Shown here: piece by piece, positions 1-7,808 of the stretch
How positions within the stretch are numbered: position 1 is the stretch's first letter
Layout of the letters: each line of letters opens with the position of its first letter
Virus record (IMG/VR): IMGVR_UViG_2648501165_000010
Length of the DNA: 7,808 nucleotides
Reading direction: 5' to 3' (one strand)
Source of the DNA: a virus
Lineage: Duplodnaviria > Heunggongvirae > Uroviricota > Caudoviricetes
Notes under the pieces: generated by a model
What the model saw: only the letters and a program-made list of their open reading frames with translations
Told to the model about the DNA's origin: nothing
The model's database searches: none
Made by a program: the position numbers and the translations under genes

Positions 1-309
1 CGCTTCACGCGTATCGTGTTTCACATCCTCGATCTCACGTAACGCCGCACGACGACCAGTTTTAAAGTTCGTATCCAGCTGACCGATAATGGTTGCGCTA
101 ATCGCATTAATTTCTGACGTAAACGCGGACAGCGCAGGCTGATTACGCAGTACCTGTTCGATCTTCGCTTTCTAGGAAGCCTCACATTCACCATCTGCAT
201 AGGCCACCAGGTAGGCGGCGTTAATCACCACCTGTGCCAGATCGCGTTTTTCAAACTTTTTAATTTCCGTTGCCGCTCTGCGGGCTTTTTTACCAAAAAT
301 ACCAAACAT
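1..309 (-). CDS. TerB-like late-region protein, 3' partial, interrupted by an in-frame TAG at 172-174
   Basis: ATG at 307-309 with AAGGAA about 8 nt upstream. Reads MFGIFGKKARRAATEIKKFEKRDLAQVVINAAYLVAYADGECEAS (45 codons, 175-309), then TAG, then the same frame stays open for 57 more codons (KAKIEQVLRNQPALSAFTSEINAISATIIGQLDTNFKTGRRAALREIEDVKHDTREA) to the window edge. The AYADGE...EKAKIE pattern resembles the TerB family by recall only. The track ORF start at 456 is an upstream in-frame extension without a better RBS. Confidence 0.5.
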
Positions 310-479
310 CGTGACGTTCCTTTGGGTGGGTGAGCCAACGCCCGGGAGCGATCTGCCCACAGAGAAAGTCACACTGACCACTCCGTAAGCTCCCCCCCGA
401 AAGGCTCTGTGGTTGGTATGCGCCGGGCGTGGCGCGGATACAAAAAAGGTCCGCAAAAGCGAGCGAGGGAAAATAAGTG

Positions 480-556
480 TGGTGCGTTGTACTGGGTTCG
501 AACCAGTGACCGATTGCTTAGAAGGCTGGCGTTCTATCCCGATGAGCTAATGGCGG
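480..556 (-). tRNA. Hybrid tRNA-like element, probable pseudo-tRNA (3' half tRNA-Arg-like with encoded ACCA, 5' half like the 904-979 tRNA-like gene)
   Basis: Reverse complement gives T-arm ACTGG-TTCGAAC-CCAGT, acceptor 3' strand ACAACGC, discriminator A and CCA. The 5' strand CCGCCAT cannot pair with that acceptor, and the anticodon stem CCAGC/GCAAT does not pair. Positions 483-525 are about 90% identical to 817-860. Confidence 0.3.
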
Positions 557-577
557 TTGGTGGCCCTTGCTGGATTT
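557..577 (-). tRNA. 3' terminal fragment of a tRNA-Ile(CAU)-like gene, truncated by the gap
   Basis: Reverse complement ends AAATCCAGCAAGGGCCACCA, the same 3' end as at 981-1010, and runs straight into the N run. Confidence 0.35.
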
Positions 578-652
578 NNNNNNNNNNNNNNNNNNNNNNN
601 NNNNNNNNNNNNNNNNNNNNNNNNNNNNNNNNNNNNNNNNNNNNNNNNNNNN
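578..652. other. Assembly gap (75 N)
   Basis: Run of n characters. Confidence 0.97.
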
Positions 653-779
653 GTAGGATGATAACGTTACGAAATCAATGTTGCAAGAGTTCACAAATTC
701 ACTGATTCAAAATTATTCTTGTAAAAAATCTTTTAACGTCAGGCACAAAGAGCCTGTACATAGATTTGTGTAATTGCCT

Positions 780-789
780 NNNNNNNNNN
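780..789. other. Assembly gap (10 N)
   Basis: Run of n characters. Confidence 0.97.
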
Positions 790-813
790 AAAAGCGAGCC
801 GGGAAAATAAGTG

Positions 814-890
814 TAGCGCGTTGTACTGGAGTCGAACCAGTGACCGATTGCTTAGAAGGCAATTGCTCTGTCCTGCTGAGCTAACAACGC
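814..890 (-). tRNA. tRNA-Arg, anticodon UCU (reads AGA/AGG), phage argO-like; 3' CCA not encoded (GCTA)
   Basis: Perfect cloverleaf on the reverse complement: acceptor GCGTTGT/ACAACGC, D-stem GCTC/GAGC, anticodon stem ATTGC/GCAAT with loop CTTCTAA, T-arm ACTGG-TTCGACT-CCAGT, discriminator G. The three bases after the discriminator are CTA. Confidence 0.7.
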
Positions 891-903
891 AGAATACCGA
901 TAA

Positions 904-979
904 TGGACCACCACCGGGGACTCGAACCTCGCACACTCAACTTAAAGGGTTGACGCTCTTTCCTGATGGCTAGTGGCGG
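904..979 (-). tRNA. Atypical tRNA-like gene with encoded CCA; anticodon loop CCTTTAA (UUU with C33), weak D-arm; possibly degenerate
   Basis: Acceptor CCGCCAC/GTGGTGG pairs with one G-U, T-loop TTCGAGT, anticodon stem TCAAC/GTTGA, discriminator T then CCA. The D-stem does not pair canonically and one T-stem pair is A-C. Confidence 0.35.
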
Positions 980-980
980 T

Positions 981-1010
981 TGGTGGCCCTTGCTGGATTT
1001 GAACCAGCGA
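981..1010 (-). tRNA. 3' part of a tRNA-Ile(CAU)-like gene (ileZ-like); 5' part lost in the gap
   Basis: Reverse complement TCGCTGGTTCAAATCCAGCAAGGGCCACCA matches the T-arm, acceptor and CCA of E. coli minor tRNA-Ile2 by recall. The gap follows at 1011. Confidence 0.45.
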
Positions 1011-1020
1011 NNNNNNNNNN
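1011..1020. other. Assembly gap (10 N)
   Basis: Run of n characters. Confidence 0.97.
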
Positions 1021-1056
1021 TTACGAAATCAATGTTGCAAGCATACAAAAATCACC

Positions 1057-1101
1057 CTTATCTCCTCCACCAGCGCATTCACCATGTCTATCCGAGATAA
1101 G
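1057..1101. repeat. Inverted repeat (8-bp perfect stem CTTATCTC/GAGATAAG, 29-nt loop) between the tR'-like terminator and the tRNA cluster
   Basis: Direct reading of 1057-1064 against 1094-1101. Confidence 0.5.
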
Positions 1102-1107
1102 TGGCAC

Positions 1108-1134
1108 AAAAAAACCCGCTTGTGGGCGGGTTTT
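1108..1134 (-). terminator. Bidirectional intrinsic terminator, tR'-like for the late transcript
   Basis: Stem CCCGC (1115-1119) / GCGGG (1126-1130), flanked by A7 on the plus strand (7 U on the minus transcript) and TTTTGTTT on the other side. Confidence 0.7.
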
Positions 1135-1185
1135 GTTTGCTTTTGCCATCACGTACAAAATCGGCAAAATATCAGATTTGCATGA

Positions 1186-1214
1186 AATATATGCCTTTCA
1201 ATCTACTTTTGCAA
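1186..1214 (-). promoter_or_regulatory. Candidate late promoter (pR'-like) overlapping the stop codon of the Q-like gene
   Basis: Minus strand reads TTGCAA, a 17-nt spacer, then TATATT, about 45-70 nt upstream of the terminator. This geometry matches lambdoid pR'/qut/tR' regions. Confidence 0.4.
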
Positions 1215-1887
1215 CACTTTGCTTTGAAAATGCCGCCTTTTGTTTTGAACGTGTTCTCATTACAAATAATAAAGCCTCACTATCCAGTCGGTGAAAAATG
1301 TGTTTCATTGCAACCCAGTGACGAGTAAATGTTTTGGACCAGTTTTTAGTTGTCACTCCCGCCAGTAATGCCAGCTCCTGATATTCATAACCTTCCCCAC
1401 CAAAAAGTTCTGCTTTTACTGCCTGCGCCGCCAGCCAGATTAATTTTTTCAGGCGTTCCTGCGTTTTCCCAGCAATTTTTCTGGTACCGGATTGAGTATT
1501 AAATTCATTCCACGCCCACTGTGTTATCGCGATCTGATATTCCCAACAAATACTCCCGCTGTAACACCACAACAACCAGGCTTTATGATGTTCTTCAAGA
1601 GACAGAACAGCCCGCCGCCACGATGATGTCGAAAACTCAACCGGACTGACCAGAGGAATTGACGTCACCTTCGCCAGCGATTGCTTTCCCGGGATTGGTG
1701 GATTATCCCGCGTTATCATTTTTCCAGTCACTTCATCGCGGTACCGGATTTTTTTTCGCCTGTAACGCCCTGTATCGAACATGGCATTCTCCTGCCAGGC
1801 TTCAAGCTGACCTTTTGTTGCCCCACTCAAATCAGCGGTGGCGATAATGAGCTGCTCACGCACAAACTGTAAATAGTGGTTATTCAT
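1198..1887 (-). CDS. Putative late-gene antiterminator, Q-family-like (229 aa), assigned mainly by position
   Basis: ORF directly downstream of rusA with an ATGA stop/start overlap and GGAG 6 nt upstream of the ATG at 1885-1887. It is followed by the promoter, terminator and tRNA cluster. The track's start at 1893 is a GTG two codons further upstream. No similarity to lambda Q was recognised. Confidence 0.5.
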   Translation of the reverse strand: MNNHYLQFVREQLIIATADLSGATKGQLEAWQENAMFDTGRYRRKKIRYRDEVTGKMITRDNPPIPGKQSLAKVTSIPLVSPVEFSTSSWRRAVLSLEEHHKAWLLWCYSGSICWEYQIAITQWAWNEFNTQSGTRKIAGKTQERLKKLIWLAAQAVKAELFGGEGYEYQELALLAGVTTKNWSKTFTRHWVAMKHIFHRLDSEALLFVMRTRSKQKAAFSKQSVAKVD

Positions 1888-2249
1888 GCGCACTCCAGTT
1901 CTGTGATTTTTATCCCCAGCCGCCCACCAGGAACGAGCTGACCGCGCACAATATTGATTTCATCAAACTGCTCGTCGTCTATGAGAAGTCCGGCATGCGT
2001 CAGCACATCCAGTGGTGCTTTCAGGATATTGTCCAGGTCACGACGGCGCTTATCCGGTGGCTCTGCAATAATCTTTATCACCAGCCTTCCGGACAGGTTT
2101 AATTTCAGCCGCTGCTGGCGAACAATTAGCGCCACATCACGGCGATAACGCTTTCCGGCTTCCGAGATGAAATACGTATTGCCATGACGTCGCCAGTAGG
2201 TATTCACCGTCGGCGGGTAAGGCAAAACAAATTCTATCCGTTCAGTCAT
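1884..2249 (-). CDS. rusA: Holliday-junction resolvase RusA (121 aa)
   Basis: MTERIEFVLPYPPTVNTYWRRHG...DKRRRDLDNILKAPLDVLTHAGLLIDDEQF...GGRLGIKITE matches the RusA family (catalytic D-x-D-N region) by recall. The start ATG abuts the stop of the upstream gene. Confidence 0.9.
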   Translation of the reverse strand: MTERIEFVLPYPPTVNTYWRRHGNTYFISEAGKRYRRDVALIVRQQRLKLNLSGRLVIKIIAEPPDKRRRDLDNILKAPLDVLTHAGLLIDDEQFDEINIVRGQLVPGGRLGIKITELECA

Positions 2250-2519
2250 TCATGCTTTCCACTTCAGGACACCCGAATTTCTCGCGTGCATTAAAAAACG
2301 AATCAGCAACAACAGCTGGCTGCCGTGTTTTTCTTCAAAATCTTTTACCCCGGCGTGCAGTTCGTTATGACATTTACGGCACAGCGGAATAACAAACAAA
2401 TCATCAGCCTTTGTTCCCATCCCTCCCAGTCCATGACCAATGATGTGATGCGGATCATCTGCCTGATTACCGCACGTCATGCATTTCTGCGTTTTTACCC
2501 AGCGCGTGTATACAGGCAT
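2250..2519 (-). CDS. Small Cys/His zinc-ribbon (HNH-like) protein, paralogous to the C-terminal module of the 2603-3505 gene; YbcO/DUF1364-like by recall
   Basis: MPVYTRWVKTQKCMTCGNQADDPHHIIGHGLGGMGTKADDLFVIPLCRKCHNELHAG... The open frame continues upstream to the gap at 2592 with homology to the ydfU-like internal region (VVSIAVDPESP versus VVSITVDPESP), so the true 5' end may lie in the gap. Confidence 0.5.
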   Translation of the reverse strand: MPVYTRWVKTQKCMTCGNQADDPHHIIGHGLGGMGTKADDLFVIPLCRKCHNELHAGVKDFEEKHGSQLLLLIRFLMHARNSGVLKWKA

Positions 2520-2592
2520 CTCTTCCCGTTGTGGTTTCTGGCGCTGGAGATACTGAGCCGGTGACTCCGGATCAACGGCAATGCTGACCACC

Positions 2593-2602
2593 NNNNNNNN
2601 NN
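2593..2602. other. Assembly gap (10 N) of unknown true length, between two paralogous zinc modules
   Basis: Run of n characters. The reading frame of the conserved domain changes across the gap. Confidence 0.95.
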
Positions 2603-3505
2603 TGCTTTTGTTCCCATTCCGCCCTGCCCGTGACCAATCAGATGATGCGGATCGTCGGCTGGCATACCGCAGCAAGCACACGGCTGTGTCTTAACCCAAC
2701 GTGTGTATTTCTCCTTAACCCAGCGGCGACGTTTAGGCAGCTTCATGAAAGATTCCGGAGACTCTGGATCAACGGTGATGCTTACCACCGTCTTTTCCTG
2801 TGGTGATTTTTGTTGCTGGTGGGCGTAAGGCAACGGTGCAAGATTTTTTGTGCGTTGTTTCAATATGCTGGTGGCGGTCTGCTCTCCCGGTACGATGTCG
2901 CTTTCGCGGTACACCGAGCAGATTTTTTCCGCTGGTAATCCCAGCGAACGACGCGATACAGCCTCAGGTAGTGCATCCACCACCTGATTGCAGACCGCCC
3001 ACCAGGATAATTCAGCCAAAGATAATTCCCGCTCCTGCGTACCGCTTATTGCGTGACGGATGACGTCAATCACCCATGCTGTCAGATTTTGTTGAGCAAG
3101 CAGCTCCAGTGATTCCGATGTCTGGTCACGCAGTTGGTTGTCGCAGTGCCAGCACAACACCATTGCGCCGGTACCATAACGGTGAATGACTGTTTCAGTG
3201 TGATGGTAATCGCCATTAGGCCACTGGCAGGATGTAACATGACGTAATAGCCAGTCGGACAATGCGCCAACGCCGCCAGCAGCACGAATCACCCGTTCGT
3301 TACTAAAAAACGGCAGCAATGTTTTGTCTTCCGCCAGCGGCTGGCGAACGGCAGGAACGACTCCGGATGGCAGATTACGCATGCTTTTTGGTTCCGGTTC
3401 CACCAGCACTCGAGGATTATGAAATATCTGTATGGATTCACGGCCCGGCTTAAGGACCACCAGCCCAAGCTCAGGCACCAGAACAGGTCTAAGTAATACC
3501 CGCAC
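2603..3505 (-). CDS. ydfU: YdfU-like DUF968 prophage protein, 3' end truncated by the gap
   Basis: Long open frame ending in ...WVKTQPCACCGMPADDPHHLIGHGQGGMGTKA at the gap. A GTG start at 3503-3505 with GGAGG just upstream would give about the 349-aa size I recall for K-12 YdfU. Alternative starts are GTG 3544 (track) and ATG 3385. Confidence 0.6.
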
Positions 3506-3506
3506 G

Positions 3507-3785
3507 TTACCTCCAGATCCGTTGCTGGAAAGTGCGGGACGCACGTGGTGGGCGTTCGGAATAAGGCAGCCTGACAGAGATTATCCAGTGCCGATAGTCG
3601 AGACTGAGAGCTTTCTTAACCTCGAACCCGCGCCTGCGGTAAGAATGAATCAGCCATTCGGCCTGTTCTGCAGTGCATGGAGGGTGCTGGAACCATTCAG
3701 ACTTGAATGCGTGAGAATACCGCCCGTGCGTGCAGGCAAGAACGGGCGAATTATCAGAATTGTAATATTTTGCGTTGCGTGCCAT
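3507..3785 (-). CDS. Hypothetical prophage protein (92 aa), no family recognised
   Basis: ATG with GGAG upstream; TAA stop one nucleotide before the proposed ydfU-like GTG; same orientation as its neighbours. Confidence 0.55.
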   Translation of the reverse strand: MARNAKYYNSDNSPVLACTHGRYSHAFKSEWFQHPPCTAEQAEWLIHSYRRRGFEVKKALSLDYRHWIISVRLPYSERPPRASRTFQQRIWR

Positions 3786-3851
3786 CGGTTTTCTCCGGTG
3801 GCACGGTGTTACTCAGCGGGAGTTCAGCCCCGCGCAAGATTGTAGATGAGT

Positions 3852-4103
3852 TTATTCTCCTGAAAAAGCAGAAAAGCCAGCTTTTATTCCGATCTCTTTC
3901 AATGCCTGTAATGAAGTGACAAACTCACCTTCGCGCAAGATAAATCCGTCCGTGACCCGAGCATCCACAAAATTAATTAACGCAGCCCCATTCTTTCGCA
4001 AACACATAATGCGGTAATGACTAACAAGATTTCCATTTTCAACGCACACAGCATAGAGGCCATCTTCACAAAAAATTTTACGCAGTTCTTCGATGTTCAT
4101 CAT
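3852..4103 (-). CDS. rem: Rem-like small prophage protein (83 aa)
   Basis: 83-aa ORF with GGAAGGA SD, at the position and size of K-12 Qin rem (between ydfU and hokD) as I recall it. Confidence 0.65.
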   Translation of the reverse strand: MMNIEELRKIFCEDGLYAVCVENGNLVSHYRIMCLRKNGAALINFVDARVTDGFILREGEFVTSLQALKEIGIKAGFSAFSGE

Positions 4104-4181
4104 CAGAATCCTTCCGGATAATTAGCTCTCCCCTTTAAGGGACCATCCCTCTTATCCCTGCGCGCTACTTAAGTATTTTTG

Positions 4182-4211
4182 ATTCTATTCCGGCGCCGTC
4201 CGGAACTTCAA
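4182..4211 (-). promoter_or_regulatory. Candidate rem promoter with a palindromic spacer (possible operator)
   Basis: Minus strand TTGAAG, 18-nt spacer, TAGAAT. The spacer 4188-4205 is the inverted repeat TTCCGG-N6-CCGGAA. Confidence 0.35.
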
Positions 4212-4225
4212 ACGCGTTGAAAATA

Positions 4226-4249
4226 AAAACAAAAACCCGCCGAAGCGGG
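4226..4249 (-). terminator. Intrinsic terminator ending the relB-relE-hokD transcript
   Basis: Minus strand CCCGC-TTCG-GCGGG followed by TTTTTGTTTTT, about 70 nt after the hokD stop. Confidence 0.7.
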
Positions 4250-4319
4250 TTAAGTGCGGGTGCGTTGAGGATGCCTGACACATCAGAGGTGGCGAGGGAT
4301 TTCTCCCCCGCCGGGTCTC

Positions 4320-4475
4320 TTACTCCTCAGGTTCGTAAGCTGTGAAGACAGCGACCTCCGTCTGGCCGGTTCGGATTCGTACCTCGCAGAGGTCTTTCCT
4401 CGTTACCAGTGCCGTCACAATGACGGTTAAACAGATGACGATCAGAGCGATTAATATCGCCTTTTGCTGCTTCAT
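4320..4475 (-). CDS. hokD: Hok-family membrane toxin HokD (RelF), 51 aa
   Basis: Translation MKQQKAILIALIVICLTVIVTALVTRKDLCEVRIRTGQTEVAVFTAYEPEE with AGGAGAAG SD. The six-frame track misses it because it lists only the antisense ORF. Confidence 0.9.
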   Translation of the reverse strand: MKQQKAILIALIVICLTVIVTALVTRKDLCEVRIRTGQTEVAVFTAYEPEE

Positions 4476-4546
4476 AGCCTGCTTCTCCTGTCAACGCAAA
4501 GCAGAAGTGTCACCTTCGGTGCGAAACAGAGATGTCATGCTTTGGT

Positions 4547-4834
4547 TCAGAGAATGCGTTTGACCGCCTCGCTATATACTTCCGAGCGTTCTCTTTTCCC
4601 AACAGAAATCACGAAAACGACAACTTTCTCGTCTATAACCTGGTATACAAGGCGATAGCCTGAAGACCGGAGCTTAATCTTGTAACAATCAGGCATACCA
4701 CGGAGCTTGTTTGCTTCAATCCGGGGTGACTCAAGTACTTCAACCAGCTTCTTTTTCAACTGTTCACGTACCGTCGAGCCCAGCTTTCGCCATTCCTTTA
4801 GTGCCCGCTCGTCAAAATCCAGAAAATACGCCAT
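4547..4834 (-). CDS. relE: mRNA interferase toxin RelE (95 aa)
   Basis: MAYFLDFDERALKEWRKLG...VISVGKRERSEVYSEAVKRIL is essentially the K-12 RelE sequence by recall. The start overlaps the relB stop. Confidence 0.95.
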   Translation of the reverse strand: MAYFLDFDERALKEWRKLGSTVREQLKKKLVEVLESPRIEANKLRGMPDCYKIKLRSSGYRLVYQVIDEKVVVFVISVGKRERSEVYSEAVKRIL

Positions 4835-5073
4835 CAGAGTTCATCCAGCGTCACACGTACTGGCTTAGGATTACGAAGCCGTTCTTTCACTATCTCCACA
4901 AGTTCAGCATCTTCATCACTCAGGAGTGTCTGTTTGAACGGCAAGCGTTCATTGTCAGCGATATACTCGAGCATGAGACGAAGCGCTTCAGAAGGAGTTA
5001 CACCCATTTTTTCAAGCGCGGCGTAAGAACGCGCTTTAAGTTCATCGTCAATACGCAGGTTAATGCTACCCAT
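4834..5073 (-). CDS. relB: Antitoxin RelB (79 aa)
   Basis: MGSINLRIDDELKARSYA...RNPKPVRVTLDEL matches K-12 RelB by recall. Confidence 0.95.
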   Translation of the reverse strand: MGSINLRIDDELKARSYAALEKMGVTPSEALRLMLEYIADNERLPFKQTLLSDEDAELVEIVKERLRNPKPVRVTLDEL

Positions 5074-5084
5074 GTCTTACACCT

Positions 5085-5137
5085 CTTGTAATTACAAATG
5101 TCATTACAAGTATCGCACTACAACATGCTTAGGGCAA
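5085..5137 (-). promoter_or_regulatory. relBE promoter and relO-type palindromic operator
   Basis: Minus strand TTGCCC, 17-nt spacer, GATACT, followed by the near-palindrome CTTGTAATGACATTTGTAATTACAAG (5085-5110), AGAGGTG SD, and the relB ATG. Confidence 0.7.
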
Positions 5138-5403
5138 GTCACGAAGGAAGTCAGAAAGTAGTCGTAAGAACGGTGATCACTGTCCGCTTTGTGCCAGGAG
5201 CAGCCATTGCTAAGTCCATCCTGTATTGTGCAGGTCAGCTCGTTTTTAAAGAGTCCGGCCATCATCTTACTGGTACAGACACCATATACTTTGTGACGGT
5301 CAGGCTACATATGCACAACTCAACTTATTCATCTATTTTTTGCTTTAGCATGTCAGTGTTGCTTTCTCGTCGGCGGGTGAGCGGTGACCTGACCTGTCGA
5401 TAA
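5098..5403 (+). CDS. ydfV: YdfV-like ORF (101 aa), doubtful as a real gene
   Basis: Position and length match the ydfV ORF annotated in K-12 Qin as I recall it. The ATG lies inside the relO palindrome and has no SD. Confidence 0.3.
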   Translation: MSLQVSHYNMLRASHEGSQKVVVRTVITVRFVPGAAIAKSILYCAGQLVFKESGHHLTGTDTIYFVTVRLHMHNSTYSSIFCFSMSVLLSRRRVSGDLTCR

Positions 5404-5555
5404 AGGAACGTAACACGTTTTATGCAACACCCGCATGCGGCAGAAAATTATTGCCGAACGTTTACCCCTGTCAACAAGCTTTACTTTCTGAGGCGCGCCA
5501 GCCCGCGAGGAAAACAATCTGAACATCAAACAATTAATGACACAAGAAATACGAT

Positions 5556-5582
5556 TAAAGATTTTTTTGTGCATGCCGATAG
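5556..5582 (+). promoter_or_regulatory. Sigma-28 (FliA) class-3 flagellar promoter for flxA
   Basis: TAAAGATT, 11-nt spacer, GCCGATAG against the consensus TAAAGTTT-N11-GCCGATAA, 24 nt upstream of the flxA ATG. Confidence 0.7.
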
Positions 5583-5605
5583 TGCTTTTTTAAAAGGAGA
5601 AATCT

Positions 5606-5938
5606 ATGTCTGTCACAATTCAGGGAAATACCTCAACCGTTATTTCAAACAACTCCGCCCCGGAAGGAACATCAGAAATAGCCAAAATCACAAGACAAAT
5701 TCAGGTGCTGACTGAAAAGCTTGGGAAAATCTCATCGGAAGAGGGGATGACGACACAGCAGAAAAAAGAAATGGCTGCATTGGTACAGAAGCAAATTGAA
5801 AGCCTCTGGGCTCAACTGGAGCAGTTGTTAAGGCAGCAGGCAGAGAAAAAGAATGAAGACGCGACAGTTCAGCCTGATAAAAAAGAAGAGAAAAAAGACG
5901 ATACAAATACCGCTGGCACCATTGATATTTACGTCTAA
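5606..5938 (+). CDS. flxA: FlxA (110 aa), FliA-regulated prophage protein
   Basis: MSVTIQGNTSTVISNNSAPEG...TAGTIDIYV with AAGGAG SD matches K-12 FlxA by recall. The middle is coiled-coil-like and the tail is charged (KKEEKKDD). Confidence 0.9.
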   Translation: MSVTIQGNTSTVISNNSAPEGTSEIAKITRQIQVLTEKLGKISSEEGMTTQQKKEMAALVQKQIESLWAQLEQLLRQQAEKKNEDATVQPDKKEEKKDDTNTAGTIDIYV

Positions 5939-5952
5939 GTGACAGCCGTATT

Positions 5953-5977
5953 GTGGCCCTCATCGGGCCACTTTTCG
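5953..5977 (+). terminator. Intrinsic terminator after flxA
   Basis: GTGGCCC-TCATC-GGGCCAC followed by TTTTCG. Confidence 0.6.
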
Positions 5978-6254
5978 CCATCAGCCTTTTCTTTAAAGAC
6001 ATATTATCTTTGTATCATTTCTGATAGTTAACATTACAAGATATAAGTAATGGACGCACTCCCAATTAGTCTATTTAAATCGCCACGAGTTTAACTGACA
6101 ACCCATGATCAATTATGAATTGCAACTATTTCTGTAGTCACTTTTGTGGGGACAGTCCACAAAACTGCCAACTTCCGCTTCTTGCTCTTAGCGGACATTA
6201 GCATAGGCTATTTACCATAACGCCTCATTACGCGCACCGCCCAGACTGACTCAG

Positions 6255-6320
6255 CGCGTTTCTGGCATATCCCCGGTAAAACAAGTAACAAACCACCCGA
6301 AAATGAACACCAGAAACGCG
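6255..6320. repeat. 11-bp perfect inverted repeat (CGCGTTTCTGG / CCAGAAACGCG) separated by 44 bp, about 55 bp beyond the transposase stop
   Basis: Direct reading of 6255-6265 against 6310-6320. Confidence 0.6.
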
Positions 6321-6329
6321 ACTTAAGAA

Positions 6330-7770
6330 TCTACCCTATGAATGGATATGCACTCAACCGAATCGATCTTGGTTTCAATCTTTTTTATCGGGATCAGGCT
6401 TCTTTTTAGGTAACTTCGGGGGCTTAACTTGCTGATGACTTTGCGTTCGGCGCGTAAGCCAGGGATGGTCAGCTTTAGGTTTAACATAGTATTTTGAGCG
6501 TAAATCAATACGGGCATTATCCACTCGTTCATGGACACTCTTTTCATCATCCAGTGGTATAGGCTCCGGGCCATCAACATACTTTTCCCAGCCCGGCGCT
6601 TTCCCGTCATACAGAACGTTAATTTCACCGTCAAAGTTCTCGCATACAGTAACAACCGAATGCCTAAGTCGATATCCCCGGCCCTCACTGCGTACCTGAA
6701 ACGCACTGCTTTTGTACTGGAAAGTGAGATTTTTAGACAGAACGCGCTTCGCCTGTAGGCTGAAGATATAACCCAGTTCCTCTTCAGAATGGTGCACATC
6801 AAGATGAGCATTATCAGTAGTACGAGGCGACGTAGCGAACCGGTTGTTATAGGCTTCAATAAAGGTCGGCAACCATGCATTTGCTGTTTCAATATCACTG
6901 ATATTCTGAAGCCGCATTTCTTTGACCAGCCTGTCCTGTAGTGTCTGATTGGCGCGCTCTACCCGCCCTTTTGCCTGCGGGCTGTTGGCATGGATTGGCT
7001 CGATGCCCAGTGTCTTTATCGCACGAGTGAACTGGGTCAGCTCACCTTCCCGCTCTGGGTTATTTACCCTGAATATACTGTGTCTATCAGAGTAGAGAGC
7101 GAGCGGTACGCCATGATCATTAAGGTAACCCCGGAGGGTTTCCATGTAAGCCCGGGTTGTTTCAGCAGGCACAAAACGCAACGCCATCAACGCACTGGTG
7201 GCATCATCAATGAAAACGATCAGTGTACATCTGGGGCCTCGATTTTCAAACCAGTCATGAGGTGAGCCATCAATCTGGATCAGTTCACCGTAAGATGGTC
7301 GTCGCATGCGGCGTTGATATATACGGGCAATTTTACGACGGCGTTCACGCCATAACCCCTCTTCTATCATCCACTTTCTGAGAGTTTCAACGGATAAAGA
7401 TAAACCGTGTATCTCGCGCAATTTTTCGCACGCAAACGTAGGTCCAAAATCAGCGTAACGGCCTTTGAGGAGTGAAATTACTGTTGCTCTGAATTCAGTA
7501 GAAAAGGAATTATTAGGACGCTTTCCACGTCGGTGGGAAACCAGACCAGAAGGCCCTTCATTTCTATACCGTTGCACCAGACGTTTAACCTGCCGAATAG
7601 AAATGCCAATGCGTGCCGCAGCTTGTTCCTGAATAATCTGAAGTCGGTGGAGTTCCTTATGACTCATCGTAACAGTCTCTTTGATCATGAAAAATCCCCC
7701 AGAGAATTGTCTGGGGACATTTTAGAATGGTTCAAAGGGGACATTACAGCTTGGTGTTAACAATAGCCTG
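6330..7770 (-). mobile_element. IS-like element carrying the transposase; ends not resolved
   Basis: Transposase gene present, but no terminal inverted repeats could be matched between the left and right flanks inside the window. Confidence 0.25.
6375..7688 (-). CDS. DDE-type transposase/integrase (437 aa), N-terminal HTH plus rve-like core; IS481/ISNCY-like, family unresolved
   Basis: N-terminus IGISIRQVKRLVQRY looks like a helix-turn-helix. Candidate DDE residues are in QIDGSPHDW, LYSDRHSIF and SPQAKGRVERANQTL. The SD GGGGGA lies inside a 6-bp hairpin (CCCCAG/CTGGGG, 7697-7716). Confidence 0.85.
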   Translation of the reverse strand: MIKETVTMSHKELHRLQIIQEQAAARIGISIRQVKRLVQRYRNEGPSGLVSHRRGKRPNNSFSTEFRATVISLLKGRYADFGPTFACEKLREIHGLSLSVETLRKWMIEEGLWRERRRKIARIYQRRMRRPSYGELIQIDGSPHDWFENRGPRCTLIVFIDDATSALMALRFVPAETTRAYMETLRGYLNDHGVPLALYSDRHSIFRVNNPEREGELTQFTRAIKTLGIEPIHANSPQAKGRVERANQTLQDRLVKEMRLQNISDIETANAWLPTFIEAYNNRFATSPRTTDNAHLDVHHSEEELGYIFSLQAKRVLSKNLTFQYKSSAFQVRSEGRGYRLRHSVVTVCENFDGEINVLYDGKAPGWEKYVDGPEPIPLDDEKSVHERVDNARIDLRSKYYVKPKADHPWLTRRTQSHQQVKPPKLPKKKPDPDKKD

Positions 7771-7808
7771 CTTCTCCGTGCCTTTCGGCACGTAAGAGGC
7801 TAACCTAC

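Follow-up and report, generated by a model that had tools for sequence, protein, structure and literature searches.

A widespread amber codon probably makes a nonsense pseudogene of a TerB-family cargo gene in E. coli prophages

The window analysed here, a stretch of 7,808 nt from a tailed-phage record (IMG/VR IMGVR_UViG_2648501165_000010), carries at its very edge the beginning of a TerB-family gene that is interrupted by an in-frame amber codon. We consider it very probable that this is a nonsense pseudogene allele of a 143-aa prophage TerB-family gene, in which the codon for Glu46 has become amber. A single G-to-T substitution would have converted GAG (Glu46) into TAG, and translation from the ATG would then end after 45 residues, presumably with the loss of TerB function. 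As lambdoid prophages of EHEC/EPEC-type strains recombine and multiply, they may have spread the amber allele, the loss of an accessory gene being probably costless to the phage; the amber would not be kept as a recoding site, and its high frequency would reflect hitch-hiking combined with the sampling of EHEC strains. The stop is already flagged in public annotation and is an ordinary, known nonsense polymorphism among EHEC-type prophages: in all four complete-genome loci inspected (L001, L002, L003 and L173), PGAP lists a 'tellurite resistance TerB family protein' pseudogene with an 'internal stop', and the identical window allele in E. coli UTAK-1 is so annotated. A literature search found no paper on the TerB amber; the only mention of TerB was as a gene conserved next to those of the sRNAs PasA/PasC (bioRxiv 10.64898/2026.05.13.724894).

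Read from its ATG, the minus-strand frame 309..1 comprises 45 sense codons, the TAG and then 57 further open codons up to base 1, with the 3′ end of the gene lying off the window (Table 1). The translation runs as MFGIFGKKARRAATEIKKFEKRDLAQVVINAAYLVAYADGECEAS, the stop, and KAKIEQVL...DTREA, where KAKIEQVLRNQ stands directly past the stop. The sequence-only reading had described a single TerB-like gene split by an amber codon and equipped with a good ribosome-binding site, and both points are borne out, the latter by a Shine–Dalgarno AAGGA at 322-318 (minus strand), 8 nt before the ATG. An alignment with distant homologues shows that they share the N-terminal MFG(I/M/L)F. Moreover, homologues do not end after 45 aa and their downstream frame is conserved, which favours the single-gene reading. 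In the window's own allele, the amber is the sole lesion. The same reading had also seen a DG...E-K-x-K-I pattern in both halves of the gene; two such motifs are indeed present in full-length relatives, but the window itself contains only the first, which straddles the stop (ADGECEAS-stop-KAKI), while the second DG...E copy, ADGEIEPEERKVL (residues 116-128), is situated past the window edge, so that only full-length relatives show it.

Table 1. Features of the window discussed in the text, with the evidence for each
Feature	Position	Strand	Evidence or remark
TerB-family (TciA-like) prophage cargo gene, first 103 of 143 codons	1..309	-	translation; probable pseudogene by in-frame amber
ATG start	307..309	-	sequence
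amber TAG, codon 46	172..174	-	Glu of first TerB DGxxxxxE motif in homologues
A6 homopolymer, Lys7-Lys8	286..291	-	alignment with sister alleles, allele counts
tRNA-Arg(UCU), argO-like	816..890	-	ARAGORN; Rfam RF00005 68.1 bits
degenerate tRNA-like 'Lys(UUU)'	904..979	-	ARAGORN; homologous to argN tRNA-Arg(UCG) of O157 prophages
hairpin	1111-1134		just downstream of Q
promoter-like site	1214-1186	-	just downstream of Q
antiterminator Q	1198..1893	-	Pfam PF06323 303.7 bits

The gene is a member of the TerB family by descent, and a complete TerB domain is not encodable from it. For the profile searches, the query was the read-through product, in which Glu filled the stop and full-length relatives supplied the C-terminus. 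With this query, a search for the TerB domain, one of the checks proposed on the basis of the sequence, scored above the cut-off: PF05099 (TerB) matched residues 31-138 with 57.8 bits (Pfam cut-off, 24.4), the match spanning the stop. In addition, PHROG 632 ('tellurite resistance') was matched end to end (E=5e-69), and the sequence of the solved TerB structure 2jxu was matched over residues 15-137 (E=3.7e-7), with Glu46 falling opposite the Glu of its SEEK segment. P0002, an intact homologue, was modelled with AF2 at a pLDDT of 89.3; in this model, helix 1 spans residues 4-36 and is followed by the loop ADGECEA (37-43), and helix 2 starts at E46. Among PDB folds, the model is matched best by 2h5n, probably classified as TerB-like, with a probability of 1.0 and a TM score of 0.56-0.62 but an E of 0.016. 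The product encoded by the amber allele is devoid of two intact DG...E motifs, the Glu of the first being replaced by TAG and the second motif lying past the stop. Comprising helix 1 and the ADG loop, the 45-residue product would be too short for the helical bundle of a TerB domain, and its function would thus be lost. A PADLOC search returned no significant match, leaving membership in a defence system unsupported, and the names TciA and TciB used for phage JLK-2012 and in PHROGs were given by homology.

The amber allele is widespread among E. coli prophages. Searched with the 480 nt surrounding the gene, 807 of the 5,426 complete E. coli genomes gave 2,825 matching places, and the amber allele accounts for roughly one third of all copies in complete genomes. 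An exact 41-mer containing TAG, designed so that every 28-base seed word includes the T of this codon, has 961 exact matches, spread over 576 complete E. coli genomes with no more than five in any one of them; the same 41-mer with GAG has 164 in 159 genomes, a count that misses GAG alleles with nearby synonymous differences. Within the same 39-nt context in IMG/VR, TAG is found in 89 contigs, GAG in 20, and no other codon was encountered. Finally, the finished genomes of two bovine isolates, UTAK-1 and OkiPb01711, carry the A6+TAG allele of the window with 100% identity over 181 nt. The sequence-only reading had left three options for the stop, one of them a base-call or assembly error in a draft assembly, with which the scaffold-like window, interrupted by N gaps, and its A6 run, where most close relatives have A7, would agree. 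The chance that this accounts for the TAG is nevertheless negligible, since the exact context recurs in hundreds of independent complete genomes as well as in the IMG/VR contigs, and the A6+TAG allele is identical in two independently finished genomes; for the TAG itself, the exact-allele counts in complete genomes rule out an assembly error.

Aligning homologues, likewise proposed as a way of finding which sense codon belongs at this position, returned GAG (Glu). Intact 143-aa E. coli proteins, which are 95-97% identical to the read-through product and fall into clusters of 108-848 members, carry it; the alleles P0001-P0005 read ASEKAKIEQ, the sequence there being ...GECEASEKAKIEQ.... Glu46 is invariant in 23 of the 23 aligned homologues, down to 50% identity, and so is its counterpart in the second motif, E124, in the same set. 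Codon 46 also specifies Glu in all 23 loci retrieved from species-representative genomes at 34-96% identity, which include Pantoea, Franconibacter, Serratia, Pectobacterium, Pseudomonas, Halomonas, Marinomonas and Desulfovibrio. The TAG 39-mer has no match in the species-representative genome collection; TAG is present in none of the 23 divergent loci, being found only in near-identical E. coli prophage alleles. A lone protein with TGG (Trp) at this position, P0008 of the protein database, sits on a TAG-lineage haplotype and is apparently a lone revertant or an error.

These observations also bear on the second option, a site of stop-codon readthrough. Programmed readthrough is not supported: the stop is not conserved in divergent homologues, and neither a suppressor tRNA nor a stimulatory RNA structure accompanies it. 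Instead, it is confined to one shallow lineage, most carriers of which have no working start codon. The gene had been correctly placed downstream of phage tRNAs, none of them with a CUA anticodon, as ARAGORN finds Arg(UCU) and 'Lys(UUU)' nearby. The proposed scan for suppressors came back empty, with no CUA, UUA or UCA anticodon among the tRNAs that ARAGORN detected in 173 related loci, where the anticodons are CAU, UCU, UCG, UUU, GUU and UCC. A suppressor encoded in the adjacent phage cluster can thus be rejected, as the window, three complete-genome loci and the 173 loci yielded other tRNAs only, namely Met/Ile(CAU), Arg(UCU), Arg(UCG), the degenerate 'Lys(UUU)', Asn and Gly. As for a readthrough-stimulating RNA structure, shuffled sequences fold as well as the 141 nt around the stop (z = -0.69).

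Within positions 1-1300, the Rfam tRNA model accepts only the tRNA-Arg(UCU). The 'Lys(UUU)' element has no Rfam tRNA match at E<=0.1 and is left unannotated by PGAP. Read by eye, it has C, not U, at position 33 of the anticodon loop, and the element is identical in O55:H7 CB9615. It looks like a decaying copy of argN, a phage tRNA, and not like a suppressor.

The TAG lineage bears further marks of decay, which became apparent when 190 phage-derived copies (92 TAG and 98 GAG) were compared. Unrelated sequence takes the place of the RBS, the ATG and codons 1-17 in 52 TAG copies and in no GAG copy. In 34 TAG and 12 GAG copies, an A7 run after codon 6 shifts the frame of the ATG, from which only a dead-end ORF of 16 codons can then be read; for these A7 alleles, PGAP uses a TTG start instead. 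An in-frame ATG is retained either with a 'KKK' N-terminal variant (2 TAG, 49 GAG) or with A6 (4 TAG, the window included, and 35 GAG), and one deleted G causes a frameshift in two GAG copies (L074/L077) and in no TAG copy. Consequently, 86 of the 92 TAG copies (93%) have no usable authentic start, and with no route for ribosomes from the authentic start in 93% of amber copies, a recoding site is hard to reconcile with these data.

A weaker form of the readthrough idea is that the allele is leaky, a near-cognate tRNA or a host suppressor decoding UAG at a low level and so providing enough TerB for selection to act upon. The frame past the TAG is open in 86 of the 87 complete TAG copies, the window allele and five others keep both the in-frame ATG and the RBS, and the stop is followed by A, a context that may favour suppression. 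We nevertheless deem this explanation improbable, because in 93% of the sampled TAG copies ribosomes are not delivered from the authentic start, because the insertion of a near-cognate residue, which at UAG is normally other than Glu, would not suit a position that is invariantly Glu, and because the 173 loci offer no suppressor tRNA, the RNA no stimulatory structure and the divergent homologues no example of the stop. Since the TAG copies have diverged little from one another, their open downstream frame has no power either way, and a young pseudogene and a leaky functional allele are indistinguishable from sequence alone. For the minority with an in-frame ATG, there is a slighter chance still that the amber acts as a leaky attenuator, which would let through traces of a TerB/TciA-like protein under very high late transcription or limiting RF1; the intactness of the downstream frame in all but one of the 87 copies and the high frequency of the allele are compatible with it.

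The nonsense pseudogene, the third option and the one that we favour, agrees with the presence of a sense codon in orthologues and with the extra lesions and relaxed constraint in the TAG lineage, the latter resting on small numbers of non-independent copies. Among lineage-private changes, the ratio of non-synonymous to synonymous ones (N:S) is 5:3 for the TAG lineage, where D39N alters the DG motif, compared to 7:44 for the GAG lineage (Fisher p=0.006), a contrast that is based on eight private TAG-lineage changes in copies that are not independent and on a GAG set which, consisting of the best tblastn matches, is biased toward intact copies. When only singletons are counted, the contrast becomes 4:7 vs 3:3 and its significance is lost. 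With a neutral expectation of about 3:1, the private changes of the TAG lineage look close to neutral. The A7+GAG haplotype is already altered at otherwise constant positions, D117E of the second DG motif being an example; probably, it was on an already impaired copy that the amber arose, and it would later have been recombined onto other 5′ ends.

Two further observations concern the 5′ part of the gene. The A6/A7 length polymorphism at codons 7-8, where most sister alleles, TAG and GAG alike, have A7, could be due to slippage back and forth or to recombination. In about half of the amber copies (for example, L170, L134 and L137), the 5′ replacement of the first 17 codons has a sharp junction, and the tRNA-free region upstream consists of RusA followed by a gene for 273 aa (MKLEDLPKYYSPKS...). 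Thus, a module-exchange breakpoint between types of late region falls within the TerB gene. A link of this 5′-truncated TAG class with stx was considered and is not supported, as the 3.5 kb inspected upstream contain neither stx nor tRNAs.

An alternative explanation for the abundance of the amber is that losing TerB/TciA benefits the prophage or its host, which would account for the excess of TAG over GAG among the 41-mer places (961 vs 164) and for the several independent-looking lesions, i.e. the A7 run, the 5′ replacement, the amber and the deleted G of L074/L077. We regard an adaptive loss as no more credible than the leaky allele, given that intact alleles are abundant, with clusters of 108-848 members, and that purifying selection is strong elsewhere in the family (7 N vs 44 S). 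Moreover, the counts themselves are inflated by the heavy sampling of O157:H7 and other EHEC strains, each with several related prophages, and the exact 41-mer undercounts GAG alleles that differ synonymously nearby.

It could also be argued that the locus now consists of two small genes, one for a 45-aa N-terminal peptide and the other for a 48-aa C-terminal protein initiated at an in-frame GTG (Val96). Indeed, PHROG 3920 is made up of 48-aa products identical to residues 96-143, and a GAGG is located just upstream of the Val96 GTG. However, the annotation of a broken allele suffices to explain PHROG 3920, the spacing between GAGG and GTG is only 2 nt, no independent fold is known for half of a TerB domain (of the Pfam profile, the fragment matches positions 55-109 only), and most TAG copies are in no position to produce the 45-aa peptide. 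This arrangement is therefore very unlikely. If the gene is a nonsense pseudogene, the fragments of 45, 48 and 97 aa delivered by gene callers, such as those in PHROG 3920 and in the 'partial' cluster P0088, are annotation artefacts stemming from its disruption.

On the minus strand, the window is organized in the order DUF968, RusA, antiterminator Q, promoter-like site, hairpin, tRNAs and TerB gene, the last lying ~170 nt downstream of the tRNA region; in complete genomes, this order continues with DUF3927, STnc100, SASA esterase, holin and lysozyme. The position of the Q gene places the TerB gene in the Q-dependent late transcript, of which, by its arrangement, it appears to be an accessory 'moron'. 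The slot between the Q/tRNA block and the esterase/lysis genes is presumably the one that stx occupies in Shiga-toxin phages. Directly 3′ of the TerB stop, and hence off the window, the loci L001-L003 and L173 and those from IMG/VR carry a gene for a 55-aa DUF3927/TciB-like membrane peptide, which is matched by PHROG 1470 ('TciB-like'). Its GTG overlaps the TGA of the TerB gene (GTGA), suggesting that the two genes may be translationally coupled. The TciB-like ORF is truncated or frameshifted in 25 of the 83 TAG-linked loci, compared to 6 of the 90 GAG-linked ones (30% vs 7%; p=5.6e-5). A known sRNA overlapping the TerB gene was also sought and rejected, Rfam placing STnc100 and AgvB only downstream of the DUF3927 gene.

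The window itself is scaffold-like, with N runs at 578-652, 780-789, 1011-1020 and 2593-2602, and was probably stitched from short contigs of several similar prophages. The N runs act as scaffold gaps and not as length-preserving masks: N10 at 1011-1020 replaces 64 nt of a tRNA-Ile, and N10 at 2593-2602 joins two different copies of DUF968, whose identities to UTAK-1 are 100% and 84% and which, placed on the reference, overlap over ~185 nt. The stretch 790-2592 is 100% identical to E. coli UTAK-1. Owing to these gaps, the adjacency of the TerB gene to the tRNAs and Q rests on gaps in the window, and complete genomes give the same order. Positions 481-789 hold an extra, partly degenerate tRNA/leader unit, located between the TerB gene and the main tRNA block and not present in UTAK-1. 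At ~481-553, this unit has a chimeric remnant that resembles a tRNA but is not called by ARAGORN. A tRNA-Ile-like sequence also begins in it and continues into the N75 gap, and the leader 'ttacgaaatcaatgttgcaag' is repeated, with a promoter-like site at 686-658. In the Q-proximal leader with the hairpin, positions 1109-1182 (minus strand) give sub-threshold Rfam matches to isrK (22.7 bits) and isrJ (24.5 bits), at the place where a short late-promoter leader RNA is expected. Upstream of the late-regulation genes, at 4320-5073 and 6375-7688 on the minus strand, there are genes for two toxins, one a Hok/Gef toxin of 51 aa and the other of the ParE family and accompanied by a RelB antitoxin, and for an IS transposase of 437 aa (HTH and integrase core); an FlxA-like protein is encoded likewise upstream, on the plus strand at 5606-5938.

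The biological weight of the finding is small, as it amounts to one more accessory prophage gene caught decaying. Its practical consequence is that the TAG should not be 'corrected' as if it were an assembly error. Furthermore, the combination of the TAG, the A6/A7 run and the alternative 5′ ends provides a handy marker of recombination among the lambdoid prophages of EHEC/EPEC strains.

The intact E. coli prophage TerB proteins P0001-P0004 are 96-97% identical to the read-through product over all 143 codons, and the intact proteins P0001-P0005 are named 'tellurite resistance TerB family protein', or TciA in phage JLK-2012. Their alleles share with the window gene the locus between Q/tRNAs and the DUF3927/TciB-like gene, the start and the RBS, and differ from it by having GAG at codon 46, where the window has TAG. 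The TerB of the ter operon (PF05099, 2jxu) likewise consists of a single TerB domain with two DG...E motifs, but it is distant in sequence and encoded within the terZABCDE cluster, whereas the window gene, in a phage late operon, has only the gene of a small membrane peptide as its companion and is truncated. In the phage-plasmids P1 and P7, TciA/TerB is also a phage-borne TerB-family gene beside a TciB-like gene, although its similarity to the prophage gene, ~69% DNA identity, is limited to the last ~160 nt and its genomic context is another one. Finally, programmed readthrough, as known from A1 of phage Qbeta, has in common with the window gene an in-frame stop in a phage gene followed by an open frame. 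In such cases, the stop is kept across the family and serves to extend a complete protein; unlike in Qbeta A1, the stop in the window cuts a single domain at its conserved Glu, and most copies bearing it have no start codon.

Follow-up and report, generated by a model that had tools for sequence, protein, structure and literature searches.

The stretch of DNA analyzed here (the window) comprises 7,808 nucleotides of a Caudoviricetes record (IMGVR_UViG_2648501165_000010), and its segment 480–1010, in which all tRNA-like elements lie on the minus strand, was described in the original prediction as a rearranged phage tRNA cluster. Two parts are distinguished below as locus A and locus B, and they were aligned primarily with the related loci L003 and L001, respectively. 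The features revealed are as follows.

1–309, minus strand: 5′ part of a TerB-family pseudogene with an internal stop, downstream of the tRNA island of locus A
480–556, minus strand: hybrid pseudo-tRNA of locus A (ARAGORN, Rfam, minimum free energy (MFE) folding, pairwise alignments, simulated deletion)
521–526, minus strand: crossover hexamer GCCTTC (anticodon stem and loop), common to argN and argO, putative junction of a 90-nt deletion
558–577, minus strand: 3′-terminal 20 nt of locus A ileZ (tRNA-Ile2, anticodon CAU), truncated by the gap, 100% identical to L003 (tRNA-Ile by PGAP)
578–652, no strand: assembly gap of 75 N, in place of 60–61 nt (the remaining ileZ and a few bases)
653–779, minus strand: region upstream of ileZ in locus A, on the Q′ side, 100% identical to L003 4199–4325
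780–789, no strand: 10-N scaffold join between the upstream side of locus A and the downstream side of locus B, its flanks mapping to different prophage types
790–813, minus strand: 3′ trailer of argO, locus B, with 790–800 inside a terminator-like hairpin, then a T-run
814–890, minus strand: argO, tRNA-Arg(UCU) at 817–890, then CUA at 814–816 (ARAGORN, Rfam, MFE fold)
904–979, minus strand: X, an apparently degenerate second-position tRNA-like gene with encoded CCA (ARAGORN tRNA-Lys(ttt); no Rfam match)
981–1010, minus strand: 3′-terminal 30 nt of locus B ileZ, truncated by the gap, 100% identical to L001 (tRNA-Ile annotated)
1011–1020, no strand: assembly gap of 10 N, in place of 64 nt (46 nt of the ileZ 5′ part and 18 nt with a promoter-like −10)
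1021–1214, minus strand: late-regulatory leader of locus B (scan on L001, mapped by alignment)
1198–1887, minus strand: late antiterminator Q gene of locus B (PPompW / O55:H7 prophage type), 99.9% identical to L001 and L002
2593–2602, no strand: second 10-N scaffold join, from the ydfU/DUF968 allele of locus B to the Qin ydfU allele

Comparison with the ileZ-argN-argO clusters of Stx phages, which had been suggested as a check, identified the same island as in the Stx2/933W-type phage Stx2a_F349 (AP012530.1), although with decayed members. In both cases the island lies between Q on its upstream side and the late genes on its downstream side, with the same strand and order; the ileZ part is identical, argO is 2 bases off, and the spacers (1 nt and 13 nt) as well as the trailer are common to both. 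Unlike the F349 island, the window possesses no intact middle tRNA-Arg(UCG), since its place is taken by X, next to an argO ending in CUA, in locus B, while in locus A argN and argO are fused and the 3′ half of argN is deleted; furthermore, in the window types a TerB-family pseudogene follows and stx genes are lacking. The first gene of the island is represented by two remnants of 20 and 30 nt, 558–577 being equal base for base to 981–1000, and both agree perfectly with the full-length gene of L001, L003, and L004, which is annotated as tRNA-Ile by PGAP and as ileZ in AP012530 and scores 72.5 bits in a related locus with the Rfam tRNA model. The same model recognizes 984–1010 as a 5′-truncated tRNA 3′ end (17.8 bits). 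Thus, the two tRNA-Ile-like 3′ ends noticed earlier at the gaps are the ends of ileZ adjoining N runs, with positions 557 and 980 as 1-nt spacers.

Locus B belongs to the PPompW-/O55:H7-type island (LC567818.1 and relatives), which is present in about 508 complete genomes. Its portion 790–1010 is 100% identical to L001 1656–1876, and 1021–2592, including Q and rusA, is 99.9% identical to L001 1941–3512; no difference from the LC567818.1 island was found for locus B, apart from gene names varying with the software (ARAGORN-style Met/Lys/Arg versus Ile/(nothing)/Arg by PGAP). The annotated order in L001 is Q, tRNA-Ile, unannotated X, tRNA-Arg, and TerB, and the Q homologues in L001 and L002 are entered as “bacteriophage antitermination protein Q” or “phage late gene regulator Q”. 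Scanning of L001 predicted, in window coordinates, a pR′-like promoter at 1214→1186 at the end of Q, a tR′-like terminator hairpin at about 1111–1134, and an ileZ-proximal promoter-like −35 element at 1040→1035, so that the succession of Q (1198–1887, minus strand), a terminator- and promoter-like leader, and tRNAs corresponds to the expected position of the island. Rfam matches to amino acid leaders (Phe, Trp, Leu), isrJ, and isrK at 1105–1206, as well as weak Rfam matches at 398–473, stayed below threshold and covered only a terminator hairpin with its U-run, so that all of them were rejected as family members.

The third gene, argO, is complete in locus B and retained in locus A only as a 3′ half within the hybrid. 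ARAGORN, proposed in the original prediction as a control, called tRNA-Arg(tct) at 816–890 and “tRNA-Lys(ttt)” at 904–979, giving no call at 480–556. With the Rfam tRNA model RF00005 the segment 817–890 scores 68.1 bits with every pair standard, and its MFE fold is the cloverleaf, which agrees with the earlier description of 814–890 as a perfect tRNA-Arg(UCU) followed by CTA. The 3′ end reads GCTA, with CTA versus CCA in the F349 copy, so CCA is not encoded; the CTA allele occurs in 12 of the 13 IMG/VR loci having the island type of locus B. Downstream, the argO trailer hairpin of L001 (1666→1649, where window position 790 is L001 1656) is composed of GGCTCGCTTTTGCGGGCC followed by TTTTTTGTAT. 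In phage T4, tRNAs without encoded CCA rely on RNase BN/Z and the CCA-adding enzyme for maturation, the absence of CCA being normal for several genes. The window’s argO resembles them as a well-formed tRNA with 3′ end GCUA but differs in that its ending is a single C-to-T change relative to CCA-encoding sister alleles. Since the 3′ end is GCUA, a functional product would need trimming and CCA repair or addition, and argO(CUA) is probably still matured in this way. Intact tRNAs of the island presumably supply rare-codon decoders for late genes, as suggested by record annotations and general statements in the literature (PMC7946995; PMC3636060).

Locus A has its own counterparts. The segment 1–577 is 98.4% identical to L003 3562–4138, reaching 100% over 440–577, and 653–779 corresponds to L003 4199–4325 lying between a different Q-family gene (Q′) and ileZ. 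The annotated order in L003 (Q′, tRNA-Ile, unannotated hybrid, TerB) reproduces the layout of locus B, and in this locus, the one examined in full, ileZ is the sole annotated tRNA of the island. A promoter-like element TTGCAA-17-TATCAT was detected in the leader of locus A at 686→658 by promoter scan. The two prophage types have a near-identical TerB region (1–526 also aligns with L001 1202–1726 at 98.3%), which PGAP describes as “tellurite resistance TerB family protein, internal stop” and which therefore is itself a repeat. The whole context 1–779 was found in 17 complete genomes; over 1–439 no complete genome found exceeds 98–99% identity, so that the exact source prophage is missing from this set.

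The element at 480–556 combines parts of two tRNA genes: its 5′ 36 nt (521–556) are argN(UCG), and its 3′ 41 nt (480–520, CCA included) are argO(UCU). The claim that it cannot fold is borne out by a score of 19.7 bits for 483–556 against the gathering score of 29 for the Rfam tRNA model, by seven broken pairs in this model (4 of 7 in the acceptor and 3 of 5 in the anticodon stem), and by an MFE of −11.3 kcal/mol, which is no better than that of shuffled sequences (z = +0.96) and lacks the acceptor stem. Similarity to the argO region with its trailer, estimated before as about 90%, amounts to 91.7% for alignment with 790–860, trailer included. The composition proposed earlier, namely the 5′ half of the atypical gene and the 3′ half of the Arg gene, is correct for the latter only, as the 5′ half coincides with canonical argN at 34 of 36 positions in the F349 copy and at 36 of 36 in another haplotype, which is closer than to the local X; an origin from local X and argO was accordingly rejected. 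The diagnostic bases are A25, C28, C61, and A74, and in pairwise alignments position 30 is of argN type and position 37 (T) of argO type. A 90-nt deletion from the argN hexamer GCCTTC to the same hexamer in argO, simulated on the haplotype of L051, L076, L083, and L093, reproduces window 440–577 at 138 of 138 positions. Placement of the deletion by MAFFT right after CCGCCA was overruled by pairwise alignment together with this simulation, both putting the junction at GCCTTC.

Could the hybrid itself be an assembly chimera of mis-joined argN and argO reads? It does adjoin a gap, the assembly being visibly fragmented, and each of its halves corresponds to one of two neighboring genes. Nevertheless, precisely the same 138 nt (440–577) were found in 7 IMG/VR contigs as well as in 23 complete-genome records obtained by independent projects, each time with ileZ immediately preceding and the same trailer and TerB following, and the entire 1–779 context recurs in the 17 complete genomes; hence, the hybrid is genuine, and its origin from mis-joined reads, to which we attach virtually no credence, is already refuted. 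Short-query BLAST counts of the hybrid were confounded, as argN and argO pieces lying apart were merged into a single location, and the counts given here refer instead to the class with at least 99% identity (23 records) and the full-context class (17 records). The element bears no annotation in the RefSeq records examined, and a pattern search for its junction gave no match in species-representative genomes. It is a real, inherited allele, and fusion is not an event of the present locus. Thus, the idea of recombination between paralogous tRNA genes stands for the origin of the hybrid, given the complete reconstruction, and falls for this locus, the allele being shared by 23 complete-genome records.

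Hybrid genes generally arise when neighboring tRNA paralogues recombine unequally or over short homology, as exemplified by tandem tyrT copies in E. coli. The present case is similar in that one repeat unit (90 nt, gene plus spacer) is lost with the junction in a common stretch, and dissimilar in that the partners are only distantly similar, with 6 nt shared, and what results is a pseudogene that does not fold, not a working hybrid. In an ancestral locus A, argN(UCG) and the adjacent argO(UCU) would have been fused by loss of 90 nt from one GCCTTC hexamer to the other, both situated in anticodon stem-loops, giving a product unable to form acceptor or anticodon stem and leaving ileZ as the only intact tRNA of this locus. 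In argO of locus B the encoded CCA would have mutated to CUA.

The relation between the two loci was assessed using 5,426 complete E. coli genomes. None of them covers at least 80% of window 300–1200, and in none are locus A and locus B colinear; of the two genomes found to carry both, FORC_042 has locus A (3.101 Mb) 352 kb away from locus B (2.747 Mb), and in 2013C-4830 the distance is 896 kb (2.441 Mb and 3.337 Mb, respectively). Among 125 loci compared, none matches the whole window and none contains N runs. The N runs are of wrong length: the 75-N gap corresponds to 60 nt in L003 (4139–4198), the span of locus A is 764–765 nt in 17 complete genomes versus 779 in the window, and that of locus B is 1857 in the best-matching complete genomes listed versus 1803 in the window. 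Both gaps of the tRNA island fall within an exact repeat of about 83 nt common to A and B and covering ileZ. Wrong gap lengths, breaks at shared repeats, and flanks residing at separate loci in closed genomes are the signature of an artefact, and segment 480–1010 very probably represents tRNA islands of two different lambdoid E. coli prophages placed one after another by a scaffolder rather than a single locus. Since ileZ is an exact repeat common to both prophages, the assembly would have broken there, and small allele-specific contigs (127 nt and 221 nt) would then have been strung in line with placeholder N runs. This pattern of pieces and gaps, from which the scaffolding history is read, points to a short-read scaffold as the source, although a mixed-strain or metagenomic assembly could be responsible as well. 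Similarity of lambdoid prophages is indeed described as a cause of assembly difficulties in drafts (PMC4587872).

The same scaffold contains one more join of this kind. At 2593–2602, overlapping paralogous ydfU alleles are set side by side, with about 185 nt of homologous positions present on both sides; thus, 2604–2653 aligns to L001 3327–3376, upstream of the end of contig 4 (L001 3512). The rest of the window, 2603–7808, is the Qin cryptic prophage region found in 737 complete genomes, and in the one Qin genome examined (L005) this region runs on into ydfT, no tRNA being annotated nearby.

The arrangement might instead be a real tandem, that is, a partly duplicated block Q – ileZ – X – argO – leader – ileZ – hybrid – TerB produced by inter-prophage recombination, with the N runs hiding the junctions. 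Lambdoid prophages do recombine, the pieces all have the same orientation and a plausible order, and mosaics exist, such as L122 with its B-like Q/rusA/ydfU module beside Qin-type hokD-relBE-flxA genes. However, apart from the lack of colinearity in complete genomes, the junction pattern of 780–789, with a spacer of 0–30 nt allowed, is absent from species-representative genomes, the argO trailer and the distal end of the 127-bp leader show no evident homology able to mediate the join, the gaps all coincide with repeat boundaries and are of wrong length, and overlapping ydfU paralogues are set side by side in the same scaffold; we consider a real tandem improbable. The related proposal of a collapsed tandem duplication of the Ile/X/Arg block finds no support, as the halves are two prophage types, hundreds of kb apart in the complete genomes possessing both and colinear in none of the 5,426. 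As to a clean single cluster accompanied by a mis-joined chimera, which had been named as the refuting outcome, closed genomes do show one island per prophage, but the hybrid is genuine and only the adjacency is the probable artefact. Two side observations count against an artefact: only 10 nt are shared at the beginning of the 221-nt contig, fewer than k-mer overlaps typically comprise, and absence from 5,426 complete genomes is strictly compatible with a unique real rearrangement in the source strain.

Overall, the segment is the known lambdoid ileZ-argN-argO island in decayed variants combined with a scaffolding artefact, i.e., ordinary prophage decay, and nothing fundamental in phage tRNA biology is changed. 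It cautions that short allele-specific contigs of paralogous prophages together with placeholder N runs can mimic a rearranged or duplicated locus, gaps on an exact repeat with wrong length being the sign to look for.

The gene X (904–979) deserves separate consideration. Its earlier characterization by CCA, C33, UUU, and a poor D-arm was confirmed: the anticodon loop is CCUUUAA with C33 and anticodon UUU, the D-stem is one base short (GC-C versus GCTC in the F349 copy), the T-stem has an A·C mismatch, CCA is encoded, and in a 571-nt search the Rfam tRNA model gave no match even with E values up to 10 allowed. The gene is passed over in the PGAP record and named tRNA-Lys in the LC567818 annotation. 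Judged by sequence, X appears to be a degenerate middle gene from the Arg-tRNA lineage standing at the argN position. A relative with intact D-stem, X′, scores 44.4 bits, above the Rfam tRNA threshold, and in the IMG/VR sample ileZ is most often followed by X′ and then tRNA-Thr(UGU) (60 of 120 loci); other lambdoid phages have Asn(GUU) and Thr(UGU) at the same place (PMC3636060). The gene family retains the cloverleaf with four compensatory pairs, and both X and X′ read UAAGUU where the site of AriB is UAAUCA.

These properties would fit X, or at least X′, as a working non-canonical UUU tRNA evading anticodon nucleases that attack host tRNA-Lys(UUU), i.e., an anti-defense device instead of a decaying argN, a reading which seems to us rather far-fetched. 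In its extended form, X would be a damaged copy of X′, and X′ would resist nucleases and stand in, or act as a decoy, for host tRNAs hit by anticodon nucleases such as PARIS AriB or PrrC, which we regard as a long shot too. Like the T5 tRNA-Lys(UUU) type of nuclease-evading phage tRNA, X and X′ have UUU and a stem-loop unlike that of host tRNA-Lys, and X′ lies beside tRNA-Thr(UGU) in most relatives; unlike it, X is of Arg-tRNA descent and possesses C33, with additional damage in the window’s copy, so the resemblance may serve as a lead only. A targeted host anticodon is indeed combined in X and X′ with an altered cleavage or recognition site, but this is trivially expected given Arg-tRNA descent. 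U33 is near-universal in elongator tRNAs, and C33 together with C35U look like disabling changes in a tRNA-Arg(UCU) ancestor with loop CUUCUAA; besides the D-stem base missing in the window’s X and its escape from the Rfam model, two of seven single changes among X′ variants break D-stem pairs. High identity of X′ copies may reflect recent shared ancestry alone, and the phage tRNA-Thr(UGU) beside X′ retains the AriB site UAAUCA. If the anti-defense reading of X′ were true, temperate lambdoid phages would carry anti-defense tRNAs downstream of Q, as virulent T5 does; the common UUU/C33 gene beside tRNA-Thr(UGU), which might be such a tRNA, is the sole lead of wider reach here.

Returning to X as a degenerate middle gene, three routes of decay at this position are seen in relatives: a single D-stem base is deleted, the anticodon arm is lost, or the gene is fused with argO via the 6-nt shared stretch. 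The segment thereby provides a base-exact example of decay in the middle of the lambdoid ileZ-argN-argO island.

All tRNA-like elements considered here are encoded on the minus strand, downstream of the late antiterminator gene Q (1198-1887) and of rusA, both annotations being transferred from the reference loci L001 and L002. ARAGORN, the Rfam tRNA model, folding and alignment with Stx2a phage F349 (AP012530.1), whose ileZ-argN-argO island is annotated, together reveal that every item described in the original prediction is present. The gene proposed as tRNA-Arg(UCU) at 814-890 and followed by CTA rather than CCA (argO) is called by ARAGORN as tRNA-Arg(tct) at 816-890, scores 68.1 bits at 817-890 and by itself adopts a cloverleaf fold, its 3' end reading CGCG-CTA versus CGCG-CCA in F349. 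The element at 904-979 (X) is indeed atypical: ARAGORN names it 'tRNA-Lys(ttt)', the Rfam model gives no match at E<=10, and alignment identifies a relative of argN, the tRNA-Arg(UCG) gene, with the D-stem one base short (GC-C versus GCTC in F349) and the loop CCUUUAA (C33, UUU) versus CUUCGAA in F349 argN. ARAGORN makes no call at the supposed non-folding chimera at 480-556 (the hybrid); its Rfam score, 19.7 bits at 483-556, falls short of the gathering score (29), four pairs of the acceptor stem and three of the anticodon stem are broken, and the fold (-11.3 kcal/mol, z = +0.96) is poorer than that of shuffled sequences. Both tRNA-Ile-like 3' ends noticed earlier (558-577 and 981-1010) align with the 3' end of ileZ, the tRNA-Ile2(CAU) gene, and the Rfam model recognizes 984-1010 as a 5'-truncated tRNA end.

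What looks like a "rearranged cluster" is very probably a scaffolding artefact. Window segments 790-1010 (100% identity) and 1021-2592 (99.9%), or locus B, correspond to a prophage of about 508 complete E. coli genomes with the order Q, tRNA-Ile, unannotated X, tRNA-Arg and TerB pseudogene; PPompW phage records name its three genes tRNA-Met, tRNA-Lys and tRNA-Arg. Segments 1-577 (98.4%) and 653-779 (100%), or locus A, match strain 14EC047 in a prophage of another type, where a Q gene of another family is followed by a 127-bp leader, tRNA-Ile, the unannotated hybrid and a TerB gene; this entire context is carried by 17 complete genomes. Two genomes contain both loci, far apart: FORC_042 (A at 3.101 Mb, B at 2.747 Mb) and 2013C-4830 (A at 2.441 Mb, B at 3.337 Mb). 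Among 5,426 complete genomes, none has a record that spans 80% of window 300-1200, and a search of species-representative genomes for the end of the 127-bp piece followed within 0-30 nt by the beginning of the argO trailer gave no match. A collapsed tandem duplication of the Ile/X/Arg block, offered as one cause of the arrangement, is not supported, as the halves match two prophage types lying far apart in the two closed genomes that contain both.

Four N runs interrupt the 7,808-nt window:
578-652, 75 N
780-789, 10 N
1011-1020, 10 N
2593-2602, 10 N

Identical closed loci have 60-61 nt in place of the 75 N at 578-652, and 64 nt where the window shows 10 N at 1011-1020; both gaps fall within the stretch of about 83 nt (ileZ with a few flanking bases) exactly common to loci A and B. 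The leader at 653-779 (127 nt) is particular to locus A, and the 221-nt piece 790-1010, lying between the common TerB/trailer region and ileZ, sets locus B apart. The gaps have the character of assembly breaks at a repeat, a pattern from which we infer the scaffolding history; draft assemblies of such regions are made unreliable by similarity among lambdoid prophages (PMC4587872). The run at 2593-2602 connects the ydfU/DUF968 allele of locus B with that of the Qin cryptic prophage, and has about 185 nt of homologous positions on each side; here too, paralogous prophages have been joined by scaffolding (PPompW-like prophage allele and Qin allele). The window accordingly strings together three or more fragments of prophages. 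The duplicated part of ydfU/DUF968 occupies 2407-2790, its two alleles being ~82-88% identical.

Mis-joined reads, envisaged as a source of the hybrid, do not account for it, as window 440-577 (138 nt) is found at 100% identity in complete genomes of independent projects, with 23 complete-genome records in the >=99% class; 7 IMG/VR contigs contain the junction, and as a single piece the hybrid is in none of 50,697 deposited phage records. Its first 36 nt resemble argN (34/36 to F349) and its last 41 nt argO (39/41, likewise to F349). An intact ileZ-argN(UCG)-argO(UCU) haplotype whose diagnostic bases are exactly those of the hybrid is present in four IMG/VR loci (L051, L076, L083 and L093), and a simulated 90-nt deletion in it, from GCCTTC in the anticodon stem-loop of argN to the same hexamer in argO, yields window 440-577 at 138/138. 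This reconstruction implies the loss of one unit (one gene plus one spacer) via a 6-nt common stretch. As judged from sequence, the hybrid is genuine and originates from deletion between argN and argO; recombination between paralogous tRNA genes, as predicted, did make it, but elsewhere and earlier. Neither Arg tRNA survives the deletion, and ileZ is the only tRNA left. The hybrid, unable to form a tRNA, is best read as a relic. It is without annotation in the RefSeq records examined, and its origin is now explained; with the artefact set aside, what is left, the hybrid included, is a lambdoid tRNA island of a known kind in two states of decay.

Downstream content was classified for 120 IMG/VR loci having the ileZ 3' end:
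intact argN(UCG) and argO, 8 loci
X of the window (D-stem minus one base) and argO, mostly with CTA, 13 loci
X' (same UUU/C33 loop, intact D-stem) and tRNA-Thr(UGU), 60 loci; example L114 3742-3970 (-)
copy lacking the entire anticodon arm, followed by argO, 26 loci
hybrid, 6-7 loci
other, 6 loci

The commonest arrangement (60/120) thus combines X', scoring 44.4 bits, above the Rfam threshold, with loop CCUUUAA, C33 and UUU anticodon, and directly after it tRNA-Thr(UGU) (73.8 bits). The 66-nt remnant of 26/120 loci, CCGCCACTAGCTCATCAGGAAAGAACGTCACCCTGTGCGAGATTCGGAGTCCCCGGTGGCGGTCCA, keeps acceptor, D and T arms with the anticodon arm gone, precedes an intact argO, is not called by ARAGORN and shows a further way in which the middle gene decays. 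Relatives whose loop is CUUCUAA are rare and are clean tRNA-Arg(UCU) genes, so the UUU/C33 loop seems to have arisen from an Arg(UCU) ancestor by two substitutions. Thirteen distinct full-length members retain the cloverleaf (95.6% of cells paired, both-sided changes at 4 pairs), which fits descent from working tRNAs; among X' variants, D-stem pairs are broken by 2 of 7 single changes.

Phage T5 escapes through variant tRNA copies mutated around the site U36AAUC|A41 (PMC11464382, PMC12409363), and anticodon-loop changes in phage tRNAs are a proposed general evasion route (PMC10264068). Prime targets of AriB, the anticodon nuclease of the PARIS defence system, are Lys(UUU) and Thr(UGU), the anticodons of the X' island pair. 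Conceivably X' could be an anti-defence tRNA, being placed together with Thr(UGU) downstream of Q in lambdoid islands and reading UAAGUU at, and so departing from, the AriB site; this is nonetheless very improbable, since its C33 and Arg-tRNA ancestry, like the further damage of X in the window, point to decay, and the neighboring Thr(UGU) has the AriB site unchanged. Asn(GUU) and Thr(UGU) are described in lambdoid islands downstream of Q (PMC3636060).

Both loci contain a promoter-like TTGCAA-17-TAT(C/T)AT, with 5-9 nt between the end of its -10 hexamer and ileZ, and in locus B a hairpin with a T-run directly follows argO:
promoter-like site, window 658-686 (-), 4204-4232 in L003 (14EC047, locus A type)
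promoter-like site, window 1035-1040 (-), 1932-1960 in L001 (locus B type)
hairpin and T-run after argO, 1649-1666 in L001, locus B

Given the promoter-like site before ileZ and the hairpin after argO, the island may also be transcribed alone in lysogens, besides Q-dependent read-through; a pR'-like promoter and a tR'-like terminator lie between Q and the island in locus B. Phage T4 tRNAs without encoded CCA depend on 3' trimming and on the CCA-adding enzyme of the host; by analogy, argO(CUA) would depend on both. Established lambdoid late regulation and general statements in PMC3636060 and PMC7946995 suggest that intact tRNAs would derive from late transcripts antiterminated by Q, perhaps supplemented by transcription from a promoter of their own, and would help to decode AUA and AGA/AGG, which are rare codons in E. 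coli.

The Qin cryptic prophage accounts for window 2603-7808, a region 99.9% identical in 737 complete genomes, which includes ydfU, a small hypothetical gene and ydfW in addition to:
3852-4103, rem
4320-4475, hokD
4547-4834, relE
4834-5073, relB
5098-5403, ydfV
5606-5938, flxA
6645-7688, ISNCY-family transposase gene, partial per PGAP

In L005, the one locus examined in full, this region runs on into ydfT and cspF/cspB, a continuation with no tRNA annotated. A sub-threshold Rfam isrK match (24.9 bits, E=0.035) adjoins hokD at 4230-4311 (-). In IMG/VR locus L122 (~2318-9319), a Q/rusA/ydfU module sharing 97% identity with locus B adjoins Qin-type hokD-relBE-flxA genes 99.8% identical to the window, so real mosaics between such prophage families exist. 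Downstream of the tRNA island, window 1-309 (-) holds a TerB-family gene with a TAG stop in frame; complete genomes have the same pseudogene, annotated with an internal stop, after islands of both types.

Follow-up and report, generated by a model that had tools for sequence, protein, structure and literature searches.

The window, that is, the whole 7,808-nt stretch of DNA analysed here, carries its genes of interest on the minus strand and flxA on the plus strand, and is interrupted by several runs of N. Its features, from the right-hand end to the left, are:

6375-7688, minus strand: ISNCY/IS1202-like transposase remnant ORF (437 aa, HTH and rve-like domains)
5606-5938, plus strand: flxA
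4834-5073, minus strand: relB
4547-4834, minus strand: relE
4320-4475, minus strand: hokD
3852-4103, minus strand: rem
3507-3785, minus strand: 92-aa ORF, PHROG 1212 (unknown function), without a Pfam family
2603-3544, minus strand: 5′ 314 codons of a ydfU-like ORF (DUF968), running into a 10-N run
2603-2789, minus strand: overlap copy 2, K-12-type allele VVSITVDPESP…GMGTKA
2593-2602, no strand: 10-N scaffold join, the flanks of which do not abut and step back 187 nt in homologous coordinates
2406-2592, minus strand: overlap copy 1, D-type allele VVSIAVDPESP…GMGTKA
2250-2592, minus strand: 3′ 113 codons and stop of a second DUF968 allele, rusA-linked and of the STEC-prophage type (D-type)
1884-2249, minus strand: rusA (Holliday junction resolvase; Pfam RusA, 56.5 bits; RefSeq annotation in reference locus L001)
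1198-1893, minus strand: antiterminator Q (Phage_antiter_Q type; Pfam, 303.7 bits; annotated in L001)
904-979, minus strand: tRNA-Lys, anticodon ttt (ARAGORN)
816-890: phage tRNA-Arg, which together with tRNA-Lys makes up the phage tRNA genes at 816-979
578-652, 780-789 and 1011-1020: further N runs
~1-456, minus strand: TerB-family (tellurite-resistance-like) frame with an in-frame stop (TAG on the plus strand near 174)

The gene rusA adjoins the D-type DUF968 fragment on the downstream side, and antiterminator Q lies on the same contig as both. RefSeq lists the counterpart of the transposase ORF as a pseudogene, an incomplete transposase of the ISNCY/IS1202-like (ISEsa1) type; homology to K-12 (ydfW region) reaches only the 3′ end of this ORF, to position 6559, and K-12 therefore retains a mere remnant of it. 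The 92-aa ORF is conserved directly upstream of each DUF968 allele examined, and may be a functional partner of YdfU. The tRNA-Lys gene is situated between tRNA-Arg and a truncated tRNA-Ile, its counterpart in L001 (1967-2042) carries no annotation in the RefSeq record, and it may be a degenerate member of a phage ileZ-argN-argO type cluster. The TerB frame has a counterpart in the matching complete genome (L001, 1274-1702), annotated as a pseudogene that contains an internal stop.

At the N run 2593-2602, the minus-strand ydfU-like frame (2603-3544) terminates with …VVSITVDPESPESFMKLPKRRRWVKEKYTRWVKTQPCACCGMPADDPHHLIGHGQGGMGTKA immediately at the first N, and the other flank (2250-2592, minus strand) reads VVSIAVDPESPAQYLQRQKPQREEMPVYTRWVKTQKCMTCGNQADDPHHIIGHGLGGMGTKADDLFVIPLCRKCHNELH…stop, in a different reading frame. 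In register, 121 of 187 nt (64.7%) and 40 of 62 aa are the same in 2406-2592 and 2603-2789, against a background identity of 24.9±3.3% and a next best value of 38.5% in ungapped comparison with all other 187-nt windows of the sequence; the pair was also picked up by a repeat finder, at a spacing of 197. The original prediction had described these stretches as homologous yet diverged Cys/His modules, with similarity extending upstream of the ATG at 2519 and a frame change across the gap, and in these respects it was accurate, the similarity beginning at the contig end at 2592. It had gone on to read them as two real copies, produced by duplication of the 3′ part of ydfU, with the second copy forming a small gene of its own.

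Of the Pfam families proposed with that reading, DUF968 (PF06147, 171 positions) is matched by both pieces above the curated cut-off of 27.8 bits, each covering part of the profile: the right piece (2603-3544) aligns to positions 1-125 with 167.1 bits and the left piece (2250-2592) to positions 66-169 with 155.9 bits. The HNH assignment holds at the Pfam level for the left piece, with HNHc_6 (PF16784) giving 34.5 bits for this piece and 31.8 bits for the full-length D-type allele at a cut-off of 26.6, and narrowly misses for K-12 YdfU, which scores 26.3 bits. The proposed DUF1364 model (PF07102, YbcO) gives no match to either fragment, even at E≤10, and NCBIfam contains no model for the YdfU/DUF968 family. 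Against PHROG 96 ‘HNH endonuclease’ (334 positions), the right piece aligns to 1-286 (E 3e-141) and the left piece to 226-334 (E 1.8e-56). The Pfam and PHROG placements therefore identify the pieces as two overlapping fragments of one domain rather than two modules of one protein. In an alignment of four full-length alleles (L001-L004), both pieces fit a single-domain architecture and overlap by 62 columns.

The two fragments derive from distinct and ordinary alleles. The right piece is K-12 ydfU: 2603-3800 is 100% identical at the nucleotide level to K-12 strains C600, J53 and ER1709, and 2603-6559 is 99.85% identical to the Qin prophage of C600, in which ydfU runs 147 nt further to its normal 349-aa end. 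In the window, this gene is cut at the contig end straight after …GGMGTKA; its annotated start in the references, MRVLLRPV, corresponds to window position ~3505. Prophages of STEC/EPEC-type strains match the contig made up of the left piece, rusA and Q (1021-2592) at 99.9-100% identity. In STEC-type prophages, a full-length 351-aa DUF968 gene (CFSAN004176 / 2013C-3264 DUF968-rusA-Q type) lies upstream of rusA-Q-tRNA, and the left piece matches its 3′ end at 100%. This allele is typical of STEC/EPEC lineages, e.g. O145, O55:H7, O111 and O103, and has 62% aa identity to K-12 YdfU. Overall identities among the four aligned alleles lie at 80-92%, and conservation is far stronger over the N-terminal ∼250 aa than over the C-terminal HNH part, in which the K-12 and rusA-linked types are about 62-65% identical. 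The change-over in conservation lies near VVSI(A/T)VDPESP, exactly where the left contig begins, and at the sequence level points to a putative mosaic boundary inside the DUF968 gene.

Both contig ends map to the same 184-187 bp of one gene in 13 of 13 gap-free reference loci examined. In locus L001, window position 2592 corresponds to 3709 and window position 2604 to 3524, and an identical pattern of 184-187 nt overlap is present in loci L003-L012 and L014. Under the alternative of a genuine tandem partial duplication, or of a junction formed by unequal or illegitimate inter-prophage recombination, ydfU would be truncated and a 3′ DUF968 fragment would come after it, which might be translated by itself into a small HNH protein; the gap might then hide an IS or another repeat. 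The divergence of the copies speaks for this alternative, in that one sequence has not simply been assembled twice, as does the 89-aa ORF starting at ATG 2519 inside the left piece, which holds a complete HNH core. However, a search of 5,426 complete E. coli genomes with 1884-3544 as query returned no tandem DUF968 arrangement, and hence no gap-free example. The best-matching place, with 90% query coverage, is 1,461 bp long as against 1,661 bp in the query, and therefore holds a single copy. All 120 IMG/VR proviral contigs that contain the 35-mer 2558-2592 continue straight from it into the 5′ part of the gene, and a tandem in uninterrupted sequence occurs in none of them. One module is present in 116 of the 118 tblastn-matched loci from these contigs, the remaining two being a frameshift split and a locus with two copies across an N join (L030). 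Nowhere in these sets were both copies and their junction recovered in uninterrupted sequence, the supposed junction in the window falls exactly on an N join with a second step-back N join 1.8 kb away, and an ordinary full-length allele matches each end at 100%. A real tandem or recombinant junction is accordingly rated as very improbable.

ORFs with the exact sequence of the 89-aa product (2250-2519, minus strand) are called in many assemblies, amounting to 66 blocks of public assemblies, and could be taken as further support for a tandem. In those assemblies, however, a single DUF968 gene is split by a frameshift into ORFs of ∼245 aa and 89 aa (loci L005-L014). An independent 89-aa gene was rejected, as in every called case the ORF corresponds to the second half of one DUF968 gene broken by a frameshift; the split itself could reflect genuine pseudogenisation or homopolymer errors in long-read assemblies. 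The most specific form of the recombinant reading, in which a real prophage junction joins a truncated Qin ydfU through hidden sequence to an 89-aa HNH protein expressed from ATG 2519, is given hardly any weight. If this were true, the 89-aa protein would show a mini-nuclease of the YbcO kind at the moment of its emergence from an ancestor with two domains.

The pieces are fragments of the known ydfU/DUF968 gene that were most probably placed side by side by scaffolding, so that there would be no new duplicated gene at this locus. What had been taken for a duplicated 3′ part of ydfU is a pair of overlapping fragments of one DUF968 domain cut by contig ends, and the supposed small gene belongs to the 3′ third of a DUF968 gene that was cut in the same manner. 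Of the ‘two real copies’, the divergence stands, as this is not one sequence assembled twice, and the tandem does not, as the copies are fragments of two alleles. The right piece is without the active-site helix half because its contig ends there and for no other reason, and the left piece is without the N-terminal two thirds because its contig also ends there.

A milder version of the scaffolding reading holds that the contigs are true neighbours and only the duplication is false. A single mosaic DUF968 gene would then occupy a Qin-type locus, followed by rusA-Q-tRNA; one 187-nt tail would have been extended from a paralogue elsewhere, and the scaffolder, meeting a negative gap, would have written 10 N. 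Qin-type loci with a single DUF968-rusA-Q-tRNA module do exist in the complete genomes of NCTC9699 (L003) and GB089 (L004), and the adjacency of the contigs could therefore be real, with one overlapping tail derived from a paralogue. The DUF968 alleles are visibly mosaic around VVSI(A/T)VDPESP, a synthetic hybrid of the K-12 5′ part and the D-type 3′ part with one overlap copy is in frame, and collapsing the overlap by removal of either copy restores one intact, in-frame 351-aa ORF directly followed by rusA. Yet the combination of a K-12-type 5′ part with this 3′ end and rusA allele is found in no complete E. coli genome; the best match to the single hybrid gene among the 5,426 is 90.4% identical, leaving that candidate unsupported. 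In the nearest relatives of contig 2603-7808, at 99.9% over 5.2 kb (e.g. strain 7/2), ydfU reaches its normal 349-aa end and is followed by ydfT-cspF-cspB, not rusA. We regard true adjacency as rather unlikely, albeit far from negligible; being a sub-case of the scaffolding artefact, its weight is contained in that of the artefact and is not additional to it.

The remaining N runs of the window bear on the same question. Two of them are collinear with known prophages: at 578-652, 75 N represent 60 nt of a 14EC047-type prophage (L015), and at 1011-1020, 10 N represent 64 nt in complete genomes (L001) and interrupt a tRNA-Ile gene. The lengths of N runs are therefore not true gap sizes here, as had been suspected for the 10 N at 2593-2602. 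At the gaps 780-789 and 2593-2602, which are 1.8 kb apart, the coordinates step back and one prophage type gives way to another. The 14EC047-type prophage, with its TerB pseudogene, tRNA-Ile and then a ninG-phosphatase-Q933-like module, is collinear with segments 1-577 and 653-779. In complete genomes, 653-779 lies between tRNA-Ile and a different Q gene, which itself comes after ninG and a phosphatase gene. In the window, the same segment runs into 780-789 and from there into the tRNA-Arg of the rusA-Q prophage type, which means that pieces from at least three different prophage settings are joined in this scaffold. The tRNA/Q-upstream region is consequently present twice in diverged form in the flanks 455-779 and 790-1052, with conserved blocks that are 83-97% identical.

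Such joins recur elsewhere. DUF968 occupies up to 9 places per complete genome, the tRNA-Q-rusA module has up to 17 occurrences, and ‘DUF968 … partial’ entries from short contigs make up many clusters in the protein database, each counting hundreds to thousands of proteins; the gene is therefore a habitual contig breakpoint. In L013 (GCA_006238665.1, SQBP01000708.1), 24 ten-N joins within 11 kb chain rusA/DUF968 paralogues, and in L030 (IMGVR_UViG_2698536677_000006) a single N at 3166 joins two paralogous rusA-DUF968 segments. A run of 10 N is a conventional minimum placeholder in several scaffolders. Taken together, the flanks of the join are ordinary alleles, they overlap in homologous coordinates, and the same behaviour recurs at other N joins.

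With regard to the source of the two alleles, the sequenced material might have held two strains, through mixed culture or contamination, given that the left allele is typical of STEC/EPEC and the right contig is K-12/commensal-like. However, a 100% K-12-type ydfU is also found in multi-prophage STEC genomes such as O26 RM10386, 97-3250 and 2013C-4991, which have 4-8 DUF968 places each. Several alleles can thus reside in a single strain without any mixture. An indirect instance of allele co-occurrence is strain 2013C-4991, in which the K-12-type ydfU lies at 0.976 Mb and segment 653-779 at 0.243 Mb. A mixture is the least probable of the readings considered, with only a slight chance of being correct.

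We therefore favour, with high confidence, a scaffolding artefact in which two truncated DUF968 alleles from different prophages were chained and no tandem exists; this confidence applies to the joint reading, including the predicted function of the family. Contig 2603-7808 would represent a Qin-type prophage (ISNCY remnant, flxA, relBE, hokD, rem, ydfU) and contig 1021-2592 the rusA-Q-tRNA module of a STEC-type lambdoid prophage, so that the alleles would belong to different lambdoid prophages of the source strain. Both contigs would break inside the multi-copy DUF968 gene, and chaining with a 10-N placeholder would generate the apparent 187-nt diverged ‘duplication’. In the actual genome, both alleles are most probably intact and of ordinary length (∼350 aa), with a single HNH domain apiece. 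The wider implication is that lambdoid multi-copy genes (DUF968/ydfU, rusA, Q, the phage tRNA cluster) break draft E. coli/Shigella contigs, and that the chaining of paralogous ends can make N runs look like the sites of diverged tandem duplications and give rise to spurious small genes there.

Although the tandem duplication and its small gene most probably fall away, the nuclease part of the original prediction is retained: the CxxC…DDPHH…CxxCH…H pattern is that of an HNH/His-Me finger, an assignment that is right and already known. The left piece contains a complete predicted core (C37xxC40, D45DPHH49, C71xxC74H75 and H79), and the right piece has the first CxxC pair and DDPHH and is without the CRKxH…H helix half of the motif. 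Judged by these motifs, the predicted active site is complete in the left piece only. For this piece (113 aa), AlphaFold2 run on an alignment of 33 sequences predicts two short strands, then a helix, then more helices (pLDDT 87). Foldseek with this model returns HNH nucleases as top matches with weak E-values, and a profile search with the module retrieves YbcO at E 5.5e-4 and McrA weakly. Across homologues, H48, H49, H75 and H79 are invariant and C37, C40 and C71 nearly invariant; the fourth zinc ligand is Cys in the left allele and His in K-12 YdfU. The predicted ββα arrangement, conserved His residues and zinc site are those of the His-Me finger class, and as modelled the module fits a zinc-stabilised ββα-metal nuclease fold. 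By analogy with the family, the CxxC…CxxC/H zinc site would hold the fold of the nuclease core, one His of DDPHH would presumably serve as general base, and H75/H79 would be ligands of the catalytic metal. A protein of YdfU-type architecture has an N-terminal part of ∼240 aa, followed by the predicted ββα-metal nuclease core. The DUF968 protein is a phage nin-region protein encoded just upstream of rusA or Q. Judged only from its fold and gene neighbourhood, it probably cuts or nicks recombination or replication intermediates, like its closest structural relative, P1 Ref.

These findings place the locus among known systems. DUF968 and DUF1364 form group 7 of the His-Me finger nucleases, with YdfU and YbcO named and RusA and Q noted as neighbours of the group (Jablonska et al. 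2017, PMC5714182), and DUF968 proteins have been described as carrying a zinc-finger HNH C-terminus (PMC4118853). The literature found on the family reports no biochemical activity for YdfU or YbcO. This family of predicted HNH nucleases encoded beside rusA is already catalogued, and its function is a modest question, independent of the window. Compared with the K-12 Qin YdfU (DUF968), the right fragment is the same gene (2603-3800), the left fragment is another allele of the family (DUF968, 156 bits), and the described neighbourhood of rusA and antiterminator Q matches that of the window. K-12 YdfU has CRKHH, whereas the rusA-linked allele has CRKCH; there is otherwise no biological difference, both window genes being truncated by contig ends. 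YbcO (prophage DLP12/82, DUF1364, PDB 3g27) is a 96-aa stand-alone domain, to which DUF968 proteins add the N-terminal ∼240 aa. The RecA-dependent HNH nuclease Ref of phage P1 (PDB 3plw, Pfam RecA_dep_nuc) is without the YdfU N-terminal region, and the YdfU pieces show no significant membership of its family at the sequence level. Finally, with respect to the join itself, the closest parallel is the false segmental duplication known from scaffold joins in draft assemblies of multi-prophage E. coli, where, as here, homologous coordinates step back exactly at the N runs.

Follow-up and report, generated by a model that had tools for sequence, protein, structure and literature searches.

The closest described relatives of the gene analysed here are the members of PHROG 1212, among them STM1021.1n of Gifsy-2, mEp237_051, phiES15_017, PY54 ORF47, N15 Orf QD1 and the RefSeq protein WP_012304870.1, with which it shares the full 66-residue core, a position in the nin region and stop/Shine-Dalgarno coupling to the next gene. 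It differs from these relatives in an extra 26-residue N-terminal leader, and from most of them in having no DUF1367 gene upstream and in being followed by a DUF968 gene where NinG, YbcO or RusA is found elsewhere. A positional analogue is NinF of lambda and P22 (PF05810), a protein of about 60 aa encoded in the nin region directly before ninG (the Rap/NinG nuclease). The 92-codon product has no sequence relationship to NinF, as the ORF returned no Pfam match at E up to 1, and because Erwinia phage Eho59 carries both genes, NinF and PHROG 1212 are distinct. NinG, DUF968 and DUF1364/YbcO are His-Me-finger nucleases with a presumed role in recombination (PMC5714182).

The gene lies in a Caudoviricetes record of IMG/VR (IMGVR_UViG_2648501165_000010), and the whole 7,808-nt stretch of DNA that we analysed is called the window. 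We read it as a small protein gene of the lambdoid nin recombination segment that is translationally coupled to a junction-nuclease gene, an explanation whose chances we consider evenly balanced. As a database object the gene is already known, both as PHROG 1212 and as a RefSeq hypothetical protein; what is mildly new is confined to its omission from the curated K-12 record, the regular DUF1367, small-protein and nuclease cassette, and the derived leader of the Qin type.

Reading frame and coding status

The original prediction described a 92-aa gene with a credible ribosome-binding site and a TAA stop one nucleotide before the GTG start of a ydfU-like gene. This description of the sequence is accurate: the coordinates, the stop and the GTG start were all found as stated, GGAG at 3796..3793 lies 7 nt before the ATG, and the GGAGG that precedes the GTG falls inside the last two codons of the small gene. 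The features at and around the junction are as follows.

2603..3505, minus strand: ydfU-like DUF968 gene (His-Me finger nuclease family), Pfam DUF968 E 6.1e-51, 3' end cut by an N gap
3432-3845, plus strand: antisense 137-aa ORF that spans the entire small gene
3503..3505, minus strand: GTG start of ydfU (DUF968), separated from the TAA by a single nucleotide (3506)
3507..3509, minus strand: TAA stop of the 92-codon gene, kept in 163/163 loci
3510..3514, minus strand: GGAGG within the two closing sense codons TGG AGG (Trp91-Arg92), the Shine-Dalgarno of ydfU
3510..3707, minus strand: 66-residue core, codons 27-92, the PHROG 1212 domain, with predicted beta-alpha-beta-beta fold and basic C-terminal tail
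3708..3785, minus strand: N-terminal leader of 26 codons, restricted to the Escherichia (Qin-type) version and opening with the start codon (3785..3783)
3785..3507, minus strand: 92-codon ORF, with ATG at 3785..3783, 92 sense codons and TAA at 3509..3507
3793..3796, minus strand: GGAG resembling a Shine-Dalgarno, 7 nt 5' of the ATG of the 92-codon gene, read from the sequence
3797..3851, minus strand: intergenic spacer after rem, with a mosaic boundary at about 3797-3800, where Escherichia inter-clade homology stops (alignment with locus L002)
3839..3866, minus strand: weak sigma-70-like promoter match TTTTCA-16-TACAAT, 9/12 by consensus scan alone, overlapping the 3' end of rem
3852..4103, minus strand: rem, upstream of the 92-codon gene in the same orientation, annotated by PGAP and in K-12, phrog_340

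The ORF ends in ATC TGG AGG TAA C GTG, and at its start the motif GAGAnAACCG-ATG is common to both Escherichia clades in the alignment. No in-frame ATG, GTG or TTG occurs from codon 2 to the core, so the ATG at 3785 is needed for translation of the core. The sigma-70-like match, a product of consensus scanning, is no evidence of function.

The window is rich in spurious ORFs of 90-137 aa, so that ORF length by itself is no evidence of coding. IMG/VR, phage records and K-12 together supplied 163 Escherichia-type loci, representing 44 distinct nucleotide alleles in two clades with about 76% protein identity, and the 92-codon frame and its ATG are intact in every one of them. Among the Escherichia alleles, dN/dS by the Nei-Gojobori method is 0.11 for core codons 27-92 in the ORF frame, 3.1 and 1.8 for the same bases in the two shifted frames, and about 0.74 for leader codons 2-26 in all three frames; the leader is highly variable, with in-frame two-codon indels and few semi-conserved positions. 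By these ratios the core is under strong purifying selection and the leader is loosely constrained. Comparison of alleles thus shows that the 92-codon ORF is a genuine protein-coding gene, in which the 66-residue core is strongly constrained and the leader before it only loosely. A lack of conservation in related prophages, or codon statistics typical of non-coding sequence, had been named as grounds for dropping the gene, and we found the opposite in the conserved frame and in a core dN/dS of 0.11 against 1.8-3.1 in the shifted frames. The antisense 137-aa ORF was considered as a gene and rejected, because a dN/dS of 1.13 in its own frame marks it as a shadow ORF.

Family membership and distribution

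The view that the gene is an orphan of no recognisable family does not survive comparison with the databases. Residues 27-92 match phrog_1212 over profile positions 1-66 of 66 (E 1.7e-35, 121.9 bits), a full-length HMM match that places the 92-codon product in PHROG 1212; PGAP calls the ORF in K-12 assemblies as WP_012304870.1, 'hypothetical protein'; and a word-indexed profile search found at least 527 clusters at 90% identity, all from Enterobacterales, all labelled 'hypothetical' and none with a Pfam domain. In an alignment of 11 members from 9 genera the invariant residues are W31, F32, T38, A42, L45, Y49, D63, L73 and W91 (window numbering), all of them present here, and core identity among genera is 36-50%. 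Searches of phage records by tblastn recovered full-length 92-aa copies in Escherichia phages only, and in other genera 66-aa homologues with 37-48% identity. The latter occur in phages and prophages of Salmonella, Klebsiella, Citrobacter, Enterobacter and Kluyvera and also of Yersinia, Edwardsiella, Hafnia and Erwinia, including Gifsy-2, mEp237, phiES15, PY54 and GF-2 as well as phages of Klebsiella, Hafnia, Erwinia and Citrobacter.

An exhaustive HMMER search of 1.84 billion representatives returned 105 clusters at 50% identity, nearly all of them stand-alone proteins of 65-69 aa. Apparent domain fusions among the longer matches were rejected as frameshift or assembly chimeras or low-complexity repeats. 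One Salmonella protein (P0121, 96 aa) has an internal tandem duplication of the beta1-alpha1 segment, in which HHHDCTTEQADTLISDYQKRG occurs twice, and which may be either genuine or produced by the assembly; in P0279, a frameshift fusion, the small gene is read into the overlapping upstream ydfU frame. Within E. coli, megablast with the ORF alone found close alleles in at least 2391 of 5426 complete genomes, and a 501-nt query that included the flanks matched 4320 of the 5426.

Genomic context

We surveyed the context of the gene in one genome for each of 45 Enterobacteriaceae species. The gene directly upstream encodes DUF1367, which the Eho59 record calls NinB-like on the basis of HHpred, in 43 of the 45; directly downstream lies NinG in 24, YbcO/DUF1364, usually followed by RusA, in 10, RusA in 7, DUF968 in 2, and a gene with no match to the reference set in the other 2. 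The Q antiterminator comes after the gene downstream of the PHROG 1212 member. The same gene order is seen in Gifsy-2, mEp237, phiES15, GF-2, Chris1 and Klebsiella phages, and in PY54 the PHROG 1212 member comes after an RdgC-like 'recombination associated protein'. Because DUF1367 lies upstream, because NinG, YbcO, RusA or DUF968 and then Q lie downstream, and because these nucleases are of recombination type, the PHROG 1212 gene is part of the nin (NinR-type) recombination segment in the early-right operon, outside any moron or accessory region. The 'prophage accessory region' to which it had been assigned is instead a conserved recombination segment just before Q.

In the canonical order (L003 2396-3204 and loci L254-L298) the DUF1367 stop lies about 5 nt before the ATG of the small gene (gcggggTGAtggcgATG), so that the three genes, for DUF1367, the small protein and the nuclease, follow one another in a tightly abutted chain. 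DinI is often found somewhat further upstream of this chain.

The Qin-type arrangement in the window is derived, in that it has no DUF1367 gene and the upstream position is taken by hokD and rem or by another ORF. Rem is upstream in part of the Escherichia loci only and in almost none of the other lineages, and DUF968 is downstream in 162/162 evaluable Escherichia loci. The association with DUF968 genes that the original prediction proposed to examine is therefore real in Escherichia but does not extend to the family, in which DUF968 is the neighbour in 2/45 genomes as against the constant DUF1367 in 43/45. Because homology between the Escherichia clades begins only about 15 nt before the ATG, the ribosome-binding site, leader, core and ydfU move as one mosaic block. 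An origin of the leader from the 3' end of the lost DUF1367 gene was rejected, since the leader resembles DUF1367 3' ends in neither nucleotide nor peptide sequence. Literature searches on the RefSeq accession and on DUF1367 returned nothing relevant.

Coupling to the downstream gene

The junction TGG-AGG-TAA-C-GTG is invariant in 163/163 Escherichia loci, and other lineages have TGG-GGG-TGA-nn-ATG (or GTG) before NinG, YbcO or RusA. From these conserved junctions it follows that the C-terminal Trp-Arg/Gly codons of the family double as the Shine-Dalgarno of the next gene. The start codon thus lies 1 nt past the stop with its Shine-Dalgarno within the upstream ORF, and analogous geometry recurs in the 45 species genomes. 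Coupled pairs of phage early operons likewise have a stop-start distance of 1-2 nt, a Shine-Dalgarno in the last sense codons and a conserved arrangement; the present case differs from them in that coupling is inferred from the sequence, the downstream start is GTG and the Shine-Dalgarno spacing is a short 4 nt. The co-translation with ydfU that had been proposed agrees with this stop/start geometry and with its recurrence across the family, and the 92-codon gene and ydfU are very probably translated in a coupled way.

PY54 retains the C-terminal Trp although its next gene starts 48 nt downstream and is uncoupled, so coupling is not the sole reason for conservation of this residue. In the 45 genomes, variants of the C-terminal tail do not track the type of nuclease downstream, which speaks against a complex dedicated to one nuclease, of the kind an immunity protein forms. 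The ydfU start at GTG 3505 is supported by PGAP, the curated K-12 record and the alignment start of phrog_96. An alternative start at GTG 3544, the furthest upstream in frame and giving a 349-aa ORF, was rejected, as the extension (3506-3544) would run over 38 nt of the small gene in another frame and both the annotations and phrog_96 favour 3505.

Predicted structure

In an AlphaFold2 model of the full-length product, pLDDT stays below 50 over residues 1-23 and is about 90 over residues 28-75, and the 26-residue leader is predicted to be disordered. The core modelled alone (mean pLDDT 84.9) consists of beta(2-7), alpha(13-26), beta(29-34) and beta(41-49), followed by a lower-confidence tail with a short C-terminal helix. 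With a pI of 10.2 and a net charge of +9, of which the last 17 residues account for +4, the 92-codon product has a basic charge compatible with nucleic-acid binding; across the family the tail is conserved and rich in Arg, Pro and Trp, and its charge ranges from +1 to +7. The invariant residues look like a structural core, and a metal site is unlikely because the His34/Cys37 pair is lost in distant members.

The general beta-alpha-beta-beta(-alpha) topology is shared with R3H, KH, ACT, PII and VOC-type domains, but the matches to these are insignificant (Foldseek E at least 0.15; Pfam sub-threshold). The homology search recommended in the original prediction, with profiles and with Foldseek on a predicted structure, was thus productive in revealing the PHROG 1212 family and unproductive as to fold. 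Against the PDB, neither AlphaFold model had a Foldseek match at E <= 0.001 (best E 0.15), the top matches being an RNA ligase subdomain, R3H, PlyG CBD, ACT, PII, KH and EscJ, all generic small alpha/beta structures, and a PDB sequence profile search gave nothing relevant; against BFVD the sole match was N15 Orf QD1 (E 7.8e-4), which is also uncharacterised. Membership of the R3H family finds no support, as the R-x3-H motif is absent from the conserved columns and Foldseek E values to 1ug8, 2lrr and 1msz are 0.2-0.9.

Possible function and alternative explanations

Our explanation as a coupled gene of the nin segment would run as follows. The PHROG 1212 gene of lambdoid Enterobacteriaceae phages and prophages would encode a small basic protein (pI about 10) from a canonical slot after NinB-like DUF1367 and before a junction nuclease (NinG, YbcO plus RusA, RusA or DUF968), which is then followed by Q. 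In the Qin-type Escherichia version DUF1367 would have been lost, a disordered and loosely constrained 26-residue leader would supply the start codon, and the ribosome-binding site, leader, core and ydfU would travel as a mosaic block behind rem. The last two codons (TGG-AGG or TGG-GGG) together with the stop would provide the nuclease gene with its site of ribosome binding and re-initiation. The protein itself may be an accessory factor of the phage recombination or junction-processing module, with the basic surface and tail binding nucleic acid or a partner, and in a K-12 lysogen the unit would be held silent by Rho-dependent termination between rem and ydfU.

The observed parts of this explanation are that the gene is coding, that it belongs to the family, that its position is conserved, and the geometry of the junction. 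To these an accessory DNA-binding or adaptor role in recombination adds a tentative element, one we take seriously while giving it distinctly less than an even chance; the adjacency to recombination genes may reflect synteny of the conserved nin order and not shared function. Narrower and more doubtful is the proposal that PHROG 1212 is a hitherto unrecognised third NinR component, a small basic protein that binds DNA or serves as an adaptor, in concert with the NinB-like DUF1367 mediator and the nuclease of the next slot. If that were true, the protein might for example direct its partners to branched or single-stranded intermediates, and the Qin prophage of K-12 would carry an intact, purifying-selected and unannotated copy. 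The practical value of the gene is modest, and it is an ordinary conserved hypothetical phage gene; its family nonetheless marks a regular three-gene cassette of enterobacterial lambdoid phages (NinB-like DUF1367, small protein, junction nuclease), which offers a handle on poorly understood NinR recombination functions and on the DUF968/YbcO nucleases.

Exclusion or defence functions had been suggested for the gene, and the small protein and YdfU might in that case form a defence, exclusion or toxin-antitoxin-like pair that protects the lysogen or acts as an addiction module. The Qin-type neighbourhood is indeed rich in toxin genes (hokD, relBE), YdfU has an HNH-type nuclease domain, and the ORF is labelled 'toxin to Rem' in one phage record (ON470583), a label without literature support. 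Nevertheless, PADLOC-DB v2 yields no family for the ORF or for Rem and only a chance-level PglZ match for YdfU (E 0.061); outside Escherichia the gene lies between DUF1367 and NinG/YbcO/RusA, away from morons; its partners fill the slot of known recombination nucleases; and the operon is a lytic early operon upstream of Q that is Rho-silenced in the lysogen. A type II toxin-antitoxin system in particular finds no support in scans of the ORF against Pfam, NCBIfam and PADLOC, all without a match, or in any conserved pairing with Rem. We regard such a pair as quite improbable: the place in the nin segment, the absence of PADLOC matches and the recombination-type His-Me-finger nuclease partners all tell against the suggestion, and one candidate can be struck from lists of possible defence loci. 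Tight coupling to the nuclease gene over three nuclease families, in a small protein with a conserved tail, could also be explained by an inhibitor or chaperone that restrains or delivers the downstream His-Me-finger nuclease and is made in matched amounts by coupled translation. This too seems improbable, as the nuclease type changes without a matching change in tail or core subtype and the same tails precede NinG, YbcO and RusA, RusA is no His-Me-finger enzyme, the PY54 member has no recognisable nuclease next to it, and the protein is basic whereas nuclease inhibitors that mimic DNA are usually acidic.

The location of the downstream Shine-Dalgarno inside the last codons, the stop-start spacing of 1-2 nt and the nearly neutral N-terminal 26 codons would suit a pure leader ORF, in which translation alone matters, bringing ribosomes to a poorly initiating ydfU GTG, and the peptide has no function. 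We give this very little credence in view of the core dN/dS of 0.11, the cross-genus identity of 36-50% with nine invariant residues, the confidently predicted fold, and PY54, which keeps the C-terminal Trp and the fold with its next gene 48 nt downstream and no coupling. A different kind of function would be expected of a single-module relative of the glyoxalase/bleomycin-resistance (VOC) fold, acting as a dimer that binds a small molecule or metal; this name is borne by one metagenomic record (P0188), the predicted beta-alpha-beta-beta arrangement makes up most of one VOC module, and 27/73 members weakly match PF00903, always over one beta-alpha-beta stretch at profile positions 65-113. Every one of these matches is, however, sub-threshold (15.6 bits at best, with the cutoff at 20.6), the window protein has none, no VOC structure is among the top matches of Foldseek or of the PDB profile search, the single-chain model lacks a fourth strand and a paired second module, and there are no family-wide conserved metal ligands. 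The PF00903 matches are a resemblance at the level of pattern and not of membership, which we reject on the sub-threshold scores, the single beta-alpha-beta stretch and the lack of structural support, and a VOC-type function is accordingly very improbable. That the ORF is a chance frame and no gene might be argued from the curated K-12 reference, which leaves it unannotated, and from the spurious ORFs of similar length that are common in the window; it is refuted by the comparative data, namely the dN/dS contrast among frames, the 163 intact frames and the homologues in at least 10 genera, and retains virtually no probability.

State in E. coli K-12

In NC_000913.3 nothing is annotated between ydfU (b1560) and rem (b1561), yet this 346-nt 'intergenic' gap holds the intact 92-codon gene under purifying selection, its ATG falling by our computation at NC_000913.3:1644584, and the curated K-12 annotation can be corrected at this point. 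The terminator upstream of ydfU is among the strongest Rho-dependent terminators in E. coli, and supplementary microarray data for rho/nusG mutants show rem unchanged and ydfU up by log2 1.4-2.8 (PMC9160355). Because rem is unchanged and ydfU is up in these mutants, the Rho block lies at or around the 92-codon ORF, which suggests that the ORF is poorly translated in uninduced K-12. Silencing by Rho agrees with a gene of a lytic operon that is kept off in the lysogen, and is a poor fit for a defence function expressed by the lysogen. A literature search found no paper reporting expression or translation of the 92-codon ORF.

Origin of the window and neighbouring genes

Positions 2603-6559 of the window share 99.8% identity with Qin, a cryptic prophage of E. 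coli K-12 MG1655, and have the Qin-like gene order flxA, ydfV, relBE, hokD, rem, 92-codon ORF, ydfU. The identity ends at a 10-N gap (2593-2602) that breaks the 3' end of ydfU, and to the left of it (1-2592) lies different prophage DNA with a DUF968 C-terminal fragment, rusA, the Q antiterminator and tRNA genes. Because the frame reads across the N gap, the final 40 or so residues of the listed 'ydfU' ORF are an artefact. Further N runs lie at 578-652, 780-789 and 1011-1020. The remaining features of the window are these.

816-890 and 904-979, minus strand: tRNA-Arg(tct) and tRNA-Lys(ttt), downstream of Q and beside masked N runs
1198-1893, minus strand: Q antiterminator
1884-2249, minus strand: rusA
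2250-2681, minus strand: second DUF968 C-terminal fragment
4234-4251, minus strand: terminator-like hairpin followed by a T run, between hokD and rem
6375-7688, minus strand: intact 437-aa gene with HTH and rve_3 (DDE transposase/integrase-type) domains

Rem matched the model of the SocB toxin only negligibly (14.9 bits, where the cutoff is 210). At the gathering threshold, Rfam identified one tRNA in the window and no other RNA family, with none at hokD. The tRNA pair resembles tRNA clusters downstream of Q in Escherichia and Klebsiella phage records. At the other end, identity with K-12 stops at 6559, within the 437-aa gene, whose C-terminal 49 or so codons equal K-12 'ydfW'; for this reason the K-12 'genes' ydfW and ydfX look like remnants of the 437-aa gene, which is intact in the strain from which the window comes.

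Follow-up and report, generated by a model that had tools for sequence, protein, structure and literature searches.

Organization of the rem locus

How is the expression of rem, a small gene located behind the relBE-hokD genes, controlled, and does the inverted repeat in the spacer of its putative promoter take part in this control? We addressed these questions in a window of 7,808 nucleotides (the whole stretch of DNA that was analysed) from the Caudoviricetes record IMGVR_UViG_2648501165_000010. The Rem protein encoded in this window is 100% identical to Rem of E. coli MG1655 (b1561). According to the part of Ragunathan et al. (2023, PMC10448788) on which we draw, Rem lifts the DicA repression of the dicBF promoter 165-fold and is classed as an antirepressor of the Gifsy GfoA type. 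The same part of that paper states that the condition inducing Rem is unknown, and reports no induction of the Rem/DicA target promoter by mitomycin C and no need for recA. In these experiments, rem was driven from foreign promoters, and its native promoter is not described in the sections concerned. Rem is thus a DicA antirepressor, and the first-pass annotation of this DNA, in which the function of rem was taken to be uncharacterised, was mistaken in this respect. The function of rem is already known. No family for Rem was found in our local copies of Pfam and NCBIfam, and a literature search on rem expression alongside the neighbouring genes gave nothing useful.

Based on the ORF list, the relBE-hokD and rem genes are all located on the minus strand. 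The rem region is nin-like, and rem is co-oriented there with the replication genes and Q. Past the hokD terminator, we localized on the minus strand exactly the arrangement that the first-pass annotation had claimed, i.e., TTGAAG-N18-TAGAAT with TTCCGG-N6-CCGGAA as its spacer. The features of the region, in the order relB to rem, are the following:

5073-4834, minus strand: relB (ORF list)
4834-4547, minus strand: relE (ORF list)
4475-4320, minus strand: hokD, with its stop at 4320 (ORF list)
4234-4251, minus strand: stem-loop AACCCGC-UUCG-GCGGGUU of the hokD terminator (terminator scan, fold)
4220-4233, minus strand: T tract of the terminator, which extends to about 4220 (sequence)
4206-4211, minus strand: -35 hexamer TTGAAG (promoter scan), with 0 of 6 columns variable in 67 Qin-type haplotypes
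4188-4205, minus strand: 18-nt spacer TTCCGG-ACGGCG-CCGGAA, i.e., TTCCGGACGGCGCCGGAA, with perfect 6-nt arms and a 6-nt loop
4182-4187, minus strand: -10 hexamer TAGAAT, found at the same position in 322 of 323 loci with the leader motif
4174-4176, minus strand: predicted transcript start, 6-8 nt past the -10 hexamer, placed by hexamer geometry
4104-4173, minus strand: conserved 5' leader (alignments A1 and A3)
4165-4143, minus strand: leader block GCGCGCAGGGATAAGAGGGATGG, preceded in the leader by CTTAAGTA (alignments)
within the full rem leader, minus strand: segment GCGCGCAGGGA
4146-4135, minus strand: short upstream ORF ATG GTC CCT TAA in the leader
4142-4138 paired with 4133-4129, minus strand: leader hairpin
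4115-4109, minus strand: Shine-Dalgarno sequence GGAAGGA
3852-4103, minus strand: rem, encoding 83 aa, with its ATG at 4103 and a match to phrog_340 (ORF list)

By coordinate transfer, the MG1655 equivalent of the predicted start corresponds to positions 1,644,973-1,644,975.

A terminator separates rem from relBE-hokD

The hairpin of the hokD terminator has a folding energy of -11.8 kcal/mol (z = -3.9), and its stem is followed by UUUGUUUUUAUUUU in the terminator scan. Of 15 representative loci spanning the main upstream types, 13 have a CCCGCTTCGGCGGG hairpin with a T tract ahead of the promoter, and in four of these 13 the preceding gene is not hok. In hok modules without rem, the similarity to the window stops at about position 4225, just past the terminator. 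The T-tract region (4233-4218) has one variable column out of 16 among the 67 haplotypes; it sits about 10-25 nt upstream of the -35 hexamer and could double as an A/T-rich UP-like element. Since rem is preceded by a strong terminator and, very probably, by a promoter of its own, it would be an independent unit rather than a gene reached by read-through from relBE-hokD. The independence proposed for rem in the first-pass annotation is very probable, and the terminator accompanies the unit across its relatives. This unit is composed of terminator, promoter, leader and small gene.

A weak match to isrK, an Rfam family representing a Salmonella prophage sRNA, was observed at 4230-4311 on the minus strand, over the 3' end of hok and the terminator; this match is below threshold (24.9 bits versus a gathering score of 50, E = 0.035).

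The putative promoter of rem is conserved among relatives with unrelated upstream sequences

Viewed as a single site, the rem promoter is an ordinary one. TTGAAG (4/6) and TAGAAT (5/6), separated by 18 nt, have the hexamers and spacing of a sigma-70 promoter, with 9 of 12 matching positions and a spacer that is long at 18 nt. Our promoter scan returned 3 sites in 2 kb versus 1.8 expected, and the site is unremarkable by itself. The comparison with relatives, in contrast, placed the promoter far beyond chance, and not the palindrome. Using the 23-nt leader block GCGCGCAGGGAnAAGAnGGATGG as the search key, we gathered 323 loci with the leader motif from annotated phages, E. coli genomes, species representatives, IMG/VR and metagenomes; this sample is rich in defective prophages and redundant isolates, and its counts refer to sequences, not to independent events.

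These loci have at least six families of upstream sequence with unrelated spacers, and nearly all of them present TTGnnn 16 or 18 nt before TAGAAT, namely TTGAAG-18 (the Qin type), TTGATT-16, TTGAGG-16, TTGATA-16, TTGCCT-16 and TTGCTT-16; a small Qin-type variant has TTAACT at 18 nt in place of TTGnnn. Among the 67 Qin-type haplotypes, none of the 19 columns formed by the -35 hexamer, the -10 hexamer and the next 7 nt is variable, versus 10 of the 18 columns of the spacer (Fisher p = 1.3e-4). In one natural recombinant (L110), a foreign upstream half meets the Qin-type downstream half exactly at TAGAAT. Constant hexamers at a constant spacing, together with a drifting spacer, are the signature of a working sigma-70 promoter. 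The elements and their conservation are observed directly, and from them we infer promoter activity: rem very probably possesses a sigma-70 promoter of its own. The earlier claim to this effect is well supported by the invariance of the -10 hexamer in 322 of 323 loci and by the -35 hexamer kept in at least six upstream sequences. As such, the promoter is an ordinary one; both the antirepressor gene behind it and the type of layout are already known.

Another promoter-like sequence, TTTTCA-16-TACAAT (3839-3866, minus strand), overlaps the end of rem and precedes a 92-aa ORF (3785-3507), for which no Pfam family was found.

The palindrome in the spacer is probably incidental

In the window, the spacer at 4188-4205 has dyad symmetry. 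Perfect inverted repeats with 6-nt arms and loops of 0-8 nt occur 23 times in the window versus about 15 times in shuffles, and the palindrome pattern with up to two mismatches was present in 53 of 200 shuffles. The prior chance of a perfect dyad inside one pre-chosen 18-nt spacer is about 0.7%, a figure that applies to a site chosen beforehand, and this one was picked after the fact. Among 274 loci with an 18-nt spacer, the two arms match at 6/6 positions in 10 loci and at 5/6 in 217, and the weaker matches are distributed as 4/6 in 31, 3/6 in 12 and 2/6 in 4. In 5,426 complete E. coli genomes, the window allele (exact 70 nt) was present in 549 records, mostly of Shiga-toxin strains, and the K-12 allele TTCTGG..CCGGAA was 3.6 times commoner than the perfect one, with 1,984 records. 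The imperfect spacer TTCTGGACGGTGCCGGAA is that of the K-12 Qin prophage and of two functional phages, HannyBb and mEp460_ev081.

The variation among the 67 Qin-type haplotypes affects four of the six positions of the left arm, five of the six of the loop and one of the six of the right arm, and in the main set of these haplotypes no change in the left arm is accompanied by a compensating one. A commoner variant, TTTTGG..CCAGAA, has both arms altered and still matches at 5/6 positions. Arms conserved or co-varying, as expected of a dyad kept under selection, were not found in the relatives, and the other promoter families have unrelated spacers without the dyad. No second TTCCGG-N6-CCGGAA site was found in the window. 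The complete PPompW genome contains five matches with up to two mismatches versus 1.9 expected, none of them in a promoter; the best, which is the only one with a single mismatch, is located in an unannotated stretch that is not promoter-like. No regulator gene adjoining rem was found either. As the perfect palindrome is a minority allele whose left arm and loop vary freely, it is probably not a repressor site. The designation of this sequence as a likely repressor site in the first-pass annotation is therefore left without support, with a perfect dyad in only 10 of 274 loci and uncompensated changes at four of six left-arm positions; similarly, the search proposed there for a prophage repressor recognizing TTCCGG sites led to no adjoining regulator gene and to no convincing second site.

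A real operator, to which a dimeric repressor of the host or the prophage would bind between the -35 and -10 hexamers and block the RNA polymerase, would account for a perfect 6+6 dyad placed exactly within the spacer of the window, against a prior of about 0.7% for a given spacer. The right arm CCGGAA is nearly invariant in the Qin family, most alleles retain 5/6 arm matches, and Rem must stay silent in lysogens; moreover, defective prophages are abundant among the loci and the selection on an operator could be relaxed in them. Nevertheless, the perfect dyad is the minority allele, some alleles are down to 2-3/6 matches, and the uncompensated variation of the left arm and the loop occurs beside hexamers that never vary. 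Five other promoter families combine the same leader with unrelated spacers, and neither a convincing second site in the window or the complete PPompW genome nor an adjoining regulator gene accompanies the dyad. We consider such an operator improbable, and the dyad does not appear to be under selection, although the invariant CCGGAA beside the -10 hexamer may belong to an asymmetric site. Still less probable, to the point that we give it very little credence, is that the palindrome acts as an RNA hairpin in read-through transcripts, as a second signal for pausing, termination or processing. The hairpin is stable, with a predicted energy of -10.1 kcal/mol for the window allele and -7.9 kcal/mol for the K-12 allele (z about -2.3), the C to U change in K-12 retains a G-U pair, which would explain the tolerance of U-G, and the palindrome forms the tip of a longer T-tract/A-tract stem in the read-through fold. 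However, no U tract follows, UAGAAUCAAAAAUA comes next, and the terminator scan does not report the hairpin; the stem is broken, even with G-U pairs allowed, in the TTTTAG, TTATTG..GTCGGAA and ..GACGGAA alleles, it is missing from the other promoter families, and little RNA would be expected past the upstream terminator. Rather than an operator or a hairpin, the palindrome is probably an accident of one allele, in a spacer that is otherwise free of constraint.

In the family that includes L094, L106 and L122 (TTGATA/TTGATT-16-TAGAAT), an 8-nt spacer palindrome, GGTATACC, was observed in one minority allele. The other alleles of this family have imperfect versions, and this second spacer palindrome is not maintained.

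Mosaic structure of the window

Six of the seven differences between the window and K-12 Qin are located in 4195-4455, i.e., clustered over hokD and the rem promoter, and two spacer positions match the PPompW-type allele; the perfect dyad was probably acquired by a short recombination patch. On a larger scale, the window is a mosaic. The side of Q, rusA and the tRNA genes (1100-2592) is 99.9% PPompW-type, and the side from ydfU to flxA (2603-6559) is 99.8% identical to K-12 Qin, with the seven differences mentioned. The junction lies inside ydfU, at a run masked as N. At 2250-3544, a partly masked stretch, overlapping ORFs of 143 and 349 aa both contain the motif YTRWVKTQ..C..C....DDPHH.IGHG.GGMGTKA, and this duplicated motif would fit a recombination junction within ydfU, a DUF968 gene. 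Several short runs masked as N are also present at 400-1050, and the corresponding place in PPompW is occupied by tRNA-Met, -Lys and -Arg. The other features observed in the window are the following:

816-890, minus strand: tRNA-Arg(tct), downstream of Q
904-979, minus strand: tRNA-Lys(ttt), downstream of Q
6375-7688, minus strand: 437-aa ORF with helix-turn-helix and integrase-core (rve_3) domains, an insertion-sequence transposase

The transposase ORF occupies the position of ydfW, ydfX and dicC in K-12 Qin, and the similarity to K-12 ends at 6559.

A conserved leader precedes different small genes

From about the predicted start onward, all families have CTTAAGTA-GCGCGCAGGGAnAAGAnGGATGG in common, and in alignment A3 the leader is better conserved than the rem coding sequence. 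The stem of the C/G hairpin is constant and carries at least 12 different loops of 3-8 nt; the Shine-Dalgarno region is common to most families. The ATG of the upstream ORF (4146-4144) is invariant, and the ORF always begins M-x-P. In the Qin type it reads MVP-stop. Its length elsewhere is 3-22 codons; its end often coincides with or overlaps the main start codon, and in some loci the ORF continues in frame into Rem.

The same promoter and leader precede a long Rem (83-87 aa), a short Rem (57-58 aa) and an unrelated 55-aa protein. Long and short Rem belong to phrog_340 and have the same N-terminus, and the 55-aa protein belongs to phrog_34610. The loci with these three kinds of product include L096, L125, L141 and L181. 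This arrangement suggests that one regulatory cassette is shared and that its cargo can be exchanged. Separately, long Rem matches phrog_340 in two stretches and may contain an internal duplication.

Being common to all relatives, the -10 hexamer and the leader would be better candidates for control than the palindrome. Rfam gave no match in 4104-4181, even at E values up to 1. Compensatory base changes were not found in the leader, where no RNAalifold pair was changed on both sides, and the single-sequence fold of the leader was no better than that of shuffles (z = -0.26). Thus, an RNA-level mechanism in the leader is only suggested.

TAGAATC (4181-4187) is complementary to GATTCTG (4104-4110), located before the rem start codon; both sequences are conserved, and a different leader type retains the pairing through G-U pairs. 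In a read-through RNA, this pairing could mask the start region.

We also considered CsrA, which would repress by binding to the leader. GGA motifs occur several times there, and AGGGAUGG is similar to the consensus of CsrA, but the peak table of E. coli CsrA CLIP-seq contains no rem peak, a result that is not decisive if rem is untranscribed under those conditions. CsrA was not retained as a candidate.

Comparison with known antirepressor systems

In the immI region of P22, the ant promoter has the Arc operator between its -35 and -10 elements and the Mnt operator at its start site. An antirepressor promoter with a dyad inside its spacer is the architecture that the first-pass annotation proposed for rem. 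Unlike P22, however, the rem loci have no arc- or mnt-like ribbon-helix-helix gene beside rem, and the rem dyad is not conserved. RelB, encoded nearby, is a ribbon-helix-helix protein, and nothing ties it to the dyad site. We also considered autoregulation through DicA. The dicA-dicC operators are TTGTTAG-N6-CTAACAA-type dyads and nothing similar is present in 4104-4260, and this candidate was rejected.

Closer parallels are found in the Gifsy-1, -2 and -3 operons dinI-gfoA/gftA/gfhA-irsA, which are controlled by LexA (Lemire et al. 2011, PMC3121763). Antirepressor modules under SOS (LexA) control also include 186 tum and N15 antC. In these operons, a terminator-like hairpin is followed by a promoter with a LexA box that drives dinI, the antirepressor gene and irsA (PMC3121763). 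As in Gifsy, the product of rem is a small antirepressor, and its target is a DicA-like repressor that is short and non-cleavable. The gene lies between the replication genes and Q, a long way from the immunity region, and is preceded by a terminator-like hairpin and its own -35/-10 promoter. Additionally, irsA follows rem in Rac-type relatives, as it follows gfoA. In contrast to Gifsy, the rem loci lack dinI and a LexA box, and the rem relatives have a common leader instead of an operator in the promoter; in the part of PMC10448788 cited above, the Rem/DicA target promoter is not inducible by mitomycin C. LexA control was rejected for rem: in the 15 representative loci, both strands were free of CTG-N10-CAG between about 80 nt upstream and about 100 nt downstream of the -10 hexamer.

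With respect to the Rem/DicA system of K-12 Qin, the Rem sequence is identical and 2603-6559 of the window is 99.8% identical to Qin, and the difference concerns the spacer dyad, imperfect in K-12 and perfect in the window allele.

Proposed model for rem expression

Based on these results, we consider it likely that 4251-4104 (minus strand) constitutes a self-contained expression cassette for Rem, in which the palindrome is incidental and silencing acts through the -10 hexamer, the start site and the leader. In this model, the strong intrinsic terminator would halt the transcription of relBE-hokD and, in a whole phage, that of the early rightward operon. The sigma-70 promoter TTGAAG-18 nt-TAGAAT would then initiate a new transcript near position 4175, consisting of the conserved leader of about 70 nt and rem. 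Finally, Rem would inactivate DicA and prophage early genes, such as dicBF, would be turned on. The silencing of rem would most likely act on the -10 hexamer, the start site and the leader, with its M-x-P upstream ORF and C/G hairpin.

The opposite reading is that there is no working promoter. Antiterminated read-through from the early rightward promoter would then be the sole source of rem expression, with TAGAATC and the leader conserved as RNA elements of the long transcript. The location of rem in a nin-like region, co-oriented with the replication genes and Q, is in agreement with this reading, as are the modest score of the promoter as a single site and the RNAalifold pairing of TAGAATC, which includes the -10 hexamer, with GATTCTG (4110-4104), two conserved sequences whose pairing is retained through G-U pairs in the different leader type. 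However, the minimum-energy fold of the read-through RNA does not contain the proposed pairing and the leader has no compensatory changes. Furthermore, upstream sequences unrelated to one another repeatedly have TTGnnn at a distance of 16 or 18 nt, as predicted by a promoter and not by an RNA role, a strong terminator is nearly always retained directly upstream, and the homologous Gifsy modules are demonstrably promoter-driven (PMC3121763). Expression of rem exclusively by read-through is, in our opinion, unlikely, and the self-contained cassette remains the preferred reading.

A more specific version, which we put forward tentatively and regard as somewhat doubtful, is that the -10 hexamer and CTTAAGTA-GCGCGCAGGGAnAAGAnGGATGG, the M-x-P ORF and the hairpin with its free loop form a sensor module, through which a host factor or a translation-coupled switch would control interchangeable antirepressors. 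If this were true, the upstream spacer, palindrome included, would be irrelevant, and many E. coli lambdoid prophages, including those of Shiga-toxin strains, would have a common, SOS-independent induction pathway.

Implications for prophage induction

By disabling DicA, Rem turns on toxic prophage genes. In K-12 these are dicB and dicF, and in intact phages they comprise entire early operons. In the one paper on Rem (PMC10448788), the cited part gives its inducer as unknown and distinct from the SOS response. A promoter behind a terminator and ahead of a gene is ordinary by itself. Nevertheless, fixing the start of rem and discounting the palindrome in favour of the -10 hexamer and the leader would narrow the search for the inducing signal to about 100 nt, a region common to roughly half of the sequenced E. 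coli genomes. The conserved leader is a modestly interesting lead towards the inducer of Rem.

Follow-up and report, generated by a model that had tools for sequence, protein, structure and literature searches.

The relBE module is among the most studied toxin-antitoxin loci, and in Escherichia coli K-12 northern blots with relB, relE and relF probes each detected the same full-length relBEF mRNA (PMC3598666). The linkage of relBE with hokD (relF) has hitherto stood as an unexplained "rearrangement": the occurrence of hokD without its canonical components was ascribed to a "genomic rearrangement," with no mechanism named (PMC12214031; PMC7232551, both citing Pedersen and Gerdes 1999).

The insertion sequences of the IS1202 family, which includes ISEsa1, the ISTde1 subgroup and the ISAjo2/ISAba32 subgroup, encode one large DDE transposase that has HTH domains at its N terminus. 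Their ends read 5'-TGT...ACA-3' and bear imperfect inverted repeats of ~24-26 bp together with an inner binding repeat; passenger genes occur occasionally, and target duplications measure 15-17 bp in the ISTde1 subgroup (PMC10132070; bioRxiv 10.1101/2022.12.17.520857). One subgroup inserts in a site- and orientation-specific manner at dif/pdif (PMC10132070; bioRxiv 10.1101/2022.12.17.520857), and tandem insertions similar to those described below are found among the dif-targeting members (bioRxiv 10.1101/2022.12.17.520857). ISEsa1 is listed at 1609 bp, without detectable duplication (PMC10132070).

The relBEF operon is already known, and the new point of our analysis is its transposon origin: the relB-relE-hokD unit is very probably a chimera that arose by transposition of a relBE-carrying element, with a preference for hok targets, onto a prophage hok locus. 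Our literature search, which left the early relBEF papers and Fozo 2008 outside its scope, found no published account of a hok-targeted transposon, or of ISEsa1 or IS1202 in connection with relBE, hok or ncr.

Organization of the relB-relE-hokD Unit

The window, i.e., the whole stretch of 7,808 nucleotides analyzed here, carries the three genes on its minus strand, within positions 4226-5137. The gene of the RelB antitoxin (5073-4834; Pfam RelB, PF04221, 112 bits) is followed by an overlapping gene for a RelE/ParE-fold toxin, the mRNA interferase RelE (4834-4547; Pfam ParE_toxin, PF05016, 51 bits), as in a relBE module; the relB stop and the relE start overlap in TGATG, and the relE stop codon is at 4549-4547. 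Downstream lies hokD (4475-4320), which RefSeq annotates and which PF01848 (HOK_GEF, 80.5 bits) places among the Hok/Gef family membrane toxin genes; it encodes 51 aa and has its Shine-Dalgarno sequence (SD), GGAG, at 4488-4485. The positions given to these genes, and to a 15-codon ORF between relE and hokD, by an earlier note on this DNA were confirmed, with Pfam support for all three genes. The RefSeq accessions of RelB and RelE (WP_000534858.1 and WP_000323025.1) recur in plasmid copies of the element described below, and in many genera RelE is 100% identical to the window protein.

The terminator scan revealed a hok-type intrinsic terminator (a stem-loop with a T run; 4251-4234, minus strand) as the sole minus-strand terminator-like site in 4000-5400, and detected no such site between relE and hokD; this terminator is the 3' end of the relB-relE-hokD transcript. 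Because of the single terminator and the K-12 northern blots (PMC3598666), the latter taken from the literature and not from window data, the proposal of the earlier note that relB, relE and hokD share one transcription unit is supported. The relBE promoter/operator region (5074-5200, minus strand) has the K-12 sequence, its role as an autoregulated promoter/operator being taken from the K-12 literature, and forms the inner boundary of the conserved right arm (~710 bp; relBE and the right inverted repeat, IRR) of a transposon.

The Transposon and Its Ends

According to our analysis, positions 4489-7762 constitute a 3274-bp transposon of the IS1202 family (ISEsa1 group), in which the left inverted repeat (IRL), the transposase gene, the cargo genes flxA and ydfV, the relBE promoter, relB, relE and the IRR follow one another. 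The element has 5'-TGT...ACA-3' tips and terminal inverted repeats that agree at 19 of 26 positions, with a second, inner ATGTC repeat at an equal offset in both ends. Alignment of the ends placed the IRR at 4489-4540 (tip ...GCGTTGACA, with the inner ATGTC repeat) and the IRL at 7713-7762 (TGTTAACACCAAGCTGTAATGTCCCC and a second ATGTCCCC repeat). This alignment was manual and by MAFFT; an automated repeat search did not pick it up, since at 73% identity the exact seeds on which the search depends are too short. The element is bounded precisely on either side by a copy of a perfect 15-bp direct repeat, GGAGAAGCAGGCTAT in minus-strand reading (4474-4488 on the right, 7763-7777 on the left), a target-site duplication (TSD) that spans the hokD start region from the SD to the AT of the ATG. 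At first, 4489/4490, where most hokD loci lose homology, was taken for a simple recombination breakpoint, a reading that has been superseded.

The transposase ORF (7688-6375, minus strand, 437 aa) encodes a DDE enzyme of the IS1202 family (ISEsa1 group, "ISNCY") that scores 455 bits against NCBIfam NF033594 (cut-off 250), carries the Pfam domains HTH_32, HTH_29 and rve_3, and is named "IS1202-like element ISEsa1 family transposase" in RefSeq. Pairwise alignment with the 446-aa plasmid copies revealed an in-frame deletion of 9 aa within the N-terminal HTH, outside of which the protein is 98% identical to WP_004196353.1 (an ISEsa1 family transposase in RefSeq). Given this deletion, the copy in the window may be immobile. 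The HTH-bearing DDE transposase, the tips with their inverted repeats and the length of the duplication are all of the type found in the IS1202 family.

The mobile unit is not a simple IS of 1.3-2 kb with a transposase alone: bounded by its duplications it measures 3.3, 4.2 or 12.8 kb and carries relBE together with other cargo, so that it behaves as a transposon or "transporter IS." The segment 5098-5938, which holds ydfV (5098-5403) and flxA (5606-5938), both on the plus strand and identified by RefSeq and Pfam, is exchanged in other copies for ncr/chr metal-resistance genes or other ORFs, and homology with these cargo variants resumes at window positions 5197-5203. An internal right end near 6150-6170, which would delimit a 1.6-kb IS, was not evident, no convincing repeat being present there in the window; near the corresponding putative end the ncr version has a weak IRR-like sequence, TTTGGTTGACG.

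The 15-codon ORF (MTSLFRTEGDTSALR and a stop; 4538-4491, minus strand) is contained in the IRR. As the earlier note stated, its ATG begins 8 nt past the relE stop; its stop ends 15 nt before the hokD ATG, and not before the SD as had been written, the SD beginning only 2 nt after the stop. The ORF might be a functional leader that took the place of mok: ribosomes terminating on relE would reinitiate 8 nt further on, read the ORF as far as the hokD SD and thereby open, or reinitiate at, the hokD start, and HokD synthesis would depend on translation of relE and no longer on Sok. The geometry for such a coupling is real, since the ORF is in frame with hokD, 63 nt upstream, in the position and frame of the chromosomal mok extension (as in the hok locus L003), and its stop lies directly before the SD. 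In hok/sok of plasmid R1, moreover, Hok synthesis needs translation of mok up to the hok SD and not beyond the hok start (PMC9841398), and the SD and AUG of hokD are predicted to be mostly paired in the relBE-hokD mRNA, with probabilities of 0.25 and 0.15 of being unpaired.

However, the ORF has no SD, its AUG falls inside a predicted stem, and its ATG has become AGG, CCG or CCA in 9 of the 16 distinct variants from other genomes, hok-adjacent copies such as L034 included; its candidacy as a conserved gene was rejected on these grounds. Its conservation follows the repeat motifs common to the left end and not a coding pattern, and the same sequence, unchanged, ends the element beside non-hok DNA. 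The insertion in L019 leaves hok without an SD, so that a coupling device is not consistently preserved. Finally, the relE stop region (UUCUCUG) and the SD of hokD are paired in a predicted fold of 335 nt, but this pairing vanishes in a longer context; the partners change with 110 nt of additional upstream sequence and in other hok alleles, and folding yielded no robust structure that would couple relE and hokD. A functional leader is, in our opinion, quite unlikely. Contrary to the view of the earlier note, sequence comparison indicates that what stands in place of mok is the right terminal inverted repeat of the transposon, presumably DNA bound by the transposase.

The Displaced hok Leader

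Rfam searches with E values up to 10 gave no sok or hok-leader match inside 4226-5137; in three loci without relBE, RF01794 scores 78-112 bits directly upstream of hokD. The 3' end of the original hok mRNA leader, comprising the hairpin GTGCCGAAAGGCAC and the SD, was found instead on the far side of the element, at 7763-7808 (minus strand; RF01794 positions 111-157). These last 46 nt, at a distance of 3.27 kb from hokD, are the whole of the leader within the window, and the remainder continues past the end of the window. The extended locus L092 has the full match of 157 positions (104 bits) at the equivalent of window 7762-7933, and the complete leader (RF01794, 104 bits) adjoins the IRL in strain MS1665, whose arrangement is the same. 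When the left flank, one repeat copy and hokD are joined, they give an uninterrupted hok leader like that of L003, with 1 mismatch. A candidate for the ancestral leader in L005 (O157:H7 TR01), which shares 44 more nt, was rejected; L005 is best read as an ATCT-microhomology deletion in which the transposon was lost along with the mok start, while 44 nt of the IRR stayed behind.

Downstream of hokD, the 3' fold-back (fbi) element and the terminator of a hok locus are present. The fbi-like element of the 3' UTR (GCATCCTCAACGCACCCGC; 4256-4274, minus strand) shows complementarity to the tac box that hok leaders carry (GCGGGTGCTTGAGG), and direct reading against leader 5' ends showed that it is without a pairing partner in the relBE-hokD mRNA. 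A sub-threshold isrK-like Rfam match also falls on the 3' UTR and the terminator. Directly upstream of hokD, by contrast with a complete hok locus, there is neither a leader with tac/ucb, mok start and Sok target nor a Sok antisense RNA gene overlapping the toxin transcript.

The earlier note had dismissed a lone TAATAT (4452-4457, plus strand) as a Sok promoter. The hexamer is indeed present, and a consensus scan found no promoter-like site on the plus strand over hokD or the 15-codon ORF; it owes its existence, however, to a strain-specific SNP (4455 is T here and C in K-12, which reads TAACAT), and the same SNP makes the M7I change of HokD relative to K-12. Similarly, the statement that no sok is present holds for the unit itself, in which Rfam detects no trace of a canonical mok/sok, but a leader with the Sok target does exist 3.27 kb upstream. 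Any Sok gene would reside in this displaced leader, mostly outside the window. We infer that Sok is unable to act on the relBE-hokD mRNA, and that HokD synthesis depends on relBE transcription and on the partly occluded start region of hokD itself.

Other Insertions and Probable Target Preference

Insertions in other replicons have their own duplications: GGAGAAGAAGGCCA(T) in an IncF plasmid of E. asburiae, GGAGAAGAAGGCCATG in an IncFIB plasmid of C. freundii and TGGAGGGGCTATGAT in an IncI plasmid of Salmonella, the last at a Hok/Gef gene that is taken to be pndA. The 12.8-kb version, with tnp, ncr/chr genes, relBE and the IRR, is flanked by a 16-bp repeat, ATCACGGGGCACGATA, in non-hok DNA, and therefore the sequence adjacent to relE is a working transposon end; the 16-bp TSD next to this IRR end is that of pKOCBH-A. 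In five insertions, the duplications measure 14-16 bp. Mobility of the element is suggested by comparison, several insertion sites each having a duplication of their own. Immediately to the left of the duplication, hok leaders (TGCCGNAAGGCA) and pKOCBH-A (TTAACCAGGTTAA) both show a small palindrome, pKOCBH-A being a single non-hok case.

These data also bear on the idea that relB-relE-hok is an old, vertically inherited operon of three genes that diverged among plasmids and prophages, the repeats and the transposase being incidental. Such an origin would account for the order of relBE and a Hok-family gene in many genera and replicons. However, RelE and the IRR (a flank of 60 nt) are ~96-100% identical across loci, whereas the downstream Hok proteins are 28-70% identical to HokD, and this relBE end is also met, with a 16-bp duplication, at sites other than hok. 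Vertical inheritance is already contradicted by duplications that, insertion by insertion, agree with the particular hok allele to the left and to the right of the element, beyond which the displaced hok leader is preserved intact; we regard this origin as extremely improbable.

As to the choice of target, the hok gene recurs far beyond the window. Among the species-representative genomes, 15 of 29 IRR-bearing loci adjoin a hok gene, and the distinct junctions divide into 9 hok and 11 non-hok; on metagenome contigs, 68 of 78 IRL junctions are of the hok-leader type and none is inverted, and seven of these hok-type junctions were confirmed by Rfam matches that end at the IRL. This enrichment could in principle reflect selection or hitch-hiking rather than a choice made by the transposase of a real transposon, if insertions that disable hok/sok and supply relBE were tolerated and propagated together with successful plasmids and prophages. 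Of the distinct junctions from the species-representative genomes, about half are indeed non-hok, and 71 of 77 viral contigs share the Qin-type hokD junction, a sign of clonal spread. The flanks in L169 are mismatched, hence recombination between element copies occurs.

Against this stands the precision of the insertions: the insertion point lies 3 to 13 nt upstream of the hok ATG (a span of ~10 nt) in at least nine hok alleles that differ in sequence and have individual TSDs or junction sequences. The orientation is the same in all 68 metagenome hok-type junctions and in 14 of the 15 hok-adjacent loci of the genome set. Moreover, in L089 and L240 tandem copies of the element occur 15 nt apart at one target, similar to the tandem insertions of the dif-targeting members of the IS1202 family. 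Selection or hitch-hiking as the source of the enrichment thus seems rather unlikely to us, although part of the hok bias could come from post-insertion selection or from recombination among hok alleles that spread a few insertions. By eye, no motif common to hok and non-hok targets was seen. A candidate for a minimal element of 2.3 kb with only tnp and relBE (H119) was rejected, as it consists of two adjacent copies in which the IRR is followed by the IRL after 15 nt.

Proposed Origin of the Operon

Based on these results, we propose that the 3274-bp element entered a prophage hok/sok locus at its translation-initiation region, with duplication of 15 bp. After this event hokD would have retained its SD, ATG, coding sequence, fbi-like 3' element and terminator, while 3.27 kb would have come between it and its promoter, tac/ucb boxes, mok start and Sok target. 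The relBE genes at the right end of the element would be transcribed outward, and because the scan found no terminator in the IRR that they cross, transcripts controlled by RelB/RelE would run into hokD and end at the hok terminator. Many hok-family alleles would have received the element independently at their SD-ATG segment, in one orientation, each event giving a relB-relE-hok array, and hok start regions would appear to be the landing site of the element on mobile replicons. The proposal draws on the ends, the duplications, the transposase family, the leader beyond the element and the recurrence of hok sites.

A broader generalization seems to us somewhat favored by the data: the ISEsa1 branch would comprise a site- and orientation-specific transposon with the hok SD-ATG segment as the preferred target and a constant right arm of outward-transcribed relBE, whose insertions place hok under the relBE promoter without mok/Sok control. 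The relBEF operon of E. coli would be one such event, and the ISfinder entry of ISEsa1 (1609 bp, no duplication) would represent the left arm.

A transposon origin would explain why the hokD transcript has no mok or sok, why one relBE module (RelE ~100% identical) recurs throughout Enterobacterales, both on plasmids and on chromosomes, and what kind of remnant the K-12 pseudogene ydfW represents. Should the hok start region be a true target, site-specific targeting in the IS1202 family would have a second example besides dif/pdif, and one addiction module would be carried into, and would disable, another. This may bear on the stability of plasmids and prophages and on the spread of the ncr/chr metal-resistance cargo of the larger versions. 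The production of HokD from the relBE-hokD mRNA, and its timing, now become a direct experimental question.

Comparison With Known Systems

The closest relative of the unit is relBEF of the Qin prophage of E. coli K-12, to which window 2603-6559 is 99.8% identical (7 SNPs), with the same genes, order, promoter region and terminator. Unlike K-12, the window keeps the whole element, and its HokD has the M7I change. The origin of the operon is not visible in K-12 because everything left of window 6559 was lost there, including the IRL, the left copy of the repeat and the hok leader, and of the transposase only "ydfW" survives. The hokD cassette as such is widespread, being carried by ~4,700 of 5,426 complete E. 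coli genomes.

Loci of the hok/mok/sok type (plasmid R1 parB, and chromosomal and prophage hokD-like loci such as L002 and L003) have a coding sequence, SD, fbi-like 3' element and terminator homologous to those of hokD. In the relBE-hokD mRNA, however, relBE and the IRR have taken the place of the leader, and tac, ucb, the mok start and the Sok target are absent.

With the IS1202 family the element shares the transposase, the TGT...ACA ends, the imperfect and inner repeats, the long duplications and the carriage of cargo. It differs in size, with 3.3-12.8 kb for the element family described here against 1.3-2 kb for the IS of this family, and in its fixed relBE module on the right and the variable cargo that separates the two arms. 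At 14-16 bp, the duplications fall in or close to the 15-17 bp range of the ISTde1 subgroup and conflict with the listing of ISEsa1 without a TSD; in our reading, this listing would describe no more than the left arm. As its preferred target the element has the SD-ATG segment of hok, and not a XerCD site as in the dif/pdif subgroup.

Tn3-family transposons with toxin-antitoxin pairs inside the transposition module have reportedly been described by Lima-Mendez et al. (mBio, 2020). The likeness lies in a type II pair that stays constant beside the transposition functions while the other cargo varies. The present element, however, has a transposase of another family and mechanism, and its toxin-antitoxin pair reads outward over the terminal repeat and captures the transcription of a host toxin.

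Gene content of the relB-relE-hokD interval

All genes of the interval lie on the minus strand: relB (5073-4834; Pfam RelB), relE (4834-4547; Pfam RelE/ParE-fold toxin), a 15-codon ORF (MTSLFRTEGDTSALR*, 4538-4491) and hokD (4475-4320; Pfam Hok/Gef toxin). The last has an SD sequence, GGAG, at 4488-4485, and is followed by an fbi-like 3' element (4256-4274) and a stem-loop terminator revealed by the terminator scan (4251-4234). Window positions 2603-6559 share 99.8% identity (7 SNPs) with the Qin prophage of E. coli K-12, where RefSeq annotates relB, relE and hokD; the flanks (1-2602 and 6560-7808) have no match to K-12. Since the best match to 4150-5200 among complete E. coli RefSeq genomes did not exceed 99.4%, the hokD allele of the source strain is not represented in that set.

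The composite operon described in the earlier note is real, but it is an already known one. In K-12, Northern probes to relB, relE and relF (hokD) detected one common full-length mRNA, indicating cotranscription of relBE with relF; following toxin-induced cleavage, the relF portion of the mRNA accumulates (PMC3598666). The absence of canonical hok/sok components from hokD has been ascribed to "genomic rearrangement" (PMC12214031, PMC7232551; reviews citing Pedersen and Gerdes, 1999). Thus, neither the operon nor the missing mok and sok is new. The absence of the canonical leader was confirmed: Rfam RF01794, which, though named sok, models the sense-strand hok leader as far as the hok AUG, had no match in 4226-5137, and lies directly upstream of hokD in three relBE-less loci (78-112 bits). 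All but one of the distances reported earlier hold: the 15 nt beyond the end of the short ORF lead to the hokD ATG and not to the SD, which starts 2 nt after the ORF stop. The plus-strand TAATAT (4452-4457) is present, but is owed solely to a SNP at 4455 (TAACAT in K-12) that also causes the HokD substitution M7I.

Tyrosine codon 46 of hokD mRNA is reported to undergo low-level TadA A-to-I editing to Cys (PMC12214031); in the window this codon (4338-4340) is TAC in CTTACGAA, with the editing context intact. The hokD 3' UTR and terminator (4230-4311, minus) gave a sub-threshold isrK-like Rfam match (24.9-27.2 bits, gathering score 50), reproducible in the window and three other hokD loci. Elsewhere, the prophage Q antiterminator gene (1198-1893; PF06323) is followed downstream by genes for tRNA-Arg(tct) and tRNA-Lys(ttt) (816-890 and 904-979, minus). 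A strong terminator hairpin just downstream of the Q gene (1105-1189, minus), with sub-threshold Rfam matches to isrK, isrJ, Phe_leader and OrzO-P, probably corresponds to PR'-tR' of the lambdoid late operon.

A transposon in the hokD start region

Of 5,426 complete E. coli genomes, ~4,700 have the hokD cassette and 1,162 the full relBE-hokD stretch. Homology in hokD loci that lack relBE breaks off at window position 4489, immediately 5' of the hokD SD. Among species-representative genomes, relE and ~60 nt of its 3' flank, ending ...GCGTTGACA, are nearly invariant, and the DNA beyond varies widely: a Hok-family gene (28-70% identity to HokD), an inverted hok leader (locus L016) or unrelated sequence. 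Both the break and the invariant flank are accounted for by a leader remnant and an inverted end at the far side of the window. A hok leader is represented at 7763-7808 by its 3' end, stopping at GGCTAT; the sequence that follows, TGTTAACACCAAGCTGTAATGTCCCC, matches in inverted form (19/26) the sequence ending at 4489, and alignment of the two ends placed a second ATGTC repeat at the same offset in both. The 15-nt GGAGAAGCAGGCTAT forms a perfect direct repeat (7777-7763 and 4488-4474). Between the ends, a minus-strand ORF (7688-6375) encodes a 437-aa transposase (NCBIfam ISNCY transposase model, 455 bits versus a cut-off of 250), named by RefSeq "IS1202-like element ISEsa1 family transposase." When the left flank is joined through one repeat copy to hokD, an uninterrupted leader like that of the comparison locus L003 results, with one mismatch; strain MS1665 shares the arrangement of the window but reaches further left, and there the whole leader (157 positions, 104 bits) lies directly against the left end. 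Taken together, the leader remnant, inverted ends, direct repeat, transposase and rebuilt leader indicate that 4489-7762 is a 3274-bp transposon inserted in the hokD start region, with the 15-bp repeat as its target-site duplication.

The versions of this element share a left arm, from the left inverted repeat (IRL) to window 6170, and a right arm of ~710 bp (~5200 to 4489) with the relBE promoter, relB, relE and the right inverted repeat (IRR), and differ in the cargo between them. In larger versions, this cargo consists of genes for resistance to nickel (ncrABCY) and chromate (chrBA), or alternatively of a DUF2158 gene with hypothetical ORFs. The 12.8-kb version on the Klebsiella michiganensis plasmid pKOCBH-A (L088, 35656-48498; IRL-tnp-ncrYCBA-chrBA-relBE-IRR) has a 16-bp flanking repeat, ATCACGGGGCACGATA, in DNA unrelated to hok; the sequence adjacent to relE thus appears to be a working transposon end. 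At hok loci, 3.3-kb versions were found on an Enterobacter asburiae IncF plasmid (duplication GGAGAAGAAGGCCA(T)) and at a Hok/Gef gene, taken to be pndA, of a Salmonella IncI plasmid (duplication TGGAGGGGCTATGAT), and a 4.2-kb cargo variant in a Citrobacter freundii IncFIB hok locus (L090, 1501-5655; duplication GGAGAAGAAGGCCATG). In each case the duplication has the sequence of the local hok allele on either side of the element, so these insertions are separate events.

No link of ISEsa1/IS1202 elements to relBE or hok sites was found in the literature covered, with many subscription papers, ISfinder and TnCentral outside that coverage, or in a 2026 Hok survey preprint. Given this coverage, earlier recognition of the link is possible.

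Probable target preference

In species-representative genomes, the 29 loci with an IRR fell into 20 distinct junctions, of which 9 (from 15 loci) were at a hok start region and 11 were non-hok. Of the hok-adjacent loci, relBE reads into hok in 14/15, L016 being inverted. An exact IRL scan of metagenome contigs gave 78 left junctions, 68 of the hok-leader type, with tnp adjoining the leader in 68/68; the insertion point was 3-13 nt upstream of the hok ATG, in many allele-specific sequences. Seven further leader-IRL junctions had Rfam matches ending at the IRL. Two loci, L089 (2212-2228) and L240, carry tandem copies, in which the IRR is followed by 15 nt of the hok SD region and then a second IRL; this is a second insertion into the same target. 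On this comparative evidence, the relBE-hokD insertion of the window appears as one of many hok-directed insertions. The Qin/hokD junction accounted for 71 of 77 IMG/VR viral loci, so clonal spread with lambdoid prophages also occurred for the hokD insertion. Selection or recombination after insertion could underlie part of the hok bias.

A short palindrome, GTGCCGAAAGGCAC, lies directly left of the duplication (7779-7792) and may be a target determinant. Equivalent palindromes are present in plasmid hok/pnd leaders (TGCCGCAAGGCA or GCCGTAAGGC; among L087, L090 and L091) and at the non-hok site of pKOCBH-A (TTAACCAGGTTAA); the IRR contains the palindrome-like CACCGAAGGTG.

The 15-codon ORF and hokD expression

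It had been proposed that the 15-codon ORF replaces mok. This was not borne out: the ORF lies wholly within the IRR, has no SD, and has its AUG in a predicted stem; its ATG is AGG, CCG or CCA in 9/16 distinct IRR variants, the variant base restoring the ATGTCC motif of the IRL; and its sequence also occurs unchanged beside non-hok DNA. Its in-frame placement with hokD, at the position of the chromosomal mok extension, follows from the landing site of the element.

hokD retains its SD, ATG, coding sequence, fbi-like element and terminator, with the hok leader elements 3.27 kb upstream. No terminator-like site between relE and hokD was found by the terminator scan, and hokD transcription would follow relBE autoregulation. 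Sok would have no action on the relBE-hokD mRNA, because its target is absent from it, and the fbi element would lack a tac partner. In R1, Hok synthesis requires that mok be translated as far as the hok SD (PMC9841398). In the predicted fold, the hokD SD and AUG are mostly paired (unpaired probabilities of 0.25 and 0.15). Given both this requirement and this pairing, the full-length mRNA probably yields little HokD unless the start site is opened by upstream ribosomes or by mRNA processing. Ribosomes finishing relE or the 15-codon ORF may, as suggested earlier, couple to hokD translation, but folding revealed no robust RNA structure for such coupling.

State of the copies

Compared with 446-aa plasmid copies, the transposase of the window has one substitution and, through an in-frame deletion, lacks 9 aa (SINRHITQE) of the N-terminal HTH; owing to this deletion, the prophage copy may be immobile. 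Prophage contigs hold both element lengths, 3274 and 3301 bp, and in E. coli MS1665 RefSeq represents the short transposase form as a pseudogene plus "ydfW." K-12 homology ends at 6559, within tnp, and K-12 "ydfW" (window 6375-6524) corresponds to the final 49 codons of the transposase ORF. K-12 thus carries a truncated element, without IRL or hok leader, everything left of 6559 having been lost, and the origin of relBEF is therefore not visible in it. In E. coli O157:H7 TR01 (L005, 1995-2166), a canonical hokD leader (Rfam, 77.7 bits) holds 44 nt of the IRR between the mok SD region and the hokD SD, and looks like an element deleted through ATCT microhomology; the rearrangement removes the mok ATG (CTG there) and leaves an in-frame TGA.

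Comparison with the IS1202 family

According to published descriptions, IS1202 family members have TGT...ACA tips, imperfect repeats with an inner binding site, occasional passenger genes and long duplications (15-17 bp in one subgroup); another subgroup targets dif sites in a site- and orientation-specific manner. The tips, inner repeat, long duplications and cargo of the window element fit these features. ISEsa1 as listed, in contrast, is 1609 bp long with no detectable duplication, in conflict with the duplications found here. The left arm measures 1593 bp in the window and 1620 bp where the 27-nt deletion is absent, and we suspect that the listed ISEsa1 is only the left arm of the element.

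Follow-up and report, generated by a model that had tools for sequence, protein, structure and literature searches.

The gene at positions 5606 to 5938 of the window (throughout, the whole 7,808-nucleotide stretch of IMG/VR record IMGVR_UViG_2648501165_000010) is flxA, carried by an E. coli lambdoid prophage of the Qin type, and its transcription depends on the flagellar sigma factor FliA (sigma-28), as is established by data on the identical K-12 sequence. Judging from its distribution among relatives, the sigma-28 promoter goes back to the ancestor of all FlxA-like genes and no rewiring within the prophage is indicated; on the same comparison the E. coli gene belongs to a diverged mobile clade and retained this promoter. 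We give this reading, which covers the identity of flxA, its regulation by FliA and its origin and does not include its function, a probability of about 0.9. FliA-driven expression of flxA is a correct finding but not a new one, the exact promoter sequence included, since the identical K-12 sequence has published FliA dependence (the 1997 study, ChIP-seq, RNA-seq and in vitro data). What is added here is the conservation of the promoter across the family, the orthologues in the gltX-yfeR interval and the spread on mobile elements, which together provide a clearer frame for experiments.

The region is organised as a self-contained monocistronic cassette in the early-right region of the prophage, in which flxA with its strong ribosome-binding site is preceded by a sigma-28 promoter and followed by a hairpin terminator. 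The features of the cassette and its immediate surroundings are as follows.

4547-4834, minus strand: relE, forming a toxin-antitoxin pair with relB, within the mobile block
4834-5073, minus strand: relB, the partner of relE in the pair, within the mobile block
5098-5403, plus strand: ydfV, putative gene of 101 aa, an upstream ORF that travels with flxA
5556-5582, plus strand: sigma-28 (FliA) class 3 promoter, composed of -35 element, 11-nt spacer and -10 element
5556-5563, plus strand: -35 element TAAAGATT, read from the sequence
5575-5582, plus strand: -10 element GCCGATAG, read from the sequence
5594-5599, plus strand: Shine-Dalgarno sequence AAGGAG, 6 nt upstream of the ATG at 5606, read from the sequence
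5606-5938, plus strand: flxA coding sequence, 110 aa, 12.2 kDa, pI 5.0; an ORF matching PF14282 and identical to K-12 b1566
5953-5975, plus strand: intrinsic-terminator-like hairpin GTGGCCC/TCATC/GGGCCAC followed by TTTT, from folding
6375-7688, minus strand: intact ISNCY/ISEsa1-family transposase, 437 aa (NF033594, 455 bits), downstream of flxA

The earlier note, made from the letters alone, had claimed a near-consensus sigma-28 promoter, a strong Shine-Dalgarno sequence and a terminator around a gene that it named flxA, and each of these was found. The promoter agrees with the sigma-28 consensus TAAAGTTT-N11-GCCGATAA at 14 of 16 positions and has the canonical 11-nt distance between the -35 and -10 elements, as expected of a sigma-28 class 3 promoter. 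The degenerate pattern TAAAGWTT-N10-12-GCCGATAR matched the window only once, at 5556-5582, and was absent from all dinucleotide-preserving shuffles of the window (0/200). Counting agreement with the consensus over the window revealed, besides the flxA promoter, one more site with 14/16 and one with 13/16 positions, so that the motif by itself is not unique in the window; the distinguishing trait of the flxA promoter is its placement 23 nt upstream of a start codon that is preceded by a strong ribosome-binding site. The other 14/16 site, TAAAGTTC-N11-ACCGATAA at 63-89 on the plus strand, lies within the opposite-strand TerB-family gene at the start of the window, and no correctly oriented gene is evident downstream of it in the window. 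Many intragenic FliA sites have been reported for K-12, and the site at 63-89 resembles those. The spacer between ydfV and flxA also holds a near-consensus sigma-70-type promoter on the minus strand (5447-5474, TTGACA-16-AATAAT, 11/12), which is directed away from flxA, antisense to ydfV and toward relBE; a simple scan for sigma-70 promoters and terminators gave nothing further on the plus strand.

The identity of the gene was borne out by the Pfam family PF14282 (FlxA), whose gathering threshold is exceeded by the protein (53.8 bits against a cut-off of 26.3, 2.3e-14) and whose profile positions 2-96 out of 101 are covered by residues 7-101. Downstream of the stop codon the hairpin GTGGCCC-TCATC-GGGCCAC occupies 5953-5971 and the TTTT run 5972-5975; the calculated folding energy was -18.1 kcal/mol (z = -2.6). 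The simple terminator scanner did not call this structure because its T-run contains only 4 T, and the element is a modest intrinsic terminator.

The published K-12 data can be applied to the window directly because the sequences are the same. Positions 4456-6559 are 100% identical to the Qin prophage of E. coli K-12 MG1655, which includes the promoter, flxA and the terminator, and not a single base differs in the interval 5404-5990; the correspondence with K-12 flxA (b1566) is thus base for base over promoter, ribosome-binding site, coding sequence and terminator. Fitzgerald et al. (2014) reported the identical 28-mer TAAAGATTTTTTTGTGCATGCCGATAGT as a FliA ChIP-seq site with a FAT score of 16, and counted flxA among the "well-characterized FliA-dependent promoters" (PMC4183435). 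In the same work the flxA RNA level fell from 280 in motile MG1655 to 2 when fliA was deleted (PMC4183435), and the arrays of Zhao et al. (2007) showed flxA to be 28.4-fold down in a fliA deletion and 8.2-fold up on FliA induction (PMC1935009). The expression check in fliA mutants that had been proposed for this gene is thus already published for K-12, with FliA dependence as its outcome. In vitro, the sigma-28 holoenzyme selected the ydfV-flxA spacer in the gSELEX experiments of Shimada et al. (2017) with an intensity of 23.2 (PMC5493296), and published co-expression of flxA with flagellar genes was found as well. Ide and Kutsukake (1997, Gene 199:19) named the gene flxA, and the title of their paper describes its expression as FliA-dependent and calls the gene dispensable for the development of motility. 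Nothing that speaks against FliA regulation of flxA was found. Expression together with the late flagellar genes, as the earlier note proposed, is therefore upheld by binding and expression data, and flxA is among the most strongly FliA-dependent genes of E. coli.

From these data the course of flxA expression would be the following. RNA polymerase carrying FliA would bind the -35 and -10 elements at 5556-5582, as shown for the identical K-12 sequence, and transcription would start a few bases downstream of the promoter, at about 5589-5591. Because of the published FliA dependence, flxA would be expected to be made alongside the class 3 flagellar genes, and not before completion of the hook-basal body and export of FlgM.

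The idea that a prophage gene had been wired to a host sigma factor was upheld only in part: the FliA promoter is present, but it is not a phage innovation, since chromosomal copies outside prophages share it. An exhaustive HMMER search with FlxA returned only 48 cluster representatives at E ≤ 0.001, and these included full-length proteins 30-45% identical to FlxA. The Pantoea gene is situated between gltX and a LysR gene, near ligA and zipA, with phage genes absent from the vicinity. The Pantoea, conjugative-element and Enterobacter copies carry the sigma-28 motif 23-30 nt upstream of the start codon, and in each locus it is the sole site with at least 13/16 matching positions. To widen the comparison, 80 genome loci were fetched from Pantoea, Erwinia, Winslowiella, Enterobacter, Cedecea, Scandinavium, Citrobacter, Siccibacter, Leclercia and Acerihabitans, and 78 of them were usable after the start codons had been re-derived. 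The motif T(C/A)AAG...-N11/12-(G)CCGATA(A/C), scoring at least 11/16, was detected in all but one of the 78 loci (77/78), ending 26-34 nt upstream of the start; in three loci the distance is 29 nt when counted from the true start rather than from an internal Met. A score of at least 12/16 was reached in 70/78 loci versus 31/1840 random 120-nt control windows taken from the same loci.

The position of these genes is conserved too. For 73-75 of the 78 loci, clustering of the flanking ORFs together with Pfam annotation gave the order yfeC-gltX-(xapR-xapB-xapA in Enterobacter)-flxA-like-yfeR(LysR)-yfeH(SBF-like)-ligA, and this synteny therefore argues for vertical inheritance at a housekeeping locus. 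The slot between gltX (or xapA) and yfeR that holds the FlxA-like gene is seen in many Enterobacterales, for example at 2929-3267 of locus L058, and the gene converges on the LysR gene, the 3' ends frequently overlapping. Among the 5426 complete E. coli genomes, only one (strain ST95-32) contained a chromosomal-type flxA at the sensitivity of blastn. The chromosomal FlxA-like proteins of Pantoea, Erwinia, Enterobacter, Cedecea, Scandinavium and Citrobacter belong to PF14282 and have the same architecture as E. coli FlxA, i.e., a Ser/Thr/Gly-rich N-terminus, a Gln-rich hairpin and a C-terminal ...D(V/I)Y(V/I) motif, and their genes have the same type of sigma-28 promoter at 26-34 nt from the start. 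They differ from the E. coli copy in an extra conserved ADG(V/I)NRPTD segment that E. coli FlxA lacks, in a -35 element that is mostly TCAAG instead of TAAAG, and in their setting in non-mobile DNA, where they are convergent with yfeR and have no terminator of their own. The mobile and chromosomal clades share only about 25-45% protein identity.

The most economical reading would be that a host flagellar-regulon gene was captured, together with its own promoter, by mobile DNA. The capturing elements would be Qin-type prophages, plasmids of IncI and other types, a conjugative element with TraI and an island near icd that carries an integrase. Distribution and synteny, rather than a rooted tree, point to transfer in the direction from the chromosome to the mobile elements. 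A copy of FlxA with 64% identity adjoins traI on the conjugative element, and one with 85% identity adjoins icd in Enterobacter, where a phage-type integrase is found nearby on shorter contigs encoding the same protein; both the conjugative-element and the integrase-island copies retained the sigma-28 promoter. When the Qin copy was aligned with these two, the unit common to all consisted of the promoter, the ribosome-binding site and the ORF. The homology with the conjugative-element and Enterobacter-island copies stops near the stop codon of flxA, and the terminator therefore belongs to the Qin context.

A conjugative IncI plasmid of Salmonella Brandenburg (NZ_CP030003.1) has a segment with 98.4% identity to the block 4431-7764, which comprises the ISEsa1-family element and relE, relB, ydfV and flxA. 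FlxA was detected on 32 plasmids from Citrobacter, Enterobacter, Escherichia, Salmonella and Edwardsiella, and copies at least 97% identical are present on Enterobacter, Edwardsiella and E. coli plasmids. Of the 80 flxA-bearing contigs in IMG/VR, most have the arrangement relBE-ydfV-flxA-IS, 78 kept the sigma-28 promoter and 66 have the exact 27-mer. The cassette is also carried by one deposited phage genome record, the 48.7-kb PhiR42_1 from ECOR13. Going by these comparisons, the block 4431-7764 seems to be passed on as a whole between prophages and plasmids, and the IS element is possibly the vehicle of this movement. The putative gene ydfV accompanies flxA in every prophage and plasmid copy; Pfam, PHROGs, NCBIfam and PADLOC gave no match for it.

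What remains of interest is the function of this conserved and mobile small protein. The remark in the earlier note that the function is unknown is still accurate, as flxA was listed among the uncharacterized Qin genes in 2024 (PMC11551758), whereas its suggestion of an effect on motility had already been addressed by the 1997 title quoted above. The description of the protein as having a coiled-coil-like centre and an acidic/lysine-rich tail proved apt. The AlphaFold2 model contains a disordered stretch over residues 1-19 (to about 20; pLDDT < 50), helices at 20-44 and 50-85 that form an antiparallel hairpin (pLDDT 86-96), and a disordered K/E/D-rich C-terminal tail ending in IDIYV; a second run with an alignment of 18 sequences left the tails disordered. 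Throughout the family the protein starts with M(S/T)(S/T)I, followed by about 20 residues that vary in sequence, and residues 2-20 consist of 34% Ser, 15% Thr, 15% Gly and 9% Ile. Positions 2-18 are free of any charged residue in 59 of 81 family members. The core of the family is a hairpin rich in Gln, Leu, Ala, Lys and Glu, and the C-terminus is composed of a disordered linker and a near-invariant (I/L/V)(D/N)(I/V)Y(V/I). The dN/dS values were 0.10-0.24 in pairs taken from the mobile clade as well as from the chromosomal one, and FlxA is therefore under purifying selection.

Searches by fold and profile brought up no related solved structure or known family other than generic coiled coils. 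Foldseek comparison of the FlxA model with the PDB returned generic helical hairpins only, none at E ≤ 0.001, with a heterodimer designed de novo as the best match. When PDB sequences were searched by profile, all matches were coiled-coil proteins, among them designed antiparallel ones. The FliJ-like CdsO was considered as a fold relative and rejected, its Foldseek E-value of 1.1 being not significant. No likeness to FlgN, FliS, FliT, FliJ or FlgM was detected by profile or fold search, and FlxA had no matches in NCBIfam. In the PHROGs collection FlxA falls in PHROG 11044, a family without assigned function. Two giant proteins of 3361 and 2729 aa that matched FlxA residues 8-50 repeatedly were set aside as compositional matches because they are Ig-repeat surface proteins.

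We tentatively propose, at somewhat less than even odds, that FlxA is exported as a late substrate through the completed flagellar type III apparatus. The disordered, uncharged N-terminus rich in Ser, Thr, Gly and Ile would act as the export signal, and the conserved tail (I/L/V)(D/N)(I/V)Y(V/I) would dock a chaperone or a target. The proposal has a circumstantial basis, namely the class 3-only expression, the lack of a Sec signal and an N-terminal disorder and composition typical of type III signals; as these signals have no strict consensus, the composition of the FlxA N-terminus is only compatible with export. It is further based on the rise of FlxA in culture filtrates together with export substrates and on discordant protein and mRNA levels at 42°C. 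In co-cultures of E. coli DH5alpha, 5 FlxA peptides were found in the 0.22-um cell-free filtrate, where the protein rose together with the flagellar export substrates FlgK, FliD, FliC, FlgL, FlgM and FlgE (PMC6391000). However, the same filtrate contained cytoplasmic proteins, e.g., CheY and isocitrate lyase (PMC6391000), and because of these, lysis combined with induction of the regulon could account for the FlxA in the filtrate. At 42°C, under a general failure of flagellar export, the flxA protein and mRNA were reported to shift in opposite directions (PMC6551532); the paper does not state the direction, and we infer that the mRNA goes down and the protein up. The searchable literature yielded no direct FlxA secretion experiment.

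For such export FlgM, the anti-sigma-28 factor and an exported class 3 product, would by analogy be the model, FlxA export itself being hypothetical. The two proteins are both small (about 100 aa), have sigma-28 promoters and disordered N-termini, lack a Sec signal and occurred in the same cell-free filtrate. No similarity in sequence or fold was detected between them, and FlgM is largely disordered, whereas FlxA has a confidently predicted helical hairpin. If FlxA is exported, it would be a rare enterobacterial case of non-structural cargo of the flagellar export apparatus carried by mobile DNA. An extended form of the proposal, which we regard as possible and hold with still less assurance, is that the FlxA-like proteins constitute an unrecognised conserved class in Enterobacterales, exported late by the flagellar type III route, and that their genes, along with the sigma-28 promoter, were repeatedly captured by prophages, plasmids and conjugative elements. 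If this is true, FlxA-like proteins are non-structural cargo released via the flagellum, and the E. coli flagellum secretes a protein encoded by a mobile element.

Alternatively, FlxA could stay in the cytoplasm and act on the late flagellar or chemotaxis programme as a small coiled-coil protein, either an adaptor or a regulator, for instance by binding to an export chaperone, to FliA/FlgM, to the motor or to a c-di-GMP component; we consider this a serious contender, although one that we would sooner doubt than accept. The high-confidence prediction of a helical-hairpin core, the strictly class 3 expression and the conserved C-terminal peptide, which could dock a cytoplasmic partner, are all consistent with it. 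Other orphan class 3 genes (ycgR and pdeH) turned out to encode cytoplasmic adaptors or regulators. FlxA has also been detected in whole-cell proteomes (PMC6551532). Such a role would leave unexplained both the long N-terminus, which is constrained in composition yet variable in sequence, and the co-occurrence with export substrates in the cell-free filtrate; moreover, the absence of similarity to the flagellar chaperones and regulators searched for and of a motility phenotype, as given in the 1997 title, speaks against it.

We find it improbable that FlxA primarily serves the phage or plasmid, as cargo that protects the flagellated lysogen, e.g., against flagellotropic phages, or benefits the element otherwise. 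In E. coli, flxA is essentially limited to Qin-type prophages, PhiR42_1 and plasmids, it adjoins the addiction modules relBE and hokD, and the timing of its expression fits the exposure of flagella as a phage receptor. However, about 10 genera have homologues with the same promoter at a conserved site of the chromosome outside mobile DNA, which argues that the ancestral role of FlxA is a host role, and neither FlxA nor YdfV matched a PADLOC defence model at E up to 0.01; the lack of an assigned function for the PHROG family gives such a role no support either. Finally, the possibility that flxA is a decaying passenger, transcribed without function in a cryptic prophage, would agree with the defective state of Qin, with a gene still uncharacterized and with the lack of a loss-of-function phenotype in the original study, as far as its title tells, but is very improbable and already largely refuted by the purifying selection in both clades, the conserved promoter spacing across genera, the detection of the protein by mass spectrometry and the presence of the flxA region at 99% identity or more, with intact ORF, promoter and ribosome-binding site, in 1204 of the 5426 complete E. 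coli genomes. Incidental mentions of flxA in phenotypic studies (a hipA-flxA deletion in isobutanol tolerance, depletion with neomycin in a transposon screen and an overexpression screen for oxidant resistance) give no pointer to function.

With respect to its surroundings, flxA has the features of a prophage moron. A promoter and a terminator of its own, the latter modest, enclose a single ORF. In the Qin relatives ATCC 8739 and K-12 the gene has Q-rusA-ydfU to one side and the dicC/dicA immunity region to the other, and the genes for the Q antiterminator and RusA are present in the window as well. Like the lambdoid morons bor and lom of lambda, flxA is an independent unit expressed in the prophage state and inserted between phage modules, with a GC content of 43% compared with 48% for the window. 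Unlike them, it needs an alternative host sigma factor instead of sigma-70, and it also moves on plasmids within the relBE-ydfV-flxA-IS block.

The gene order in the window is TerB-family gene, tRNAs, Q antiterminator, RusA, DUF968/ydfU, rem, hokD, relE, relB, ydfV, flxA and transposase, and hokD, relE and relB were matched to Pfam families. The neighbouring relBE and ydfV are the same as in K-12 Qin, whereas the upstream region with Q, rusA and the tRNAs is unlike its K-12 counterpart. Runs of N are present at 578-652, 780-789, 1011-1020 and 2593-2602. ARAGORN predicted a tRNA-Arg(tct) at 816-890 and a tRNA-Lys(ttt) at 904-979, both on the minus strand, and relatives of this stretch, retrieved with positions 1-570 of the window as the query, have a tRNA-Ile annotated, 578-652 being masked here. 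The N-run at 2593-2602 lies at the junction of two DUF968/ydfU-like C-terminal segments (ORFs 2250-2681 and 2495-3544), and the identity to K-12 starts at 2603, right after it. The arrangement suggests that this junction may be a recombination joint. On the other side of flxA the identity to K-12 stops at 6559, within the ISEsa1-family element, which is intact in the window and truncated in K-12, where its remnant contains the small ORFs ydfW and ydfX; no terminal inverted repeats were detected for this element with the repeat tool. A 25-bp unit, ATTTCTGATAGTTAACATTACAAGA, follows the flxA terminator at 6017-6041 as a single copy in the window and as two tandem copies in E. coli ATCC 8739 and other strains.
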